NCBI GenBank assembly: GCA_964016885.1 | Contig: OZ024743.1 | Span: forward strand, 234,856,001-234,920,000 | Source of the DNA: Eledone cirrhosa | Lineage: Eukaryota | DNA length: 64,000 nt | Direction: 5' to 3' | Part shown: positions 1 through 64,000 of the stretch, in pieces | Numbering within the stretch: position 1 is the stretch's first letter | Layout: every line of letters starts with the position of its first letter | Translations under genes and position numbers: made by a program | The notes under the pieces: model-generated | What the model was told of the DNA's origin: nothing | Databases searched by the model: none | Seen by the model: the letters and a program-made list of their open reading frames with translations, nothing else

Positions 1-513
1 AGGGGGGTGTTCCGAGGCCATAGTATCTAGAATAAGGACGGGTTGGAAGAAGTTTAGGGAACTGCTTCTGCTGACGAAGAAGGGTTTCTCCCTGTGTACG
101 AAAGGCCGGTTATATGATGCCTGTGTGAGGAGCGCGATGCTGCATGGTAGAGAGACTTGGGCAGCAACTGCAGAGGATATGAGACGGCTGGAGAGAAATG
201 AGGCAAGCATATTCCGTTGGATGTGTTGAGAGGGATAGAATGTAGTGTGCGAGAGAGGAGACTGCAGTGGTATGGACATGTGATGCGCATGGAGGATGAC
301 CGATGGGTGAAGAAGTGCCAGGAAATGCCAGTTGAAGGAAGACATAGTAGAGGTAGACCACGAAAAATATGGGCGGAGGCAGTGAGAACAGACCTCAGAT
401 TGCTGAAGCTCACAGTGGAGATGACGAAGGACCGTGACAAGTGGAGAGATGCTGAATAAGACCCGTCCCACCCTTGCAAGCAGGGAAAAGCGGCCGTAAA
501 ATGATGATGATGA
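1..513 (+). mobile_element. RTE-clade LINE, 3' end (degraded RT C-terminus plus (ATG)n tail)
   Basis: Frameshifted translation gives GWKKFREL...LYDACVRSAMLHG..TW and RLQWYGHVMRM...RGRPRKIW. Ends in cccgtcccacccttgcaagcagggaaaagcggccgtaaaatgatgatg. Confidence 0.9.
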
Positions 514-759
514 TATATATATATACACATACATATATAATAGTACATTATTTTTTTTTTCCCTTTGAAATGCCTTCTTTCTAATGTAAAACTTCAAGCA
601 ATGGTTAATTTTAATAAAATATATATGCATAAATTATATTTAAGTCGGTATTATTATATATAATGTTGGTACTATTTTTATGTTTTGTTGACTTCTATCT
701 CTTGTAACTGGGCTAGGTTATCTTACAACATTTAGTGTCAAAGTGATCATTTTGGAGCC

Positions 760-945
760 ACAATAAAAGGCACCCAGTACACACTGTAAATGTGGTTAGT
801 GTTAGGAAAGGCATCCAGCTATAGAAACCAAACCAGAAACAGTTCTATATGAGCAAGACACGGTCACCTGACCCGACTTGCCTCAGATGGGACAACCCCT
901 CTAACCGATGCTAGCTTGGCGAATAGACGTTAAACGAGGATGATG
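760..945 (+). mobile_element. SINE family C fragment, (GAT)n-tailed
   Basis: gcacccagtacacactgtaaatgtggttagtgttaggaaaggcatccagct...gacgttaaacgaggatgatg. Approximate other copies: 2663-3010(-), 16050-16412(+), 22206-22455(-), 53400-53660(+), 55700-55862(+), 58620-58958(+), 61463-61942(-), 62757-63010(-). Confidence 0.75.
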
Positions 946-1459
946 AATAAAAAATAAATTAGTTGTAAGCACAAAAATGATCTGGCTCACAAATATTGGA
1001 ATAAAAATATAAGAAATGTTGACAACAATTCTTTGACTTTTGACTGAACTTATGATGGTGTATTGGTAGTTGTTAGAACATCATATAGAATGCTTTGTGG
1101 TATTCATTCCGACCCTCTGCTCTCTGAGTTCATATCCCACTGAGTCAACTTAGCCTTTCATCTATTCAAGATCAATAAAAAAAGTACCAGTCTAGTACTG
1201 GGATCAATTCTTCCTCTATATCTTTTGCTTACTATCTATCCTTCAATGGAAGAAATCTGCTGTTGACAGGCTTGGAGAAAGATGGGCTCCGCCAGGCTTA
1301 AAATGCCCTCAAAATGCTGTATTCACTATAGCACCCTTACGACTCCATAAGGAGTTACGGGACCATACCATACCAATTATGATCCTCTGACCTTTAACAT
1401 AAATTAATTAGTTAATTTACATTTACCTTGAATTTTCTAGAAATAGCTCTGCATATATT

Positions 1460-1660
1460 TACCATATATACCTGAATATAAGCTGACCCCGCCCCATTTT
1501 ATGTCTGAGAAAAGGGTAAAATCCAAACCTCATTTATAAGCCGAGGCAGCTAATCAACACATTATTTAGATGGTTTATATAAGTTGACCGCTCCCCACTC
1601 TATTTTACCATCGATTTTTTGGTCACATATTTCTTGGCTTATATTCGAGTATATACAGTA
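1460..1660. mobile_element. Tc1/mariner-pogo type MITE
   Basis: TIRs taccatatatacctgaatataagc / gcttatattcgagtatatacagta, TA-flanked. Homologous copies at 19366-19551 and 26865-27060. Confidence 0.75.
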
Positions 1661-1689
1661 ATAAGAAATTGCCATTAAAAAGACACTAA

Positions 1690-1791
<102 letters not shown>

Positions 1792-3502
1792 AAAATAACC
1801 ATTGTAATTACCTCAATTTCATTATAAACCATTCCTTGTCATTTTATATTTTTTTCATTCTATATTTTCCTCACTAATTCTTGTAATTAAACACATTTCT
1901 TACATGAAAGCTTGTAAAAATCTGAACTGAATAAATGCTTGAATTGTTGAGTAAATATTTGAATTAATTGTGTAAATTATTTCATATCTTCCATGTTATT
2001 GTTCTTTTATTCTAACAAAAATAAAATTCTTAAAAATGATTTTATTTTAGTCCAGTTATTTAGTTGATTTAGCACTGTATACAAGAGAGGAGGATAAAAA
2101 TAATCTAAAATTGGATGTGTGCAGACCTCCAAAATATTTTATGAGGGCTTACACAGCGCCAAGACACTGCCCAAGAAAACACACCCTCAACATAATGTTC
2201 TTACTACACATAACACACAGCAAAGACTATCACACTCTAGGTTACACCTCTTTAACTTTGTCAACTACTTGCCTATCAAGACCTTCACTTACAACACCTC
2301 AAAAGCAATTGAAACAGTTATAAACATCAACCTTTTTTATCTCCTTGAGTCTCTTTCAGTGACTACCAGATTGGTTTCTAAAAAGCCTGATCTACTGAAG
2401 ACTTGCTCTCCTACGTTACACATTTGTGCTCTCATTCTCAAAAATGTCAACAAAAGCAATATTACTCATGACATTTTGTCCTGTACAAAACCCTCCTTTC
2501 TAAATCACTCATATTTAAGGTTCATTTCACATTTCTTGAGTTACAAACTTTCTGTGAGACTAATCCATTGTAGCATGTGTTAACAAGGCTCTTTCAAGCT
2601 GAAATTCTATCATGATATGCCTCAATGTTTAGTTTTGTTTCTCCACATTCTTCATTTCTTGTTCATCATCATCACTGTTTAATGTCCATTTTTCTATGCT
2701 AGCATGGGTTAGATGAATAAGGTAAGATGACTCAGTCTTGCTCATACAGAACTGTTTCTTGCTTGGTTTCTACGGCTCGATGCCTTTCTTAATGCCAATC
2801 CTATTTACAATGTATACTGGGTGCCTTTTATCATGGCCCCCAAAACAACCACTTTACAGTGTCGACTGGGTGCTTTTTATCATGACACAAACACGACCAC
2901 TTTACAGTGTGAACTGGGCGCTGTTTGTCGTGACACCTATATGACCACTTCACAGTGTGAGCTGGACGCTTTTTGTCATGGTACCAAAACAACAACTTTA
3001 CAATGTGAACAGGGGGCTAGGGTGGGGTTGTAAGGATGTGGATGAAAGGTCGGGTGTTAGAGAGAGGGATAGGGGAAAATGGTGCATATACATGGAAAGG
3101 TGGGTTTTCTGTTTTACTGCCTAACGCCTAAGATCTCGATCCTGTGTCAGTTAATTCTAACAACACATGATATCATTTTTCATTCCTTAACCTTCTGCAC
3201 ATAGACACCCTCCTTGTATTTCAAGCCAGATTTGTAAACCTTTTATAAACAGAGCCCTCAAAAACATTCTGCAATGGGTACATGGCAACCATATCTTAAA
3301 TAGCACATAAACAACCACTAAATATATTGAGAAAATAATTTTACACTACAGCTTCTCTATACATGAACACACACTAAAAACTTAGTCACTACAAATACTA
3401 TAATTTCTGGCATCAGGTGACTAGGTTCCTTCTTCAGAGCCAAAAAGTACTTCAGTCCTGATCAATTGCTGCCTCTTTATAAAGCTCTAGAAAGAACCAT
3501 AC

Positions 3503-3720
3503 TGACCCTTTAGCATTTACATTACTATTGTATTTTTGTGGTAAAGGCTTTATGTCACATAATTATCTCATAATATCGAATCTACGAGATTTTGATGATG
3601 TTTTTTATTTTGAGAACAATACCTTAACGTTGGTATAACCAGCCAGTTATGGCTGGTTTGAATAAAAAGAGGTGAGAGAATTCTGGCTGGATATGACCGG
3701 TTTAAATGCTAATGGGTTAA
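3503..3720. mobile_element. TTAA-flanked (piggyBac/Kolobok-type) MITE
   Basis: Ends (tta)accctttagcatt...aatgctaatgggttaa. Copies at 5366-5435 (internally deleted), 33797-34395, 34582-34793 and 57032-57248. Confidence 0.75.
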
Positions 3721-6267
3721 ACTTTTGCTCACATATAAGGGATGCTGCTATATACACTAACATCTTAGATCATAAACAAAAGGTCATTTGACTGATTGGG
3801 CAAAGATACATTCACAAATCACTTTGCTTCTCTGAACCAGGTAAGTTGTGTAACATTTCCACCCAATGCACCTTTCTGTCTCCTGCTCTACACACTTCAA
3901 TATTTCCTCTTCAGAACTGGAATTTTTTTTACATGTCTGTTCATAGACTATCTTTCATTCTGTATTTCTCTCTCAAAAATAACAACTTTTCACTCCTTCC
4001 CTCCTCTTCTACACGTGTGATGGACAGAGGAAAAAACAGCGAAAATACTTATTTTGTAGATATGAAACAGTATTTTAAATAAATGTTATTGTTCAACAAT
4101 ATTCAAACTGTTCTTAATCGTCACTGAGAAAGTCAATCTAAACATTATCTAAAGGTAAATACACGATGAATAAATATTTTTACCGTTAGCATAGCATCAG
4201 GTAATAACCTAGTAATAATAAAAGTAATATCCAGTAACCTTTCAAGGAAACTCAACATAGGTCAGTCTGATTTACAAAAGCTGGTTTCTTTCTGCTTCAG
4301 TTCTGTTTCCAAAGTATGAATACTGCTTATACTAAAATACTTTGGATAAGAAGAGTATCCAGCTGTAGAAAACTTGCCAAATGAAGAGTTAGGAAGACTT
4401 CAATTGTGCCAGACATGACAACGTCCTAGTATTAGTGATCTACATGAAAATTGATCACCCAGTATACTCTGTAAAGGGCTTGGTTATAGGAAGGGCATAC
4501 AACCTTAGAAAACCTGCCAATCAAAGGGTTCGGAAGACTCTTCAGCTATGCCAAGAACATGGCAACTTCCTTACTGTTGGTACCACAATAAAATACAATC
4601 AGTAGAGTACGGGATTATATGTTAGGCTCCTGTCCCACTTGAGTACTGACTGGTCTATGATGACATGTCCAACTCTTACTGGCAGGGATAATGGACGTTA
4701 AATGATGATATCTGCTGTTGTGCATTCACAATACACATACTCTAGACCAGGTACGGACAACCTTTTTCGAGCAATAGGCTGCATGAGGCATGGCTCATTA
4801 TAAATCAAGCTGCACCACTAAAAAAATTCAAGGTAATTTTCAATTAGGTATATCATGTGCCTTAACCTGACTACAAAACCTCTTAAGATACCTTCTTTTT
4901 ACTGTCCCTCCCCACATGTTTTCCTTCAACCATGAAAACTGAATATAAATCCAATTCTCCATGTCTTGACCTAGAAGAGCTTAAAAACTAGAAACACTAC
5001 CCAACTTCTGACTTATTTCACATTTCGTTAGGTAAAAAAGAAATTTTAAACAGTATTTGATATTATGTGGAGAAGATTCCTGGTGTGTGAGACAAAATCT
5101 TAGAGTAGGTGTCATGATAAACAAGAGATAAAGATACAAAGAGTATCTAACATTGTAAAAGCACTGTGCAGGAAGAAGTAACGAAAGGGTTTAAAAAGCA
5201 AAACAATTTTAAACATTTATAATCAACATCACTATTGATATGGGTTTATGGAGAGAGAAATAAGTGACGAATAGAGAATTTTATTATAAATATTCTTAGA
5301 AAAATACATTCCACTTAAATTTAACAAATATATTTGAAACTGATAGTCATGAAGGAGTTTTGTAATTAACCCTTTAGCAGAAAGAGGTGAGAAAATTCTG
5401 GCCAGATATTGCCAGTTTAAATGCTAAAGGGTTAAGACAAAATACTGTAGGAAAAATGTAAGAAATGGTTGGCATTGATTGAGCATTCATCGTAAAAAGA
5501 TTTGAAGTTACCATGTAGTAATTCATTTTTTACCATTCCTAATTTATAATCTGTTTTACATTTATAAACAGTTCCAACATTCATTGATGGAGATTGAGCA
5601 AGGCATTAAACTTCAAGATACTGTCATGAGTTTAAATCTGTTGCGAGAATTTCATTGTGTTTCTAGGTTAGACACTATGCATGTCTGAAATAAGTATCAG
5701 GACATCTGGTAGCATTTTTAGGTTCCATTGCATACGAGCAAAAAGAAACGGAGAATGATTCTGTTGTTTTGTTTTCTTCCCAGTAATACACAGTCCACTT
5801 CTTACTTAAGCATATCTCTAACTCTTTAATCTACATGTAGCAAACCTATTTTCATTAACTGTTCTACAAATTTTTGTACTACACCATATGACTTTTCTCA
5901 TATTTCCCAATAAAATATTTACAAATTTCCTACTTTGAGCATATTCAGCCTTCATAATATTAAATATATTTTAACAATCGTCTGGGGGAATGCTTTTGCC
6001 ATCTTGTCTGTGGGGTGCATCACTCTTGCCCTAGGCCCAAAGCCTCCTCACCCCTGTGACACCAGAGCTCTTGCCATCCTCTCCCTTTCCCTTCTTTCTT
6101 TCTTTTCTATATTTCCATATATTCCTTCCTTTTGTTTCCCTTTTTTTTTTCTTTCTTACTAAATAAGGTTTGTTTTTTGCTTTTGAATAAATCTATTTAT
6201 CTATTTTAACAATACATTTTCAGATTAAAATACCTTGAAAATAAAAAAAAGGTATACAGGTATACAT

Positions 6268-9200
6268 TTACTGTGGGTCTAATACACAAATTCTTTTGGT
6301 GAGAACTTGTTTTGGAAAGAGGCTATCTTTTACCAGATCACTGAGTTCATTCAAGGCCAAATTTGTTTGTAATTTAACAGCTTCATTGTGTTCTTCAGAT
6401 TCAATGGATTTTAATAATTTATATAAATCCTTTAAAATGTCTTGTAGAAGAACAAAAGTGTCTTTTCCAAGTCCTTGTAACAACTGTGTAATGAGAAGAA
6501 CTGCAGCAGCTCGTACCTCAGCATTGCTGTCATGTTTTGCCAAACTGCTACAGCAAGAGAATATCTCATAAATAACATTGCCTAATGAAAAACGAAGAAG
6601 TTTACAAACTTCACCAAGGTTAGATATGCTGCTTGCACGCACCAAGAAATCATTGTCTTTTGCACCTTGCAAAAATGCACCAAGCAAAATATTTTTAAAT
6701 TTCACCACTGTTTCATTAAGCCCTCGTGTCACCTTTACAAGGCACTCTCCAAGTTTGATTTTCAACTCAGATGAAACAGCTTCACCATTGTGAATTTCTG
6801 ATTCTGGATCTTTGAATAATTCAATTATCCTTGGTACCACTTTATCAGGGAAACAATCAGCCAGGGAAGCCAGACCATTCACTGCAGAAAGATAGATATA
6901 GGAATCTGGGTGGGTCAGTTTTTCTTCAAAGACATGTAAAATAAGATCTTGTTTTCTGACAGCCTCTTTATTTCTATTCTGAATTAATTGACTCAATACA
7001 ATTAACCCATGACCCTGGACAGGAACTAATGAGTCATACGTATCTTTTAATGCTGCCTGCAGCTCAGAATAATGAGAATTCTTCTCTTCAGTGGAATTGT
7101 TGCTCGTCTTGAAATTATTAGCTTTAGCAAAATTTGATTGTAATGTATTATTTTCAGATAGACTGTTTTTCCTGTTTAAGTTATCCCCATCTTTGGCTGG
7201 TATTTCATTAATGTTGGGTGATATAGTGTTGGAATCTGACTGACACAAATGTTTCTCCTCAGTTTCTCTCCCAAGAAGTTCATCTAATGATTCATCATTA
7301 GAAAAGTTAGCTGTGGCTTTGTTTCCATATGATTCACTTGAAGAATCTTCAATAACATGTTTAAATTTTTGGTCTTTATTAGGAGATTGTACATTGTTTT
7401 TAGATTGTTCATTTGCTACCAAAATGGCTGAGTCCATATCAGGCCAAACTGCTCCATATGTAGCAATAGCAATACGCAAGCTAGAGGCCATTGCTTTAAT
7501 ACTTTGGTTATTTGTACTGGTTATCACATTCTGAAGAAGGGGGATAAATGTTCTCATACTATTTTGTTCTTCATTAGACATTTCCATGGCACCTGCCACA
7601 AGAGCTGTCAGTAGACCAAGGGACATGGTTAAGATCTCATTTGTAAAGATACATTCAAAGTCAAACTCATTCTCATTAGTTTTATGACAACTTTTAATTA
7701 AAGCAGCTTTGATGAATTCTAGTACATACTTTGTACTCCTTCCACTAGTAGAGCCCTGTTTCTCATAGATGGCTACTATGAAAGTGAGGGTTGTTAACTG
7801 ATGAAACACTTCATCAGATCCATCTGCAAAACTTTCCAAGTTGTTTTTGTCTAGATCTCCAGGAAATCCACTCTCGGGACTTACTTGTGAAGTTAAAGTT
7901 TGAGTAAGGTCTTGAAGCAAGTCTATAAATAAATTTTCTAATAATCTAGTGGGTTTTATCTTATCAAGCAAATCGATCAGATTATTGATCGTGTTTGAAT
8001 CTTCTGAAAAGAAATCATACTGTCCCATTTTGTTATTGTCAAAGACAACGCTAACAGTGTTGTTGTTCCCTACTGTAAAATCTAAAGAGACGTGCATTAA
8101 AGCGATTTTTAATTGGGGGTTTTTGTTTGTAGTTTTAAAAATAAAAGACTTCAAGCACATAACTGCTTTTTCTTTATCAAGAAATTTTAAATAAGTGAAT
8201 AAGAGTTCTTCTGATAACTTTTTAACGTCAATGGGTGCATCGTTCCAACAAAATAAACAGAAAATAACATGAATAAACTGTTTCAGGCTGGTTAATAAAT
8301 AAGAATGTGGTTCACAACCAAGAACGAAGAGTTTGTGGCAGTTATGTAAAGATTTGTTAAATTCACTCTCATTAATTACAGATGCACCTTGCAATGTTGT
8401 GTCTTTATGTAAATATTCAATACAGGTATAAAAAGGAGCAAAAATATTCCGTAAACAGTATTTTTCAAATATATCAGGTTGTTGTTTAGATACAAAACTA
8501 AGGGTGCAACAAGCGACACGCAAGAATTGTTGTGACATCTCCATATCATTGCAGTTAAGCAAAGCATTTACTTGAGGCAGTATTAAATTATAATAGTCAT
8601 CAACTTTTTCATTCAAAGACAGAACGTTAGCAATTACTTTTGAAATACCTTCACATATTTTATCCTCCTCAATTGGGTTCTTGGAATCTGTGACTGATGC
8701 ATCAAGCATGCCTTGAACAATATACAACACACCATTTGGCTTAAGGAGAATTTTTGTTAGATTTTGACTGCAGGCATTTTTTAGCCAATGGGGGGCTGGT
8801 GAAAAATTAGAAGTAGCAAATTTTATATCCAAATTGCTCTCATTTAGTTGTTTAAGAATTGTCGGTGTTGGAACACCTTCCAGAAATACAAGTTCTTTCA
8901 CCAAGGACGGTTGATAAGATCCATTGACAAGTTTTTCAAGAAATTTATGGCAAAATGCAATATCTTGGTCAGTAACAAGAAGATGATTTGAACATTTTTC
9001 ATGACTAGTCTTTACTGGATCACACGAGCCAGCAGAAACTGTATTTTTTACAGTTTCGACTGGCATTTTCGAAGAGAAAATATCACAAAAATTGATATCT
9101 CCAGATAACAAACTTTCTATTATATTATTAAAGGATAATTTTCTTAAATTGATTTCCTTTTCTGTTTCTGCCTGAGTGGGCTTCTGTGGAGGATATTTTT

Positions 9201-9852
9201 TGATTCCATAGCACAACTGGACTACAACAGCAAGACAATCTCCTAAATGACGCGACAACAATAAACTACCCAACGACGTTCGGCTGAGACAGACTGAAAA
9301 CACGCGAGCAACTAGTAATAATCTAAATTGCCTTTCTAATATTGATTTAGCCTCTGGCTTACAACATAACAACAATGAACCGTAATCCGATCTTTGTTGT
9401 AGTGGGAAGCCAACACCTTTAGCAAAATAAGGATAAACTCCGAGATAAATGATGAACTGTATCGTATTGCTGAACACTTTCTGTTGCTTGATGCTCAGTA
9501 TATCAGGAGGAGCAGCTTCTCTACTTTTTAGTTTTTCTTGTCCATCATTTCGAGAGAGATCATGAAGAATTAATAACATGGCTTCATTGAGAATAAGGCA
9601 CGTTGATGCAAATTTCCATTTCAGACTTGAATCAGACGAGAAATAATGCGATTGTCTCTTGGTATAAAATGTATATAAAGTTTGGAATTTGGCATCTTTA
9701 CTGAGTTTATGACAAAAATCTTCAAAACTATTTTCAAGTAGGAAATCCAGTTTGTCAAAGCTTGATGGCTCTTTATTTAAGATCTCCCATTTCCCAGGAG
9801 AAGTCAAAATCTCCATAGCTTCTATAGTTATCGGCAGCTGAGATGCCATCAT
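6268..9852 (-). CDS. TANGO6: Transport and Golgi organization protein 6 homolog (TANGO6/TMCO7/Rtp1 family), single coding exon, 1194 aa
   Basis: Uninterrupted ORF with family-type segments APPDILSIKQQK..IQFIIYLGVYPY, DSLVPVQGHGLIVL, HPDSYIYLSAVNGL, DFLVRASSISNLGEVC and EVRAAAVLLI. Recognised from memory. Confidence 0.9.
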   Translation of the reverse strand: MMASQLPITIEAMEILTSPGKWEILNKEPSSFDKLDFLLENSFEDFCHKLSKDAKFQTLYTFYTKRQSHYFSSDSSLKWKFASTCLILNEAMLLILHDLSRNDGQEKLKSREAAPPDILSIKQQKVFSNTIQFIIYLGVYPYFAKGVGFPLQQRSDYGSLLLCCKPEAKSILERQFRLLLVARVFSVCLSRTSLGSLLLSRHLGDCLAVVVQLCYGIKKYPPQKPTQAETEKEINLRKLSFNNIIESLLSGDINFCDIFSSKMPVETVKNTVSAGSCDPVKTSHEKCSNHLLVTDQDIAFCHKFLEKLVNGSYQPSLVKELVFLEGVPTPTILKQLNESNLDIKFATSNFSPAPHWLKNACSQNLTKILLKPNGVLYIVQGMLDASVTDSKNPIEEDKICEGISKVIANVLSLNEKVDDYYNLILPQVNALLNCNDMEMSQQFLRVACCTLSFVSKQQPDIFEKYCLRNIFAPFYTCIEYLHKDTTLQGASVINESEFNKSLHNCHKLFVLGCEPHSYLLTSLKQFIHVIFCLFCWNDAPIDVKKLSEELLFTYLKFLDKEKAVMCLKSFIFKTTNKNPQLKIALMHVSLDFTVGNNNTVSVVFDNNKMGQYDFFSEDSNTINNLIDLLDKIKPTRLLENLFIDLLQDLTQTLTSQVSPESGFPGDLDKNNLESFADGSDEVFHQLTTLTFIVAIYEKQGSTSGRSTKYVLEFIKAALIKSCHKTNENEFDFECIFTNEILTMSLGLLTALVAGAMEMSNEEQNSMRTFIPLLQNVITSTNNQSIKAMASSLRIAIATYGAVWPDMDSAILVANEQSKNNVQSPNKDQKFKHVIEDSSSESYGNKATANFSNDESLDELLGRETEEKHLCQSDSNTISPNINEIPAKDGDNLNRKNSLSENNTLQSNFAKANNFKTSNNSTEEKNSHYSELQAALKDTYDSLVPVQGHGLIVLSQLIQNRNKEAVRKQDLILHVFEEKLTHPDSYIYLSAVNGLASLADCFPDKVVPRIIELFKDPESEIHNGEAVSSELKIKLGECLVKVTRGLNETVVKFKNILLGAFLQGAKDNDFLVRASSISNLGEVCKLLRFSLGNVIYEIFSCCSSLAKHDSNAEVRAAAVLLITQLLQGLGKDTFVLLQDILKDLYKLLKSIESEEHNEAVKLQTNLALNELSDLVKDSLFPKQVLTKRICVLDPQ

Positions 9853-10333
9853 GTTAATGATTCAATAAGAATAAAATGACAGGATATCAGGGAGAAATAC
9901 TTAGCAGACATAAAACGAACTGCACTAACCTTCCATGTTGATTGTGTAATATTTTGATTTCCTTTGACTGAAGAGTGTGAGGAGAAACAGTAAGACAAAA
10001 ATAGATAGGCTGGAGAAATAGAATGACTAACAGAAAGCAGAGGTAGCGAGATTAAACGGAATAGATAATACAGGGCGATGAGATAAAGCACGACAGAGAA
10101 AGAATCTAAGAGAAAGGTGTTGAGTGATATAGTAGAAATTAAAAGAATGAAAATGTGTGTCATTGATATCTTCGAATACGACAATTTAATAAGAGAGAGA
10201 GAGGGTGGGAGATAGCAAGATATCAGACTGATCTCCCTTGAGTATGAATCTTTCCAAAGAAGATACTAATTCCATTCTACTAAGGGTATTGTTGTAAGAA
10301 TCTGCGATTCTAAACCTTGTCTCCATTGACCAA
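9853..10333. promoter_or_regulatory. Probable bidirectional promoter/5'UTR region between TANGO6 and cactin
   Basis: Only 481 bp separate the divergent start codons. A - strand acceptor (tctcctcacactcttcag|, exon from 9967) suggests a TANGO6 5'UTR intron. Confidence 0.6.
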
Positions 10334-13300
10334 ATGGATGGCACCATACAGACCAAGGAACATCACAAAAGCATTTCTAAGAGTAGTTACCGACATAAAA
10401 GCAAAAAGAAGCATAAATCGTAAGAAAACTGCTTCTATAGCTGTCTTTTCTCGTGTTTTATATGGAAACAAATTCAACCAAAACAGTGTCTATAAATTTT
10501 AAGATTGCTCACACTTCGTATGTTAGGCCCCACATAACTATATCTTCTTCATGCTGAAGGAATCCCTCTGTTCACACTACGTATGTTAGGCTCCACATAA
10601 GTATATTTTCTTCGTGCTGAAGGCATCCATGTGAAATGTTCTGCCCACACTCGTGTTAGACCCCACCTAAATACGTGTTCTTCACTGAAGGCATCCTTGT
10701 GAAATTTTCTATACCCTTGTTTATAAACATTGTTAGATTTGCAGTAATTTCTTTTGGACTTGTATTTTAGTTGTCTTCTTAATCCTATTTAGTCCTTTCA
10801 CACATATCAACTAATCTTATTTAATCAACTGTTACATATCTGTTTATTTAATCCCTTCAACATCAACAGAGTTACGTATTTAGTTTTTCCACACATCAAC
10901 TAATTTAACTTTAACACATATACCTACTACATTATTTTAGCCTTATATTTGAACGTTTTGTTGGTCTAACATGAAAGACTTCACTGTTGATGTCTGGAAC
11001 TCATTGGTTACTCATTCTTTATCAGATGTGTTAAGAAACATTATGATAAATTGTTAATTCTGTACGTAAAATATTAAACTGACTAGCCAGTGAGGCGAGT
11101 AATCACCCACCAGTATGAGCATATTTAATCTCGTCTATCATATTGGTGAATTATACTTGTTCCTTACATAAATAACGTCTGATTTCGTTGGGCTAAGTTA
11201 GAAACCTCTACATGATCACTCGTCGTGCTAGAAATAGCAGCCAGATCTTTAACTCGACCTGTCTTAAAAGGTAGCACATTGGAGAACATACTCCTTGAAT
11301 CTAAAAAGATTGGATAGGCATGGCTTTGATCATGGGTATACTCGATACGGGCTGACGTTGGGTTCAACAACTAAAACAACAATGTTGATTATTTTTAAAC
11401 CTAGAAAGATATCCATTTCAGAATGTAAAGTTCTGTTGTTATTTTTGTTATACACACAGCTAGTAAAACTATTTAATTCTATAAATCAAACGAAGAAATG
11501 CTTTCTAAGAATAAGTTACAGGCAGTCAATATATCGTCATCATCATTTTCAATACTGACATAGATTGAATGGTTCTCACAGCATCTCACCACCCCTCAGT
11601 CCTTTGTCATCTAGCACTCAAAGCAATTGAGTCGCTTAATAATCCTTGTCCTTTCCTTCCTTTTCCTCGCATTTATAGTCCTTTGCAATGCTACTTTTTT
11701 GTTCTCTATGTTTGACTAAATATTATGTTTTTGGCATATCATTTTTTTATAGCTGAATGTCCTTCCTCTATATTATATATTTTCTCATTTGCAGCCACAC
11801 TACATCTGATTCTTCAGACACTTCAGAATCCCAACATCAGCATAAAAATATGAAGAAATCCAAACGCAAAAAGAAAAAAAGGACCCATTCTTCCTCTGAA
11901 AGCTCTTCTGATTCCAACACCGAACCTACTCTTGAACAACGGCTGAATGAATTTGATGCCAGGAAAATAGCTAGCATCGAAGAGTATCAAGCTGAAAAGA
12001 GGTCAGTTATTTGATGGATCTGTCAGCACTAACTTCCTCTGTATCTCAATCACTCTTATATTGGGACTGTTTTATGTCTGTTATAATTCTATCCAAAAAA
12101 TCTATTACACTGGGCTGGAGGGGATTCATTAATTTCAGCTTCATGACATAAATTAAATGAGAGATCAAGGATAGGATGCTAGTTTATTTCAGGGAACTTT
12201 ATTGAGAACTCAGTACTCATTTCTGACAATTGGATGAACTGTTGCATGCTGAAATAAATATCCTTCTTAACAAAGAAAAAATCCAAACAAACAAATGCTT
12301 GTATCAGACTTGAACTGACAATATGTGAGCAGATAGTTCAGTGCTTTATCTATTAAGCTATTTCTTCTTTGAAAATGAAAACATGTGAATGTTATTTGTT
12401 TGTTCCTTTTCTCACTGAAGACTTCATCATCATGTAGTTAAAGAGATGTCAGCTTGCTTGAACTCTATTATCTACAGATTTTTTTAATTTGGAAATAACA
12501 GTTACATGGGATAAGTTTACTAAATTAACTCAACCAACAATGTGACTTAGCTCACATTGAATTCAAACATTTCATCTCTACTTACACTATATAGCACAAT
12601 AATAACTCCCTAAAATTGTTCACACTGAATTCACTGTCTCTTTGTCACATCTTCCACTAAATAGTCTCTTTTTTGCCTAGCTGTCCAGTTTTTGTTTTTA
12701 TTTCATTCATTTTATTTAGAATACCAATATCTCCCCAAATTGTCACAAAGACAAGTTTGTATTTTTCTTATGTCAGCCTCTGTATCTTAAACACCAAAAT
12801 TAAAAAAAATTAAATAACTAGAAAAACATTTTGATTTTTCAGGAAGCTAAAAGAACTTCAGAAAGCTACTGAGACTCCTGAAGAAAAGCGAGCAAGAAGA
12901 CTTAGTAAGAAGGTACGAATGTTTTCTATCTTGTAGAATATGGAAGAAGGGCTCTGTGAGAAATGTCAGGATTAAAACTTTTATAACCAACTTTTCTTTT
13001 CATTTGTATGGCTTAATCTGGAAATAGATCTTTACTGGCCCTCTGAAACAATATGGCGGAAAAGAATTTTGGAGGACTAAAACTCTGGGGAGGGAGAATT
13101 GTCATTGAGTTTAATGCAGGGCTTGGAGTAGGGGCTAACAAGAAGAGGAGAAACAGGCCTGTCAGCTGAGCTGATGGAGCTGTTAGTTCAGAGGTGCAAA
13201 GGGATTGTTCAAGTAGCAATAGAATAGGTGAAGTGTGTTTGTGAGTGAATCTTGCCAATCAGTCAGATGGCCTTTAGTTGGACACAGTCTAGGATAGTTG

Positions 13301-16300
13301 TGTATGTAGCAGCAGTAGTCGCATCTGTGTGGCTCTTTAATATTTATAGTGTCAGCAACAGGCCAGGGCTGGATTATTTTCTGGCTCCAAAGAAGAAAGC
13401 TTTGGTTTTTGTTGTGTATTTATCAATCTGTCTCTCTTTTAACCTCAGCAAGGAGTACTTACCGAAATACTAATTTCTATTTAATTGTTTATCTCTCTAT
13501 ATATTTAGTTATCTATTTGTTTATCCATTCATCCATCCACTGCCAGCCTACCAGTATTATTTTCAGATTCCTAATCAATATCCTCTCTTTTATTTCAGGA
13601 AGCCAAAGAACGTAAACGCAAAGAAAGAATGGGTTGGGATCAAGATTATTTGGTAAATTATTTGATATGATTCTTTATTTTGATTTTGATGTTTCTGCCT
13701 GACTTTCTCTAAAATAATCTACTTATAGATGACTATTCAAATATGTAAACTGCTTTTGATACCTGGATAGAACTATTTCACTTCACTTCTATCATTTAAT
13801 GTTCTTAAGAAAGACATGAATATCACAATCTTCATTTGACCTTAAAGCCCCAAAACCATGAGGACTTTCAATGTTTCACTGAGAAGGGACTGTCCTGTGT
13901 TTTGTCTGTTTTTCCATTGTCTTTACTCACCTTTTTTTTTATTCATTTTGTATGATCTTAGTCATGCAGGATACTTTTTCAAATTGATATATATTTAAAC
14001 TTTACATCGCCTGCATTCTCTGTTTTCTTTCCTTTTCTCACTTACTCTCTTTTGTGTTGTGTTTGTCCATATACGACTTATGTCTCTTTCACCTTCTCTT
14101 TCTTACTTCGCCTTCTAGCCATACTTTCTCTTCTAGGCTAATATGTTGACTTTGTTCCTTTCTCTTGTTCCTAGTTGTAGCACATTGGTTTGTAGCAAAT
14201 TTTATTTTATTTGTAAATAATCGAAAGACCAATTGTCCTGTTTTGTGTCCATTTGTTACTGTCCCATGTGCACTAGAGTTAGGATTATCAACCTCAAAGC
14301 ACTGAAACCACAAGGACTTCCAACAGTTGACTGATGAAAGGGACTGCCCTGTGTTTCATTCATTTTTCTGTTGTTTTATGTATATATATATATATATATA
14401 TATATCATCATCATCATCATCATCATTTTACGTCCGCTTTTCCCTGCTTGCAAGGGTGGGACGGGTCTTATTCAGCACAGCATCTCTCCACTCGTCACGG
14501 TCCCTCGTCATCTCCACCGTGAACTTCAATGATCTGAGGTCTGTTCTCACCACCTCCGCCCATGTTTTTCGTGGTCTACCTCTACCACGTCTTCCTTCAA
14601 TTGGCATTTCCTGGCACTTCTTCACCCATCGGTCATCCTCCATGCGCATCACATGTCCATACCACCTCAGTCTCCTCTCCCGTACACTACATTCTATCCC
14701 TCTCAGACACAGTTTCTCTCTCAACACATTTATGCTGGGTCGTTCACGCACATTTACACTGCACATCCAACGGAGCATGCTTGCCTCATTTCTCTCCAGC
14801 CGTCGCATATCCTCTGCGGTTGCTGCCCATGTCTCACTACCATGCAGCATCGCGCTCCTCACACAGGCATCATACAACCGGCCTTTCGTACGCAGGGAGA
14901 AACCCTTCTTCGTCAACAGAGGAAGCAGCTCCCTAAACTTCTTCCAACCCGTCCTTATTCTAGATACTATGGCCTCGGAACACCCTCCTCCCATGCTAAT
15001 ATACATATCTATATATTTATGTCCCACCCTTGCAAGCAGGGAAAAGCAGATGTAAAATGATGATGATGATGATGATTATATGCATATATATATATATATA
15101 TATCTTTTATGTAGATGTGTGTATATATATATATGTCATCATTTCAAGGGCATCCAGCTGTAGAAATCAAGCCAGAATCAGTTCCCGTCCCACCCTTGCA
15201 AGCAGGGAAAAGCGGACGTAAAATGATGATGATGATATATATAGTGTGTGTGTGTACATATTTTAGCTATATCCTTTCTCTGTGTCTAATAATGAAGTCT
15301 ACTCTCACACAGGGGTACACCAATGCAGACAACCCTTTTGGTGATGAACGTCTTTTAGACACTTTTGTATGGCAGAGGAAAATGGAAAAAGAAGGCAAAA
15401 AAGGTGTTGCTGTGGAGAAATTACAGAAGATGCAAAAGGAGAAAATGGCTGAGAACAGAGTGAGTTATATTGGCACATATGATTTTGTGATTGTTGTTGT
15501 TGTTTAGTAGCCTTGTTCAGCTAGACTTGAATATATTAGTGGCTCATCAAGGACTTGAGATAAATCCAGAGGTCTGGCACCCCAGATTTAATATACTTCA
15601 GTCTGATTTGAGACTAAACTCTACACTGTGTCATGCAGTTACATGACATTAAAGCTGGATGTTGTTATTTTGCTCCACATTAACTCTTTATAAGCAGTTC
15701 TATGATTAGGGATTCTTCAACCATGACTATCCTATCTTTCAGGTGTCTGTCTAGGACTACATTATCTAAAATATATTTTCTTAAAACAGTAGGGTATAAT
15801 TTGAGGAAGATTGGGTTGCTATTACTAGCAAATCAAGCAACTCCACCGAGACTCTCTCATTATCTTGCTCTGGTTGGTTGTGTCATATGGCAGTTAGGAT
15901 ATGGTTATCACTTTTTTTATTCCCACATTATCAAAGACTTTGGTGATAGCTGCAACTAAGCACAAAACATTTTTTTTCACAAGACATCCAAGATTGGCAA
16001 AATTGATATGGGTAATGTTTCTCTTGATCAGTTGCATTTCGACAGTTTTCACAACAATAAAGCACACAGTCCACACTGCAAGGTGGTCGTTTTGGTGTCA
16101 CAATAAAAAGTACTCAGTCCACATTGTAAAGTGATTGTTTTGGTGCCACATTAAAAAGCACCCAGTCCACACTGTATCATGAATGTTTTGGTGCCACAAT
16201 AAAAAGTACCCAGTCCATGCTATAAATGTGGTTGGCGTTAGGAAAAACATCCAGTCGTAAAAACCAAGCCAGAAACAGTTCTGTATGAGCAAAACATGGT

Positions 16301-18927
16301 CATCTGACCTGTATGAGCAAAACATGGTCATCTGACCTGACTTGACTCCCAAAGGGACAACTCATCTAACTCATGCTAGAATGGAAAATTGGACGTTAAA
16401 TGGTGATGATGGTAAGAGCTATTTTGTATATAGTGTTTATGGCAAAGAGCAGTAAATATCCCAGTTAGGGTTGGCATAATCTGTGGTAAGTGTCACTTAC
16501 CAACAAGTGGAAGTTCACTAAATGTCTGCCTTAAGACTTCAGTATTAATTCTAGTGCTTCATGTTACACAAAGGAGTTTAGGTCCAAACATAGGAACCTG
16601 TATATGTACTCTGGTAGTTTGTATCTCACAATGATGCTGTGTACCTTGTAAAGTTTTGCATGAAATTTTCTACTGATTTTCTTGTGTTACAGCGGGAACT
16701 AGAGAAGGTAAAGAAACGACGTCTTGAACGAGAAAAGGAACAAGAAGAGAGAGAGAGGGAAAGGGTATGTATATATTATTTGTTTTTATATGATAGATCC
16801 TATCCTTACCAGAAGACGAGACAGAGTGACGGTTGTAAACACAGTCCCTCTCTGGTGAAGAATGCATCTCCCAGCATAACCTAGTAGTTAGGGCTAAAAG
16901 AACTCGGTGACAGAGGACAACCTGGAGGAGAAGAATATGGAAATTAAAGGACTCATCAGCCAGTAACATATTTAGAGGTATGCTGCTTGATGCTTTGGAC
17001 AGCAAGGGAGAGCAAATAAAGACATACGATATAGAGGAGCAGTAGGAGTCCCTGAAAGATAACCAACTGAAGGCGTCAAATGAAACTCGTGGTTGTAGCA
17101 GGTCTCTAGGGAGAAGGAGAGTGACTTGGTGGTGGAATAGTAGAGTAGATGAGACAGGCTTGTAAAGAATGGCAGAATAGGGGAAGTAGAGAACTCTACA
17201 AGAATGCTAGGAGAGAAGCTAGATGACAAGTATACTTTGCAAGAAAGGAGCAGAAAAAATAAAATTTAGCATGTTTTGCAGCGTGAGACGTTCAGGATTG
17301 CAAGGCAGTGTGTCAGGGAAAATTGTGATGCCGTTGGGGAGAATTGTCCGAGATGATTATGGCTTACTTGCCCTCACATTCTGAAAAGAAAGTAGCATGG
17401 AAGCATCACTATAAAAAATTACTGAATAAGGAGAATGCATGGGAAGAAATTTTCCCCAAGTTGACCCAACAGGGGGACTGGCTGTACAAGTCAGCAGCAG
17501 TAAGTAAGGCAATCAAGGATATGAAGACAGCCAGGGCAACTAGACTTTTGGAGATAGATGCTGAGGTGCTGAAAGCATCAGGAATGGTGGGCCACACCAT
17601 AGTCTCTATCACCAACCACTTTGCAGCATATACTGACTACGTTTATCGTGTAGATTACTATGGAGGTTGTCATGTCCTTGACACAATTGAAGGGTCTTCT
17701 CTGTCCAGCATTCTGAATTGAAATCCTACTAGTGTTGACTTTGTTTTCATTCTTTAAGTAGTTGATATAAGTATCAGTCATATACTGGTGTTAGTTTAAG
17801 CAACTGTTCCTCAGTATGTGTCAATGTATCTATCTATGTTTGTGTGTATGTGTCAATGTATCTATCTATGTTTGTGTGTGTGTCTATGTGTGTATCTATG
17901 TTTGTGTGTGTATTTGTTTAACGTGTGATGTTTATTTATTAGAGATAGTGGAGAGTGACATAAAGATAGATGCAGTGTTTAAAATAGTATTTAAAAGAAT
18001 TTTATAGTTTTAAAATGCATTTTTAATATTTAATTTTTCTAATAAATTATTTTATGTGGTTTTCATGAAAGGAACGTCTTCAACGGGAGAAAGAAGCTGA
18101 ATATTTTCGTGAGTGGGAGAAACAGGAAGACAGTGTAAGTAATTTATTTTGCTTTCATGGGTTGGACGGGATGTTTAGAAACAATGTTTTACAGCTGGAT
18201 GCCCTTCCTGATGCCAACATTTTTAGTGCCTCTTACAACACTGCTCAAAGTGTGGGTCTCACCATATGAATAAAAGGTAGAAGTCGTGCTGTTCTTTTCC
18301 CATGAAACAATGTGGTCATTTGGTTTTAGCAAATCAATATCCAGCATCAAGCTGGTAATTATAAGAAATTAGAAAAGAGGAAATATATATATACATATGG
18401 AGGCAGATGGCTGAGTGGTTAGAGCATTGGCCTTGCAATCGAAAGGTTGTGAGTTCAATTCTCAGACCAGGTGATGTGTTGTTTCCTTGAGCAAGACACT
18501 TTATTTCACATTGCTCCAGTTTACTCAGCTGTAGAAATGAGATGATAGGGACTGGGGTCCCTATCATTCCACTGCAAAGTGGTCGTGGAGGTGCCACGGC
18601 AAAAAAGCACCCAGCACTCACTGTAAATGAGGTTGGTGTTAGGAAGGGCATCCAGCTGTAGAAATCAAGCCAGAATCAGTTCCCGTCCCACCCTTGCAAG
18701 CAGGGAAAAAGCGGACGTAAAATGAAATGATGATGATGATGATGATGAGTTCCAGGTTCAATTGGAGATAACCACAGTAAGCAAGGTACTCAATACATCA
18801 GAGTATATACAAACTTTAATATAGAAATGGTTTCTTCAGGACTAGAACTGTTTCATAGGGCTTTCCTGATGATTTCCTTCGAATGCAACAGTTCTAGTCC
18901 TGTAGAAGCCATTTCTATATTAAAGTT

Positions 18928-18971
<44 letters not shown>

Positions 18972-21900
18972 GCAGGCATACTGAACAGCTTTTATTTATA
19001 CACATATTATTCACTTATGAAGGTATATGTATATATATGCCCACGCTTATGAATGTATATATGCACAGACTTATGAAGGTATATATGCATACACACATAC
19101 TCTCAAATGATTACATATACACATACTATAACACAGACTATATTTATTGAACAATTGATAATATTTCACTGTTGTCAGCACATTTAGATATATTTGTATT
19201 TTTATATCTTTCAGTTTCATTTGCATCAAGCTAAAATGCGTTCAAAGATAAGAATCCAAGATGCTAGAGGTAAACCTAATATATAAATATATATTCCTAT
19301 TTAGTAGCTATTTTTTCTTGCTGGTATAGTTAGAGATGTTTTTTTTAATTTGAATATTGTTGGAGCACCATATATACTTGAATATAAACTGAGGAATGTG
19401 TGACTGAAATAGAAGGAGGTCGGTTTATATTCAGGCTCAATATTTTTATGATTTTCACCATCTTCAAATTTTATGTAAATAAGGTTTTGATTTTTGCCCA
19501 TTTCTCAAACATGAAATAGTGGAGTTGGCATATATTCGAGTATATACGGTAAGTATTTTTATAGGAGGGTGCCTTTGTCCTTATTACTAATCACTTAATC
19601 ATAAAGTAAATGTAGAGCTTGTTGTTCACCACTTTAAATTGAAGGTTTACTATACTATGCAAGAGAATAGTTATTTTTATAAGATAGTCAAGAGTAGTGC
19701 ACATGACCTTATAAGGTCCATCCAGGTCTGCTTTGGTCTACCTCTGCTGCGGTTTCCTACCACTGGGATTTCCTGGAACTTCATTACAATTTACAAATAT
19801 GTCATGATAAAACTAATATCCAACATAATTTTTAAAGATATCAGTCATTTTTTTCTCTTGCTTTGCTTCATACTGCTGAAACCTTTTAACAAAACTGACA
19901 TCCTAACTTAGTGTTTAAAGTTACAATTAATATTTCTTTTTTTACTCCACATCATACAGCAAAACCTATTGACCTACTGGCAAAGTACATCAGTGCAGAA
20001 GATGATGATCTTGCTATTGAGATGCATGAACCTTATACATATCTCTATGTAAGTACAACACATTTTCTAAACCTTATATAACCTAAGTTATCAACTAAGA
20101 AAAAATTATTGGCAAGTCATAACTGAAAAGGTTTCATTAGCCACTAGATATAATTGCTATGTCTAAAGTCTGTTTTGAGCCTGGAGGCTCATCAGGCTGG
20201 TGCTTAGAAAGTATAGTGAGAAAAAACAAAATAAGTTTTATGCGTGTGTGTACATATATATATATATATATATCATCATCATCATTTCATCATCATTTCA
20301 TTTTACGTCCGCTTTTTCCCTGCTTGCAAGGGTGGGACGGGAACTGATTCTGGCTTGATTTCTACAGGTGGATGCCCTTCCTAACACCAACCTCATTTAC
20401 AGTGAGTGCTGGGTGCTTTTTTGCCGTGGCACCTACACGTCCACTTTACAGTGGAATGATAGGGACCCCAGTCCCTATCATCTCATTTCTACAGCTGAGT
20501 ATATATATAGAGAGAGAGGTGTATATGAAAACATATAAATGTATATATGTTCACATACAATAAATATATGTAGCCTTGCTGCCGAAGAAAAAGATATTTT
20601 TCTCATAACGTAATGAAAATGAGAAAAATTATATTTGTCTCTTTTTTCCTTGGTGAATATATCACCAAGTTGCCAGTATATTCTGAGAATGTCAGGCAGT
20701 GTTGTTTCAAGATTTGTTAATCTTTCATCAGCAGTGACTAAGAACGTACTGGTATGAAATAGTCTATATAGAATTTTGCATGATGATCACTTACAAAATT
20801 CTATATAGACAATAGTCTATTCCATGCCAGTATGTTCTGAGTGAGTGTCTCTAATGAAAGATTAACAAATTATGAAACAGTTGTCTGACATGCTGAGAAC
20901 ATACTGGCAACTTGCAAAAGTGAACTTCTAAACCAAACAGCCATGTTTGCACCCATAATGGATGACTATAGCAAACCTGTTTAAAATTGTTCTATTTCAG
21001 GGCCTTACAATACCAGATCTGGAAGATTTGCTTGAAGATATTAAAGTATATTTACAACTGGAACAAGGAAAAAATGCTGATTATTGGCGGGACATTATCA
21101 CAGTTACTGAGGATGAGGTTAACAAACTGAAAAAATTAGATCCACTGAGTCGAGGTAAGACTTTCACATTTTCACTGGCCTAATCTGTCTCTTATGACAT
21201 TGTAGGTGTTGTTAACAATATCATCAATCATCGTTTAACATCCATCTTCTCTGCTGGCAAGCATTAGCTGGTTTTTCACAGACCGAGTCAGTACTCAAAT
21301 GAAGCTACTGACCTCTTAGGCAGGTGTATGTGTGTGTCTGTGGGGAGTTCTGCCTTGCTTATATATGTTCCCATGCTCTACCAAGTGCATTTCTTATTGT
21401 GTCACCACCATTAGGTGGTTGTGTCTTTAACACAACTGAAGAGTCCTCTTGACCCCCGCTTTTTGGAGATGAGGCAGGGTGTTTTAGAGCTGAATGCCTT
21501 TATTACCAACCACTTCACAGAGTGTACTGGATATGTTTGTCATGTAGATAAAAAAAAAAAACACTAGGGAGGTTGGTTTGTCTTTGACACAACTGAAGAA
21601 TCCTTCTGACACTTTGTTAGGCAAACTTTCTATGCTGGGATGTCTTTCCTATCATTAACCACCTTACAGAGTGTTCTGAGTGAATTTATCATGAAGATCA
21701 CCGCTGTCATAACTTCATCAAATTGAAAGTTTTTCTAGATTTATTGGTATCATTTTTATATCCAAACACTACCATATCTAGCAACAAGTGATAACATTTA
21801 GATGAGCCATACCTCAGAAGATAATTACATCAACATAATCTAACATCATTAGTATTATGATAAACATAATGACAGCAGCCCATCTGAGTGAGGTGGGGTG

Positions 21901-24900
21901 GCTGTTGCAGTAGGTATCACTGGCCATTGTCCGTGGAAAGGCCTTTGCCATTTTGTCTGCGAGGTGCAGCCAAAACACCACTCTGACTTAGGTGTAGAGT
22001 CTGTCACCCTCTCCTCTTCCTCATTTCTTTTGTTACTTAATAATCTTTGCTCTTCCTTCTTTTTCTATATGTTTGACTAAATATTAAATTCTTTATTATT
22101 TTATGTAATTTTATCCTATTTGAGGATTTGAAGTCTACAAAAACCAGGTATTCTGTCACTCCCCTTCTGACTAATTAATAAAATAAAAAAGCAAAACCTT
22201 ATTAATCATCATCATTATTACTGTTTAACATCCATTTTCCCCTGCTAGCATGGGTTAGATGATTTGTCCCAGTGTGATACAAGCCAGATCAAATTACCAT
22301 GTCTTGTTCATACAGAACTGATTTTGGCTTGGTGTCTGTGGCTGGATGCCCTTCCTAATGCCAACCACATTTACGATGTGAACTGGATGCTTTTTATCGT
22401 TGTAGCAAAACGACCACTTTACAATGTGGACTCGGACTTTTTGTCATGGCACCTGTCTTTAGAAATAGAGAAGTAACTCTGCTGGTTTTATGGCTAGATA
22501 CATTGGAGTAAAGATAGCCAATACATTAGTCCCCAGCTCACATCCACTCACTGCCATCATTACACTTCATAACCAACAGTAGTTTGGACTACCATCTCAC
22601 TATTACCACCACAACTGCTTGATCATCATCACTATTATATTACCACTATGTTACCATTACCACCAGCACTGTCTATTCTTATTACTTTACTACCACCACC
22701 ACTATCTTTTCCTACTATATTACCACCACCACCACCTTTTCCTACTACATTAACACCACCACCACCACCAAATTGATACTACATCATCACTATCACAGCT
22801 ACATTATAACTATACCTCAGGGCGGTGGATTGGCAGTATCGGTAGAGGGTCGGAAGCCATGCTTTCCAGCATAGTTACATCCCTTTATGATCTGAGTTCA
22901 AATCCCGCCGAGGTTAACTTTGCGTTTCATCCTTACGGGGTCGATAAAATAAAGTACCAGTAATGCACTGGGATAATTGCTGGCCTTGTGCCTAAAGTAG
23001 AAACAATTATAACTATACCTCTACCATCTCCTCTGTTACCTTATTGTAACAATATTACCACCATCACATTTCCAATATATCTCCTAAATACATATAAAGA
23101 CACCCTTCAGTCACCATGACCATGGGATTTGCACCTAGAAAGTTCCCCTCCAAGGCACAAGTCTGGGCAAGTTTGTTTGTGGAAGACCAGCAGTCGCTCA
23201 TGCATACCACTCTCCCCTCTCCATGCCACTGATGTTGTCCAAAGGAAAGGCAAAGGCCGATACATATAGGTTATAGCATTGTGTATTACTTAGTTAGACT
23301 ATCTCTCTCTCTGTTTATAGATTATGCTGGTGACCGAAGAGAAGGTATTAACCATTCAGTCAGCAGTGAAGTGTCTACTATATTTAAAGGGAAAACTACA
23401 AACCAGTTGTTACTTCTTCAGGAACAGATGAAGAAGAAGCTGCAAGGAGGGGAGGGTATTGATATTGGTAAGTTTGACTCTGTTTTGTTGTTATTACTAT
23501 TGTCTGTTAGCTATCCTGTTACTATCATTACAGGAGCTATCACTGTCTAGTTGATAACATTGACTATGTCTGTCCAGTCTCTGTTCAGTTGATAACATAT
23601 ATAGGATATCACTGTCCAGTTGATAACATATATAGTCAGTCTCTGTTCAGTTGATAACATATATTGACTATTTCTGTCTAGTCACTGTCCAGTTTATAAC
23701 ATATAAACTGTCACTGTCCAGTTGATAATATATATAGCCTGTCTCTGTCCAGTTGATAACATATATAGGATGTCTCTATCCAGTTTATAGCATGTACAAT
23801 ATAGGCTGTCTCTGTCCAATTGCTATCATTATTGCTATTATGTTTGTCTTGTTGCTATCATTACTTCACATATTTCTCTCATTTTGCTACTAAGACAACT
23901 TCATTACATTTTCTCCACAGTCTCTCTGTTGGTTTATTGTTGGCCTTTTTAGACAATACTTTATATTTTGTTTGCCCCCTGATAACTTTATCCCTTCTTC
24001 ACACCAGACTCAGAAGTTTTGTAAAAGGTCATGGATGCAGCCCTTTCTCATTTGACTAAGCCATAATAAAGAAAAAAACGAATAGGGAGATTACCCCCCC
24101 CCCCTTACCCCCCCCCCCAAAAAAAAAACTGTTGCTGAGACACATACAGGTTGGTGTTCAACAGAGTAAGGGGTGTTTGATGAGGCTGTGATTGTGGAGG
24201 CAGTAGGTGGGTTGTCATCATGTGAAACAATAGTTTAAATGTGAGATCTAAACAACGTTTTTATCTTTAGCTTTTAGCTGTCTGAATCCATTTGTGTAAG
24301 GTTGAGCTGTTGAAAATACGTTGTTTCGGCAAATTTAATCATTACATACAAGATCTTTATTTGTATTAAATTCTATTTTGTTCTGTTACAGGTTATTGGG
24401 AGTCATTGATGTCACAGCTGAATGCACACATAGCAAGGACACGGCTCAGAGAAAGACATCAAGATGTCCTCCGCCAGAAATTATTCAAACTCAAACAAGA
24501 GGTAAGTTTAGTTTACATTCTTATCATCATCATTATTGTCACCATCCTCATACCATTCATGTATCCACCAACTGGCAAATTAAGTCTATATTCTCATCAT
24601 CATCATTGTACCATCCATGTATCTAGCAAGAGGTAAATTAAGTCATCCACAATATATTAGCTACTAGATATCAGCCACCATATACCACCCACCATGTATT
24701 AGCCACTAGATATCAGCCATCATATACCACCCACTAGATATTAGCCACCATATACCACCCACCATATATATACCACCATCCATGTATTAGCCATTAGATA
24801 TCAGCCACCATATATTAGCCACTAGATATCAACCACCATATATTAGCTACTAGATATCAGCCACCATATACCACACACCATGTATTAGCTAATAGATATC

Positions 24901-27900
24901 AGCCACCATATACCACCCACCATGTATTAGCTACTAGATATCAGCCACCATATACCACCCACTATATATCAGCCACCATATACCACCCACCATGTATTAG
25001 CCACTAGATATCAGCCGCCATATACCACCCACTAGATATCAGCCACCATATACCACCCACCATGTATTAGCCACTAGATATCAGCCACCATATACCACCC
25101 ACCATATATTAGCCACTAGATATCAGCCACCATATACCACCCACCATATATTAGCTACTAGATATCAGCCACCATATATTAGCTACGAGATATCAGCCAC
25201 CATATACCACCCACCATGTATTAGCCACTAGATATCAGCCACCATATACCACCCACCATGTATTAGCCACTAGATATCAGCCACCATATACCACCCACCA
25301 TGTATTAGCTACTAGATATCAGCAACCATATACCACCCACCATGTATTAACCACTAGATATCAGCCACCATATACCACCAACCATGTATTAACCAATATC
25401 TTTCCAAAGTCAATAAAATAAGTACAAGTCAGGTACTGGTGCTCACATAATCAATGACCCCCCCCCCCCCCCCACACACACACACACACACACTCAAGAT
25501 TTGTGTTACAGCTATTTTACCAATTGTTTAATCCAAAAGCATGTGATAAACCATTCTGTTCTGACTTACTGAAATAATTTTCTCTATTTAAAACATGCTT
25601 TTATATTCATTACTCATGAATAAATAATTGTATTGAAATTTTGTGAAGGCACGTGGCTTAGTGGTTAGAAAATGGATTCATAATTGTGAGGTTGTGAGTT
25701 TGATTCCTGGACCAGACAATGTGTTTTATACTTGAGCAAGACACTTTATTTTCATGTTGCTCCTTCTGCCAGGAGTTGTGACTTGTAGATAGTATCAGCA
25801 ATGGAAAGACCAATGGAAACATTATTTCCTTTTGTCCGATTTGATGAGCTCCACCCAACTCAGTAAGCAAATGAGGTCTGGGATCTTGTTGCTCGATCCT
25901 TAGATTGAAATCTTTCATCATACTACTACAATCAGATCTCTGACCTTCTAGCATACTGTTCCATAGCTGTTTTTGTATCAAAGATACTTATCTTCTGGAA
26001 TACTCTCAATGTATCTGTTTAAATTCCCTTAATAGACAGTTCATGACATTTTATTTATGTCAACAAGATAAGATGGTTTGTGTTTTATCTTAACTCTTTT
26101 GAGACCGTATATATAATGAAATATACAATGAAACATACTCTTTCAATTAATTAATGCAGAACTTTGAAGGATTTACTCAAATGATTAATTATTTTGTTCC
26201 TAATATAATAACTTTAAATTATGTTTTTTGTATAATATCATGTTGGAAGATATAAATATATATAGGAATCATTTAAATGGGAGGTTTTCTTCCATAGAAC
26301 CAGCGCCAGTTTTAGCCAGATTGGTATCAAAAGGATTAATTGTGTATTTTATTACAGCAAGGAATTGAGTCTGCTCCATTGTTTCCTATCATGGGAGAAA
26401 ATGAGAGTTCACAGAGAGTTCCTGCAAATCCTTCTGTATCACTACCAAGTTCAAGTTCAGCTGATGGTGAAGGTGAATGTATATTGACACAGAATAAAGT
26501 AGACACCAATATAGCAGCACCAGCAAGCACTTCTGAAGGAGAAGAGCAAATGCAAGATGAGGCCAGGTAAGTCAAGTGTTTTCATAAATCTCTAAATACT
26601 TCTTTATAACTATGAAGTTTATTATGCAGTTAATTCTGGATATGTTATTATGTGGTTTGTCATGTTGTGTTCTTTGTAACTCAGTTTATACTGAATACAT
26701 TATGTGGATTGTCATACTGTATTTTTGTAACATGATTGTAACTTTGGTCATACTTAATATTTGGGACATAATAATACTAGATATGGTGTTTGGGTTTATC
26801 TCATGAATTACACTTTGTGTAATCTTCTCATCCCCCAAAACTAAAATCATTTATTCTGATATAGTACTGTATATACTTGAATATAAGCTGACCTCACTAT
26901 TTTATGTTTGAGAAATGGGCAAAAATCCAAATCTTGTTTACATAGAATTTGAAATTGGTGAAAATCAAAATATTGATCCCGAATATAAGCCGACCCCCAT
27001 CCTTCTACCATTGATTCTTTGGTCACATATTGCTTGGTTTATATTCGAGTATATATGGTAATTATTATAAGGACATGTATTTCAGTATAGTTTTAATATC
27101 TGTTAATGAGTAGAAATTAATTAATTAATTTAATTAATATATTTCTTTAGTTCTGAACCTGTTTTTACTGAGCAAGACTTAGTCAATCAGTGCAAAGATG
27201 ACTATGAAAATGGTAGCTACAGTCCAAAACTTTTACGCTTAGATGAGCTGGAATTTGATGCCATTGTCTTTGATCCTGCTGATGATTTGAAGAAGCTGGA
27301 CTTGGCTAGAGAACAGGTGCTAACCACAGGCCGAGTCAGAGTAAGTTTATACTTACATACATACATTTTATTTTTATTATACGTGACATGTCTTTTTTAA
27401 GGCTTTGTTTTATGGCTGAATGCTCTTTCTGGTGCCAACTCTTTTATTTGCCTCTTATGACACACAGATATGGTGTACCTATTCTAAACCAAATACACAT
27501 GGATGGAATTAAAGAAAGGTGAAAGAGATATATGGAGATATTGCTGAATGTGGAGAATGAATGGGATGGCAATATGGAGAACAATCTAGTTTTGGGATTG
27601 ACAGAGGAGATAGCTGAGGAAGAAGTTGAAGAAGCATTGAGAAAGTGAGATTGGAAAGGTAGCAGAGCTGACTGGAGTTTTGAAAGATATGTTAATGGCA
27701 GCAGGGAGTTGTGTGAAGAGGGTGATAGATATCTGTGAAAAAAGGCCATATTCCAGTGAACTAGAAGCTGAACTCTCATCCTTCTATACAAGGGAAAAGG
27801 CAGTGTTCTAGACTACGGTTCACATAGAGAAATTAAGTTATTGGAATATGGAATGAAATTAGTGGAAAGAGTGGGAAATATGATCTTCATCTTAAATTTT

Positions 27901-30900
27901 TCCTTGCTTGTTTTAGTTGGATATGGAGACTGAATTTGAAAAGAAGGCCCGTGAAGGAATGGGTGATGATGAAGCCCAGTTCAGTGTTGAAGTTGCTCTT
28001 GACCAACAAGCATTCCTCTGGTCAAACAAGTATCGACCAAGAAAACCACGTTTCTTCAATAGAGTTCATACAGTAAGTTTTAATTCTTTTTCTTAATATA
28101 TCCTTTATTGTTAATTCTTAACAAGGACTAGTGCCCTCCATTGTTACACTAGCCATCTTTCTTGATTTATTGTTGTCTGTGCAATGGAGCTTGTAGACAA
28201 GACTGGAGGGGGTGCAGCAGAAGGGTTCCCTGACTTGGAAGACTGGCCATGAGGTCAGGAGCAGGAGTGAGATCCAGTGAAGAAGTTGGGGGAGGAAGGG
28301 AGAAGTAGAGGAGATTCCTGAGGTTGCATATGCACTTAAAGGAGGGAAAGGTTAGGAGGGGGAAAATGTTGCAGTAGAGGGATCCGACTGGAGGCAATGG
28401 AAGAAAATGAGGTTTGTCCTCTGGAGAAGTAAAGGGGAATGGTAGTTGGTTTAATTGTTTTTCTTAATATAGCCTTTATTGTTAATACTTAACAAAGACT
28501 AGTGCTTTGCATCAGACCTGCCAACTTCTAAAAGCCCAAACGGGGAGTACCATGAAAAAAAGGGCCCCAAAATGGGGAGATTTTACATAATGAAAGCTAT
28601 ACCCATTTTCACAAGAGAAGACATCCCTGTCAGATGGGGAGAGTTGATAGGTCAGCTGCATTTCTATTGTTACCCTATCCATCTTTCTTGATTTATTATT
28701 GTATGTAAAACAGACCAGTTCATCTATTGAAGGATACTAAAACAGAGGTCAAAATGTCCTTATCACTAGGCCAAGTGTCTCCACACCATTACAACACATA
28801 TTTTAATGAAATTTCAAGAAAAGCAAATAATTTTATTTGAAGAGAGTAATATTTATATTTGAGTAAACAATCATCTTGTTCTGTTTTCCATTTCAGGGTT
28901 TTGAATGGAACAAGTATAACCAGACCCATTATGATATTGATAATCCACCACCTAAAATTGTACAAGGATACAAATTCAATGTGAGTATCTCTCCCTCTCT
29001 GTAGTTTACAAGATTTATCTTTCATTCAATCCTAATTATATAATATAATGAAATTATTGTGTTTTCTACTCTTGTTAAATATTTGCTTATTGACATAAAC
29101 ATGAGTTGGTTGCTTGGTTTGTTCAGAATATTTAGACATTTGAATGTGTGTTTAAGTTTTTTTTAGTATTAACTCACCTGACACACCCCTTAGTTCTTTG
29201 ATAGGAAGCATCTGATTTAAAAGTATTCATATTTAAATCAAAATCTTCCATCATTATTTTAAATAGGAACTTTTCATTAACTTATATTCCAAACGCTAGT
29301 TTGTATAGTTTACTAATAATCCTTGCCCTTTTCCTCTCATTTATAGTCTTCTGCAATGCTACATTCTTTTTCTTTACGTTTGACTAAATATTAAATTCTT
29401 TATTATTTTTATGTAATTGAAAATGATTTAGTAAAATATACAAGTAAAGAAACTCCCAAAAGTAGCCTCCCATCTACTAAGTCACTCCAAATTCTCAATT
29501 GTTTTTAAAGTTAATTGTAACACAGTATTTCATTTTTTTTTTGTCATGACACCAACACGACAACTTTACAGTGTGGACTGGGTCCTTTTTATCGTGACAC
29601 CTACCCGACCACTTTGCAGTATCACAATTTTGCAGGAAAGAATATAGTTAATTAAATGAACCCATTTGAAACTAATATTGGTTTCTTATATAAGGTCAGA
29701 AATATATAGAAGTTTAGTTGAATCGTTCCCAGTATATGACTGGTATTTGCTAGGATGAAGAATAATGTCAACCTTAGTGACATTTCAACTCAAAGCATAG
29801 CCACACAAACCAAACATCTTGCAATATTTAGTTCAGCACTCGATGGCCTTGTGCCAAAAGTAGAAACAATATTTAGTTCAGCACTTTACTCTGTTAACGA
29901 TGATGATGATCTATTACTACAAACCATCTGTTTCAGAGTAGCAGAATGACTTCAGTACAACAAAGAACATGTTTTCTAACGATGACACGAATACATAGTG
30001 ACAATATTCTATATGATGTGTTTGGAACACTTACTATCATTGATATATGAATTAAGAAGTTTGACACTTACTGAGCAAAGATATCATATCAATCACCAGT
30101 GTTTTAATACAAATAATTATTGGAGAAAATTCTTCTCTCTTTTCAGATATTCTACCCCGATCTTATAAATAAAGCTGATACTCCAGAATATGCTTTGGTA
30201 ATTTTGCTATATTTCTTCATATACTTGTAGTTTATGGCTTATGTATTAGAAGTATGATGCTACATGATAGTGAAATGTGATGCATATGTATTGTACATCA
30301 TCATCATCATCGATTAACGTCTATCTTCCACGCTAGCATGGGTTAAACGGGAATTGTCCCACTTGAGGCAAGATTGATTGGGTGACCGTGTCTCGCTTGT
30401 ATAGGACTATCTGGCAGGTTTTCTACGGCATAATTGGGCAGTGTATGATAGTGAAACATGTGGCAGTGGTATTGTATGATACATCATGCATGTGATGATA
30501 TATGGCAGTTATACTTTATGATGTGTTATAAGTATAGTGATGATATAATGGAAATTATTGTGTACAGTGTTCAGGTGCATTACAACTCGCCGAAGGTGTA
30601 TGTGTGACTGACACATGATGTGTCATGAATGAAATGATGTACAGTGTGTTATTATTGTGATATTGTATTATGTATCATACATATGGTGATGAATAGCAGT
30701 GAAACATGAGCCATGTATCTGCTATAAGTCATAACTGTGGTGATATATGGCAGTGAAACAAGGTAGTGATATGCTATAATGAGCCATAAGTGTGATGATG
30801 CATAGCAGTGATATGCTATGATGTATCATAAGTGTAGTAATATATGGCAGTGAAATATAAGGCAATGATACACTATGATGTGTCATAAGTGTGGTGATAT

Positions 30901-32843
30901 ATGGCAGTGAAACATAAAGCAATGATACACTATGATGTCCTTTGTTATCATTCTATGCTGACACAGATTGAAAAAAGCCAACTCCTATTTAGAATTACTG
31001 CCCTCCTAGATAAGCTAAAGGACCATGTTTACTTAGTTAAATTGACACAGATAAATTGGTTGCACTGCTTCCTGTACAAATAATTCTTGTGTCTAGACAA
31101 AGACACAATATCTGTGTTGTTATGGTACTGAATTACAGATAATTTGGTTATGAGTTCAAATTTCACTACCACCATTGTATTGTATCTTTGAGGAGTAATT
31201 TACATAATTCTGTTTGCTTGATTGATAAACCTGGTTCTATTTCATAGAAGTAAGGACATCCAGCTATAAAATCAATTTCTCCAACAAAGCCTTCCCTACT
31301 TATGCTAGTATTGAATAAATCAATGTAAAACATATCTCATTTGGAAAACTTTTTAATATCGTTACTTCTTAGGGTGGTAGTTTGCAGTATCAGTAGAGCG
31401 TCGGATAGCATGCTTTACAACCCTTTACATTTTGAGTTTAAATCCTGCTGAGGTTAGCTTAGCCTTTCATCCTTACTGGGACAATAAAATAAAGTACCAG
31501 TAATGCACTGGAGTCGATTTAATTAACTTTCCCTTTATATTGCTGGTCTTGTGCTAAATCAGAAATGATTATTTCTTAAGATTGGCTTTTCTTTACAATT
31601 TAATTGTTTTTTCTCTTTACAGACTCCTTGCAATGACAATAAAGATTTTGCTCTGTTACGGTTTCATGCAGGACCACCGTATGAGGTAAATATCACTTTA
31701 TGTCTACTCTGGGTGTTATTATTCAGGAATTAGAGAAGCTTTTGGAAATATTAATTTACTTTGTTGCTTTTTGATGCAAACTTTATTATGAGACTAAGAA
31801 GTTAAAAGGGAGTTTAAGAACATTACACTAAAACTTTAATCTTTGCTAAGTTCAGCATCTCAGTAACTATCCCTGATAATTGAGCTGCTTTTCCTACTTT
31901 CATATTTGCACTTTTGATTGTATGGTTGTTAACTTCTTTTACAGATGTCATCCTCTCTACATATCACATGCCCATATCAATACAGCCTTCTCTCTTGCAC
32001 ACTACATCACATTCCTCTTATGCATAGTTTTTCTCAGTTCACTTATGCTGCAATGTTCATGCACATTACACATCCACCAGAGCATATAGCCTCCTTTCTG
32101 ATGAAACAAAATTTATTACTGTGTCAGATTTATCTGAATGGTCAGTAACCAGTTGGATAGCTTGTATTGTAGATGCTACTTTATTCTTCATCACAAGGCT
32201 CCTGTTACCTCTTACTTTTTACATTGTTGTAATATAGCTGCACTCTCCATGACCACCACCCACCAGTGTATAATTATTCTTGTGTGATGAATAAAACAAA
32301 GAAAGAATTAATCAGATATGTTTCAGAAATTCATTCTTACAGATTAAAACTGTAAAGTCAGGTCCAATATTACAAGAAGTTGTTTTTTGCTGTCACAGCC
32401 CTAAACAATGAAACCAGAAAAACATTTTTTAAATAATTTAATGTGTATAGTGTAGTTAATATGAAGTATTGTGAAATATGTAATAAAAGACTGATAATGT
32501 TTTTTTTTAAAGAAGATACAATATGGTAGAAAAATACAAAGGGTAAATGATGTTGAATAAAACAAAACAAAGTAATGTTTTACCCAGTGTATTTCAACAT
32601 AATATTTCAAATGTGGAGCTGAAACAGTTCAAAACAAAATGAGCAATCAATGTGTTCTTCCTTATTAATGTATATTTATTTGTACATTATAACAGTGTGT
32701 GATTTCTTTCTCTACAGGATATTGCATTCAAGATTGTCAACCGTGAATGGGAATATTCATACAAGCGAGGTTTCCGCTGTCAATTCCAGAACAACATTTT
32801 CCAGCTATGGTTTCACTTTAAACGTTATCGTTATCGAAGATAA
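10334..32843 (+). CDS. CACTIN: Splicing factor Cactin, 19 coding exons, 710 aa
   Basis: GT-AG exons with consistent phases: 10334-10419, 11795-12001, 12843-12912, 13599-13652, 15313-15459, 16693-16764, 18072-18134, 19215-19269, 19960-20048, 21001-21154, 23321-23467, 24392-24501, 26358-26566, 27151-27340, 27917-28072, 28897-28980, 30147-30197, 31623-31685, 32718-32843 (sum 2133 nt). Motifs: ETPEEKRARR, GYTNADNPFGD, AKPIDLL, YRPRKPRFFNRVHTGFEWNKYNQTHYD, RFHAGPPYEDIAFKIVNREW, LWFHFKRYRYRR*. AATAAA at 32892. Exon 1 is the least certain. Confidence 0.93.
10510..10712. repeat. Three-copy ~65-bp tandem repeat in cactin intron 1
   Basis: cacact(t/a)cgtatgttagg(c)cccacataa...ttcttc(a/g)tgctgaagg(a/c)atcc occurs three times. 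Confidence 0.7.
14405..14995 (-). mobile_element. 5'-truncated RTE LINE, well preserved, in cactin intron 4
   Basis: ORF 14428-15027 reads GGGCSEAIVSRIRTGWKKFRELLPLL...RRLRWYGHVMRM...GRPRKTW. Has an (ATG)n tail and TA-repeat flanks. Same family as 1-513 and 33981-34366. Confidence 0.92.
18399..18748 (+). mobile_element. Composite SINE family B (tRNA-like head, CORE-like body, RTE 3' tail)
   Basis: A-box tggctgagtgg and B-box gagttcaattct, then ccttgagcaagacactttatttcacattgctccag, then a tail identical to the RTE tail. Copies: 20273-20500(-), 36246-36577(-), 60806-61188(+), 15148-15235(+, truncated). Confidence 0.88.
18804..18935. repeat. Foldback element, 49-bp arms with 2 mismatches
   Basis: Arms 18804-18852 and 18887-18935 are reverse complements. 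The loop contains CTGATGA. Confidence 0.85.
20666..20914. repeat. ~250-bp imperfect palindrome made of two inverted minimal hammerhead ribozyme relics
   Basis: Minus arm: CTGATGA-aagatt-aaca-aatctt-GAAAC. Plus arm: gtgtct-CTAATGA-aagattaacaaattat-GAAAC-agtt-GTC-tgacat. Confidence 0.75.
22820..23008 (+). mobile_element. tRNA-derived SINE family A with 16-bp TSD
   Basis: Head ggcggtggattggcagtatcggtagag...gagttcaaatccc; body gcgtttcatccttacggggtcgataaaataaagtaccag. TSD attataactatacctc at 22803-22818 and 23006-23021. Approximate copies: 31370-31570, 38183-38370, 44468-44651(-), 52491-52682(-), 52715-52905, 55262-55478, 59724-59910, 59917-60077, 62328-62510, 62524-62640. Confidence 0.9.
23540..23820. 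repeat. Degenerate minisatellite (ctgtccagttgataacatatatag core)
   Basis: About 10 imperfect tandem copies in cactin intron 11. Confidence 0.8.
24650..25395. repeat. 42-bp minisatellite made of three 14-bp subunits
   Basis: ccaccatgtattag / ccactagatatcag / ccaccatataccac repeated with subunit drop-outs, in cactin intron 12. Confidence 0.92.
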
Positions 32844-33339
32844 GATTTTACTCAACTCTTCAGATTTTTACAGCATTGTATATTTTTAAATAATAAATCA
32901 ATTTTCTATGGAGCTCTTCGTCCACTTATTCCTGAGAGAGTTTCAGGGCAGAGTCCTCAAACTCACCTTCCGGAGGGTCCTATCAGAAGCAACTGTCTCC
33001 AACTGATACACAGTGAGGTTCACAGGGAAATAGGATTTCAAACATGCATAACTCTTGATTTATACATCTTATAAAGCTCAACAACCACTTTTTAAAAGGC
33101 TACTTCACTCTAGTATTTGATTTTTACTGAAGATATATTAACAAAACCTCATAGAAATGTTATTTTTCTGTTTACAGAAATACCTAAAAAAGCATAAATA
33201 TCATCATATAGATGAAGAATCATGTTGGAATAGATATTTTCTCATAAATTTGACATCAACATAAAGGCAGCAAGGGAGAAACATTGCAGGTAGAAAATGA
33301 AAAAGTTTGAAATTCTGTTTTTATTGATAAGAACGAGTT

Positions 33340-35215
33340 CAGATTGCACAAACCATTGATTAAAATGTGTCAATATCATTTGAAGGGGTTTTTGTATGTT
33401 TTTAGTCTGATGAGTAGTTTTTATCGCAGCTAAAGCAATAAATTATATTGTCCTGGTTTAACTTCATTTAGCTGTGAAGAATTCGAGGATGTGATCACCT
33501 ACCCATGACACTGAAAATCTGATCATCTGAAGATGTCTTGCATACATGTGACTCTAGGTACTTGCAAATATGCAATACTTATTGGTTGTTTCCAAGTCTT
33601 CTACACTGTGAACCAAGTCCATATCTATCATTCAGACACATGAGTTCTGTGGCATAGTGAATAACATCATGGAGTGTATGATTTATTTTTCACCCACTGA
33701 AATTTTGTGGCGATCAATATTTAATTCAATGTTGCAATGAAATTACTTGAAGAAAGCAAAGTTGAAGTAACGATAAATATGTCCTTTGTGTAATCCTTAA
33801 CACTTTAACATTTAAACCAACCGTATCCAGCCAGAATTCTCTCTCTTCTTTCTGTTCAAACTCGCCATAACTGGCTACTTATACTTATGTTAAGGTGTTG
33901 TTCTCAAAATAAATATCAAAATCTCATAGATTCAATATTATGTGAGGTAAAGCCTTTGCTGTGAAAATACAATAGTATATATATGCGACGGCTGGAGAGA
34001 AATGAGGTAAGCATGCTCCGTTGGATGTGCAGTGTCAATATGCGTGAACGACCCAGCATGAATGTGTTGAAAGAGAAACTGTCTGAGAGGGATAGAATGT
34101 AGTGTGCGAGAGAGGAGACTGAGGTGGTATGGACATGTGATGCGCATGGAGGATGACCGATGGGTGAAGACGTGCCAGTTGAAGGAAAACGTGGTAGAGG
34201 TAGACCACGAAAAACATGGGCGGAGGTGGTGAGAACAGAACTCAGATCACTGAAGCTCACGGTGGAGATGACGAAGGACTGTGTCAAGTGGAGAGATGCT
34301 GTGTTGAATAAGACCCGTCCCACTCTTGCAAGCAGGGAAAAGTGGATGTAAAATGATGATGATGATATAGAGTAATCTAAATGCTAAACGGTTAATTGAC
34401 AGAATAAGCTCAACACTGAAGAAACAATGACCTGTATTACTGTCAGTTTATGTACCTCACTGTCTACATTCAAGGCCATGCAAGTATTTTGAAAAGTTAT
34501 TTCAAAAACTCTTTGTTTTAATTTTTGAATATGTTCACTCTTAAACTTGGAATATTTAGTTTGGCCTATATAAAAAAAAACAACCCTTTAGCATTTGCAT
34601 TACTCTGTTTACTGTTGTATTTTCGCAGTAAAGGCTTTACCTCATGTAGTTATCTCACATAATATTGAATCTATGAGATTTTGATATTTATTTTGAGAAC
34701 AATACCTTAACACCAGTATGAGCAATTGGTTACAGGCAGTTTGAACAGAAAGAGGTAAGAGAATTCTGGCCAGTTTAAATGCTAATGGGTTAAGTGTTAA
34801 AACACTTTAAGAACCAGGTTGTTATATTGATATACATGTGTGTGATGGTTATTGAGTGCTGATCTGAGGTAGTTATTGACTCCTGTGTTATTGCTTTTCT
34901 GATATCGAAATCGCTTGGTTTCCTATTTATGTTGCCATCATTATCAATCACGGACTGTATAACAACCATGTTTCTACTGCATTTCAATTTATATCAAATC
35001 CCTCTATTATTTTTGTATCATTCCAACTGTCTTGAGTACTGACACACAAAATACATGCTACCCCTCCAAGACCAGATCAAGCACTTTTTAATTTTAAGTT
35101 TTTCATATTGCCCATTATCTTCACCTTAACATGGGTGACTGATCAACAATTTTAAGAGTCATACCGTTTTGGTTTAGTTCATCTCTTGCAACAGCAGTTG
35201 TGTGAATGATATAAT
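33340..35215 (-). pseudogene. RAG1-like/Transib DDE transposase pseudogene, core C-terminal part
   Basis: Manual translation across stops, frameshifts and inserts: IIHTTAVARDELNQNGMTLKI..VKVKIMGNMKNLKLKSA*SGLGGVACILC...RKPSDFDIRKAITQESITTSDQHSITITHMYINITTWFLKCF / EHIQKLKQRVFEI...GT*TDSNTGHCFFSVE / LIATKFQWVKINHTLHDVIHYATELMCLNDRYGLGS..EDLETTNKYI.KYLESH..KTSSDDQI..VMGR...SHPRIL...YCFSCDKNY. The order matches RAG1 GYDEK...CTLC...KGVSAKP...LH..I...NGNFAR...FHKTLAH...EGNESGNK. Confidence 0.8.
33797..34395. mobile_element. TTAA MITE containing a 5'-truncated RTE LINE (33981-34366, +)
   Basis: TTAA at 33797-33800 and 34392-34395. The MITE halves join across an RTE fragment with an (ATG)n tail. Confidence 0.85.
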
Positions 35216-35339
35216 CATTGCATGAGGTGATATTATGTGCCACTTACCACCATGACTACAATCACTACTAACACCATGGGGTGATATGTCTGTATTAAAC
35301 CACACTCACCACCACTACAATCGCTACTAACACCATGGG

Positions 35340-36222
35340 GTGATGTGTCCTATATTGACCACACTCACCACCACTAACATCATGGGGCAAAATTATGTGC
35401 CACATCAAACCACACTCATCACTACTTATATCATGGGGCAAAATTATGTGCCACATCAAACCACACTCATCACTACTTATATCATGGGGCAAAATTATGT
35501 GCCACATCAAACCACACTCATCACTACTTATATCATGGGGCAAAATTATGAGCCACATCAAACCACACTCATCACTACTTATATCATGGGGCAAAATTAT
35601 GTGCCACATCAAACCACACTCATCACTACTTATATCATGGGGCAATATTATGTGCCACATCAAACCACACTCATCACTACTTATATCATGGGGCAATATT
35701 ATGTGCCACATCAAACCACACTCATCACTACTTATATCATGGGGCAAAATTATGAGCCACATCAAACCACACTCATCACTACTTATATCATGGGGCAATA
35801 TTATGTGCCACATCAAACCACACTCATCACTACTTATATCATGGGGCAAAATTATGAGCCACATCAAACCACACTCATCACTACTTATATCATGGGGCAA
35901 AATTATGTGCCACATCAAACCACACTCATCACTACTTATATCATGGGGCAAAATTATGTGCCACATCAAACCACACTCATCACTACTTATATCATGGGGC
36001 AATATTATGTGCCACATCAAACCACACTCATCACTACTTATATCATGGGGCAATATTATGTGCCACATCAAACCACACTCATCACTACTTATATCATGGG
36101 GCAATATTATGTGCCACATCAAACCACACTCATCACTACTTATATCATGGGGCAAAATTATGAGCCACATCAAACCACACTCATCACTACTTATATCATG
36201 GGGCAATATTATGTGCCACATT
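35340..36222. repeat. 51-bp minisatellite, about 17 near-identical units
   Basis: Unit atcatggggcaa(a/t)attatg(t/a)gccacatcaaaccacactcatcactacttat. Degenerate units lie upstream from about 35215. Confidence 0.97.
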
Positions 36223-36586
36223 GAATCACAATCATAATATATATATCATTTCATTTTACGTCCGCTTTTTCCCTGCTTGCAAGGGTGGGACGGGAACTGA
36301 TGCTGGCTTGATTTCTACAGCTGGATGCCCTTCCTAACACCAACCTCATTTACAGTGAGTGCTGGGTGATATTTTGCCGTGGCACCTCCACGACCACTTT
36401 GCAGTGGAATGATATGGACCCCAGTCCCTATCATCTCATTTCTACAACTGAGTAAACTGGAGCAATGGGAAATAAAGTGTCTTGCTCAAGGAAACAACAC
36501 ATCACCCGGTCTGAGAATTGAACTCACAACCTTTCGATTGCAAGGCCAATGCTCTAACCACTAAGCCATGTGCCTCCATATATATA

Positions 36587-37332
36587 TTTGCTTTATCCTT
36601 CTATGTTGTTTACTTGTCTCACTCGCTTTACGCGACTCACTTGTCCCAATAGCTTTTTTTAGTTATTGCTCGCACCAACCTGAGGTATATGATTTTTAAT
36701 GCGATGAAATACCAATGATGGTTGGCAAATCACTGACGAGGGACTAATTTTATAATATGTAACCCATGTGCAATCACGCAGTATTCCTCTTCATGTTTTT
36801 TATACTATTTACCTCGGCTGCGTTTGTCTGTTTCTCTCTCACTGCTCCCCCGTTCTCTCTGTTTCTCTCACCTTCTTTCGCCCCCTCTGTCAGTTACACT
36901 TTCTCTCGACTGACCTCTTCCTCGCACTTCCACTCACTCACTCTGTTTCTCCCCTTCTCACTTCCTCCCGTTTCGTTGGTAGTGGGGTTCTTTCTTTCTT
37001 TCTCACATCTCACTCACGTCGGACGGTCTGTATTCTGAACGCTCATGAAATCCACCCAGCTTATGCTGACTGGACAACCATGTTGCTTGTTTTTTTCCCT
37101 AACTTCGGTTTGCTTTATCCTTCTATGTTGTTTACTTGTCTCACTCGCTTTACGCGACTCACTTGTCCCAACAGCTTTTTTTAGTTATTGCTCGCACCAA
37201 CCTGAGGTATATGATTTTTAATGCGATGAAATACCAATGATGGTTGGCAAATCACTGACGAGGGACTAATTTTATAATATGTAACCCATGTGCAACCACG
37301 CAGTATTCCTCTTCTCATGTTTTTTATACTAT
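36587..37332. mobile_element. Element with ~220-bp terminal direct repeats (Penelope pseudo-LTR-like, tentative)
   Basis: 36587-36808 is nearly identical to 37109-37332. The interior is pyrimidine-rich and the element is flanked by (TA)n. Confidence 0.5.
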
Positions 37333-39831
37333 ATATATATATATCAATCATTATACCCCCCTTCCATTCACTATCAAATGTAAGGTTAACAAGGGAATGA
37401 AAAATTACAGAGAAGATTCTCTGTTATATATCCAGATTTTTAATTCATCTGAAACCTGCTTGACTTGAATGGTTATACCAATTAAACCACAAATCTTTCT
37501 GTTGCTGAAGTTACATATTCCTTTGCAATAAATAAAAAAAATGGCAACACAGTTTGAAAGTCCTGAAAACAGAATCAGACTCATTCTAATGAAAATGTAT
37601 CCTACTAATTGCTTTCTTTCAGAATCATATAGGGTTTAGCATACTTCTATTGGCAGATTTTCTCATATAAATCATTTCATTACCAAATCTCCCTGTAAAA
37701 AAAGTCTAAAAGTTTCAGAAACGTAGTTCCAACCTTGCCCTTTTCAGACAAAGTTGTCCCAAAATTGTTTATTTGTTGAAATTTTGTCTTCTTTAATCAG
37801 TCCTTGAAGATAACTATTAATATTAAGCCTCTGTAAGGGAATACCTTATAGAAGTACGTGATATTTTTATCAAAATTCACTGTAGACTGTTTTTGAGAAT
37901 ATGTATACATATAATTTTTTGGACCTCTTATCACAAAACTATTACAGATATAGCACAAATATAAGCAATTAGGATACTATATGATGAAAAATTCTGCCCC
38001 CCCCCCCCCTTCCTTTATGCCCACTGTATGATACCATGTTATGTGTGGTCTACGTCTGCCTGTAAAAATTGTCTATTGATTCTTTCTTTAAACATTCTAA
38101 CCACATGTCCAAAGTATTGGAGCTGCGATCTCTAAATGTCGCTCATTGGACTAAATTGCTATTACCATTATTAAAAAAAACACGGTGGTTTGGCAGTATC
38201 GGTAAAGGGTCAGACGCCATGCTTTGCAGCATAGAGTTACCTCCCTTTATGATCTGAGTTCAAATCCCGCTGAGGTTAACTTTGCCTTTCATCCTTACAG
38301 GGTCGATAAAATAAAGTACCAGTAATACACTGAGATAATTGCTGGTCTTCTGCCAAAAGTAGAAACAATTATAAAAAAAAAAACACATAAAACGAAAAAA
38401 GTCTTATGTAATTTCGTATAAAATAATTTTATTTTAAAAATAAAATGCATTTTTTTTTTTTAAATATTTAATTACGAAAGGCATACACATTTGAAGAGAC
38501 AGAAGATGTATAAAGGTTACAATAGAGTCAAAGAGAGAGATGTATAAAGGTTACAACGACAGAAGATGTATAAAGGTTACAGTAGCAGTACAGAAGGAAA
38601 ATATGTTAGTGATGGTTGTAGAAGCAATAGAATAGACAGATTGCAGTTATATCCCAATCATCAGCTACTACTAGTACCTTTAAAAGCCAAAGAGGGAGCC
38701 TCTAGACTGTAAGTCTTACAAATCCCTAAGATGGGAAGCTCATGGAAGGAATACTTTTGATCATGGTCGATCTGGGGCTAAACAACCTTTCAGGTAGGGT
38801 GTACCGAAATATTGTCCTCTGTCAACTTTAAAAAATCCGTTTAGAATGAAAAAGTAAAAACACCTTGTATGCCTAAATTATGTATCTGTGTCCATATTGA
38901 AGGCTTTGTCAAAGAGAAACAGTTTTGGCAGAGTGCATTATTCTCCAGAATATTTAATATAGCTGGAAATTGTTCAAGGTACAAGATTAAGCAATACAAG
39001 AATTGAACCTTGTATTGCAAACTTCACTCACTAGGAATTTATCATTATCCGTGTGTATATCATGACTCATACACTGTTCATTTTCCTGACATTTGTACAT
39101 AACTCTATGTACTATACATGCACATTTGATGAGTTGTAGTGCACATGAGCACTGTACACAATTTTCATTTTTTTTTTTTTTTTTTTTTTTCTTATCATCA
39201 TCATCATTGTTTAATGTCCATTTTTCCAAGCTAGCATGGCTTAGACACCTTTGCAATATGTACAAATAAATATTGCATGAAAATGCATGTTAGCAAAGAG
39301 AAAATAAATAAAAAGAAAAGTCGTGTGTGTCCAGTGAGAATTGAATCTCTATCCTCTGAGTAATGGCCAAGTACATACACCATCTTCCGTTTATGATTTA
39401 GAAAACAAGTCATTTGATGGAGAAATAAGTATCTCTGTTTTTTTGTTTTTTTCTATAGGCACAATGCTAATTTTTGCAAGAGATACAAGGTAGTTTCAAT
39501 TGAATTGACTGTAAAAGCTGAACTTGGTGAGAATTGAACTTAGAGAAGTGTAAAACTGCAGTCTCAGATAGCTTCATTCTTTTTAAAGAGGGAATATTAG
39601 CTCCTTTCTTAGGGTTCGTGCAATGGGATTTTATAGTCTCTGTTTACCAAATTTCATAGCCAAGGCTATAGAAGATACCGTCCAAATTTCTGCACCAATC
39701 TCAAACTGTGATACAAACTTAAAATCTATTCTCAGCAAGAATTGAACTCAGAATGTAGGGCAATGATATTCAATAATGTAAGGCAGTCCATTTCTGCCAA
39801 TTCCAACAACCTTTATAAAGGAGAGAAAGAA

Positions 39832-40758
39832 TTATGGGCAAGTGAGATTTACATTTTTCAATTGTTGATAAATAATTTTCATATTTCTCGGTGTCACATG
39901 ATGTCCACTTATTGTGTTTTTATAGGCACAACCAGTATGTGGCTTATTATGGATTGTAAACATGTAATTTCCTATTCTTAATGCATTCACTCGATTTGCA
40001 AGTATTCCTGTTACATAAACATCTTCAAGCCAGAAAAGCTTTTCATTAAATGATTCTGCATACAATTCTGGTACAATATCACCTGAAATTAAATAAGCAG
40101 TCCCAGAAACATAGTCAGGAAATTCATTATTTTTGTATTGGGATATGGGTGTGTACCATTTAGATGAACTATGTCTGATAGGTGCAGCATGTTTGAAAAC
40201 TAAACCCATGATAAACCGAGAATGTTTGAAGTGTAGAGCTGCTTTTTCTAATAATGGAAGATTTATATACATATCATCATCTGTTTTCAACACAAATTTT
40301 ACTTTTTTACATGAAAAATTGACCCAGCGTAGGTAAGAAATTGACTTTAAAGACAAATTTTCATAATGATCAATATAGTTCTCTTGTACAATATCACCAT
40401 ATTTTACACTTTCTTCATCAATATCATCTTGAACTCCAGGAATACGTGAAAGGCCTTCAAAAAATACCAACTTAAATTTTGAATTGTTCCAAGCATACTG
40501 ACCCCAAGTCTCTCGTATGGTTTTTCGACGTAGTCTATGTATTGGGGCTGAACACACAGCAACAAGGATCTCAACAGTGTCTGAACAGTTGTTTGTCAAA
40601 TGAATATATGAGGTATAGTGTGACTGTATATTTACATTTGAAAATGGAAGAAATTTGTACCATCTGCTTGAAAATATGTTCATGTAGGTTTCTGAATTGA
40701 TTTGGTTCATGAGAATAATGTAAACAAAAACTGCAGTAACTACTATTGTCATCCACAT
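39832..40758 (-). CDS. Beta-1,3-galactosyltransferase (GT31, B3GALT1/brainiac-like), main coding exon
   Basis: N-terminal TM segment; RRKTIRETWG, ESVKYGDIVQENYIDHYENLSLKS, KFVLKTDDD, FPDYVSGTAYL, LEDVYVTG. An acceptor ttccag| 17 nt upstream of the ATG implies an upstream exon. Confidence 0.93.
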   Translation of the reverse strand: MWMTIVVTAVFVYIILMNQINSETYMNIFSSRWYKFLPFSNVNIQSHYTSYIHLTNNCSDTVEILVAVCSAPIHRLRRKTIRETWGQYAWNNSKFKLVFFEGLSRIPGVQDDIDEESVKYGDIVQENYIDHYENLSLKSISYLRWVNFSCKKVKFVLKTDDDMYINLPLLEKAALHFKHSRFIMGLVFKHAAPIRHSSSKWYTPISQYKNNEFPDYVSGTAYLISGDIVPELYAESFNEKLFWLEDVYVTGILANRVNALRIGNYMFTIHNKPHTGCAYKNTISGHHVTPRNMKIIYQQLKNVNLTCP

Positions 40759-41400
40759 GAAGATTTTTGATTTACCTGGAAATAATCAGAAACAGAGATC
40801 TAATTATGTATATATATATTCATTTATGTTTAGTGGTTCACCACTGGATAGAACTGGTCATTCCGTTTAGTAGGAAAAGCACTCCATGTAAACGAACTAA
40901 GAGAGGGACTAGGCGTAAGAGAAATCAAATCCGGTGTGCAGGAGAGGAGATTGCATTGGTATGGACATGTGATGCATATGAAAGATGACAGCTGCATAAA
41001 AAGGTGCAGATCCCTTGGAGTGGGTGACCCAGGAAGAGGGGAGAAAAGCTAACCTTGCACACAGAACTGAGATCTCTGGTGTTACGCAGCAATACAGAAG
41101 ACTTGACTTCCTACGGGCACAGGCCGAAGCTGAAGCACATATATGGGTCATCACACACCAAGTCAGTACTTAATCAGAGATACTGACCTCTGAGACAGGC
41201 CATGGGTTCACATCTTACATACATTCCTATATTTTACAGACTGTATCAGGTGCATTTAATCATGGCATCCTCTCAGGCAGATCAGAGGTCATCTCATCTC
41301 ACATACATTTTTGCCCTCTGCAGAAAGCACAGGGTGTATTTTATCATGGCACTAGCATGAGAGAAGTTGTATTTAACACAATTGAAGACTCCTTTCACCA

Positions 41401-42773
41401 CACAAACCAGAAGGGTCATTGGAAATTTTTGAAGCAAGCCAACACACTCACAGCATTAGTCTTAATGAGGTATTATTTTTTTATATAGGAAGTGCTTAAC
41501 AAATTCGTAAAAGTATAGATTATTTGAGGTTTTTATATAAGATTTCTCGATGAAAGAAAAGTCGAAAAGAGCTATATCGAAATTTCTGAACACCATAGAC
41601 CCTCAAACGGTTGATAATTTCTTCAGCAGTTTTAAATGAAACGGTTGTTCAGAATTGATGGGAAAAAACCTCACGGTCTTACACTGTGCCCCTGGTAAAG
41701 AGGTAGGTGCTTTATCTGGGACATCACAATTAATGACTCTTTTGCTTCTTCCCTGGATCCAGCGGTAAGGGCGAGAGCTACAGCTTCCGCAGCTGAACAG
41801 AACAAAATCCTAAAATATCATGATCTGCTGACTAACTACATTTTCCAGCCTGTGGCGTTCGAGACGTTTGGGGGAGTCGGGCTACTGACTGCAAGATTCT
41901 TATCTTCACTGGTGGCTCACCTAACAGAGGTAACTGGTGATACTCGTGAGGGCGCTTAGTTGTTCCAGCACATCAGCCTCGCCATCAACCGAGGTAACGT
42001 TGCGAGCGTGCCTCAAAAATTATTAGAGAGGTTTCCTAGTGCTCCTCAAGATATTATCTTTTGATCTGGTAGCGGCTCGTTTGTCCACCCCTTTCGTCTG
42101 CATTTTGTTGCAGGTGGTCCTAGATGTGTGTATTACATGCTTATGTGTTTTTTCTCTTTCTTTTCCTCTTTTTTTCCTTTCCCTTTCCTTTTATGTTTTT
42201 GTTTTCGTTCTGTAAGCATTATATTATTTTTTGTTTATACAACTGTGAATGAAATAACCAATAGTGTCTTAAGATATATTTCCCACTGAAGTCGAAGTGG
42301 CGAGGGTTCTACACACATTCCGTATATGACATGTGATTTCCAGTGTAGAACTATAATTAGTCTGATATTTTATTGTCATATAACAAATATATGAGGGTAA
42401 ATAGAAACACATACATATAATCAATAAATTATTGCTAGGAACCTTATAAATGTAATACACAAAAATATGTAATCAAAGCTAGAAAAAAACTTCAATTCAA
42501 ACCTAAGTGCGTCAATCGATCACAAACCAGAAGGCTCATCGGAAATTTTTGAGGCAAACCAACAATACTCGCTGCATTGGTCTTACTGGTTTTTTTTTTG
42601 TTTTTTTTTATATAGAAAGTGCTCAACAAATTCGTAAAAGTATAGATTATTTGAGGTTTCGATATAAGTTTTCTCGATGAAAGAAAAGTCGAAAAGAGCT
42701 ATATTGAAATTTCTGAACATCATAGACCCTCAAACGGTTGACAATTTCTTCAGCAGTTTTAAACGAAACGGTT
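41401..42773. repeat. ~250-bp direct duplication (41401-41646 and 42521-42773)
   Basis: cacaaaccagaagg...ttcttcagcagttttaaa(t/c)gaaacggtt occurs twice with scattered differences. Confidence 0.9.
41651..42265 (+). mobile_element. 5'-truncated non-LTR retrotransposon with restriction-like endonuclease (CRE-like), pseudogenised
   Basis: 41651-42013 translates [29 protein letters not shown]...AEQNKILKY...YIFQPVAFETFG...VTGDTREGA*LFQHISLAINRGN. A T-rich 3'UTR follows. Confidence 0.8.
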
Positions 42774-45700
42774 CTGATTTTCTTTTTTAATTGCAATCCA
42801 CATCCCTTCTTAATTGCTAATAATTGAGTTATAAATCCTGAATCTTAGATGTTCAAAACATATATATCGGAAAAGGATTTTTTTCTCTTCTTTTAATGCG
42901 TAATAACAAAAGCTAGATGTGAAATTGGGTATGGTCTGAAACTGCGAAACTTTTGCAAAGTTAGCAATCTAATTGAGAAGGAAGATTTAGTATTTTCTAT
43001 CCCTCTCTCTTTTTTTAGTATCTAGTAGCAGCCAAATCCCCCACCCCAACCAAAAAACTCGTTAAATATTGGCGATTCTTCATATTACGGTCATACACTA
43101 AAAAGAAGCACAGACCTAATAAAATGTTCTAAAGAAACGAATAATAAAGTTTCTTACGTTTTGATCATATATTTGTGTGCATTATATTTATGAGGTTCCG
43201 AGCAATAATTAATTGGATTTATTATTTTTTTTAAATTATATTTATATTTTCATCCTATAAGAATTATAGACAAAATACAAAACAAAATCTATAATTTTTA
43301 ATAGATAAATTTATGAAATGTAATTTACCCGATAAAGAATAAATCAAAACTATATATTAAAAAAATATATGTATTATATAAATATTCATTTACCAAGGAT
43401 AATATTGTTTGAGTTAAAATCTTTTAAGAAATACATGCAAGAATTCTATATTTCTTTTAGTCGAGTCGCTCTGATATTGCACCAAACAATTCTATTCTCA
43501 TTAAATATATATTTTATATAGTTATATATTTACTATGTAAAAACGTTATTAAATATATATAATTGAAGCATTATTGTTTATATCTTTAGAACATGTAATG
43601 ATATTTGTCTTAGTATTTTCTTGCGAGTTTACGGCCGTAGTATGAAGGATCGTCGAGTAATGTAGTCCAAGACAATGTCTGAATACAAAAAATGGGATGG
43701 TCATGGATGGCATGTTTTGACCACGAGTCTGCTCAATCAAAGCTGAGTAGGTTATAAACTGCATATGTTGTCCCTCGATCTTCTAAAAAAGCAGCCAAAT
43801 TATCTACTAATTATACCTTACCGTTTTAAATAAGAAAAAGACAAATGATATGATATAGTTTTAGATATTCTTACAAAAAAAAAAAGCGATATACTTAGGG
43901 CTGGCTTTGATCACCTGAGACTAAACAACAGCAAAATAGGTAGGTGTAGATGTCTGGGGGGTATTTCCATGTCTATTATAAATACTTAAGTTAAATGATA
44001 GAATTATCTATTTGAAAGCACGAAGTATGGAATCATTTGGGGCCATTTTTAAAAAAAACAAGTGCTTGAAATGAATACTTACAGATTTCTTTTCCTGGCA
44101 TAGTAAATGGCACCTTGGTATTAGTAAAACAACGACAGACTTAACACATTTTGAAGTATCTATTATATCGTTTTCGCTTTGGTAATAGGAATACTGCCAA
44201 ACCAATGAAATAACAGATATCCTATCATAATAATTTCGGCAACAGAGAGTAAGGACTACTGAGGTGACATTAGGATATGTGTTATTTAAAGAAAAATATA
44301 AACACTTATTTAAGCTGTTTGGTATCAAAAGAATTAAATGACTTTACATTATAATAGAGTTTTATTTATATAAATCATCAAAAGATTAATTATTTGCAGT
44401 AAGAAAGTAATCAGAGAAAAGAAAAGAAAACAAGCAGAGAAAAAGAAAAAGGAAGACATAAATAATAATTGTTTCTACTTTTGGCACAAGGCTAGCAATT
44501 ATACCAGTGTATTACAGGTACTTCATTTTATCGATCCCATAAGGATGAAAGGCAAAGTTAACCTCAGCGGGATTTGAACTCAGATCATAAAGGGCCGTAA
44601 CTCTTTGCTGCAAAGCATGGTGTCCGACCCTCTACCGATACTGCCAATCCAAATAATGAAAATTAGTGTGTACAGTGCTCAGGTGCACTACACATCACAA
44701 GGGGCGCTAGAGATTCTCTCTAATAATGTTTGACACCACAACAGGGGGCACTCAAGTCTCCCTTTAATGATGTTTGAAGCATGCCAACACATCCATGGCA
44801 TTGCCATGTGTTAGCGTGACTAAGGTGCAGGGATAACCAAGTACCCTCACAGGGATCACCTGATACATCACTAAGGCGAGCTGCCAACAATGATAAAAAC
44901 CTTGTCTGTGGTCCGGCTCCCCCAAATGTCACATGCTGAAAAAAATAGTTTGCCCATAATTACATAAGAATTTTATTCCATTTGGCTATGGATGCAGTGG
45001 CCCTCACATTCGCCGCAACATTCAAATGTGAGAAAGAGTGAAAGAGTTGCTAACTGTGGCATCTAATCTACCTCTAACCCAAAACAAAGAGTAAGATCAG
45101 CTCTGGCCTTTTCCCATCAAATCTAGACAATCCAGAACTGAGGGGATATTAACTCGTCCCAGAATCCACTTTATTATTAGATTTAGCTCGATATGACAAT
45201 GAAGTGATCTGCATTCAGATGGCAGATCAATCCATGAAGATCTATGGTGAAGTGAGATAGAAAAAGAGATGGTAACAATTTAAACAGAAACTATGAACAA
45301 TCACCAATGTAACCCCACCCTCTCATACACACCTCTTCAAATCTAAGTGTACTACATACAAAATGCAACTATGATATAGCCTCATATATGTAATATAGGG
45401 AGGTAGCTTCAACTATTTCTATGGAGATTTGACAGAATATATTTCCAAGATGATCTTACTGATAACTATTTCTGTGCATCTGTTACATATGAATATTTCC
45501 TTATCTGTATGCCTGCCTGTGATCTCACTACACTGCTTGTGCCCCCTACTCCACCTAGATAGCTGTAGAGCTATATTTTCTTTACTCCTGACTAAAACAT
45601 TTTGTCTGGAGAACTATTATAAAACATACTGGAACATAAAGTTTCCCACTGAACTTATTCACAGATGGGATCTTTCTCCATGGCTTGCACAGCTCTCACA

Positions 45701-46199
45701 AGCCATTATTCTACATCCCTTCATTTTAGTTATCCTCTCCTCTTTCATTGTTTAATGATATTTGCTCAGTCCCTGACATTGAGAAGAAAAAGGCATGGAA
45801 ACTTGATGAGTATGAGTGAAAAGAATGGATGGGAGAGAGGGGGATTATCCCAAATAGATCCAAACAGAGGGATCAGCTATTGACTGATACTTTTTTATTG
45901 ACCTCAAAAGGATGAAAGGCAAAGTTGACCTCAGAGAGCCAGAAGGAATACCACAAAGCATTCTATTCGATGTTCTAATGACTCAACCAATTTATCGTAT
46001 GTTTGGGTATATATTCCTTAAGATAGAGCATACCAACAACCTTGATAGAAAGAGTAGATTCTTTTAAACCTATGGTAGACACAAGAATAGGTTGTCGTTG
46101 GCAGAACTTGTTGCTAAGTATTGGGGTGCTCATTGACATTTCCTTCTGCGTGAAATGAGTGCTATGTTGAATCTGAGATGTCTGCAGCCACTGCATCAT

Positions 46200-47990
46200 A
46201 GGGTAGGAAGGTTTAGGGGAAAGAAAGCTCTGGCTTTTCTTTGGGTTCTGTTCATCTCTTCTATTTGCCTTCCGGTATTTTCAAAGGATGTTTTTTGTGG
46301 ATTGTTCTTCTCCAATTGGTTCTTTCTGCAGCTTTCCACTCCCAATTGACTGACCAATTTCTGTCCTCAGCAAAGTGTTTTCGAGCTGATCCTTGAATCA
46401 ATGATGTGGAGCTCCATGGTCTCTTGCCAGATGCGAGCTCTGAGAAGAGAATTTGTTTGGGTAGGTAGATGTCTGGCATTTCGGCAAGGTGTCCGGCCCA
46501 TTGAAGTCGATGGCAAGTCATGATGGTGTCTTGGCTCTCTATCTTTGTGATCTGGTCCTGCCATGAGATCCGTAGGATTTAATGAAGTTTCATTTGATGG
46601 AATCGTTGAAGTTTGTGGATGTCTATTCGGTAGAGTACCCATATCTCACAGGCATAGAGGAGAGTAGAGATTACAACAGCTCAGTAGACCATGAAAATGG
46701 TGGTTTGTGTTAGCCCAGGATTGCCGAACACTCTTTGGAATAACTTCCTGCATGTTGCGTGGGTAGCCTTGATTCGGTTATCAACGTTATTTTCAGTGGA
46801 TGCATTTGATGTTAGTATGCTGCCAAGGTATGGAAATTGTTCAACGTTCTCCAGGTCCAGTCTGCTGATGGCAATTTTGGCTCCAGTTAGTGGTTGGAGC
46901 AGGACCTTGGTTTTTGCCATATTGATAGTGAGTCCATAGAGCATGTACGCTCTGGAGAAGTTGCCCACTGAGTTCTGGACCGGAGGCAAGCTATGTTGAA
47001 GAGGCTGCCATTGGTGCAGTATCAAAGGTCAATTCCTGAGTTGTTTGGAATCTCCCGTAGCATTGCCATCAAGTATATAGAAAAGAGGGTAGGAGTAAGA
47101 ACACATCCTTGTTTCAAACACCTTGTGATTGGGAATGGGTCCGAAAGGCCAGTTTGATGTTGGACATGACCTATCATTCCCTTGTGTAGAGCTTGGATGA
47201 GCACCATGAATTTCTCAGGGCAACTATAGTGTCTGAGGACCTGCCATATGGCTGGTCTAGGAACACTGCCAAATGTTTTTTCAAGATTGTAAAAAAAAAA
47301 AAATCGTTCCCATGGTTTTTGCTGCTCTCTACACTTTTTCTAGATTTGTCTCATGGAGAAAATCATATTGATGGTTCCTCTGTTGGCTCTTGAACCACAT
47401 TGACTTTCAGAGCAGTTGTTCTCCGACAAGGGCCTTCCCTGTGATGGACAACCGAGAGATTTCACTGTAGTTTCCACAAATGCTTCTATCTCTCTTCTTG
47501 AAGATGGTGACAATATTCGTATACTTCCTCCTTTTCCCTAATATGTAGGAAGATACTTGTTTTGAGTTCCAGGAGAATGTTATCAGCCTCAGGGCTCTAA
47601 AGGATCAGATGGACTTGAGTGCAGCTTCGAAATCATGATAGGTAGGGTTGGCAGACATCCATTGTCGTACTGGGTGTTGTGGGACACATTTGACGAAGTC
47701 TGGTGCTGCAGTGGAGTCATGATTGAGAAAGGTAGGGAAGTGTTCTTGCCATCTTGCTAGAATCTCTTGGGTCTTGGTGATTTCAGTGATTATTAGCCAC
47801 TTTCAGGATGGACGAAGACTTCCTGATGGGACTGAAAACCTTTTTGATTCCTGAGAATCACATTCCGACTGTTGGCATATTGTTGTAGTTCTTCCACCTT
47901 GTCTCTCCACCAGTGGTTTTGGATACCATGGTGCTCTCTTTGGCAGTGAGCCTTGTGATGGAAAAATTTAGCTTTCAGTTATTGATAAGA
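46200..47990 (-). mobile_element. Degraded RTE (BovB-like) LINE, RT region
   Basis: Fragments LKQGCVLTPTLFSIY, YGLTINMAKTKVL, LENVEQFPYLGS and RLQWAGHL...LPKQILFSEL..GKR in shifting frames. A smaller related fragment lies at about 58230-58600(-). Confidence 0.85.
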
Positions 47991-49142
47991 TGGGTGGGAT
48001 TCATATTCAATTTTGGAGATAGCTACTAAATACCTGATCAAATAAAATGTGATATCTCTGCCTCCAAACCACTATATTGTCTTAGATGTCAATTGTGCTA
48101 ACCAGTGTGAAAGATGTCACTCCCATTGTCATGGAATAATTTGTATGTGTCTTCACATCATCAAAATACAATACATAATCCTGGTTTAAAACCAAAATAT
48201 TCAATGTCAGGTTTGAGTAATGAAATGTGTGTATATGTGTATAGGGAGATCCCCAGATTTTAATAAAATGTTTCGAGTGCAAGAAGAATAACAAGACAAT
48301 GAAACAGTCCTAATAGTTTATTACAGCCACAAAGTGTAGTTACAACTTGTACAGTATGACAATGTCTGACTAGTTGACATTCGTTGCATGCGTTCAGATG
48401 TTGTGCATGGCCTTGCAAGAATGGAGACAAGAAGAAAAGGAAAGAGCTGTCTACTTGTTTGTTTTCATGTAATTTGAGATACTGGTTATCAAATAGTAAA
48501 GCTGCAACAAAAATCTGCATCTTGTGAGCCCAAAACTAATCAACAGTAAAACATTTTACTATAAATTAATGAAAAGATCTCACTTAAAAGAGTATCTTGA
48601 GAAATAAGCCCACAGTGTTCATTTCTTGCAGGCCTACAAAGTTTCTTCAGAAAAACAATTTTTTTCTTTGATTAAAAGAAAACATTCTATAACTTAAATA
48701 GATGCTTATAATGCCCAATTTTGTTTCATGTTATGTTACATATAATGAATATATTATAACAGTAGAAATCTCAACAGCAAAAATATATTATTTTAGCAGT
48801 AATTAATCAAATCCACTAAGCAATATCGTATTTTAAGACTATTAGTTAAATATTGTTTCTGATTTTGTTTGTTTTGTTTTCTTTACAGAAGAAAGAATTT
48901 GAATAATATGAAAAAGAATATAAAGTTAAGTTGATTAAAATGTTTCACCGATTTCTTTCTGCAAAGGTCGACAAATAAGAGAATGGCATGAAGTCTTGTT
49001 ACAGGGGAGAATACTCCTCCATGTAACTAGAGATAAGATTGTACAAGACAAAGTAGTTTGTGCCACAGTTTAAATAATTAAACAATTCAAATACTATTAA
49101 TTAGAAATTAACAGAAAAAAAAATTGAAACAAAAATGAATAC

Positions 49143-49280
49143 CTTTCATTAGAGGAAAAGGATGATGATGAGGAGGAGGCTAGTTGGAGTTCTAATATCC
49201 GTTATAAAATACTCTGAAGACTACAAATATTGGGCAAGAAAACAACAAACTGGATAGACTCAATTTTGAGAAAGTATAAG
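49143..49280 (-). other. Candidate upstream exon of the B3GALT gene (5'UTR plus ATG AAA G)
   Basis: Branch-like ctaac, polypyrimidine tract and cag| acceptor at 49281; donor ATGAAAG|gtattc at 49142. Joined to the 40775 acceptor it gives in-frame MKGKSKIF-MWMTIVV. Confidence 0.4.
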
Positions 49281-52202
49281 CTGTTAAGGGCAGAGATAGA
49301 AAGTTAGAAGAAGAAACAGATTTTCTTTATTGAATTTCTTAGTTATATTTCATTAACAATAGTAATAATCAAAAACATAACAATAACAATGTTGCAGGTT
49401 TGGGGGTTGGCTGAGTATTATGAGAGGACTGTAGAATGCATGCAAGTTCATACAATGTAGCTTTTGGACATCAAATCACAACTAGATCGAAAACCAGTGG
49501 ATTGATGTAAGTCAAGACAAATAATTAGATGCACATTGCTTACCAAATAATTAATTATGAATATGAATTCTGAATGTCCATACACACAATCACATACTCC
49601 CATTCCTTATCTCTTGGAGGTGGGGGAAAGCATTTTTCAACAACCCTAAATTTGCATAGTTAAAACAAAATCACAACAATTAAAAAATGGCAACTGAATA
49701 TTGATACGTTTGGAATGATGTGAGTATAGAAATAATCTTAAAGTTAAAAAATACAGAGTATAAACACAAATCTAGTTAGCAGATTTAATAAAAACATTTC
49801 ACAAATTAAAGTAACATAAATGAGACAGAGTGATGGAGGGAGGGGGAAGAGAGAAAACAATTATTGTTCTAATTTTTAAACTTTCAAATAAATATTAAGT
49901 TAATTTAACATGAGATAGGAAAGCTTTGAGAAGTCCAAATGAAGTTTAAAGAACAATACAATAAGATAACCAGATATACTTCCAGCCAAACAATGAATGG
50001 AAGAGATGAACAGAAAATGTATTAATCAAGCAATCGACAATAATAGTAGATGCCACTACATTTCTTGGAATTGAAGATTTTTATACTTTTTATAGAACTG
50101 AGATGAGTTTTAGGACACAAATAGCTGTTTGACATGGAAGAAAATGATGAGAGATACTGTCAAGTTATATGAAAATAACTTCATAAGAAATAGTACAGAG
50201 AAAGTAGTAAACTATTTTAAAAAACACTTAGCACTAAATAGAATTCTTTTTATCATTTTATTAGCTTTTTTTAAATATGGCAAAGAGTTAATGACAATAA
50301 CATTACTATATCCATCAAAGTATATGCAAATTTTTGTGTGCATACATATTTTACACACACACACACACACACATGCATGCACAGCTATCTAGCTATTTTA
50401 ATATTTTATTTTAGATAGTTGTTACTAACCAGGAAATAATACATATTGATTACAAAAGGATATAGAGGAATTGTAACAGACTAAATGACCAAACAAAGAA
50501 AACAAACAACTGATGTGTTTAGCTAAACTAGACTAGAAATGTTAACATTGGAATGCCTGAATCATTATTCAAAAACCAACTTTACATACTTTGAGGGGAT
50601 TTTTTTCTATTATCCCAGACTATCTAGTTGATTGTTTTTTTTTTACTGAAAAAAAAAAAAAAAAAATGTATGAAACAAAACTAATACTGAAGCAATGAGA
50701 TAAAAGGGTCAGCAGAGTAGGCTGATCAAGTTCAAGCTGATTGAACAATGAAAGCCCTAGAGCACTGCTAGTAAAATTCTGCATGACTTCCCAGATAATG
50801 AGGATCTTGATACATCAGCAGTTGGTTTATAACTCATGTCCAAGAAGAGAGGAGTGATCAGTGTTGGAAAACAGTAGACTGACCAAGAGAGCAACACAAT
50901 AACAAGGTCATCCCTAAAGATAATAATAATATGGAATGTAACACATCTCTCATGACTTCAAATCCCACACTCCAAAAAATTATTATAATAAAACAATTGG
51001 ATATTTTACCAGTAATTTTAAGATATGTTTATTGCATTATGAATAAGTCTAAATAAATCTTTTGTGTTTGTTTTGAATCAAGAAGGAAAGAGTGTTGACT
51101 TAAGGAATAAAAGATGTTTGGATGAATATAATTGAAATTTTAGTAGTATTTCCAAAATACCTCCTTTCTGATGATTCTTATAAATAAACAAAAGTACATA
51201 GGAAATTTAGACACTAAATCTGAACACAACTAAAGATAAAGTGGCTATTTATTTCACTTATTGTTAATAACCAACAAAATGTGAAAAAAGAAGACTTTTC
51301 AGTGTTTTAAACATTTTATATTGTTTAATAAAAAAAAGAAGTAGCAAAGTGGTCAGTTTGGTGGTTGTATTGCTGCCAGCTGTAAAATCATACAGATATA
51401 CAACATTTTAGGCTGAATATTTCTCTTATGGCAAACTTACAATCATTGAGACTGGAAGATAGTCAAGTGAGTCAAACAGTACCTCACAACCACCTACCAC
51501 TAGTGGCTTCAAAGTCTAGCAAAATAAGCAGAGAGCTTTATTGTTTTTATGGTATTATCAGAGGTTAATGGAGAAATAAGTTATGTAAACTTAATGTTTA
51601 GAAAAAAAACTCTTTAAAGTTATTTTGCCTTACTTTTTAAAAACAGCTATAAAAATAAGTTGCATAAATAATATCTTGCTTGTAATATAGTTCGTATTTT
51701 TTATGAAGCAAAAAAGAAAATATTTCTTAATAAGCCAAAGAAAAAATAAGATAATGGTAACATTCTTGTTACATAATACTTTAAAGTCTTATAATTTGGA
51801 ATGATTAAATATCTCTTTAATTGTAAATTATACACTTGACTAATAACACCAATTTATACAACCAAGACAGTGCTGACACCTGATGGCAGGAATAAGAGAC
51901 TGACTTTTAGAATATTATTTGAAGCCAACTCTATAATATAAAAAAAAAAGTCAAGAATTGACAGTATTGTTTCATAAAGAAATCCAGCAACAATGCCCAT
52001 ACCAGTCTGAGCAATTGAAAAGAATGGCTGGTGTTGGCACAGTTACAGCTACTGTCAGTAACATTCAATCTGTAGACAGTTTCCACATGATCCCTTAACA
52101 TCAGGTGCTTGCAAGTTCAGGATATTATCCTGCCGCTAACACTCATGCCTTTCATTTGTCTCTAATAGTTTCTTCTTTTGCTTGGATAAGTTGATTCAAG
52201 AG

Positions 52203-55200
52203 TTAATAGGTAGGTGTTTGAAAATCTGGAGCTTCTTTTTGCGCACTAAATGGTGGTTGCTGATATGGATCACCAGTCTCACTTCCTGGGAAGGAAGAAT
52301 AGGGGGAGGAAACATTTGCGTCTGGTTCATAACCGCTTGTGAAAGCTTCACCTGCACCCAAACGGTACTTCTGAACAGCCAAAAAAGTGAGGACACCCTG
52401 TAATAGATATTATAAAAGTTATAGTTGAAATAAACAGTATGTAAAAATCTGAAACAAAAAACACCAATAATGATACAAAGAAATATAATAATTGTTTCTA
52501 CTTTTCGCACAAGGCCAAGCAATTATCCTAGTGTATTACTGGTACTTTATTTTATCGACCCCGTAAGGATGAAAGGTAAAGTTAACCTCAGCGGGATTTG
52601 AACTCAGACCATAAAGGGGCGTAACTCTTTGCTGCAAAGCATGGTGTCCGACCCTCTACCGATACTGCCAATCCACCACCCTTATTATCGATCAACATTA
52701 TTATAAAGAAATATAGGGCGGTGGATTGGCAGTATCGGTAGAGGGTCGGACGCCATGCTTTGACGCATAGAGTTACGGCCCTTGCCATTCTGAGTTCAAA
52801 TCCCGCCAAGGTTAACTTTGCCTTTCATCCTTACGGGGTCGATAAAATAAAGTACCTGTAATGCACTGGGTTATTTGATGGCCTTGTGCCAAAAATAGAA
52901 ACAATATAATAATGTCGATCAGATATGAAAAATATTTGCTGGCATGCAGCATTGCTTCGCATCTCCATAAGACATTGACCTGGATAAAATATATATCATT
53001 TAAGTAACAGATAATGTCATCCTAGATAACACTGTCTAAATAAAAGACAGGATGGAATTCCTTTGATCATAGGTCTGCTGGATCAGGGCTGATCTAAGCT
53101 TAAACAACAACCTAATAGATTCTATTTTTTCATAGATTCACAACCACATATCCACAGTGAAAGGATGTATACATCAACAACTAAGGAATGTGTACTATAA
53201 TGTTCACGTTTGTCATAACAAGATGGTTGTTTATACATGAAATTAGAGAAATCATTCAACTAAAATGAATAACAGAATCCTATGATACTGTAAACAGTAA
53301 TTATAGAAAAGGAACATTCATGCACTGAATCTTTCATTTGTTTCAAATTATGTGACGACCCAAAACAATAGGATGATTAAAAAAACAATAAGGCAATCCA
53401 TACTGGTCATTTTGGTATCAACAAAAAGCACCTAGTACACACTGTAAAGTGGTCATGTAGGTAGGTGTCACGATAAAAAGCACCCAGTCCACTCTGTAAA
53501 TGTGGTTGGCATTAGGAAAGATATCCAGCTGTAGAAACCAAGCCAAAATCAGTTCTGTATGAGCATCACATGGTAATCTGATTTGGCTTCTCTCACAATG
53601 GGACAACTGGTCTAACCCATGTTAGCGTGGAAAAATGGGCGTTAAACAATGATGAAGATGATAATGAAGGCAGCTCTTGATAGCAGAGAAAGTGGATGCT
53701 GAACGATAATGATGATGATTAAAGCAGTTGCTTATTGTGTAACAGTCAAATCTGTGTATGTTGTAAGTCATAGAATAGTTATACCATATAGAAAAGTAGG
53801 ATATGGCTAGAATGCTGTCTAAGCGCTTTCAATACCAAACTGCACAAGATTAATCCTGCTTTTATTTTAACAAATCAGTCACAAACTGATCATATTAAAA
53901 TGTACGATTAAAATTTCTACCATAATTCTCAGATGGAATTATTAAGACACCATATGTGACAAGGCTGAAGCTTTGTATTGCAGATACAATCCATCTGAGA
54001 GGCTTCCACAGTTTCCATATAACGTTTTTTATTCTCAGGCATGAGTCAACTTGAGTTCAAGGTAAAAGACATTTGTAAAAGGTCCCATGTAGCAGGATCA
54101 AACTTAGAATTTCATGATTGGAAAGCAAACTTCTTAACCACTCTGGCATACCTGTGTCCACAGATGTAGTCAATTGTGTGTGTACATGTCTGTGTGCACA
54201 TGCAAAAGTTGCTCAGTCTCAGATGCGTGAGTAATACTTTCATGTGAAACATGTATTTCAAATAATGGCACATCAATAAAAATGATGTATTTATCCATGA
54301 AAGACAAGCTGATCTTCATTAACTCTGTATAAACTCATCTAAAGTAAGTAATATGATGCCATTAAAGGTGTGTCACAACAATGGTCTTTCCTCACAATCC
54401 TCCATTCACTGAATCTGTGATATTTAAAACATAACTTATAGTAATACTTACAAAGCTAAGAATTGAAAAGAAAGAGAATGCAATAGCAGCCTGAATATCA
54501 TCTTTGCCATGTTCCTTTGGAGACACTGATTTAGTCTTCCTCCATGAATCAGCAAGATAACAGAAACACACAAACCACATAAATGTCCAGGCTCCTACAA
54601 ATAGAAATATAGTACATGAAATTAAGAAAAATTTTAGTTTTCTATTAATATCTTTTGTTAACCATAAATATTGTTAAATGAAAATATCAGCCACCTGGTA
54701 CAGCTAATGCATGCATGCTCCTGTAACTCCTGATGGATCATAGGGGTGACATATGTCAATACAGGGTTTGTAGGACATTTTAAAAAACTTGGTGGAGCCT
54801 TATCTCCTCACCAGGTCTGAATACAGCAGATTTCCTCCAGAGAAGAATAGAGAGACTGAAAGAATGTGAGAAAGAGATATAGAGGAAGAAGGATCCCAGT
54901 ACTTGACTGGAACTTTTTTTTATCAATCTCGAATTGATGAAAGGCAAAGTTGATCCTGGCAGGACTTGAACTCAGAGGATAAAGCATTCTATCCAATGTT
55001 TTAACGACCCTGCCAATTTGCTGCCATGGTACAGCTAATAAGTAAAAATCCATTCAGATAACATCAATTATTTGTTCAAGTTGAGAGCAAACATGATTAA
55101 AAACAGAAATGTTTCTCAACAGCTGGGATTTTCAATAACTGGTTTACACTATCATCTGGAAACTGATAGTATGATAAATTTAGTTAAGCAAAAATATATT

Positions 55201-56691
55201 GAATTAAAATACTCTGGTATATTTCAAGAATATATTTATTTCTTCTTATTTATATAATTAAGAGGGCAGTAGATTGGCAGTATCGGTAGAGTGTTAGACA
55301 ACATGCTTTGCGGTATATAGTTACGGTTCTTTATGTTCTGAGTTCAAATCCCACCAAGGTTAGCTTTACCTTTCATCCTTATGGGGTCGATAAAATAATG
55401 TACCAGTAATGCACTGGGGTCAATTTAATCGACTTCCCCAGCTTAAAATTTTTGCCATTGTGCCTAAATCAGAAATCTATATAAAAAAGAAAGAATACTA
55501 AAAATTAAAATGAAATCAATTTAAATAACCCTAAATTTAAATTAATGATTTACAATAATCACTACCCATAAAATGCAACTGAAGAAGTTATGGAAGTACT
55601 AAGCTAATTTTCATTACTTTCAGTTCAACAAAACATGTTTTACAAATTATCAATGAGGTTTTATATTTTCATAGTGTAATGAGACATTACCAAGTCTACA
55701 ATGTAAATGTTGGCATTTGGAAGGGCATCCAGCTGTAGAAACCAAGCCCAAAACAGTTTTGTATGAGCAAGACACGGTCACCTGATCTGGCTCGCCTCAA
55801 ATGGGATAACTCATCTAACCCATGTTAGTGTGGAAAAATGGACATTAAATGGTGATGATGATAAAGTATCAATGAGGTTTTTATTGAAGCAAATTGTCCA
55901 TCAAGGATCAGACGAAATAGGAGGATATCTTGTGGAAAGAGTTTGATAAGCAAGCACCAAAGGAGTTAGAAGAGGAAGAGGACAAAGAAGAGGATAGCTT
56001 TCATGAGCCTGATGAAGAAAACTTCTATGGTTTTGATTCAATCGAATAAATTGCTTAATCTGTTCTTTTTAATAATGATTTCTGATTTAGGCACAAGGCC
56101 AACAATTTTCAGGGGAAGGGAAAGTCGATTAAATCAGCCCCAGTGCATTACTGGTGCTTTATTTTATCAAACTGTAAGGATGAAAATCATCACTACCTTA
56201 TGTGTGCTTTTCTATGCTGGTATGAATGATGGGTTTTGTGTAGTTTACATCTACCAATTTTACATGTAAGGCATTGGTCAGTCTGAGGCTATGAGAGAAG
56301 TCACTTTCCCATGGTATCATGGTGTGGTATAGAACCGGAAACCATGTGAATACAAAGTGAACTTCTTAACCACACAGCCATCCCTGATAAAAGCAGTTTC
56401 AATGAAAGAATTATAAAAAAAATTGTTCCATGCTCCCAGTGAAAGTATAATGATGTAAAAAGAATATTTACCTGAGAAGCCTAAGTCTCCAAGAACAGCA
56501 TATTTACGATGTTGTACACTGCTGATGTTATCAAATACTGCATCAATGACCAAAAAGATAATGCAAGCAAGAAACGCCAATACCCCTACAGCCGAACCAA
56601 ATCGACATGCATTGTTGTCTCCGTTAAATTGGCATTTTTCAAGATACCAGCCACCTGATGCTATACAGCCAAACACCACAACTGAAAACAG
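52203..56691 (-). CDS. SYNGR: Synaptogyrin (MARVEL domain), last three coding exons; exon 1 not found in the window
   Basis: Exons 56691-56472 (LFSVVVFGCIA...CQFNGDNNACRFGSAVGVLAFL...ISSVQHRKYAVLGDLGFS), 54594-54452 (GAWTFMWFVCFCYLADSW...QAAIAFSFFSILSF) and 52397-52203 (...SPYSSFPG..GDPYQQPPFS...FQTPTY*). GT-AG with consistent phases. Candidate AATAAA at 49331-49326. Confidence 0.93.
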
Positions 56692-56825
56692 CTGGAAGAG
56701 AAACGAAATAGGAATATATATATATGTATGTAAGTAAGCAAAAGGCAAACATAAATAATAAAGCAAATGACACAGTAGAATGAAGAAATATATTAGTTTT
56801 ACGCTTGATATAGCATGAAAAGAAT

Positions 56826-56856
56826 GTTAACGTTTCAGACGTTAGGCCTTCATTAG
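56826..56856 (-). ncRNA. Degenerate minimal hammerhead ribozyme motif (Penelope-type relic)
   Basis: The - strand reads CTAATGA-aggcctaacgtct-GAAAC-gttaac. The core CUGANGA is mutated to CUAAUGA. Confidence 0.45.
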
Positions 56857-59461
56857 AAAATAGAATGAGCAGAGCCAGAAATGTAAAAAAATTTCTTTGG
56901 AGAGAGAGAGAAGAAAATGACATTTATTGTTATACAATATCTGAAACAACTGAGAAATGTCATTATAATGTAATTTAACTTTATACCGTCCTGTTTGAAA
57001 CTTAATGTTTCTAAGATACAAACCCTTCAGTTTAACTCTTTAGCAATTACATTACTCTATATATACTATTCTATTTTCACTGTAACTTTATCTCACATAA
57101 TTACCTAACATAATATTGAATCTATGAGAATTTGATATTGAGAACAATACCTTAACATCAGTATGAGCAGCCGATTATGACTGGTTTGAAGAGAAAGAGG
57201 TTTGAGAATTCTGGATGGATACGGCCAGTTTAAATGTTAAAGGGTTAAAGTGTTCACATTTACATTATATAAAATTACGTTGGACAGTTAAAAATAAAGA
57301 ATAGATGGTTAAATAATGTTTAAAATAGCAAATTAATAATGAATTATTTTCATAAATCTTATCAAATTATTTCAAAAATTTATTGAAAGTCTCAGTGAAT
57401 TTCTTTAGAAAGAGGGTCACCAAAAGGTTAAGTAAATAATCAAGTTTAGATTAATTAGAATTAAGCTCTTTAGGAGAAATATTTGTTTGTTTTTTTCTTT
57501 TAGAAAATGTTTGAAACTAAGTATTCCATGCTGTGTATTTTCTGTAAAAGATATGAGACCCAATGTGTCATCAGCAGTACAAAGTGAATGTGAACTAAGA
57601 AAACTGATAATGAAAACTAAAGTTATAAGATGACTTCTATAAATATATATTAAAGTGTTAGCAATAGGGAAATGGTAAAAGAAAAAAAAAATGTGTAGGA
57701 AGTTAGCATTTTATATTTTTGTATGAATTTGTTGAAGGAGGAGTGTCTCCCTAACCTTCACAGACCTGAAACAGGTGAAATCAACATAGTTTATATTTAA
57801 CTTTAACATCTGTAAGTTGAAGTGTATAGGAAAAACATACTGAAGGGACAAAGATGCTCTAGGAGATGGAATTAAGCATAGTGGTGATGCCAGGAGGAAA
57901 TTCAAGTGTGTTGAGTGGAGGTGGTATGTAACTAGTTTAGGAACAGAGGCCATTTTAGTAGTGATAGAATAGAGAGACAAGGACACAGAACATTTGTGAG
58001 CCAAAGGTACTTATTTAGCTCCAGGTCAACTCATTAAGCACACCTATGAAAAACAGCATACTATCCATGATAATCTTTTCTCCTTAGAGATATGTAGGAC
58101 TACATTAATTTATCCTTCCCTTCTATAAAGACAGTAGGGTGTGATTTGAGAGAAATTTGGCTGTTATATCCTCCACAGTAGGACAGAGATTATAGTGTGT
58201 TGCTGAATGAGTCCATGTCAATTAGATTAAGATTTCTTTTGAATGTGGTCAAGGATGTTTGTTATCCTAGATGTTTGTGGACCAATCAAGATTTTCATAG
58301 TTCTTTATACTTTCACAGCAGACAGTTCTCCATTTTTCACAGTCAGCAGTTATGACTTCAAAAGAAGTGAGAGGTATGTGCACAGATTTAAGATTGTACC
58401 TCTGTTTGTCTTTATATCTAAGTAATGGCCTGCTTACATTACATGCACCATTAAGAAATTGATTGCATAACAGCACTTTGGGTGTGCGGTCCTCAGTCAT
58501 CTGTAGGACATGACCAGCACATCTGAATTTATATTAGAAATTACTCAATCTCACTCCTCATGAAGAGATTGGCAATAGAGATTCTGTTAGACATTTCATA
58601 ATCACAGATAGATGGTTTAGTAGAAAACACTTGTCCAAAGTGTTATGTAGGCAACACGGTAAAAACCTCCCAGCCCCACACTGTAAATGTGGTTGGTGTT
58701 AGGAAGGGCATCCAGCTGTAGAAAACCCGCCAGATAGTCCACGCTGTAATGTGGCCGTGTAGGCAACACGGTAAAAACCTCCCAGCCCCACACTGTAAAT
58801 GTGGTTGGTGTTAGGAAGGGCATCCAACTGTAGAAAACCCGCCAGACAGTCCTATGCGAGCAAGACAACCACTCTTGCCTCAAGTGGGAAAACCCCCGTC
58901 CAAACCCATGCAAGCGTGGAACACGGACGCTAAACCTGATGATGATGATGATGATGATAGAACTCAAGACCACATGGTTGTGAAGTAAACTTCTTAACCA
59001 CACAGCCATGCTTGTGTCAATATTTTCAGTTAATCTTACTTTAGAGCTTAAATATAAACTTATGTTTACTGATTAAGAGATATATAAGTTTGAAAATGGA
59101 ATGCTGTGAAGGAGAAGACTTGATAACAATCACTGTATCAGGCTGAGTGTTTGAGATGGAAGACAAATATGAAAGAAAATGAAACAAGAAAGAATGAGAA
59201 ATATTGACATGAGCAACATAAAATTTAGATGGGATGGAATTTATATATTATGGGGTTTACAAATTGTGTAAAAAAAAAAATTTCTTTTAGCCACAAGATG
59301 ACTATCAATTAAAATACAAAGAATGACATATTTTTCAGCTAGATACACAAAGTTAAGTAGAATGATGTATGTAATCACAGAGCACACTGTAATAGCTGTA
59401 GCAAAGGTAGAACTCCTTTTGTTAATGTGTGTTTCTATATGAAAGGTCTATCAATATAACA

Positions 59462-59492
<31 letters not shown>

Positions 59493-60645
59493 GGGGAGGG
59501 GGAGAGGTTGTATGTGTTTAGAATAGAACCCCCAGCTCTAACCCCACCCAAAGAGAGAGAAAGAGAGAGAGACAAATGAACATACAATATGGGAGTTAGA
59601 TAAAGCACAAACATTCTTCCTGACATACTCTGTACCACATGACGAAATGTAAAGACAGACAACACATCACATGACTAACAATCAAGAGAAGATAACAAAA
59701 TTGTTTCATCATCATTATTACTTTGTGGTGGATTGGCAGTATCGGTAGAGGGTCGGACATCATGCTTTCCAGCATAGTTACGTCCCTTTACGATCCGAGT
59801 TCAAATCCCGCCGAGGTTGACTTTGCCTTTCATCCTTACGGGGTCGATAAAATAAAGTACCAGTAATGCACTGGGTGATTGCTGGCCTTATGCCTAAAGT
59901 AGAAACAATTATTACTTTGTGGATTGACAGTATCGGTAGAGGGTCGGACACCGTGCTTTGACGCATATATTTACGCCCCTTGCCATTCTGAGTTCAAATC
60001 CCGCCAAGGTTAACTTCGCCTTTCATCCTTACGGGGTTGATAAAATAAAGTACCAGTAATGCACTGGGATAATTGCTGCAGTATGTATAGTAATTGAGAA
60101 AGGAGTGCATTTGGTAGTAGATATGGTATCAAGAAGCTATTCTATAAATCCCACAGATAAACTTTAGTAAATATTTAGTCATGTGTCTCTGATGATTGCA
60201 TCTTTGGATTTGCTTGTGCTGTACTCCTGGCAATAACGATTATTAATTCCTGTAACTACAGTTATAACTTTTAGAGACACAGTCATAAAGAAGGCACTGA
60301 GAGTATCAACTGTCAGCCTACCAGCTTAATAGGTTTAAAAATAGACATATTCTTGTCATGTGGGTTAATGCTGCTATTGACAATAGACAGAAATATTTCA
60401 GGTGTGAGAAAAATGCAAACGAAGCCTAGAGGGAAATGTATGTGAAAACAATTACCTGTATATTGTATGAATTGACACTTTCACCTGTAATCGCTTGTCT
60501 TGGAAACAGTCATATAAAGTTATATTAATGTCAACAAAAATTACATTTTTTTGTTTAACACCTCCCTGACCATGGCCAATCATGACCAAGGAGATCTAAA
60601 GGTCTGATTTGAAAAAGATTTGGCAGGTATTGGAATCATATAAGG

Positions 60646-61272
60646 CAGCAATCCCCAACCACTGGGCTGTAAACCATTTGCTGTTGGACCACAGAGAAAG
60701 AATAAAAACTATCTTTTCCATTTTATTTACTATTGCAGTCTACCTTATGTTGAGCCGAGTCACATTTAATGAAATAATTAAAGTAATAATAAAATTATAT
60801 AATATGGAGGCACATGGCTTAGTGGTTAGAATATTGGCCTTGCAATCGAAAGGTTGTGAGTTCAATTCTCAGACCGGGGTGATGTGTTGTTTCCTTGAGC
60901 AAGACTTTATTTCACATTGCTCCAGTTTACTCAGCTGTAGAAATGAGATGATAGGACTGGGGTCCCTATCATTCCACTGCAAAATGGTCGTGGAGGTGCC
61001 ACGAAAAAAAAGCACCCAGCCCACACTGTAAAGTGGACGTGTAGGCGCCACAGGAAAAAGCACCCAGCACTCACTGTAAATGAGGTTGGTGTTAGGAAGG
61101 ACATCCAGCTGTGGAAATCAAGCCAGAATCAGTTTCCGTCCCACCCTTGCAAGCAGGGAAAAGCGGACGTAAAATGATGATGATGATGCAGTTTATTGTT
61201 TATTGTATTTTGTTATGTGCGTGACTGACACCCTCTCCTCAGTCCGTGGGGCAAAAAGTTTGGGGACTGCTG
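60646..61272. mobile_element. hAT (Charlie-like) MITE with nested SINE B (60806-61188)
   Basis: TIRs cagcaatccccaacc / gtttggggactgctg; degenerate 8-bp TSD atataagg / atgtaaag. Confidence 0.7.
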
Positions 61273-63119
61273 ATGTAAAGGATTCTTCATATATTTGGTC
61301 TGCATGTGTATTATATAAAATAGGGTGTATCTAGTTGTTGCTTAATCTCAGATAAGCTTTGAGTTCTGATTAAGCACTTGAGCAAGGCACAAAGTTTCAT
61401 CCACCAATTTGCTCAACTGACAAGACAGGTTCCACTTTCCATTTTTTTCGTTGAATAGTCAACATCATCATTATCGTTTAATGTCTATTTTCCACATTAG
61501 CACGGCTTAGACGGGTTTGTCCCATTTGAGGCAAGTTGGGTCGGGTGACAGTGTCTTGCTCATATAGGACTGTTTCTGGCTGGTTTTCTACAGCTGGATG
61601 CCCTTCCTAATGCCAACCACATTTACAGTGTGTGCTGGGTGCTTTTTGCCATGTCTCCTACACGGATGATTTACAGTGTGGATTGGGTGCTTTTTGTTGT
61701 GACACCTACATGACCGCTTTACTGTGTCTCCTACACAAACGCTTTACAGTGTGGACTGGGTGCTTTTTGTTGCGACACCTACATGACCGCTTTACTGTGT
61801 CTCCTACACGACTGCTTTATAGTGTGGGCTGGGTGCTTTTGGTTGTGACACCTACATGACCGCTTTACTGTGTGCTTTTCGCCGTGTCTCCTACATGACC
61901 GCTTTACAGTGTGGGCTGGGTGCTTTTTGTCGTGACGCCATGTCAATGTTAAAAAATAAAATAAAGACATTCAACAATAAAACAAATACTCCATGCAAAC
62001 AAAAAAATAAAGTATTATATATTTTTTCTATAAATTTCATGTTGGAGATGAAAAGGATCGAGTGAGCAACATAACTCACTACTAGTTCATGAGTTACGAG
62101 TTTGAATTTACTAGAAGGATGATGATATGTTTAATTCTATCTGTTTTGATCTATGTAGATGATGGGAATGGATCATGAGGTTGAAAAAGAAAATCACTTT
62201 CATATAAAAAAATGCCAGCATAAGCACATCACAAGGCATATTACTCCAACTTAGTTTTCTTAACTCTTCTTGTGACAAGGATTTTATCTCAAAATATTAA
62301 GGACCAATTAAAGACATCCATGGTAACAGGTGGATTGGCAGTATCGGTAGAGAGTCGGATGTCATGCTTTGACGCATAGAGTTACGGCCCTTTATGATCT
62401 GAGTTCAAATACCGCCGAGGTTAACTTTGCCTTTCATTCTTACGGGGTCGATAAAATAAAGTACCAGTAATGGGAAATTGCTGGCCTTGTGCCAAAAGTA
62501 GAAACAATTATTTTAATATTTAATGAGTTCAAATCTCGCTGAGGTTAACTTTGCTTTTCATCCTTACGGGGTCGATAAAATAAAGCACCATTAATGCACT
62601 GGGATAATTGCTGGCCTTGTGCCAAAAGTAGAAACAATTATTTTGATATTTAATGTTCTATTTGTATTGCTGTAACCCTCTGAAAAAACACTATTTTCTA
62701 AACTTCCCACAATGATTCAAGTACCACTCACCTCAACAGAATAAGAATGAGTCAAGTCATCATCATCATCATCATCGTTTAACGTCCATGTTCCACGCTT
62801 GCATGGGTTTGGACGGGAGTTTTCCCACTTGAGGCAAGAGTGGTTGTCTTGCTCGCATAGGACTGTCTGGCGGGTTTTCTACAGTTGGATGCCCTTCCTA
62901 ACACCAACCACATTTACAGTATGGAGCTGGGAGGTTTTTACCGTGTTGCCTACACGGTCACATTACAGCGTGGACTGTGTGTTTTTTTTGTCGTGACACC
63001 TACACGATCTCATTTGTTTTGGCCTGGATGTTGTGGCACCAACATAACTTTACATTGAAAGGAGCGGTGTGGATGGGGTGGGGGTGGTGGGACGGGGGTG
63101 TATTTTGTTAGAGATGCCT

Positions 63120-64000
63120 ACTGACTGTAGTAGGTTTTACTTTGCACTTAGGTAAGGCGGGTCTTCTCTATTACTGAGAACCGCCAAAGGTCTCGGTCCA
63201 GTGACATTGTCTTGGAGAGGTGTAAGTGTGTGAGGTCGGAATTTATCAGCTCGTCCCAGGTTTTTCTGGGTCTGCCTACTCCGTGGCTACCGTCTATCTT
63301 TATTGCCCTGCACTTTGCTATACAGCTGTCGTCTTTCATGCGCATCACGTGACCATACCAACGTAGCCTTCTCTCGAGTAAACAACATCTGATCCCTCTT
63401 ATTTCTAATTTTTTCCTTAGTTCGTTTATGCTTTGCCGTTCGCGTATATTACTATTACACATCCAGCGGAGCATGCAAGCTTCGTTCCTCTCTAGTCTGC
63501 GTATATCCTATGCACACAATGCCCAGGTCTCACTGCCATGCAACATTGCTGTTCGTATGCAGGCATCATACAACCTGCCTTTCATTTTTAGGGAGAACCC
63601 TTTAGCGGCTAATAGTGGTATAAGCTCTCTGAACTTTTTCCATCCAGTTCTGACTCTAGCTACTGTACTTTCAGAGCACCCTCCCCCACTGCTGATTTTG
63701 TCACCCAGGTAACGGAAGCTGTCCACTATTTCTATAGAACCCTCTGCGCAGTTGAAAGAGCTAGTATTTTGTGGGCACTTGCTGCTACTTATTGCACCAG
63801 AGCACCGGCCACATGTAAAATCTGTGTTCTTAGTTAGCTTACCTGTGATCCCACTACATCTTTTATGCACCCATACTTTGCATTTGGGATATAAAATGGA
63901 GTTTCTACCTACGCCTTTCCTACACACTGAGCATGGCCATTTCCCGGAAGGGACCGGCGCCTTATTTTCTTTCCTACAAACTAGAACTTTAGTCTTAGCC
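63120..64000 (-). mobile_element. RTE-clade LINE (RTE-X-like with Cys-rich insert), 3' part; continues beyond the window
   Basis: ORFs CRKGVGRNSI..CKVWVHKRCSG...FRYLGD...GWKKFREL...SETW and RRLRWYGHVMRM...GRPRKTW, separated by an in-frame stop. Confidence 0.9.

Follow-up and report, generated by a model that had tools for sequence, protein, structure and literature searches.

The 64,000 nucleotides of the Eledone cirrhosa genome that we analysed (the window; contig OZ024743.1, positions 234,856,001 to 234,920,000) very probably contain the dead remains of a single-gene Transib DNA transposon with an internal deletion, lying within a LINE fragment and between two copies of its 5-bp target (Table 1). 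It is a Transib rather than a RAGL transposon, and it is a new member of an already known transposon group, here in an octopus-type genome. Its family is known in intact form from marine relatives, including one from an argonaut octopus. A preliminary description of this DNA had proposed a complete, once-active, RAG1-related element with RSS-heptamer ends. The element was indeed mobile once, belongs to the RAG1/Transib superfamily, and retains both of its true ends, but it is now dead, and it is not complete: codons ~1-334 of 720, including the first catalytic Asp, are gone. The label "RAG1-like/RSS" was also too strong because this is a single-gene Transib without a RAG2-like gene, because its heptamer is the usual start of the family's terminal repeat (CACAGTGGGC), and because the second conserved block of that repeat (GGAAATAGG) is not an RSS nonamer.

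Table 1. The element, its later insertions, and its surroundings, in window coordinates.
Feature	Positions	Strand	Evidence or remark
Last coding exon of cactin, host gene	32718..32843	+	Pfam CactinC_cactus E 2.9e-15; context only
Left half of host LINE piece (presumably RTE-like)	32915..33008	-	Best copies 86-90% identical
Target-site duplication, left copy TGATA	33004..33008		Sequence
3' terminal repeat: CACAGTG, damaged rest of block 1, block 2 GGAAATAGG at 33026-33034	33009..33034	+	
3' subterminal non-coding DNA	33035..33341		In common with copies on contigs C6 and C18
Transposase remnant, residues ~546-717 of relative P0020	33342..33800	-	tblastn E 1.3e-8; frameshift-aware profile alignment
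Insertion 1: MITE flanked by TTAA; LINE fragment nested at about 33985-34365	33801..34395		
Transposase remnant, residues ~476-545, with decayed GTSTDGN..RRFF motif	34396..34583	-	
Insertion 2: member of the same MITE family, inverted relative to insertion 1	34584..34793		
Best-kept transposase remnant, residues 335-475	34794..35216	-	tblastn E 1.3e-23 to P0020
Composite later insertion	35220..37352		AATCATT on both sides
5' subterminal DNA of element	37353..38016		Collinear with copy on C6
5' terminal repeat, block 1 (TACAGTGGGCAT)	38017..38028	-	First base differs from family's C
Target-site duplication, right copy TGATA	38029..38033		Sequence
Right half of host LINE piece	38034..38137	-	Resumes ~48 bp downstream of target

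The surviving gene corresponds to residues ~335-717 of a ~720-aa transposase and carries 7 frameshifts and at least 4 stops. The motifs listed in the preliminary description are all present, exactly, on the - strand (CILC, 35044-35055; RKAITQESI, 34874-34900; WFLK, 34805-34816; TDSNTG, 34430-34447; HTLHDVIHY, 33654-33680; EDLETTNK, 33578-33601). They stand in the order given there and are spread over three frames, and the 65-aa open reading frame at 34790-34987 is real. The intact D-D-E triad of an autonomous element is not kept in the fossil, although relatives keep all three residues. The first Asp is missing, the Glu is kept (in 33342..33800), and the second Asp is now Asn: the segment MKNLK, correctly picked out as the equivalent of D708, spans 35092-35106, and its Asn codon (35098-35100) aligns with an Asp that is kept in 40/40 relatives. 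In the same C-terminal piece as the Glu, ZnH2 residue H608 is kept, H613 is now Tyr, and the zinc-knuckle tail retains both Cys and is otherwise decayed. The best-kept piece (34794..35216) retains the CxxC zinc ligands and the alpha11-12 insert; of the 69 positions that separate C392 from H462, 68 are occupied. At E<=1e-3 this piece matches 44 library proteins, the best of them at 2e-10; one of the 44, P0002, is a repeat artefact. On the N-terminal-coding side of the element, 676 bp are left; we found no coding match to residues 1-334 in 37353..38016, where profile scores were no better than those of controls.

The assignment to the Transib superfamily follows from a transposase homologous to the Transib/RAG1 core, CAC-initiated terminal inverted repeats (exact at 33009, with one change at base 1 at 38028), and a 5-bp target-site duplication (TGATA on both sides). 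The top sequence match of the family is HzTransib. Judging by its protein features, the family appears to fall in the Subgroup I Transibs, the branch nearer to RAG1: it has a RAG1-like alpha11-12 insert, which aligns to RAG1 and BbeRAG1L and not to HzTransib, and a zinc-knuckle tail, mostly in a variant form; an insert and a tail of these kinds mark Subgroup I (PMC9435367). Features are the basis of this placement because our tree was built from family members only.

Another possibility is that the element is a degraded RAGL (ProtoRAG-type) transposon that has lost its RAG2-like gene and the RAG1 N-terminal region. Heptamer-like ends and a 5-bp duplication are also found in RAGL (PMC7204232); both the alpha11-12 insert and a region resembling the NBD can be aligned with RAG1; and, as the N-terminal half is absent, it cannot be read in the fossil. 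This seems very unlikely, however, because the family scores higher against HzTransib than against BbeRAG1L and has the GTSTDGN motif in common with HzTransib, and because the protostome RAGL terminus consensus (CACTWMCAAAC; PMC7204232) does not fit. Also, the intact relatives are only ~720-830 aa long and lack the RING region (no RING family is among the Pfam matches of the relatives scanned; the corresponding part is deleted in the fossil). As for a RAG2-like partner, there is no Pfam match in the flanking frames of the window (surviving part only) or of the intact relative at locus L027 (0 matches in 12 flank frames), and no RAG1L + RAG2L gene pair: L027 has no second gene, nor do those flanks that survive in the window. 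Finally, only ~330 bp separate the 3' end of the fossil gene from the terminus, and the subterminal part of this (33035..33341) has no Pfam match in six frames.

The ends of this Transib are, letter for letter, those first described: TGATA at 33004-33008 followed by CACAGTG from 33009, and CACTGTA ending at 38028 followed by TGATA at 38029-38033. Taken alone, a heptamer pair with a duplication is weak evidence. The window contains 125 candidate heptamer pairs; a 5-bp duplication accompanies one of them. Among 200 shuffled windows, 14.5% give at least one such pair. So, the transposase remnant could be real and the ends and duplication a chance match, with the true boundaries elsewhere; this would also fit with a host repeat that is not seamless at the junction. 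No other copy was found in the same genome with a terminus kept, so the ends lack copy-to-copy boundary confirmation. Nevertheless, independent evidence makes the ends solid, and we consider a chance match extremely unlikely. First, both sites are top-ranked by independent models of the terminus. Position 38028 ranks first of 127,976 positions (14.0 bits, next 12.8) with a matrix from the termini of five independent relatives, and 33009 is the best match in the window to a bipartite model (16.3 bits, next 10.4). The pattern at 33009..33034 occurs once in 3.0 Gb (control, 0), and its block 2 is one base off its offset in L027 and L041. (Block 1 is damaged at the 3' end. Block 2 is visible only at that end, in a short form that is at the 5' end in L027, and is not recognisable at the fossil's 5' end.) The 3' subterminal piece has 72-79% BLAST identity to the copies on C6 and C18, and the C6 copy carries both subterminal pieces.

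Second, a single high-copy LINE piece has been split into the two flanks, and where this piece is uninterrupted it holds TGAT(C/A) only once. We take this host repeat to be an RTE-like LINE; translation of its copies gives a LINE end of the GRPR..RWLDNI type. The left half gave 3059 candidates at first look, with matches that stop at 33007-33008, and the repeat breaks exactly there in 406 reads of run X5 and 311 reads of run X6. Of 23 copies that we fetched, 18 carry both halves in collinear order; the gap opens at the junction in 20/20. In uninterrupted copies, the target reads TGATC (15/20), TGATA (2/20), or otherwise (3/20); the right junction point reads TCCAA or a one-letter variant (14/20) or is unparsed (6/20), and is never TGATA (0/20). 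When the empty site is reconstructed, ~48 bp of the host repeat are missing immediately at the junction. Because this deletion adjoins the right-hand TGATA, the last of its five bases is ambiguous and could derive from across the deletion; only for TGAT is the duplication beyond doubt.

Three insertions postdate the element's arrival. The inserts proposed at 33797-34395 and 34582-34793 proved to be TTAA-flanked MITEs with slightly narrower bounds (Table 1); 166 of 193 aligned bases are identical between them, inverted. The site of insertion 1 is empty in the copy on contig C3, and additional copies of the insertion 2 MITE are present at loci L014 and L015. Within the composite insertion lie a minisatellite at 35358-36249 (17.5 copies of a 51-bp unit), repeats of high copy number, and a segment that contains direct repeats of 218 bp. 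That selection has kept the remnant, perhaps in a regulatory or 3'-end role for cactin, is hardly credible: although it lies just 165 bp beyond the cactin stop codon, is the sole copy found with both ends, and is covered by a few reads from other individuals, it shows heavy decay, a large deletion, and these insertions, an AATAAA (32892-32897) comes before it, and a contig with the cactin exon (run X4, run type not on record) ends at 32871.

The transposon likely arrived by RAG-type cut-and-paste. By analogy with HzTransib and RAG, a transposase dimer would have bound both terminal repeats and nicked and hairpinned the flanks, and the element's ends would have been joined to the target with a 5-bp stagger. 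The ancestral ends were probably bipartite and asymmetric, as in L027, and block 2 may have been gripped by the zinc-knuckle tail. Today's copy cannot make the enzyme. It most likely has neither function nor mobility because there is no enzyme, the first base of one end has changed, block 1 of the other is damaged, and no intact source was found: the genome holds four further decayed fragments of the family, and we found no intact copy in it.

Intact relatives exist elsewhere. L027 encodes a whole enzyme between asymmetric ends with 3- and 12-bp spacers. The Argonauta hians hypothetical protein GAB1599992.1 (P0164) comes from an octopod and belongs to the same protein family as the fossil; it is intact at 729 aa, with none of the three catalytic residues lost and its zinc ligands kept. 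It lies on another branch than the fossil and is only 38.9% identical to it over 324 positions. It is 98.8-98.9% identical to proteins of environmental assemblies. The preliminary description knew of no such element from cephalopods. This needs amending for squids, as an automated repeat table lists DNA/CMC-Transib in Architeuthis and Euprymna, but the same table gives 0 for two Octopus species (and for Nautilus) (PMC8967140, Table S2). Cephalopods are absent from the text, searchable supplement, and species table of the Subgroup I paper (Tao et al. 2022, PMC9435367).

On its own, the fossil is an ordinary dead transposon, valuable as a pointer. For an octopus-type genome, it documents both the sequence and the ends of what is probably a Transib of Subgroup I type; in the automated survey, two Octopus species had scored zero. 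L027, with its whole enzyme and its own asymmetric ends, and the full Argonauta reading frame allow a direct test of whether a RAG1-like enzyme imposes the pairing of unlike ends without RAG2, a matter that bears on how V(D)J recombination originated. This extends a known idea rather than opening one because both Subgroup I and Transibs with asymmetric ends have been published before (PMC9435367, PMC1131882). More tentatively, the fossil might mark a large, unannotated, marine, RAG2-free transposase clade (RAG1-like NBD and alpha11-12, CCHH zinc-knuckle tail, 9-bp spacer difference) that entered octopods more than once, anciently here and recently by horizontal transfer in Argonauta; we see this as possible but rather doubtful. 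If it is true, then an intact member would be a living single-protein model of how a 12/23-like pairing rule could have arisen before RAG2.

With RAGL/ProtoRAG and RAG1 (PDB 6B40, 5ZDZ), the family shares the RNase H core with its D-D-E residues, the zinc ligands and alpha11-12, an NBD-like region, ends that resemble the heptamer, and a duplication of 5 bp, but it lacks a RAG2-like gene, the RING/N-terminal region, and the RSS nonamer. Model residues 85-682 superpose on RAG1 389-1007, with 17-20% identity in the structural alignment, and HzTransib and RAG1 are tied by structural Z. HzTransib (Subgroup II; PDB 6PQN, 6PQX) is without a ~57-position stretch (profile 420-476) that is common to the family and RAG1, and nothing in its solved chain (497 aa) corresponds to the residues before ~160. 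The Subgroup I Transibs of ctenophores and Hydra differ in their tail (CCGHC, with CTT1 being CX2CX3GHX4C, versus a family tail that ends in His: CxxC-x4-H-x4-H in 33/38 proteins, a CCGHC knuckle in 1/38, and no match in 4/38), and the fossil copy, unlike them, is dead and half deleted. What they and the family have in common is a single RAG1-core-like gene, the alpha11-12 insert, a cysteine/histidine C-terminal tail (PMC9435367), the GLGGA-x-C-x-LC motif (in the supplement of PMC9435367), the CACAGTGGG start, and, in the intact relative L027, asymmetric ends.

The element at 33009-38028 is a dead, half-deleted Transib of the Subgroup I type with authentic ends. The transposase motifs and both ends were all found at the positions given in the preliminary description. 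The pair of heptamers with a matching 5-bp duplication is present too, but on its own it is weak evidence: 14.5% of dinucleotide shuffles of the window (n = 200) give one. Relatives are encoded by 15 loci out of 560 candidate metagenome stretches. One of these (L027:926-4917) is a whole, intact-looking single-gene Transib of 3,992 bp, with a 5-bp duplication (CTGGG) and one open frame of 744 codons; it carries Asn at the equivalent of D264, a residue conserved in 37/37 relatives. Its termini combine a 14-bp block beginning CACAGTGGGC and a 10-bp block with GGAAATAGG; the spacer between the two blocks measures 3 bp in one terminus and 12 bp in the opposite one. With a matrix of five ends (L027 twice and the loci L030, L033, and L041; a divergent end from L029 was excluded), position 38028 ranks first of 127,976, and 33009 ranks first with a bipartite version of the matrix (16.3 vs. 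10.4 bits). A bipartite pattern in which one base and the spacing were relaxed to fit the form seen in the window has a single match in the 3.0 Gb genome (control, 0).

The two flanks belong to the same high-copy repeat. Of the 23 copies fetched, 18 carry its two halves as collinear matches within about 100 bp. At the target, these copies have a single TGATC (15/20) or a single TGATA (2/20), and reads from other copies depart from the window at 33007. The right flank restarts about 48 bp further along the repeat in all 20 aligned copies, and there the repeat is TCCAA-like and never TGATA. Thus, the repeat itself does not supply the right TGATA, a point in favour of a genuine 5-bp target duplication, although the last base of this TGATA could derive from across the undated deletion of about 48 bp. 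The abundance of RTE-type LINE pieces here (PMC10294476, excerpt) and the genome size (about 3 Gb in Octopus; PMC12682272) are in keeping with an octopod.

HzTransib and RAG cleave by a nick and a hairpin and leave 5-bp duplications (10.1101/2023.08.20.553239 and PMC1131882, in excerpt). By analogy, the ancestral transposase would have brought both ends together, excised the element, and inserted it into the LINE through a cut staggered by 5 bp. The transposase tail likely bound the second block, much as the CCGHC tail of BbeRAG1L binds TR2 (10.1101/2023.08.20.553239).

The RAG1-like transposon that the preliminary description called complete keeps its ends but is half deleted. Its gene is also interrupted by a 2.1-kb composite and two TTAA-flanked MITEs, whose ends we take to be piggyBac-type. 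The first MITE site is empty in the family copy on contig C3. Searching the genome for further copies, as had been proposed, yielded four other family fragments (on contigs C3, C6, C17, and C18; K2P 0.13-0.27), with no terminus within the stretches fetched and no intact copy, these searches being lower bounds. L020 (C7:81819272-81819613) and L024 (C23:8039825-8040010) are decayed, more distant Transib-type fossils of other lineages. Copies of the host LINE share about 81% identity with one another and with the window flank, so that, judged by divergence, the repeat and the Transib family appear similar in relative age. The window copy is most likely now inert.

Features in and around the element
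Feature	Position	Strand	Remarks
cactin, last coding exon	32718-32843	+	then AATAAA 32892-32897, then LINE piece hosting the element
TANGO6 homologue	6268-9861	-	intronless, one open frame of 1197 codons
Galactosyltransferase, single-exon	39832-40785	-	Pfam Galactosyl_T, E 1.7e-44
Open frame with exon-like piece	56317-56826	-	
Minisatellite, 51-bp unit, 17.5 copies	35358-36249		96% matches; several frames open on both strands
Two 218-bp direct repeats	36587-37326		97% identity; spacing 522 bp; TA runs on either side

The exon-like piece resembles a synaptogyrin exon, and the introns of this putative gene may hold other genes of the window. The 218-bp repeat piece, which also has a match in the collected locus L015, may be a small element of LTR-like or tandem-derived origin.

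Most of the fossil's interest lies in the intact relatives that it leads to. A cluster look-up identified GAB1599992.1 from Argonauta hians (729 aa, "hypothetical protein") as a family member: an intact transposase of the RAG1/Transib fold that keeps every catalytic and zinc residue. Its identity with three full-length proteins of environmental assemblies is 98.8-98.9%, against just 38.9% with the fossil, which lies on a different branch. These sequences suggest that Transibs entered octopods separately and that the Argonauta entry was recent, which makes this copy a candidate for recent horizontal transfer. Alternatively, the near-identity may reflect contamination, or argonaut DNA within the environmental samples. 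(Another family protein, P0106, shares its cluster with three short fragments that bear the label "RNA chaperone Hfq, Escherichia coli"; this grouping is probably an artefact of the clustering or of the labels.)

That no such element was known from cephalopods holds only in part. An automated repeat table rates Transib at 0.196% in Architeuthis and 0.051% in Euprymna, and at 0 for two Octopus species (PMC8967140, excerpt). In the literature searched, we found no description of an octopod Transib element, and the available portions of PMC9885083 and PMC12220107 are silent on one.

The element is a further Transib of an already known type, not a new kind. We rejected RAGL membership because L027 and the surviving flanks of the window show no RAG2-like gene, and the relatives scanned with Pfam show no RING region (criteria from PMC7204232, excerpt). 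Three features define Subgroup I Transibs in Tao et al. 2022 (PMC9435367): the alpha11-12 insert, a tail of the CTT1 type, and ends that are asymmetric. The fossil likewise has alpha11-12, and its relative L027 has asymmetric ends; the family tail has a final His instead of Cys in 33 of 38 proteins. The fossil is placed as Subgroup I type by features, not by a tree with published members.
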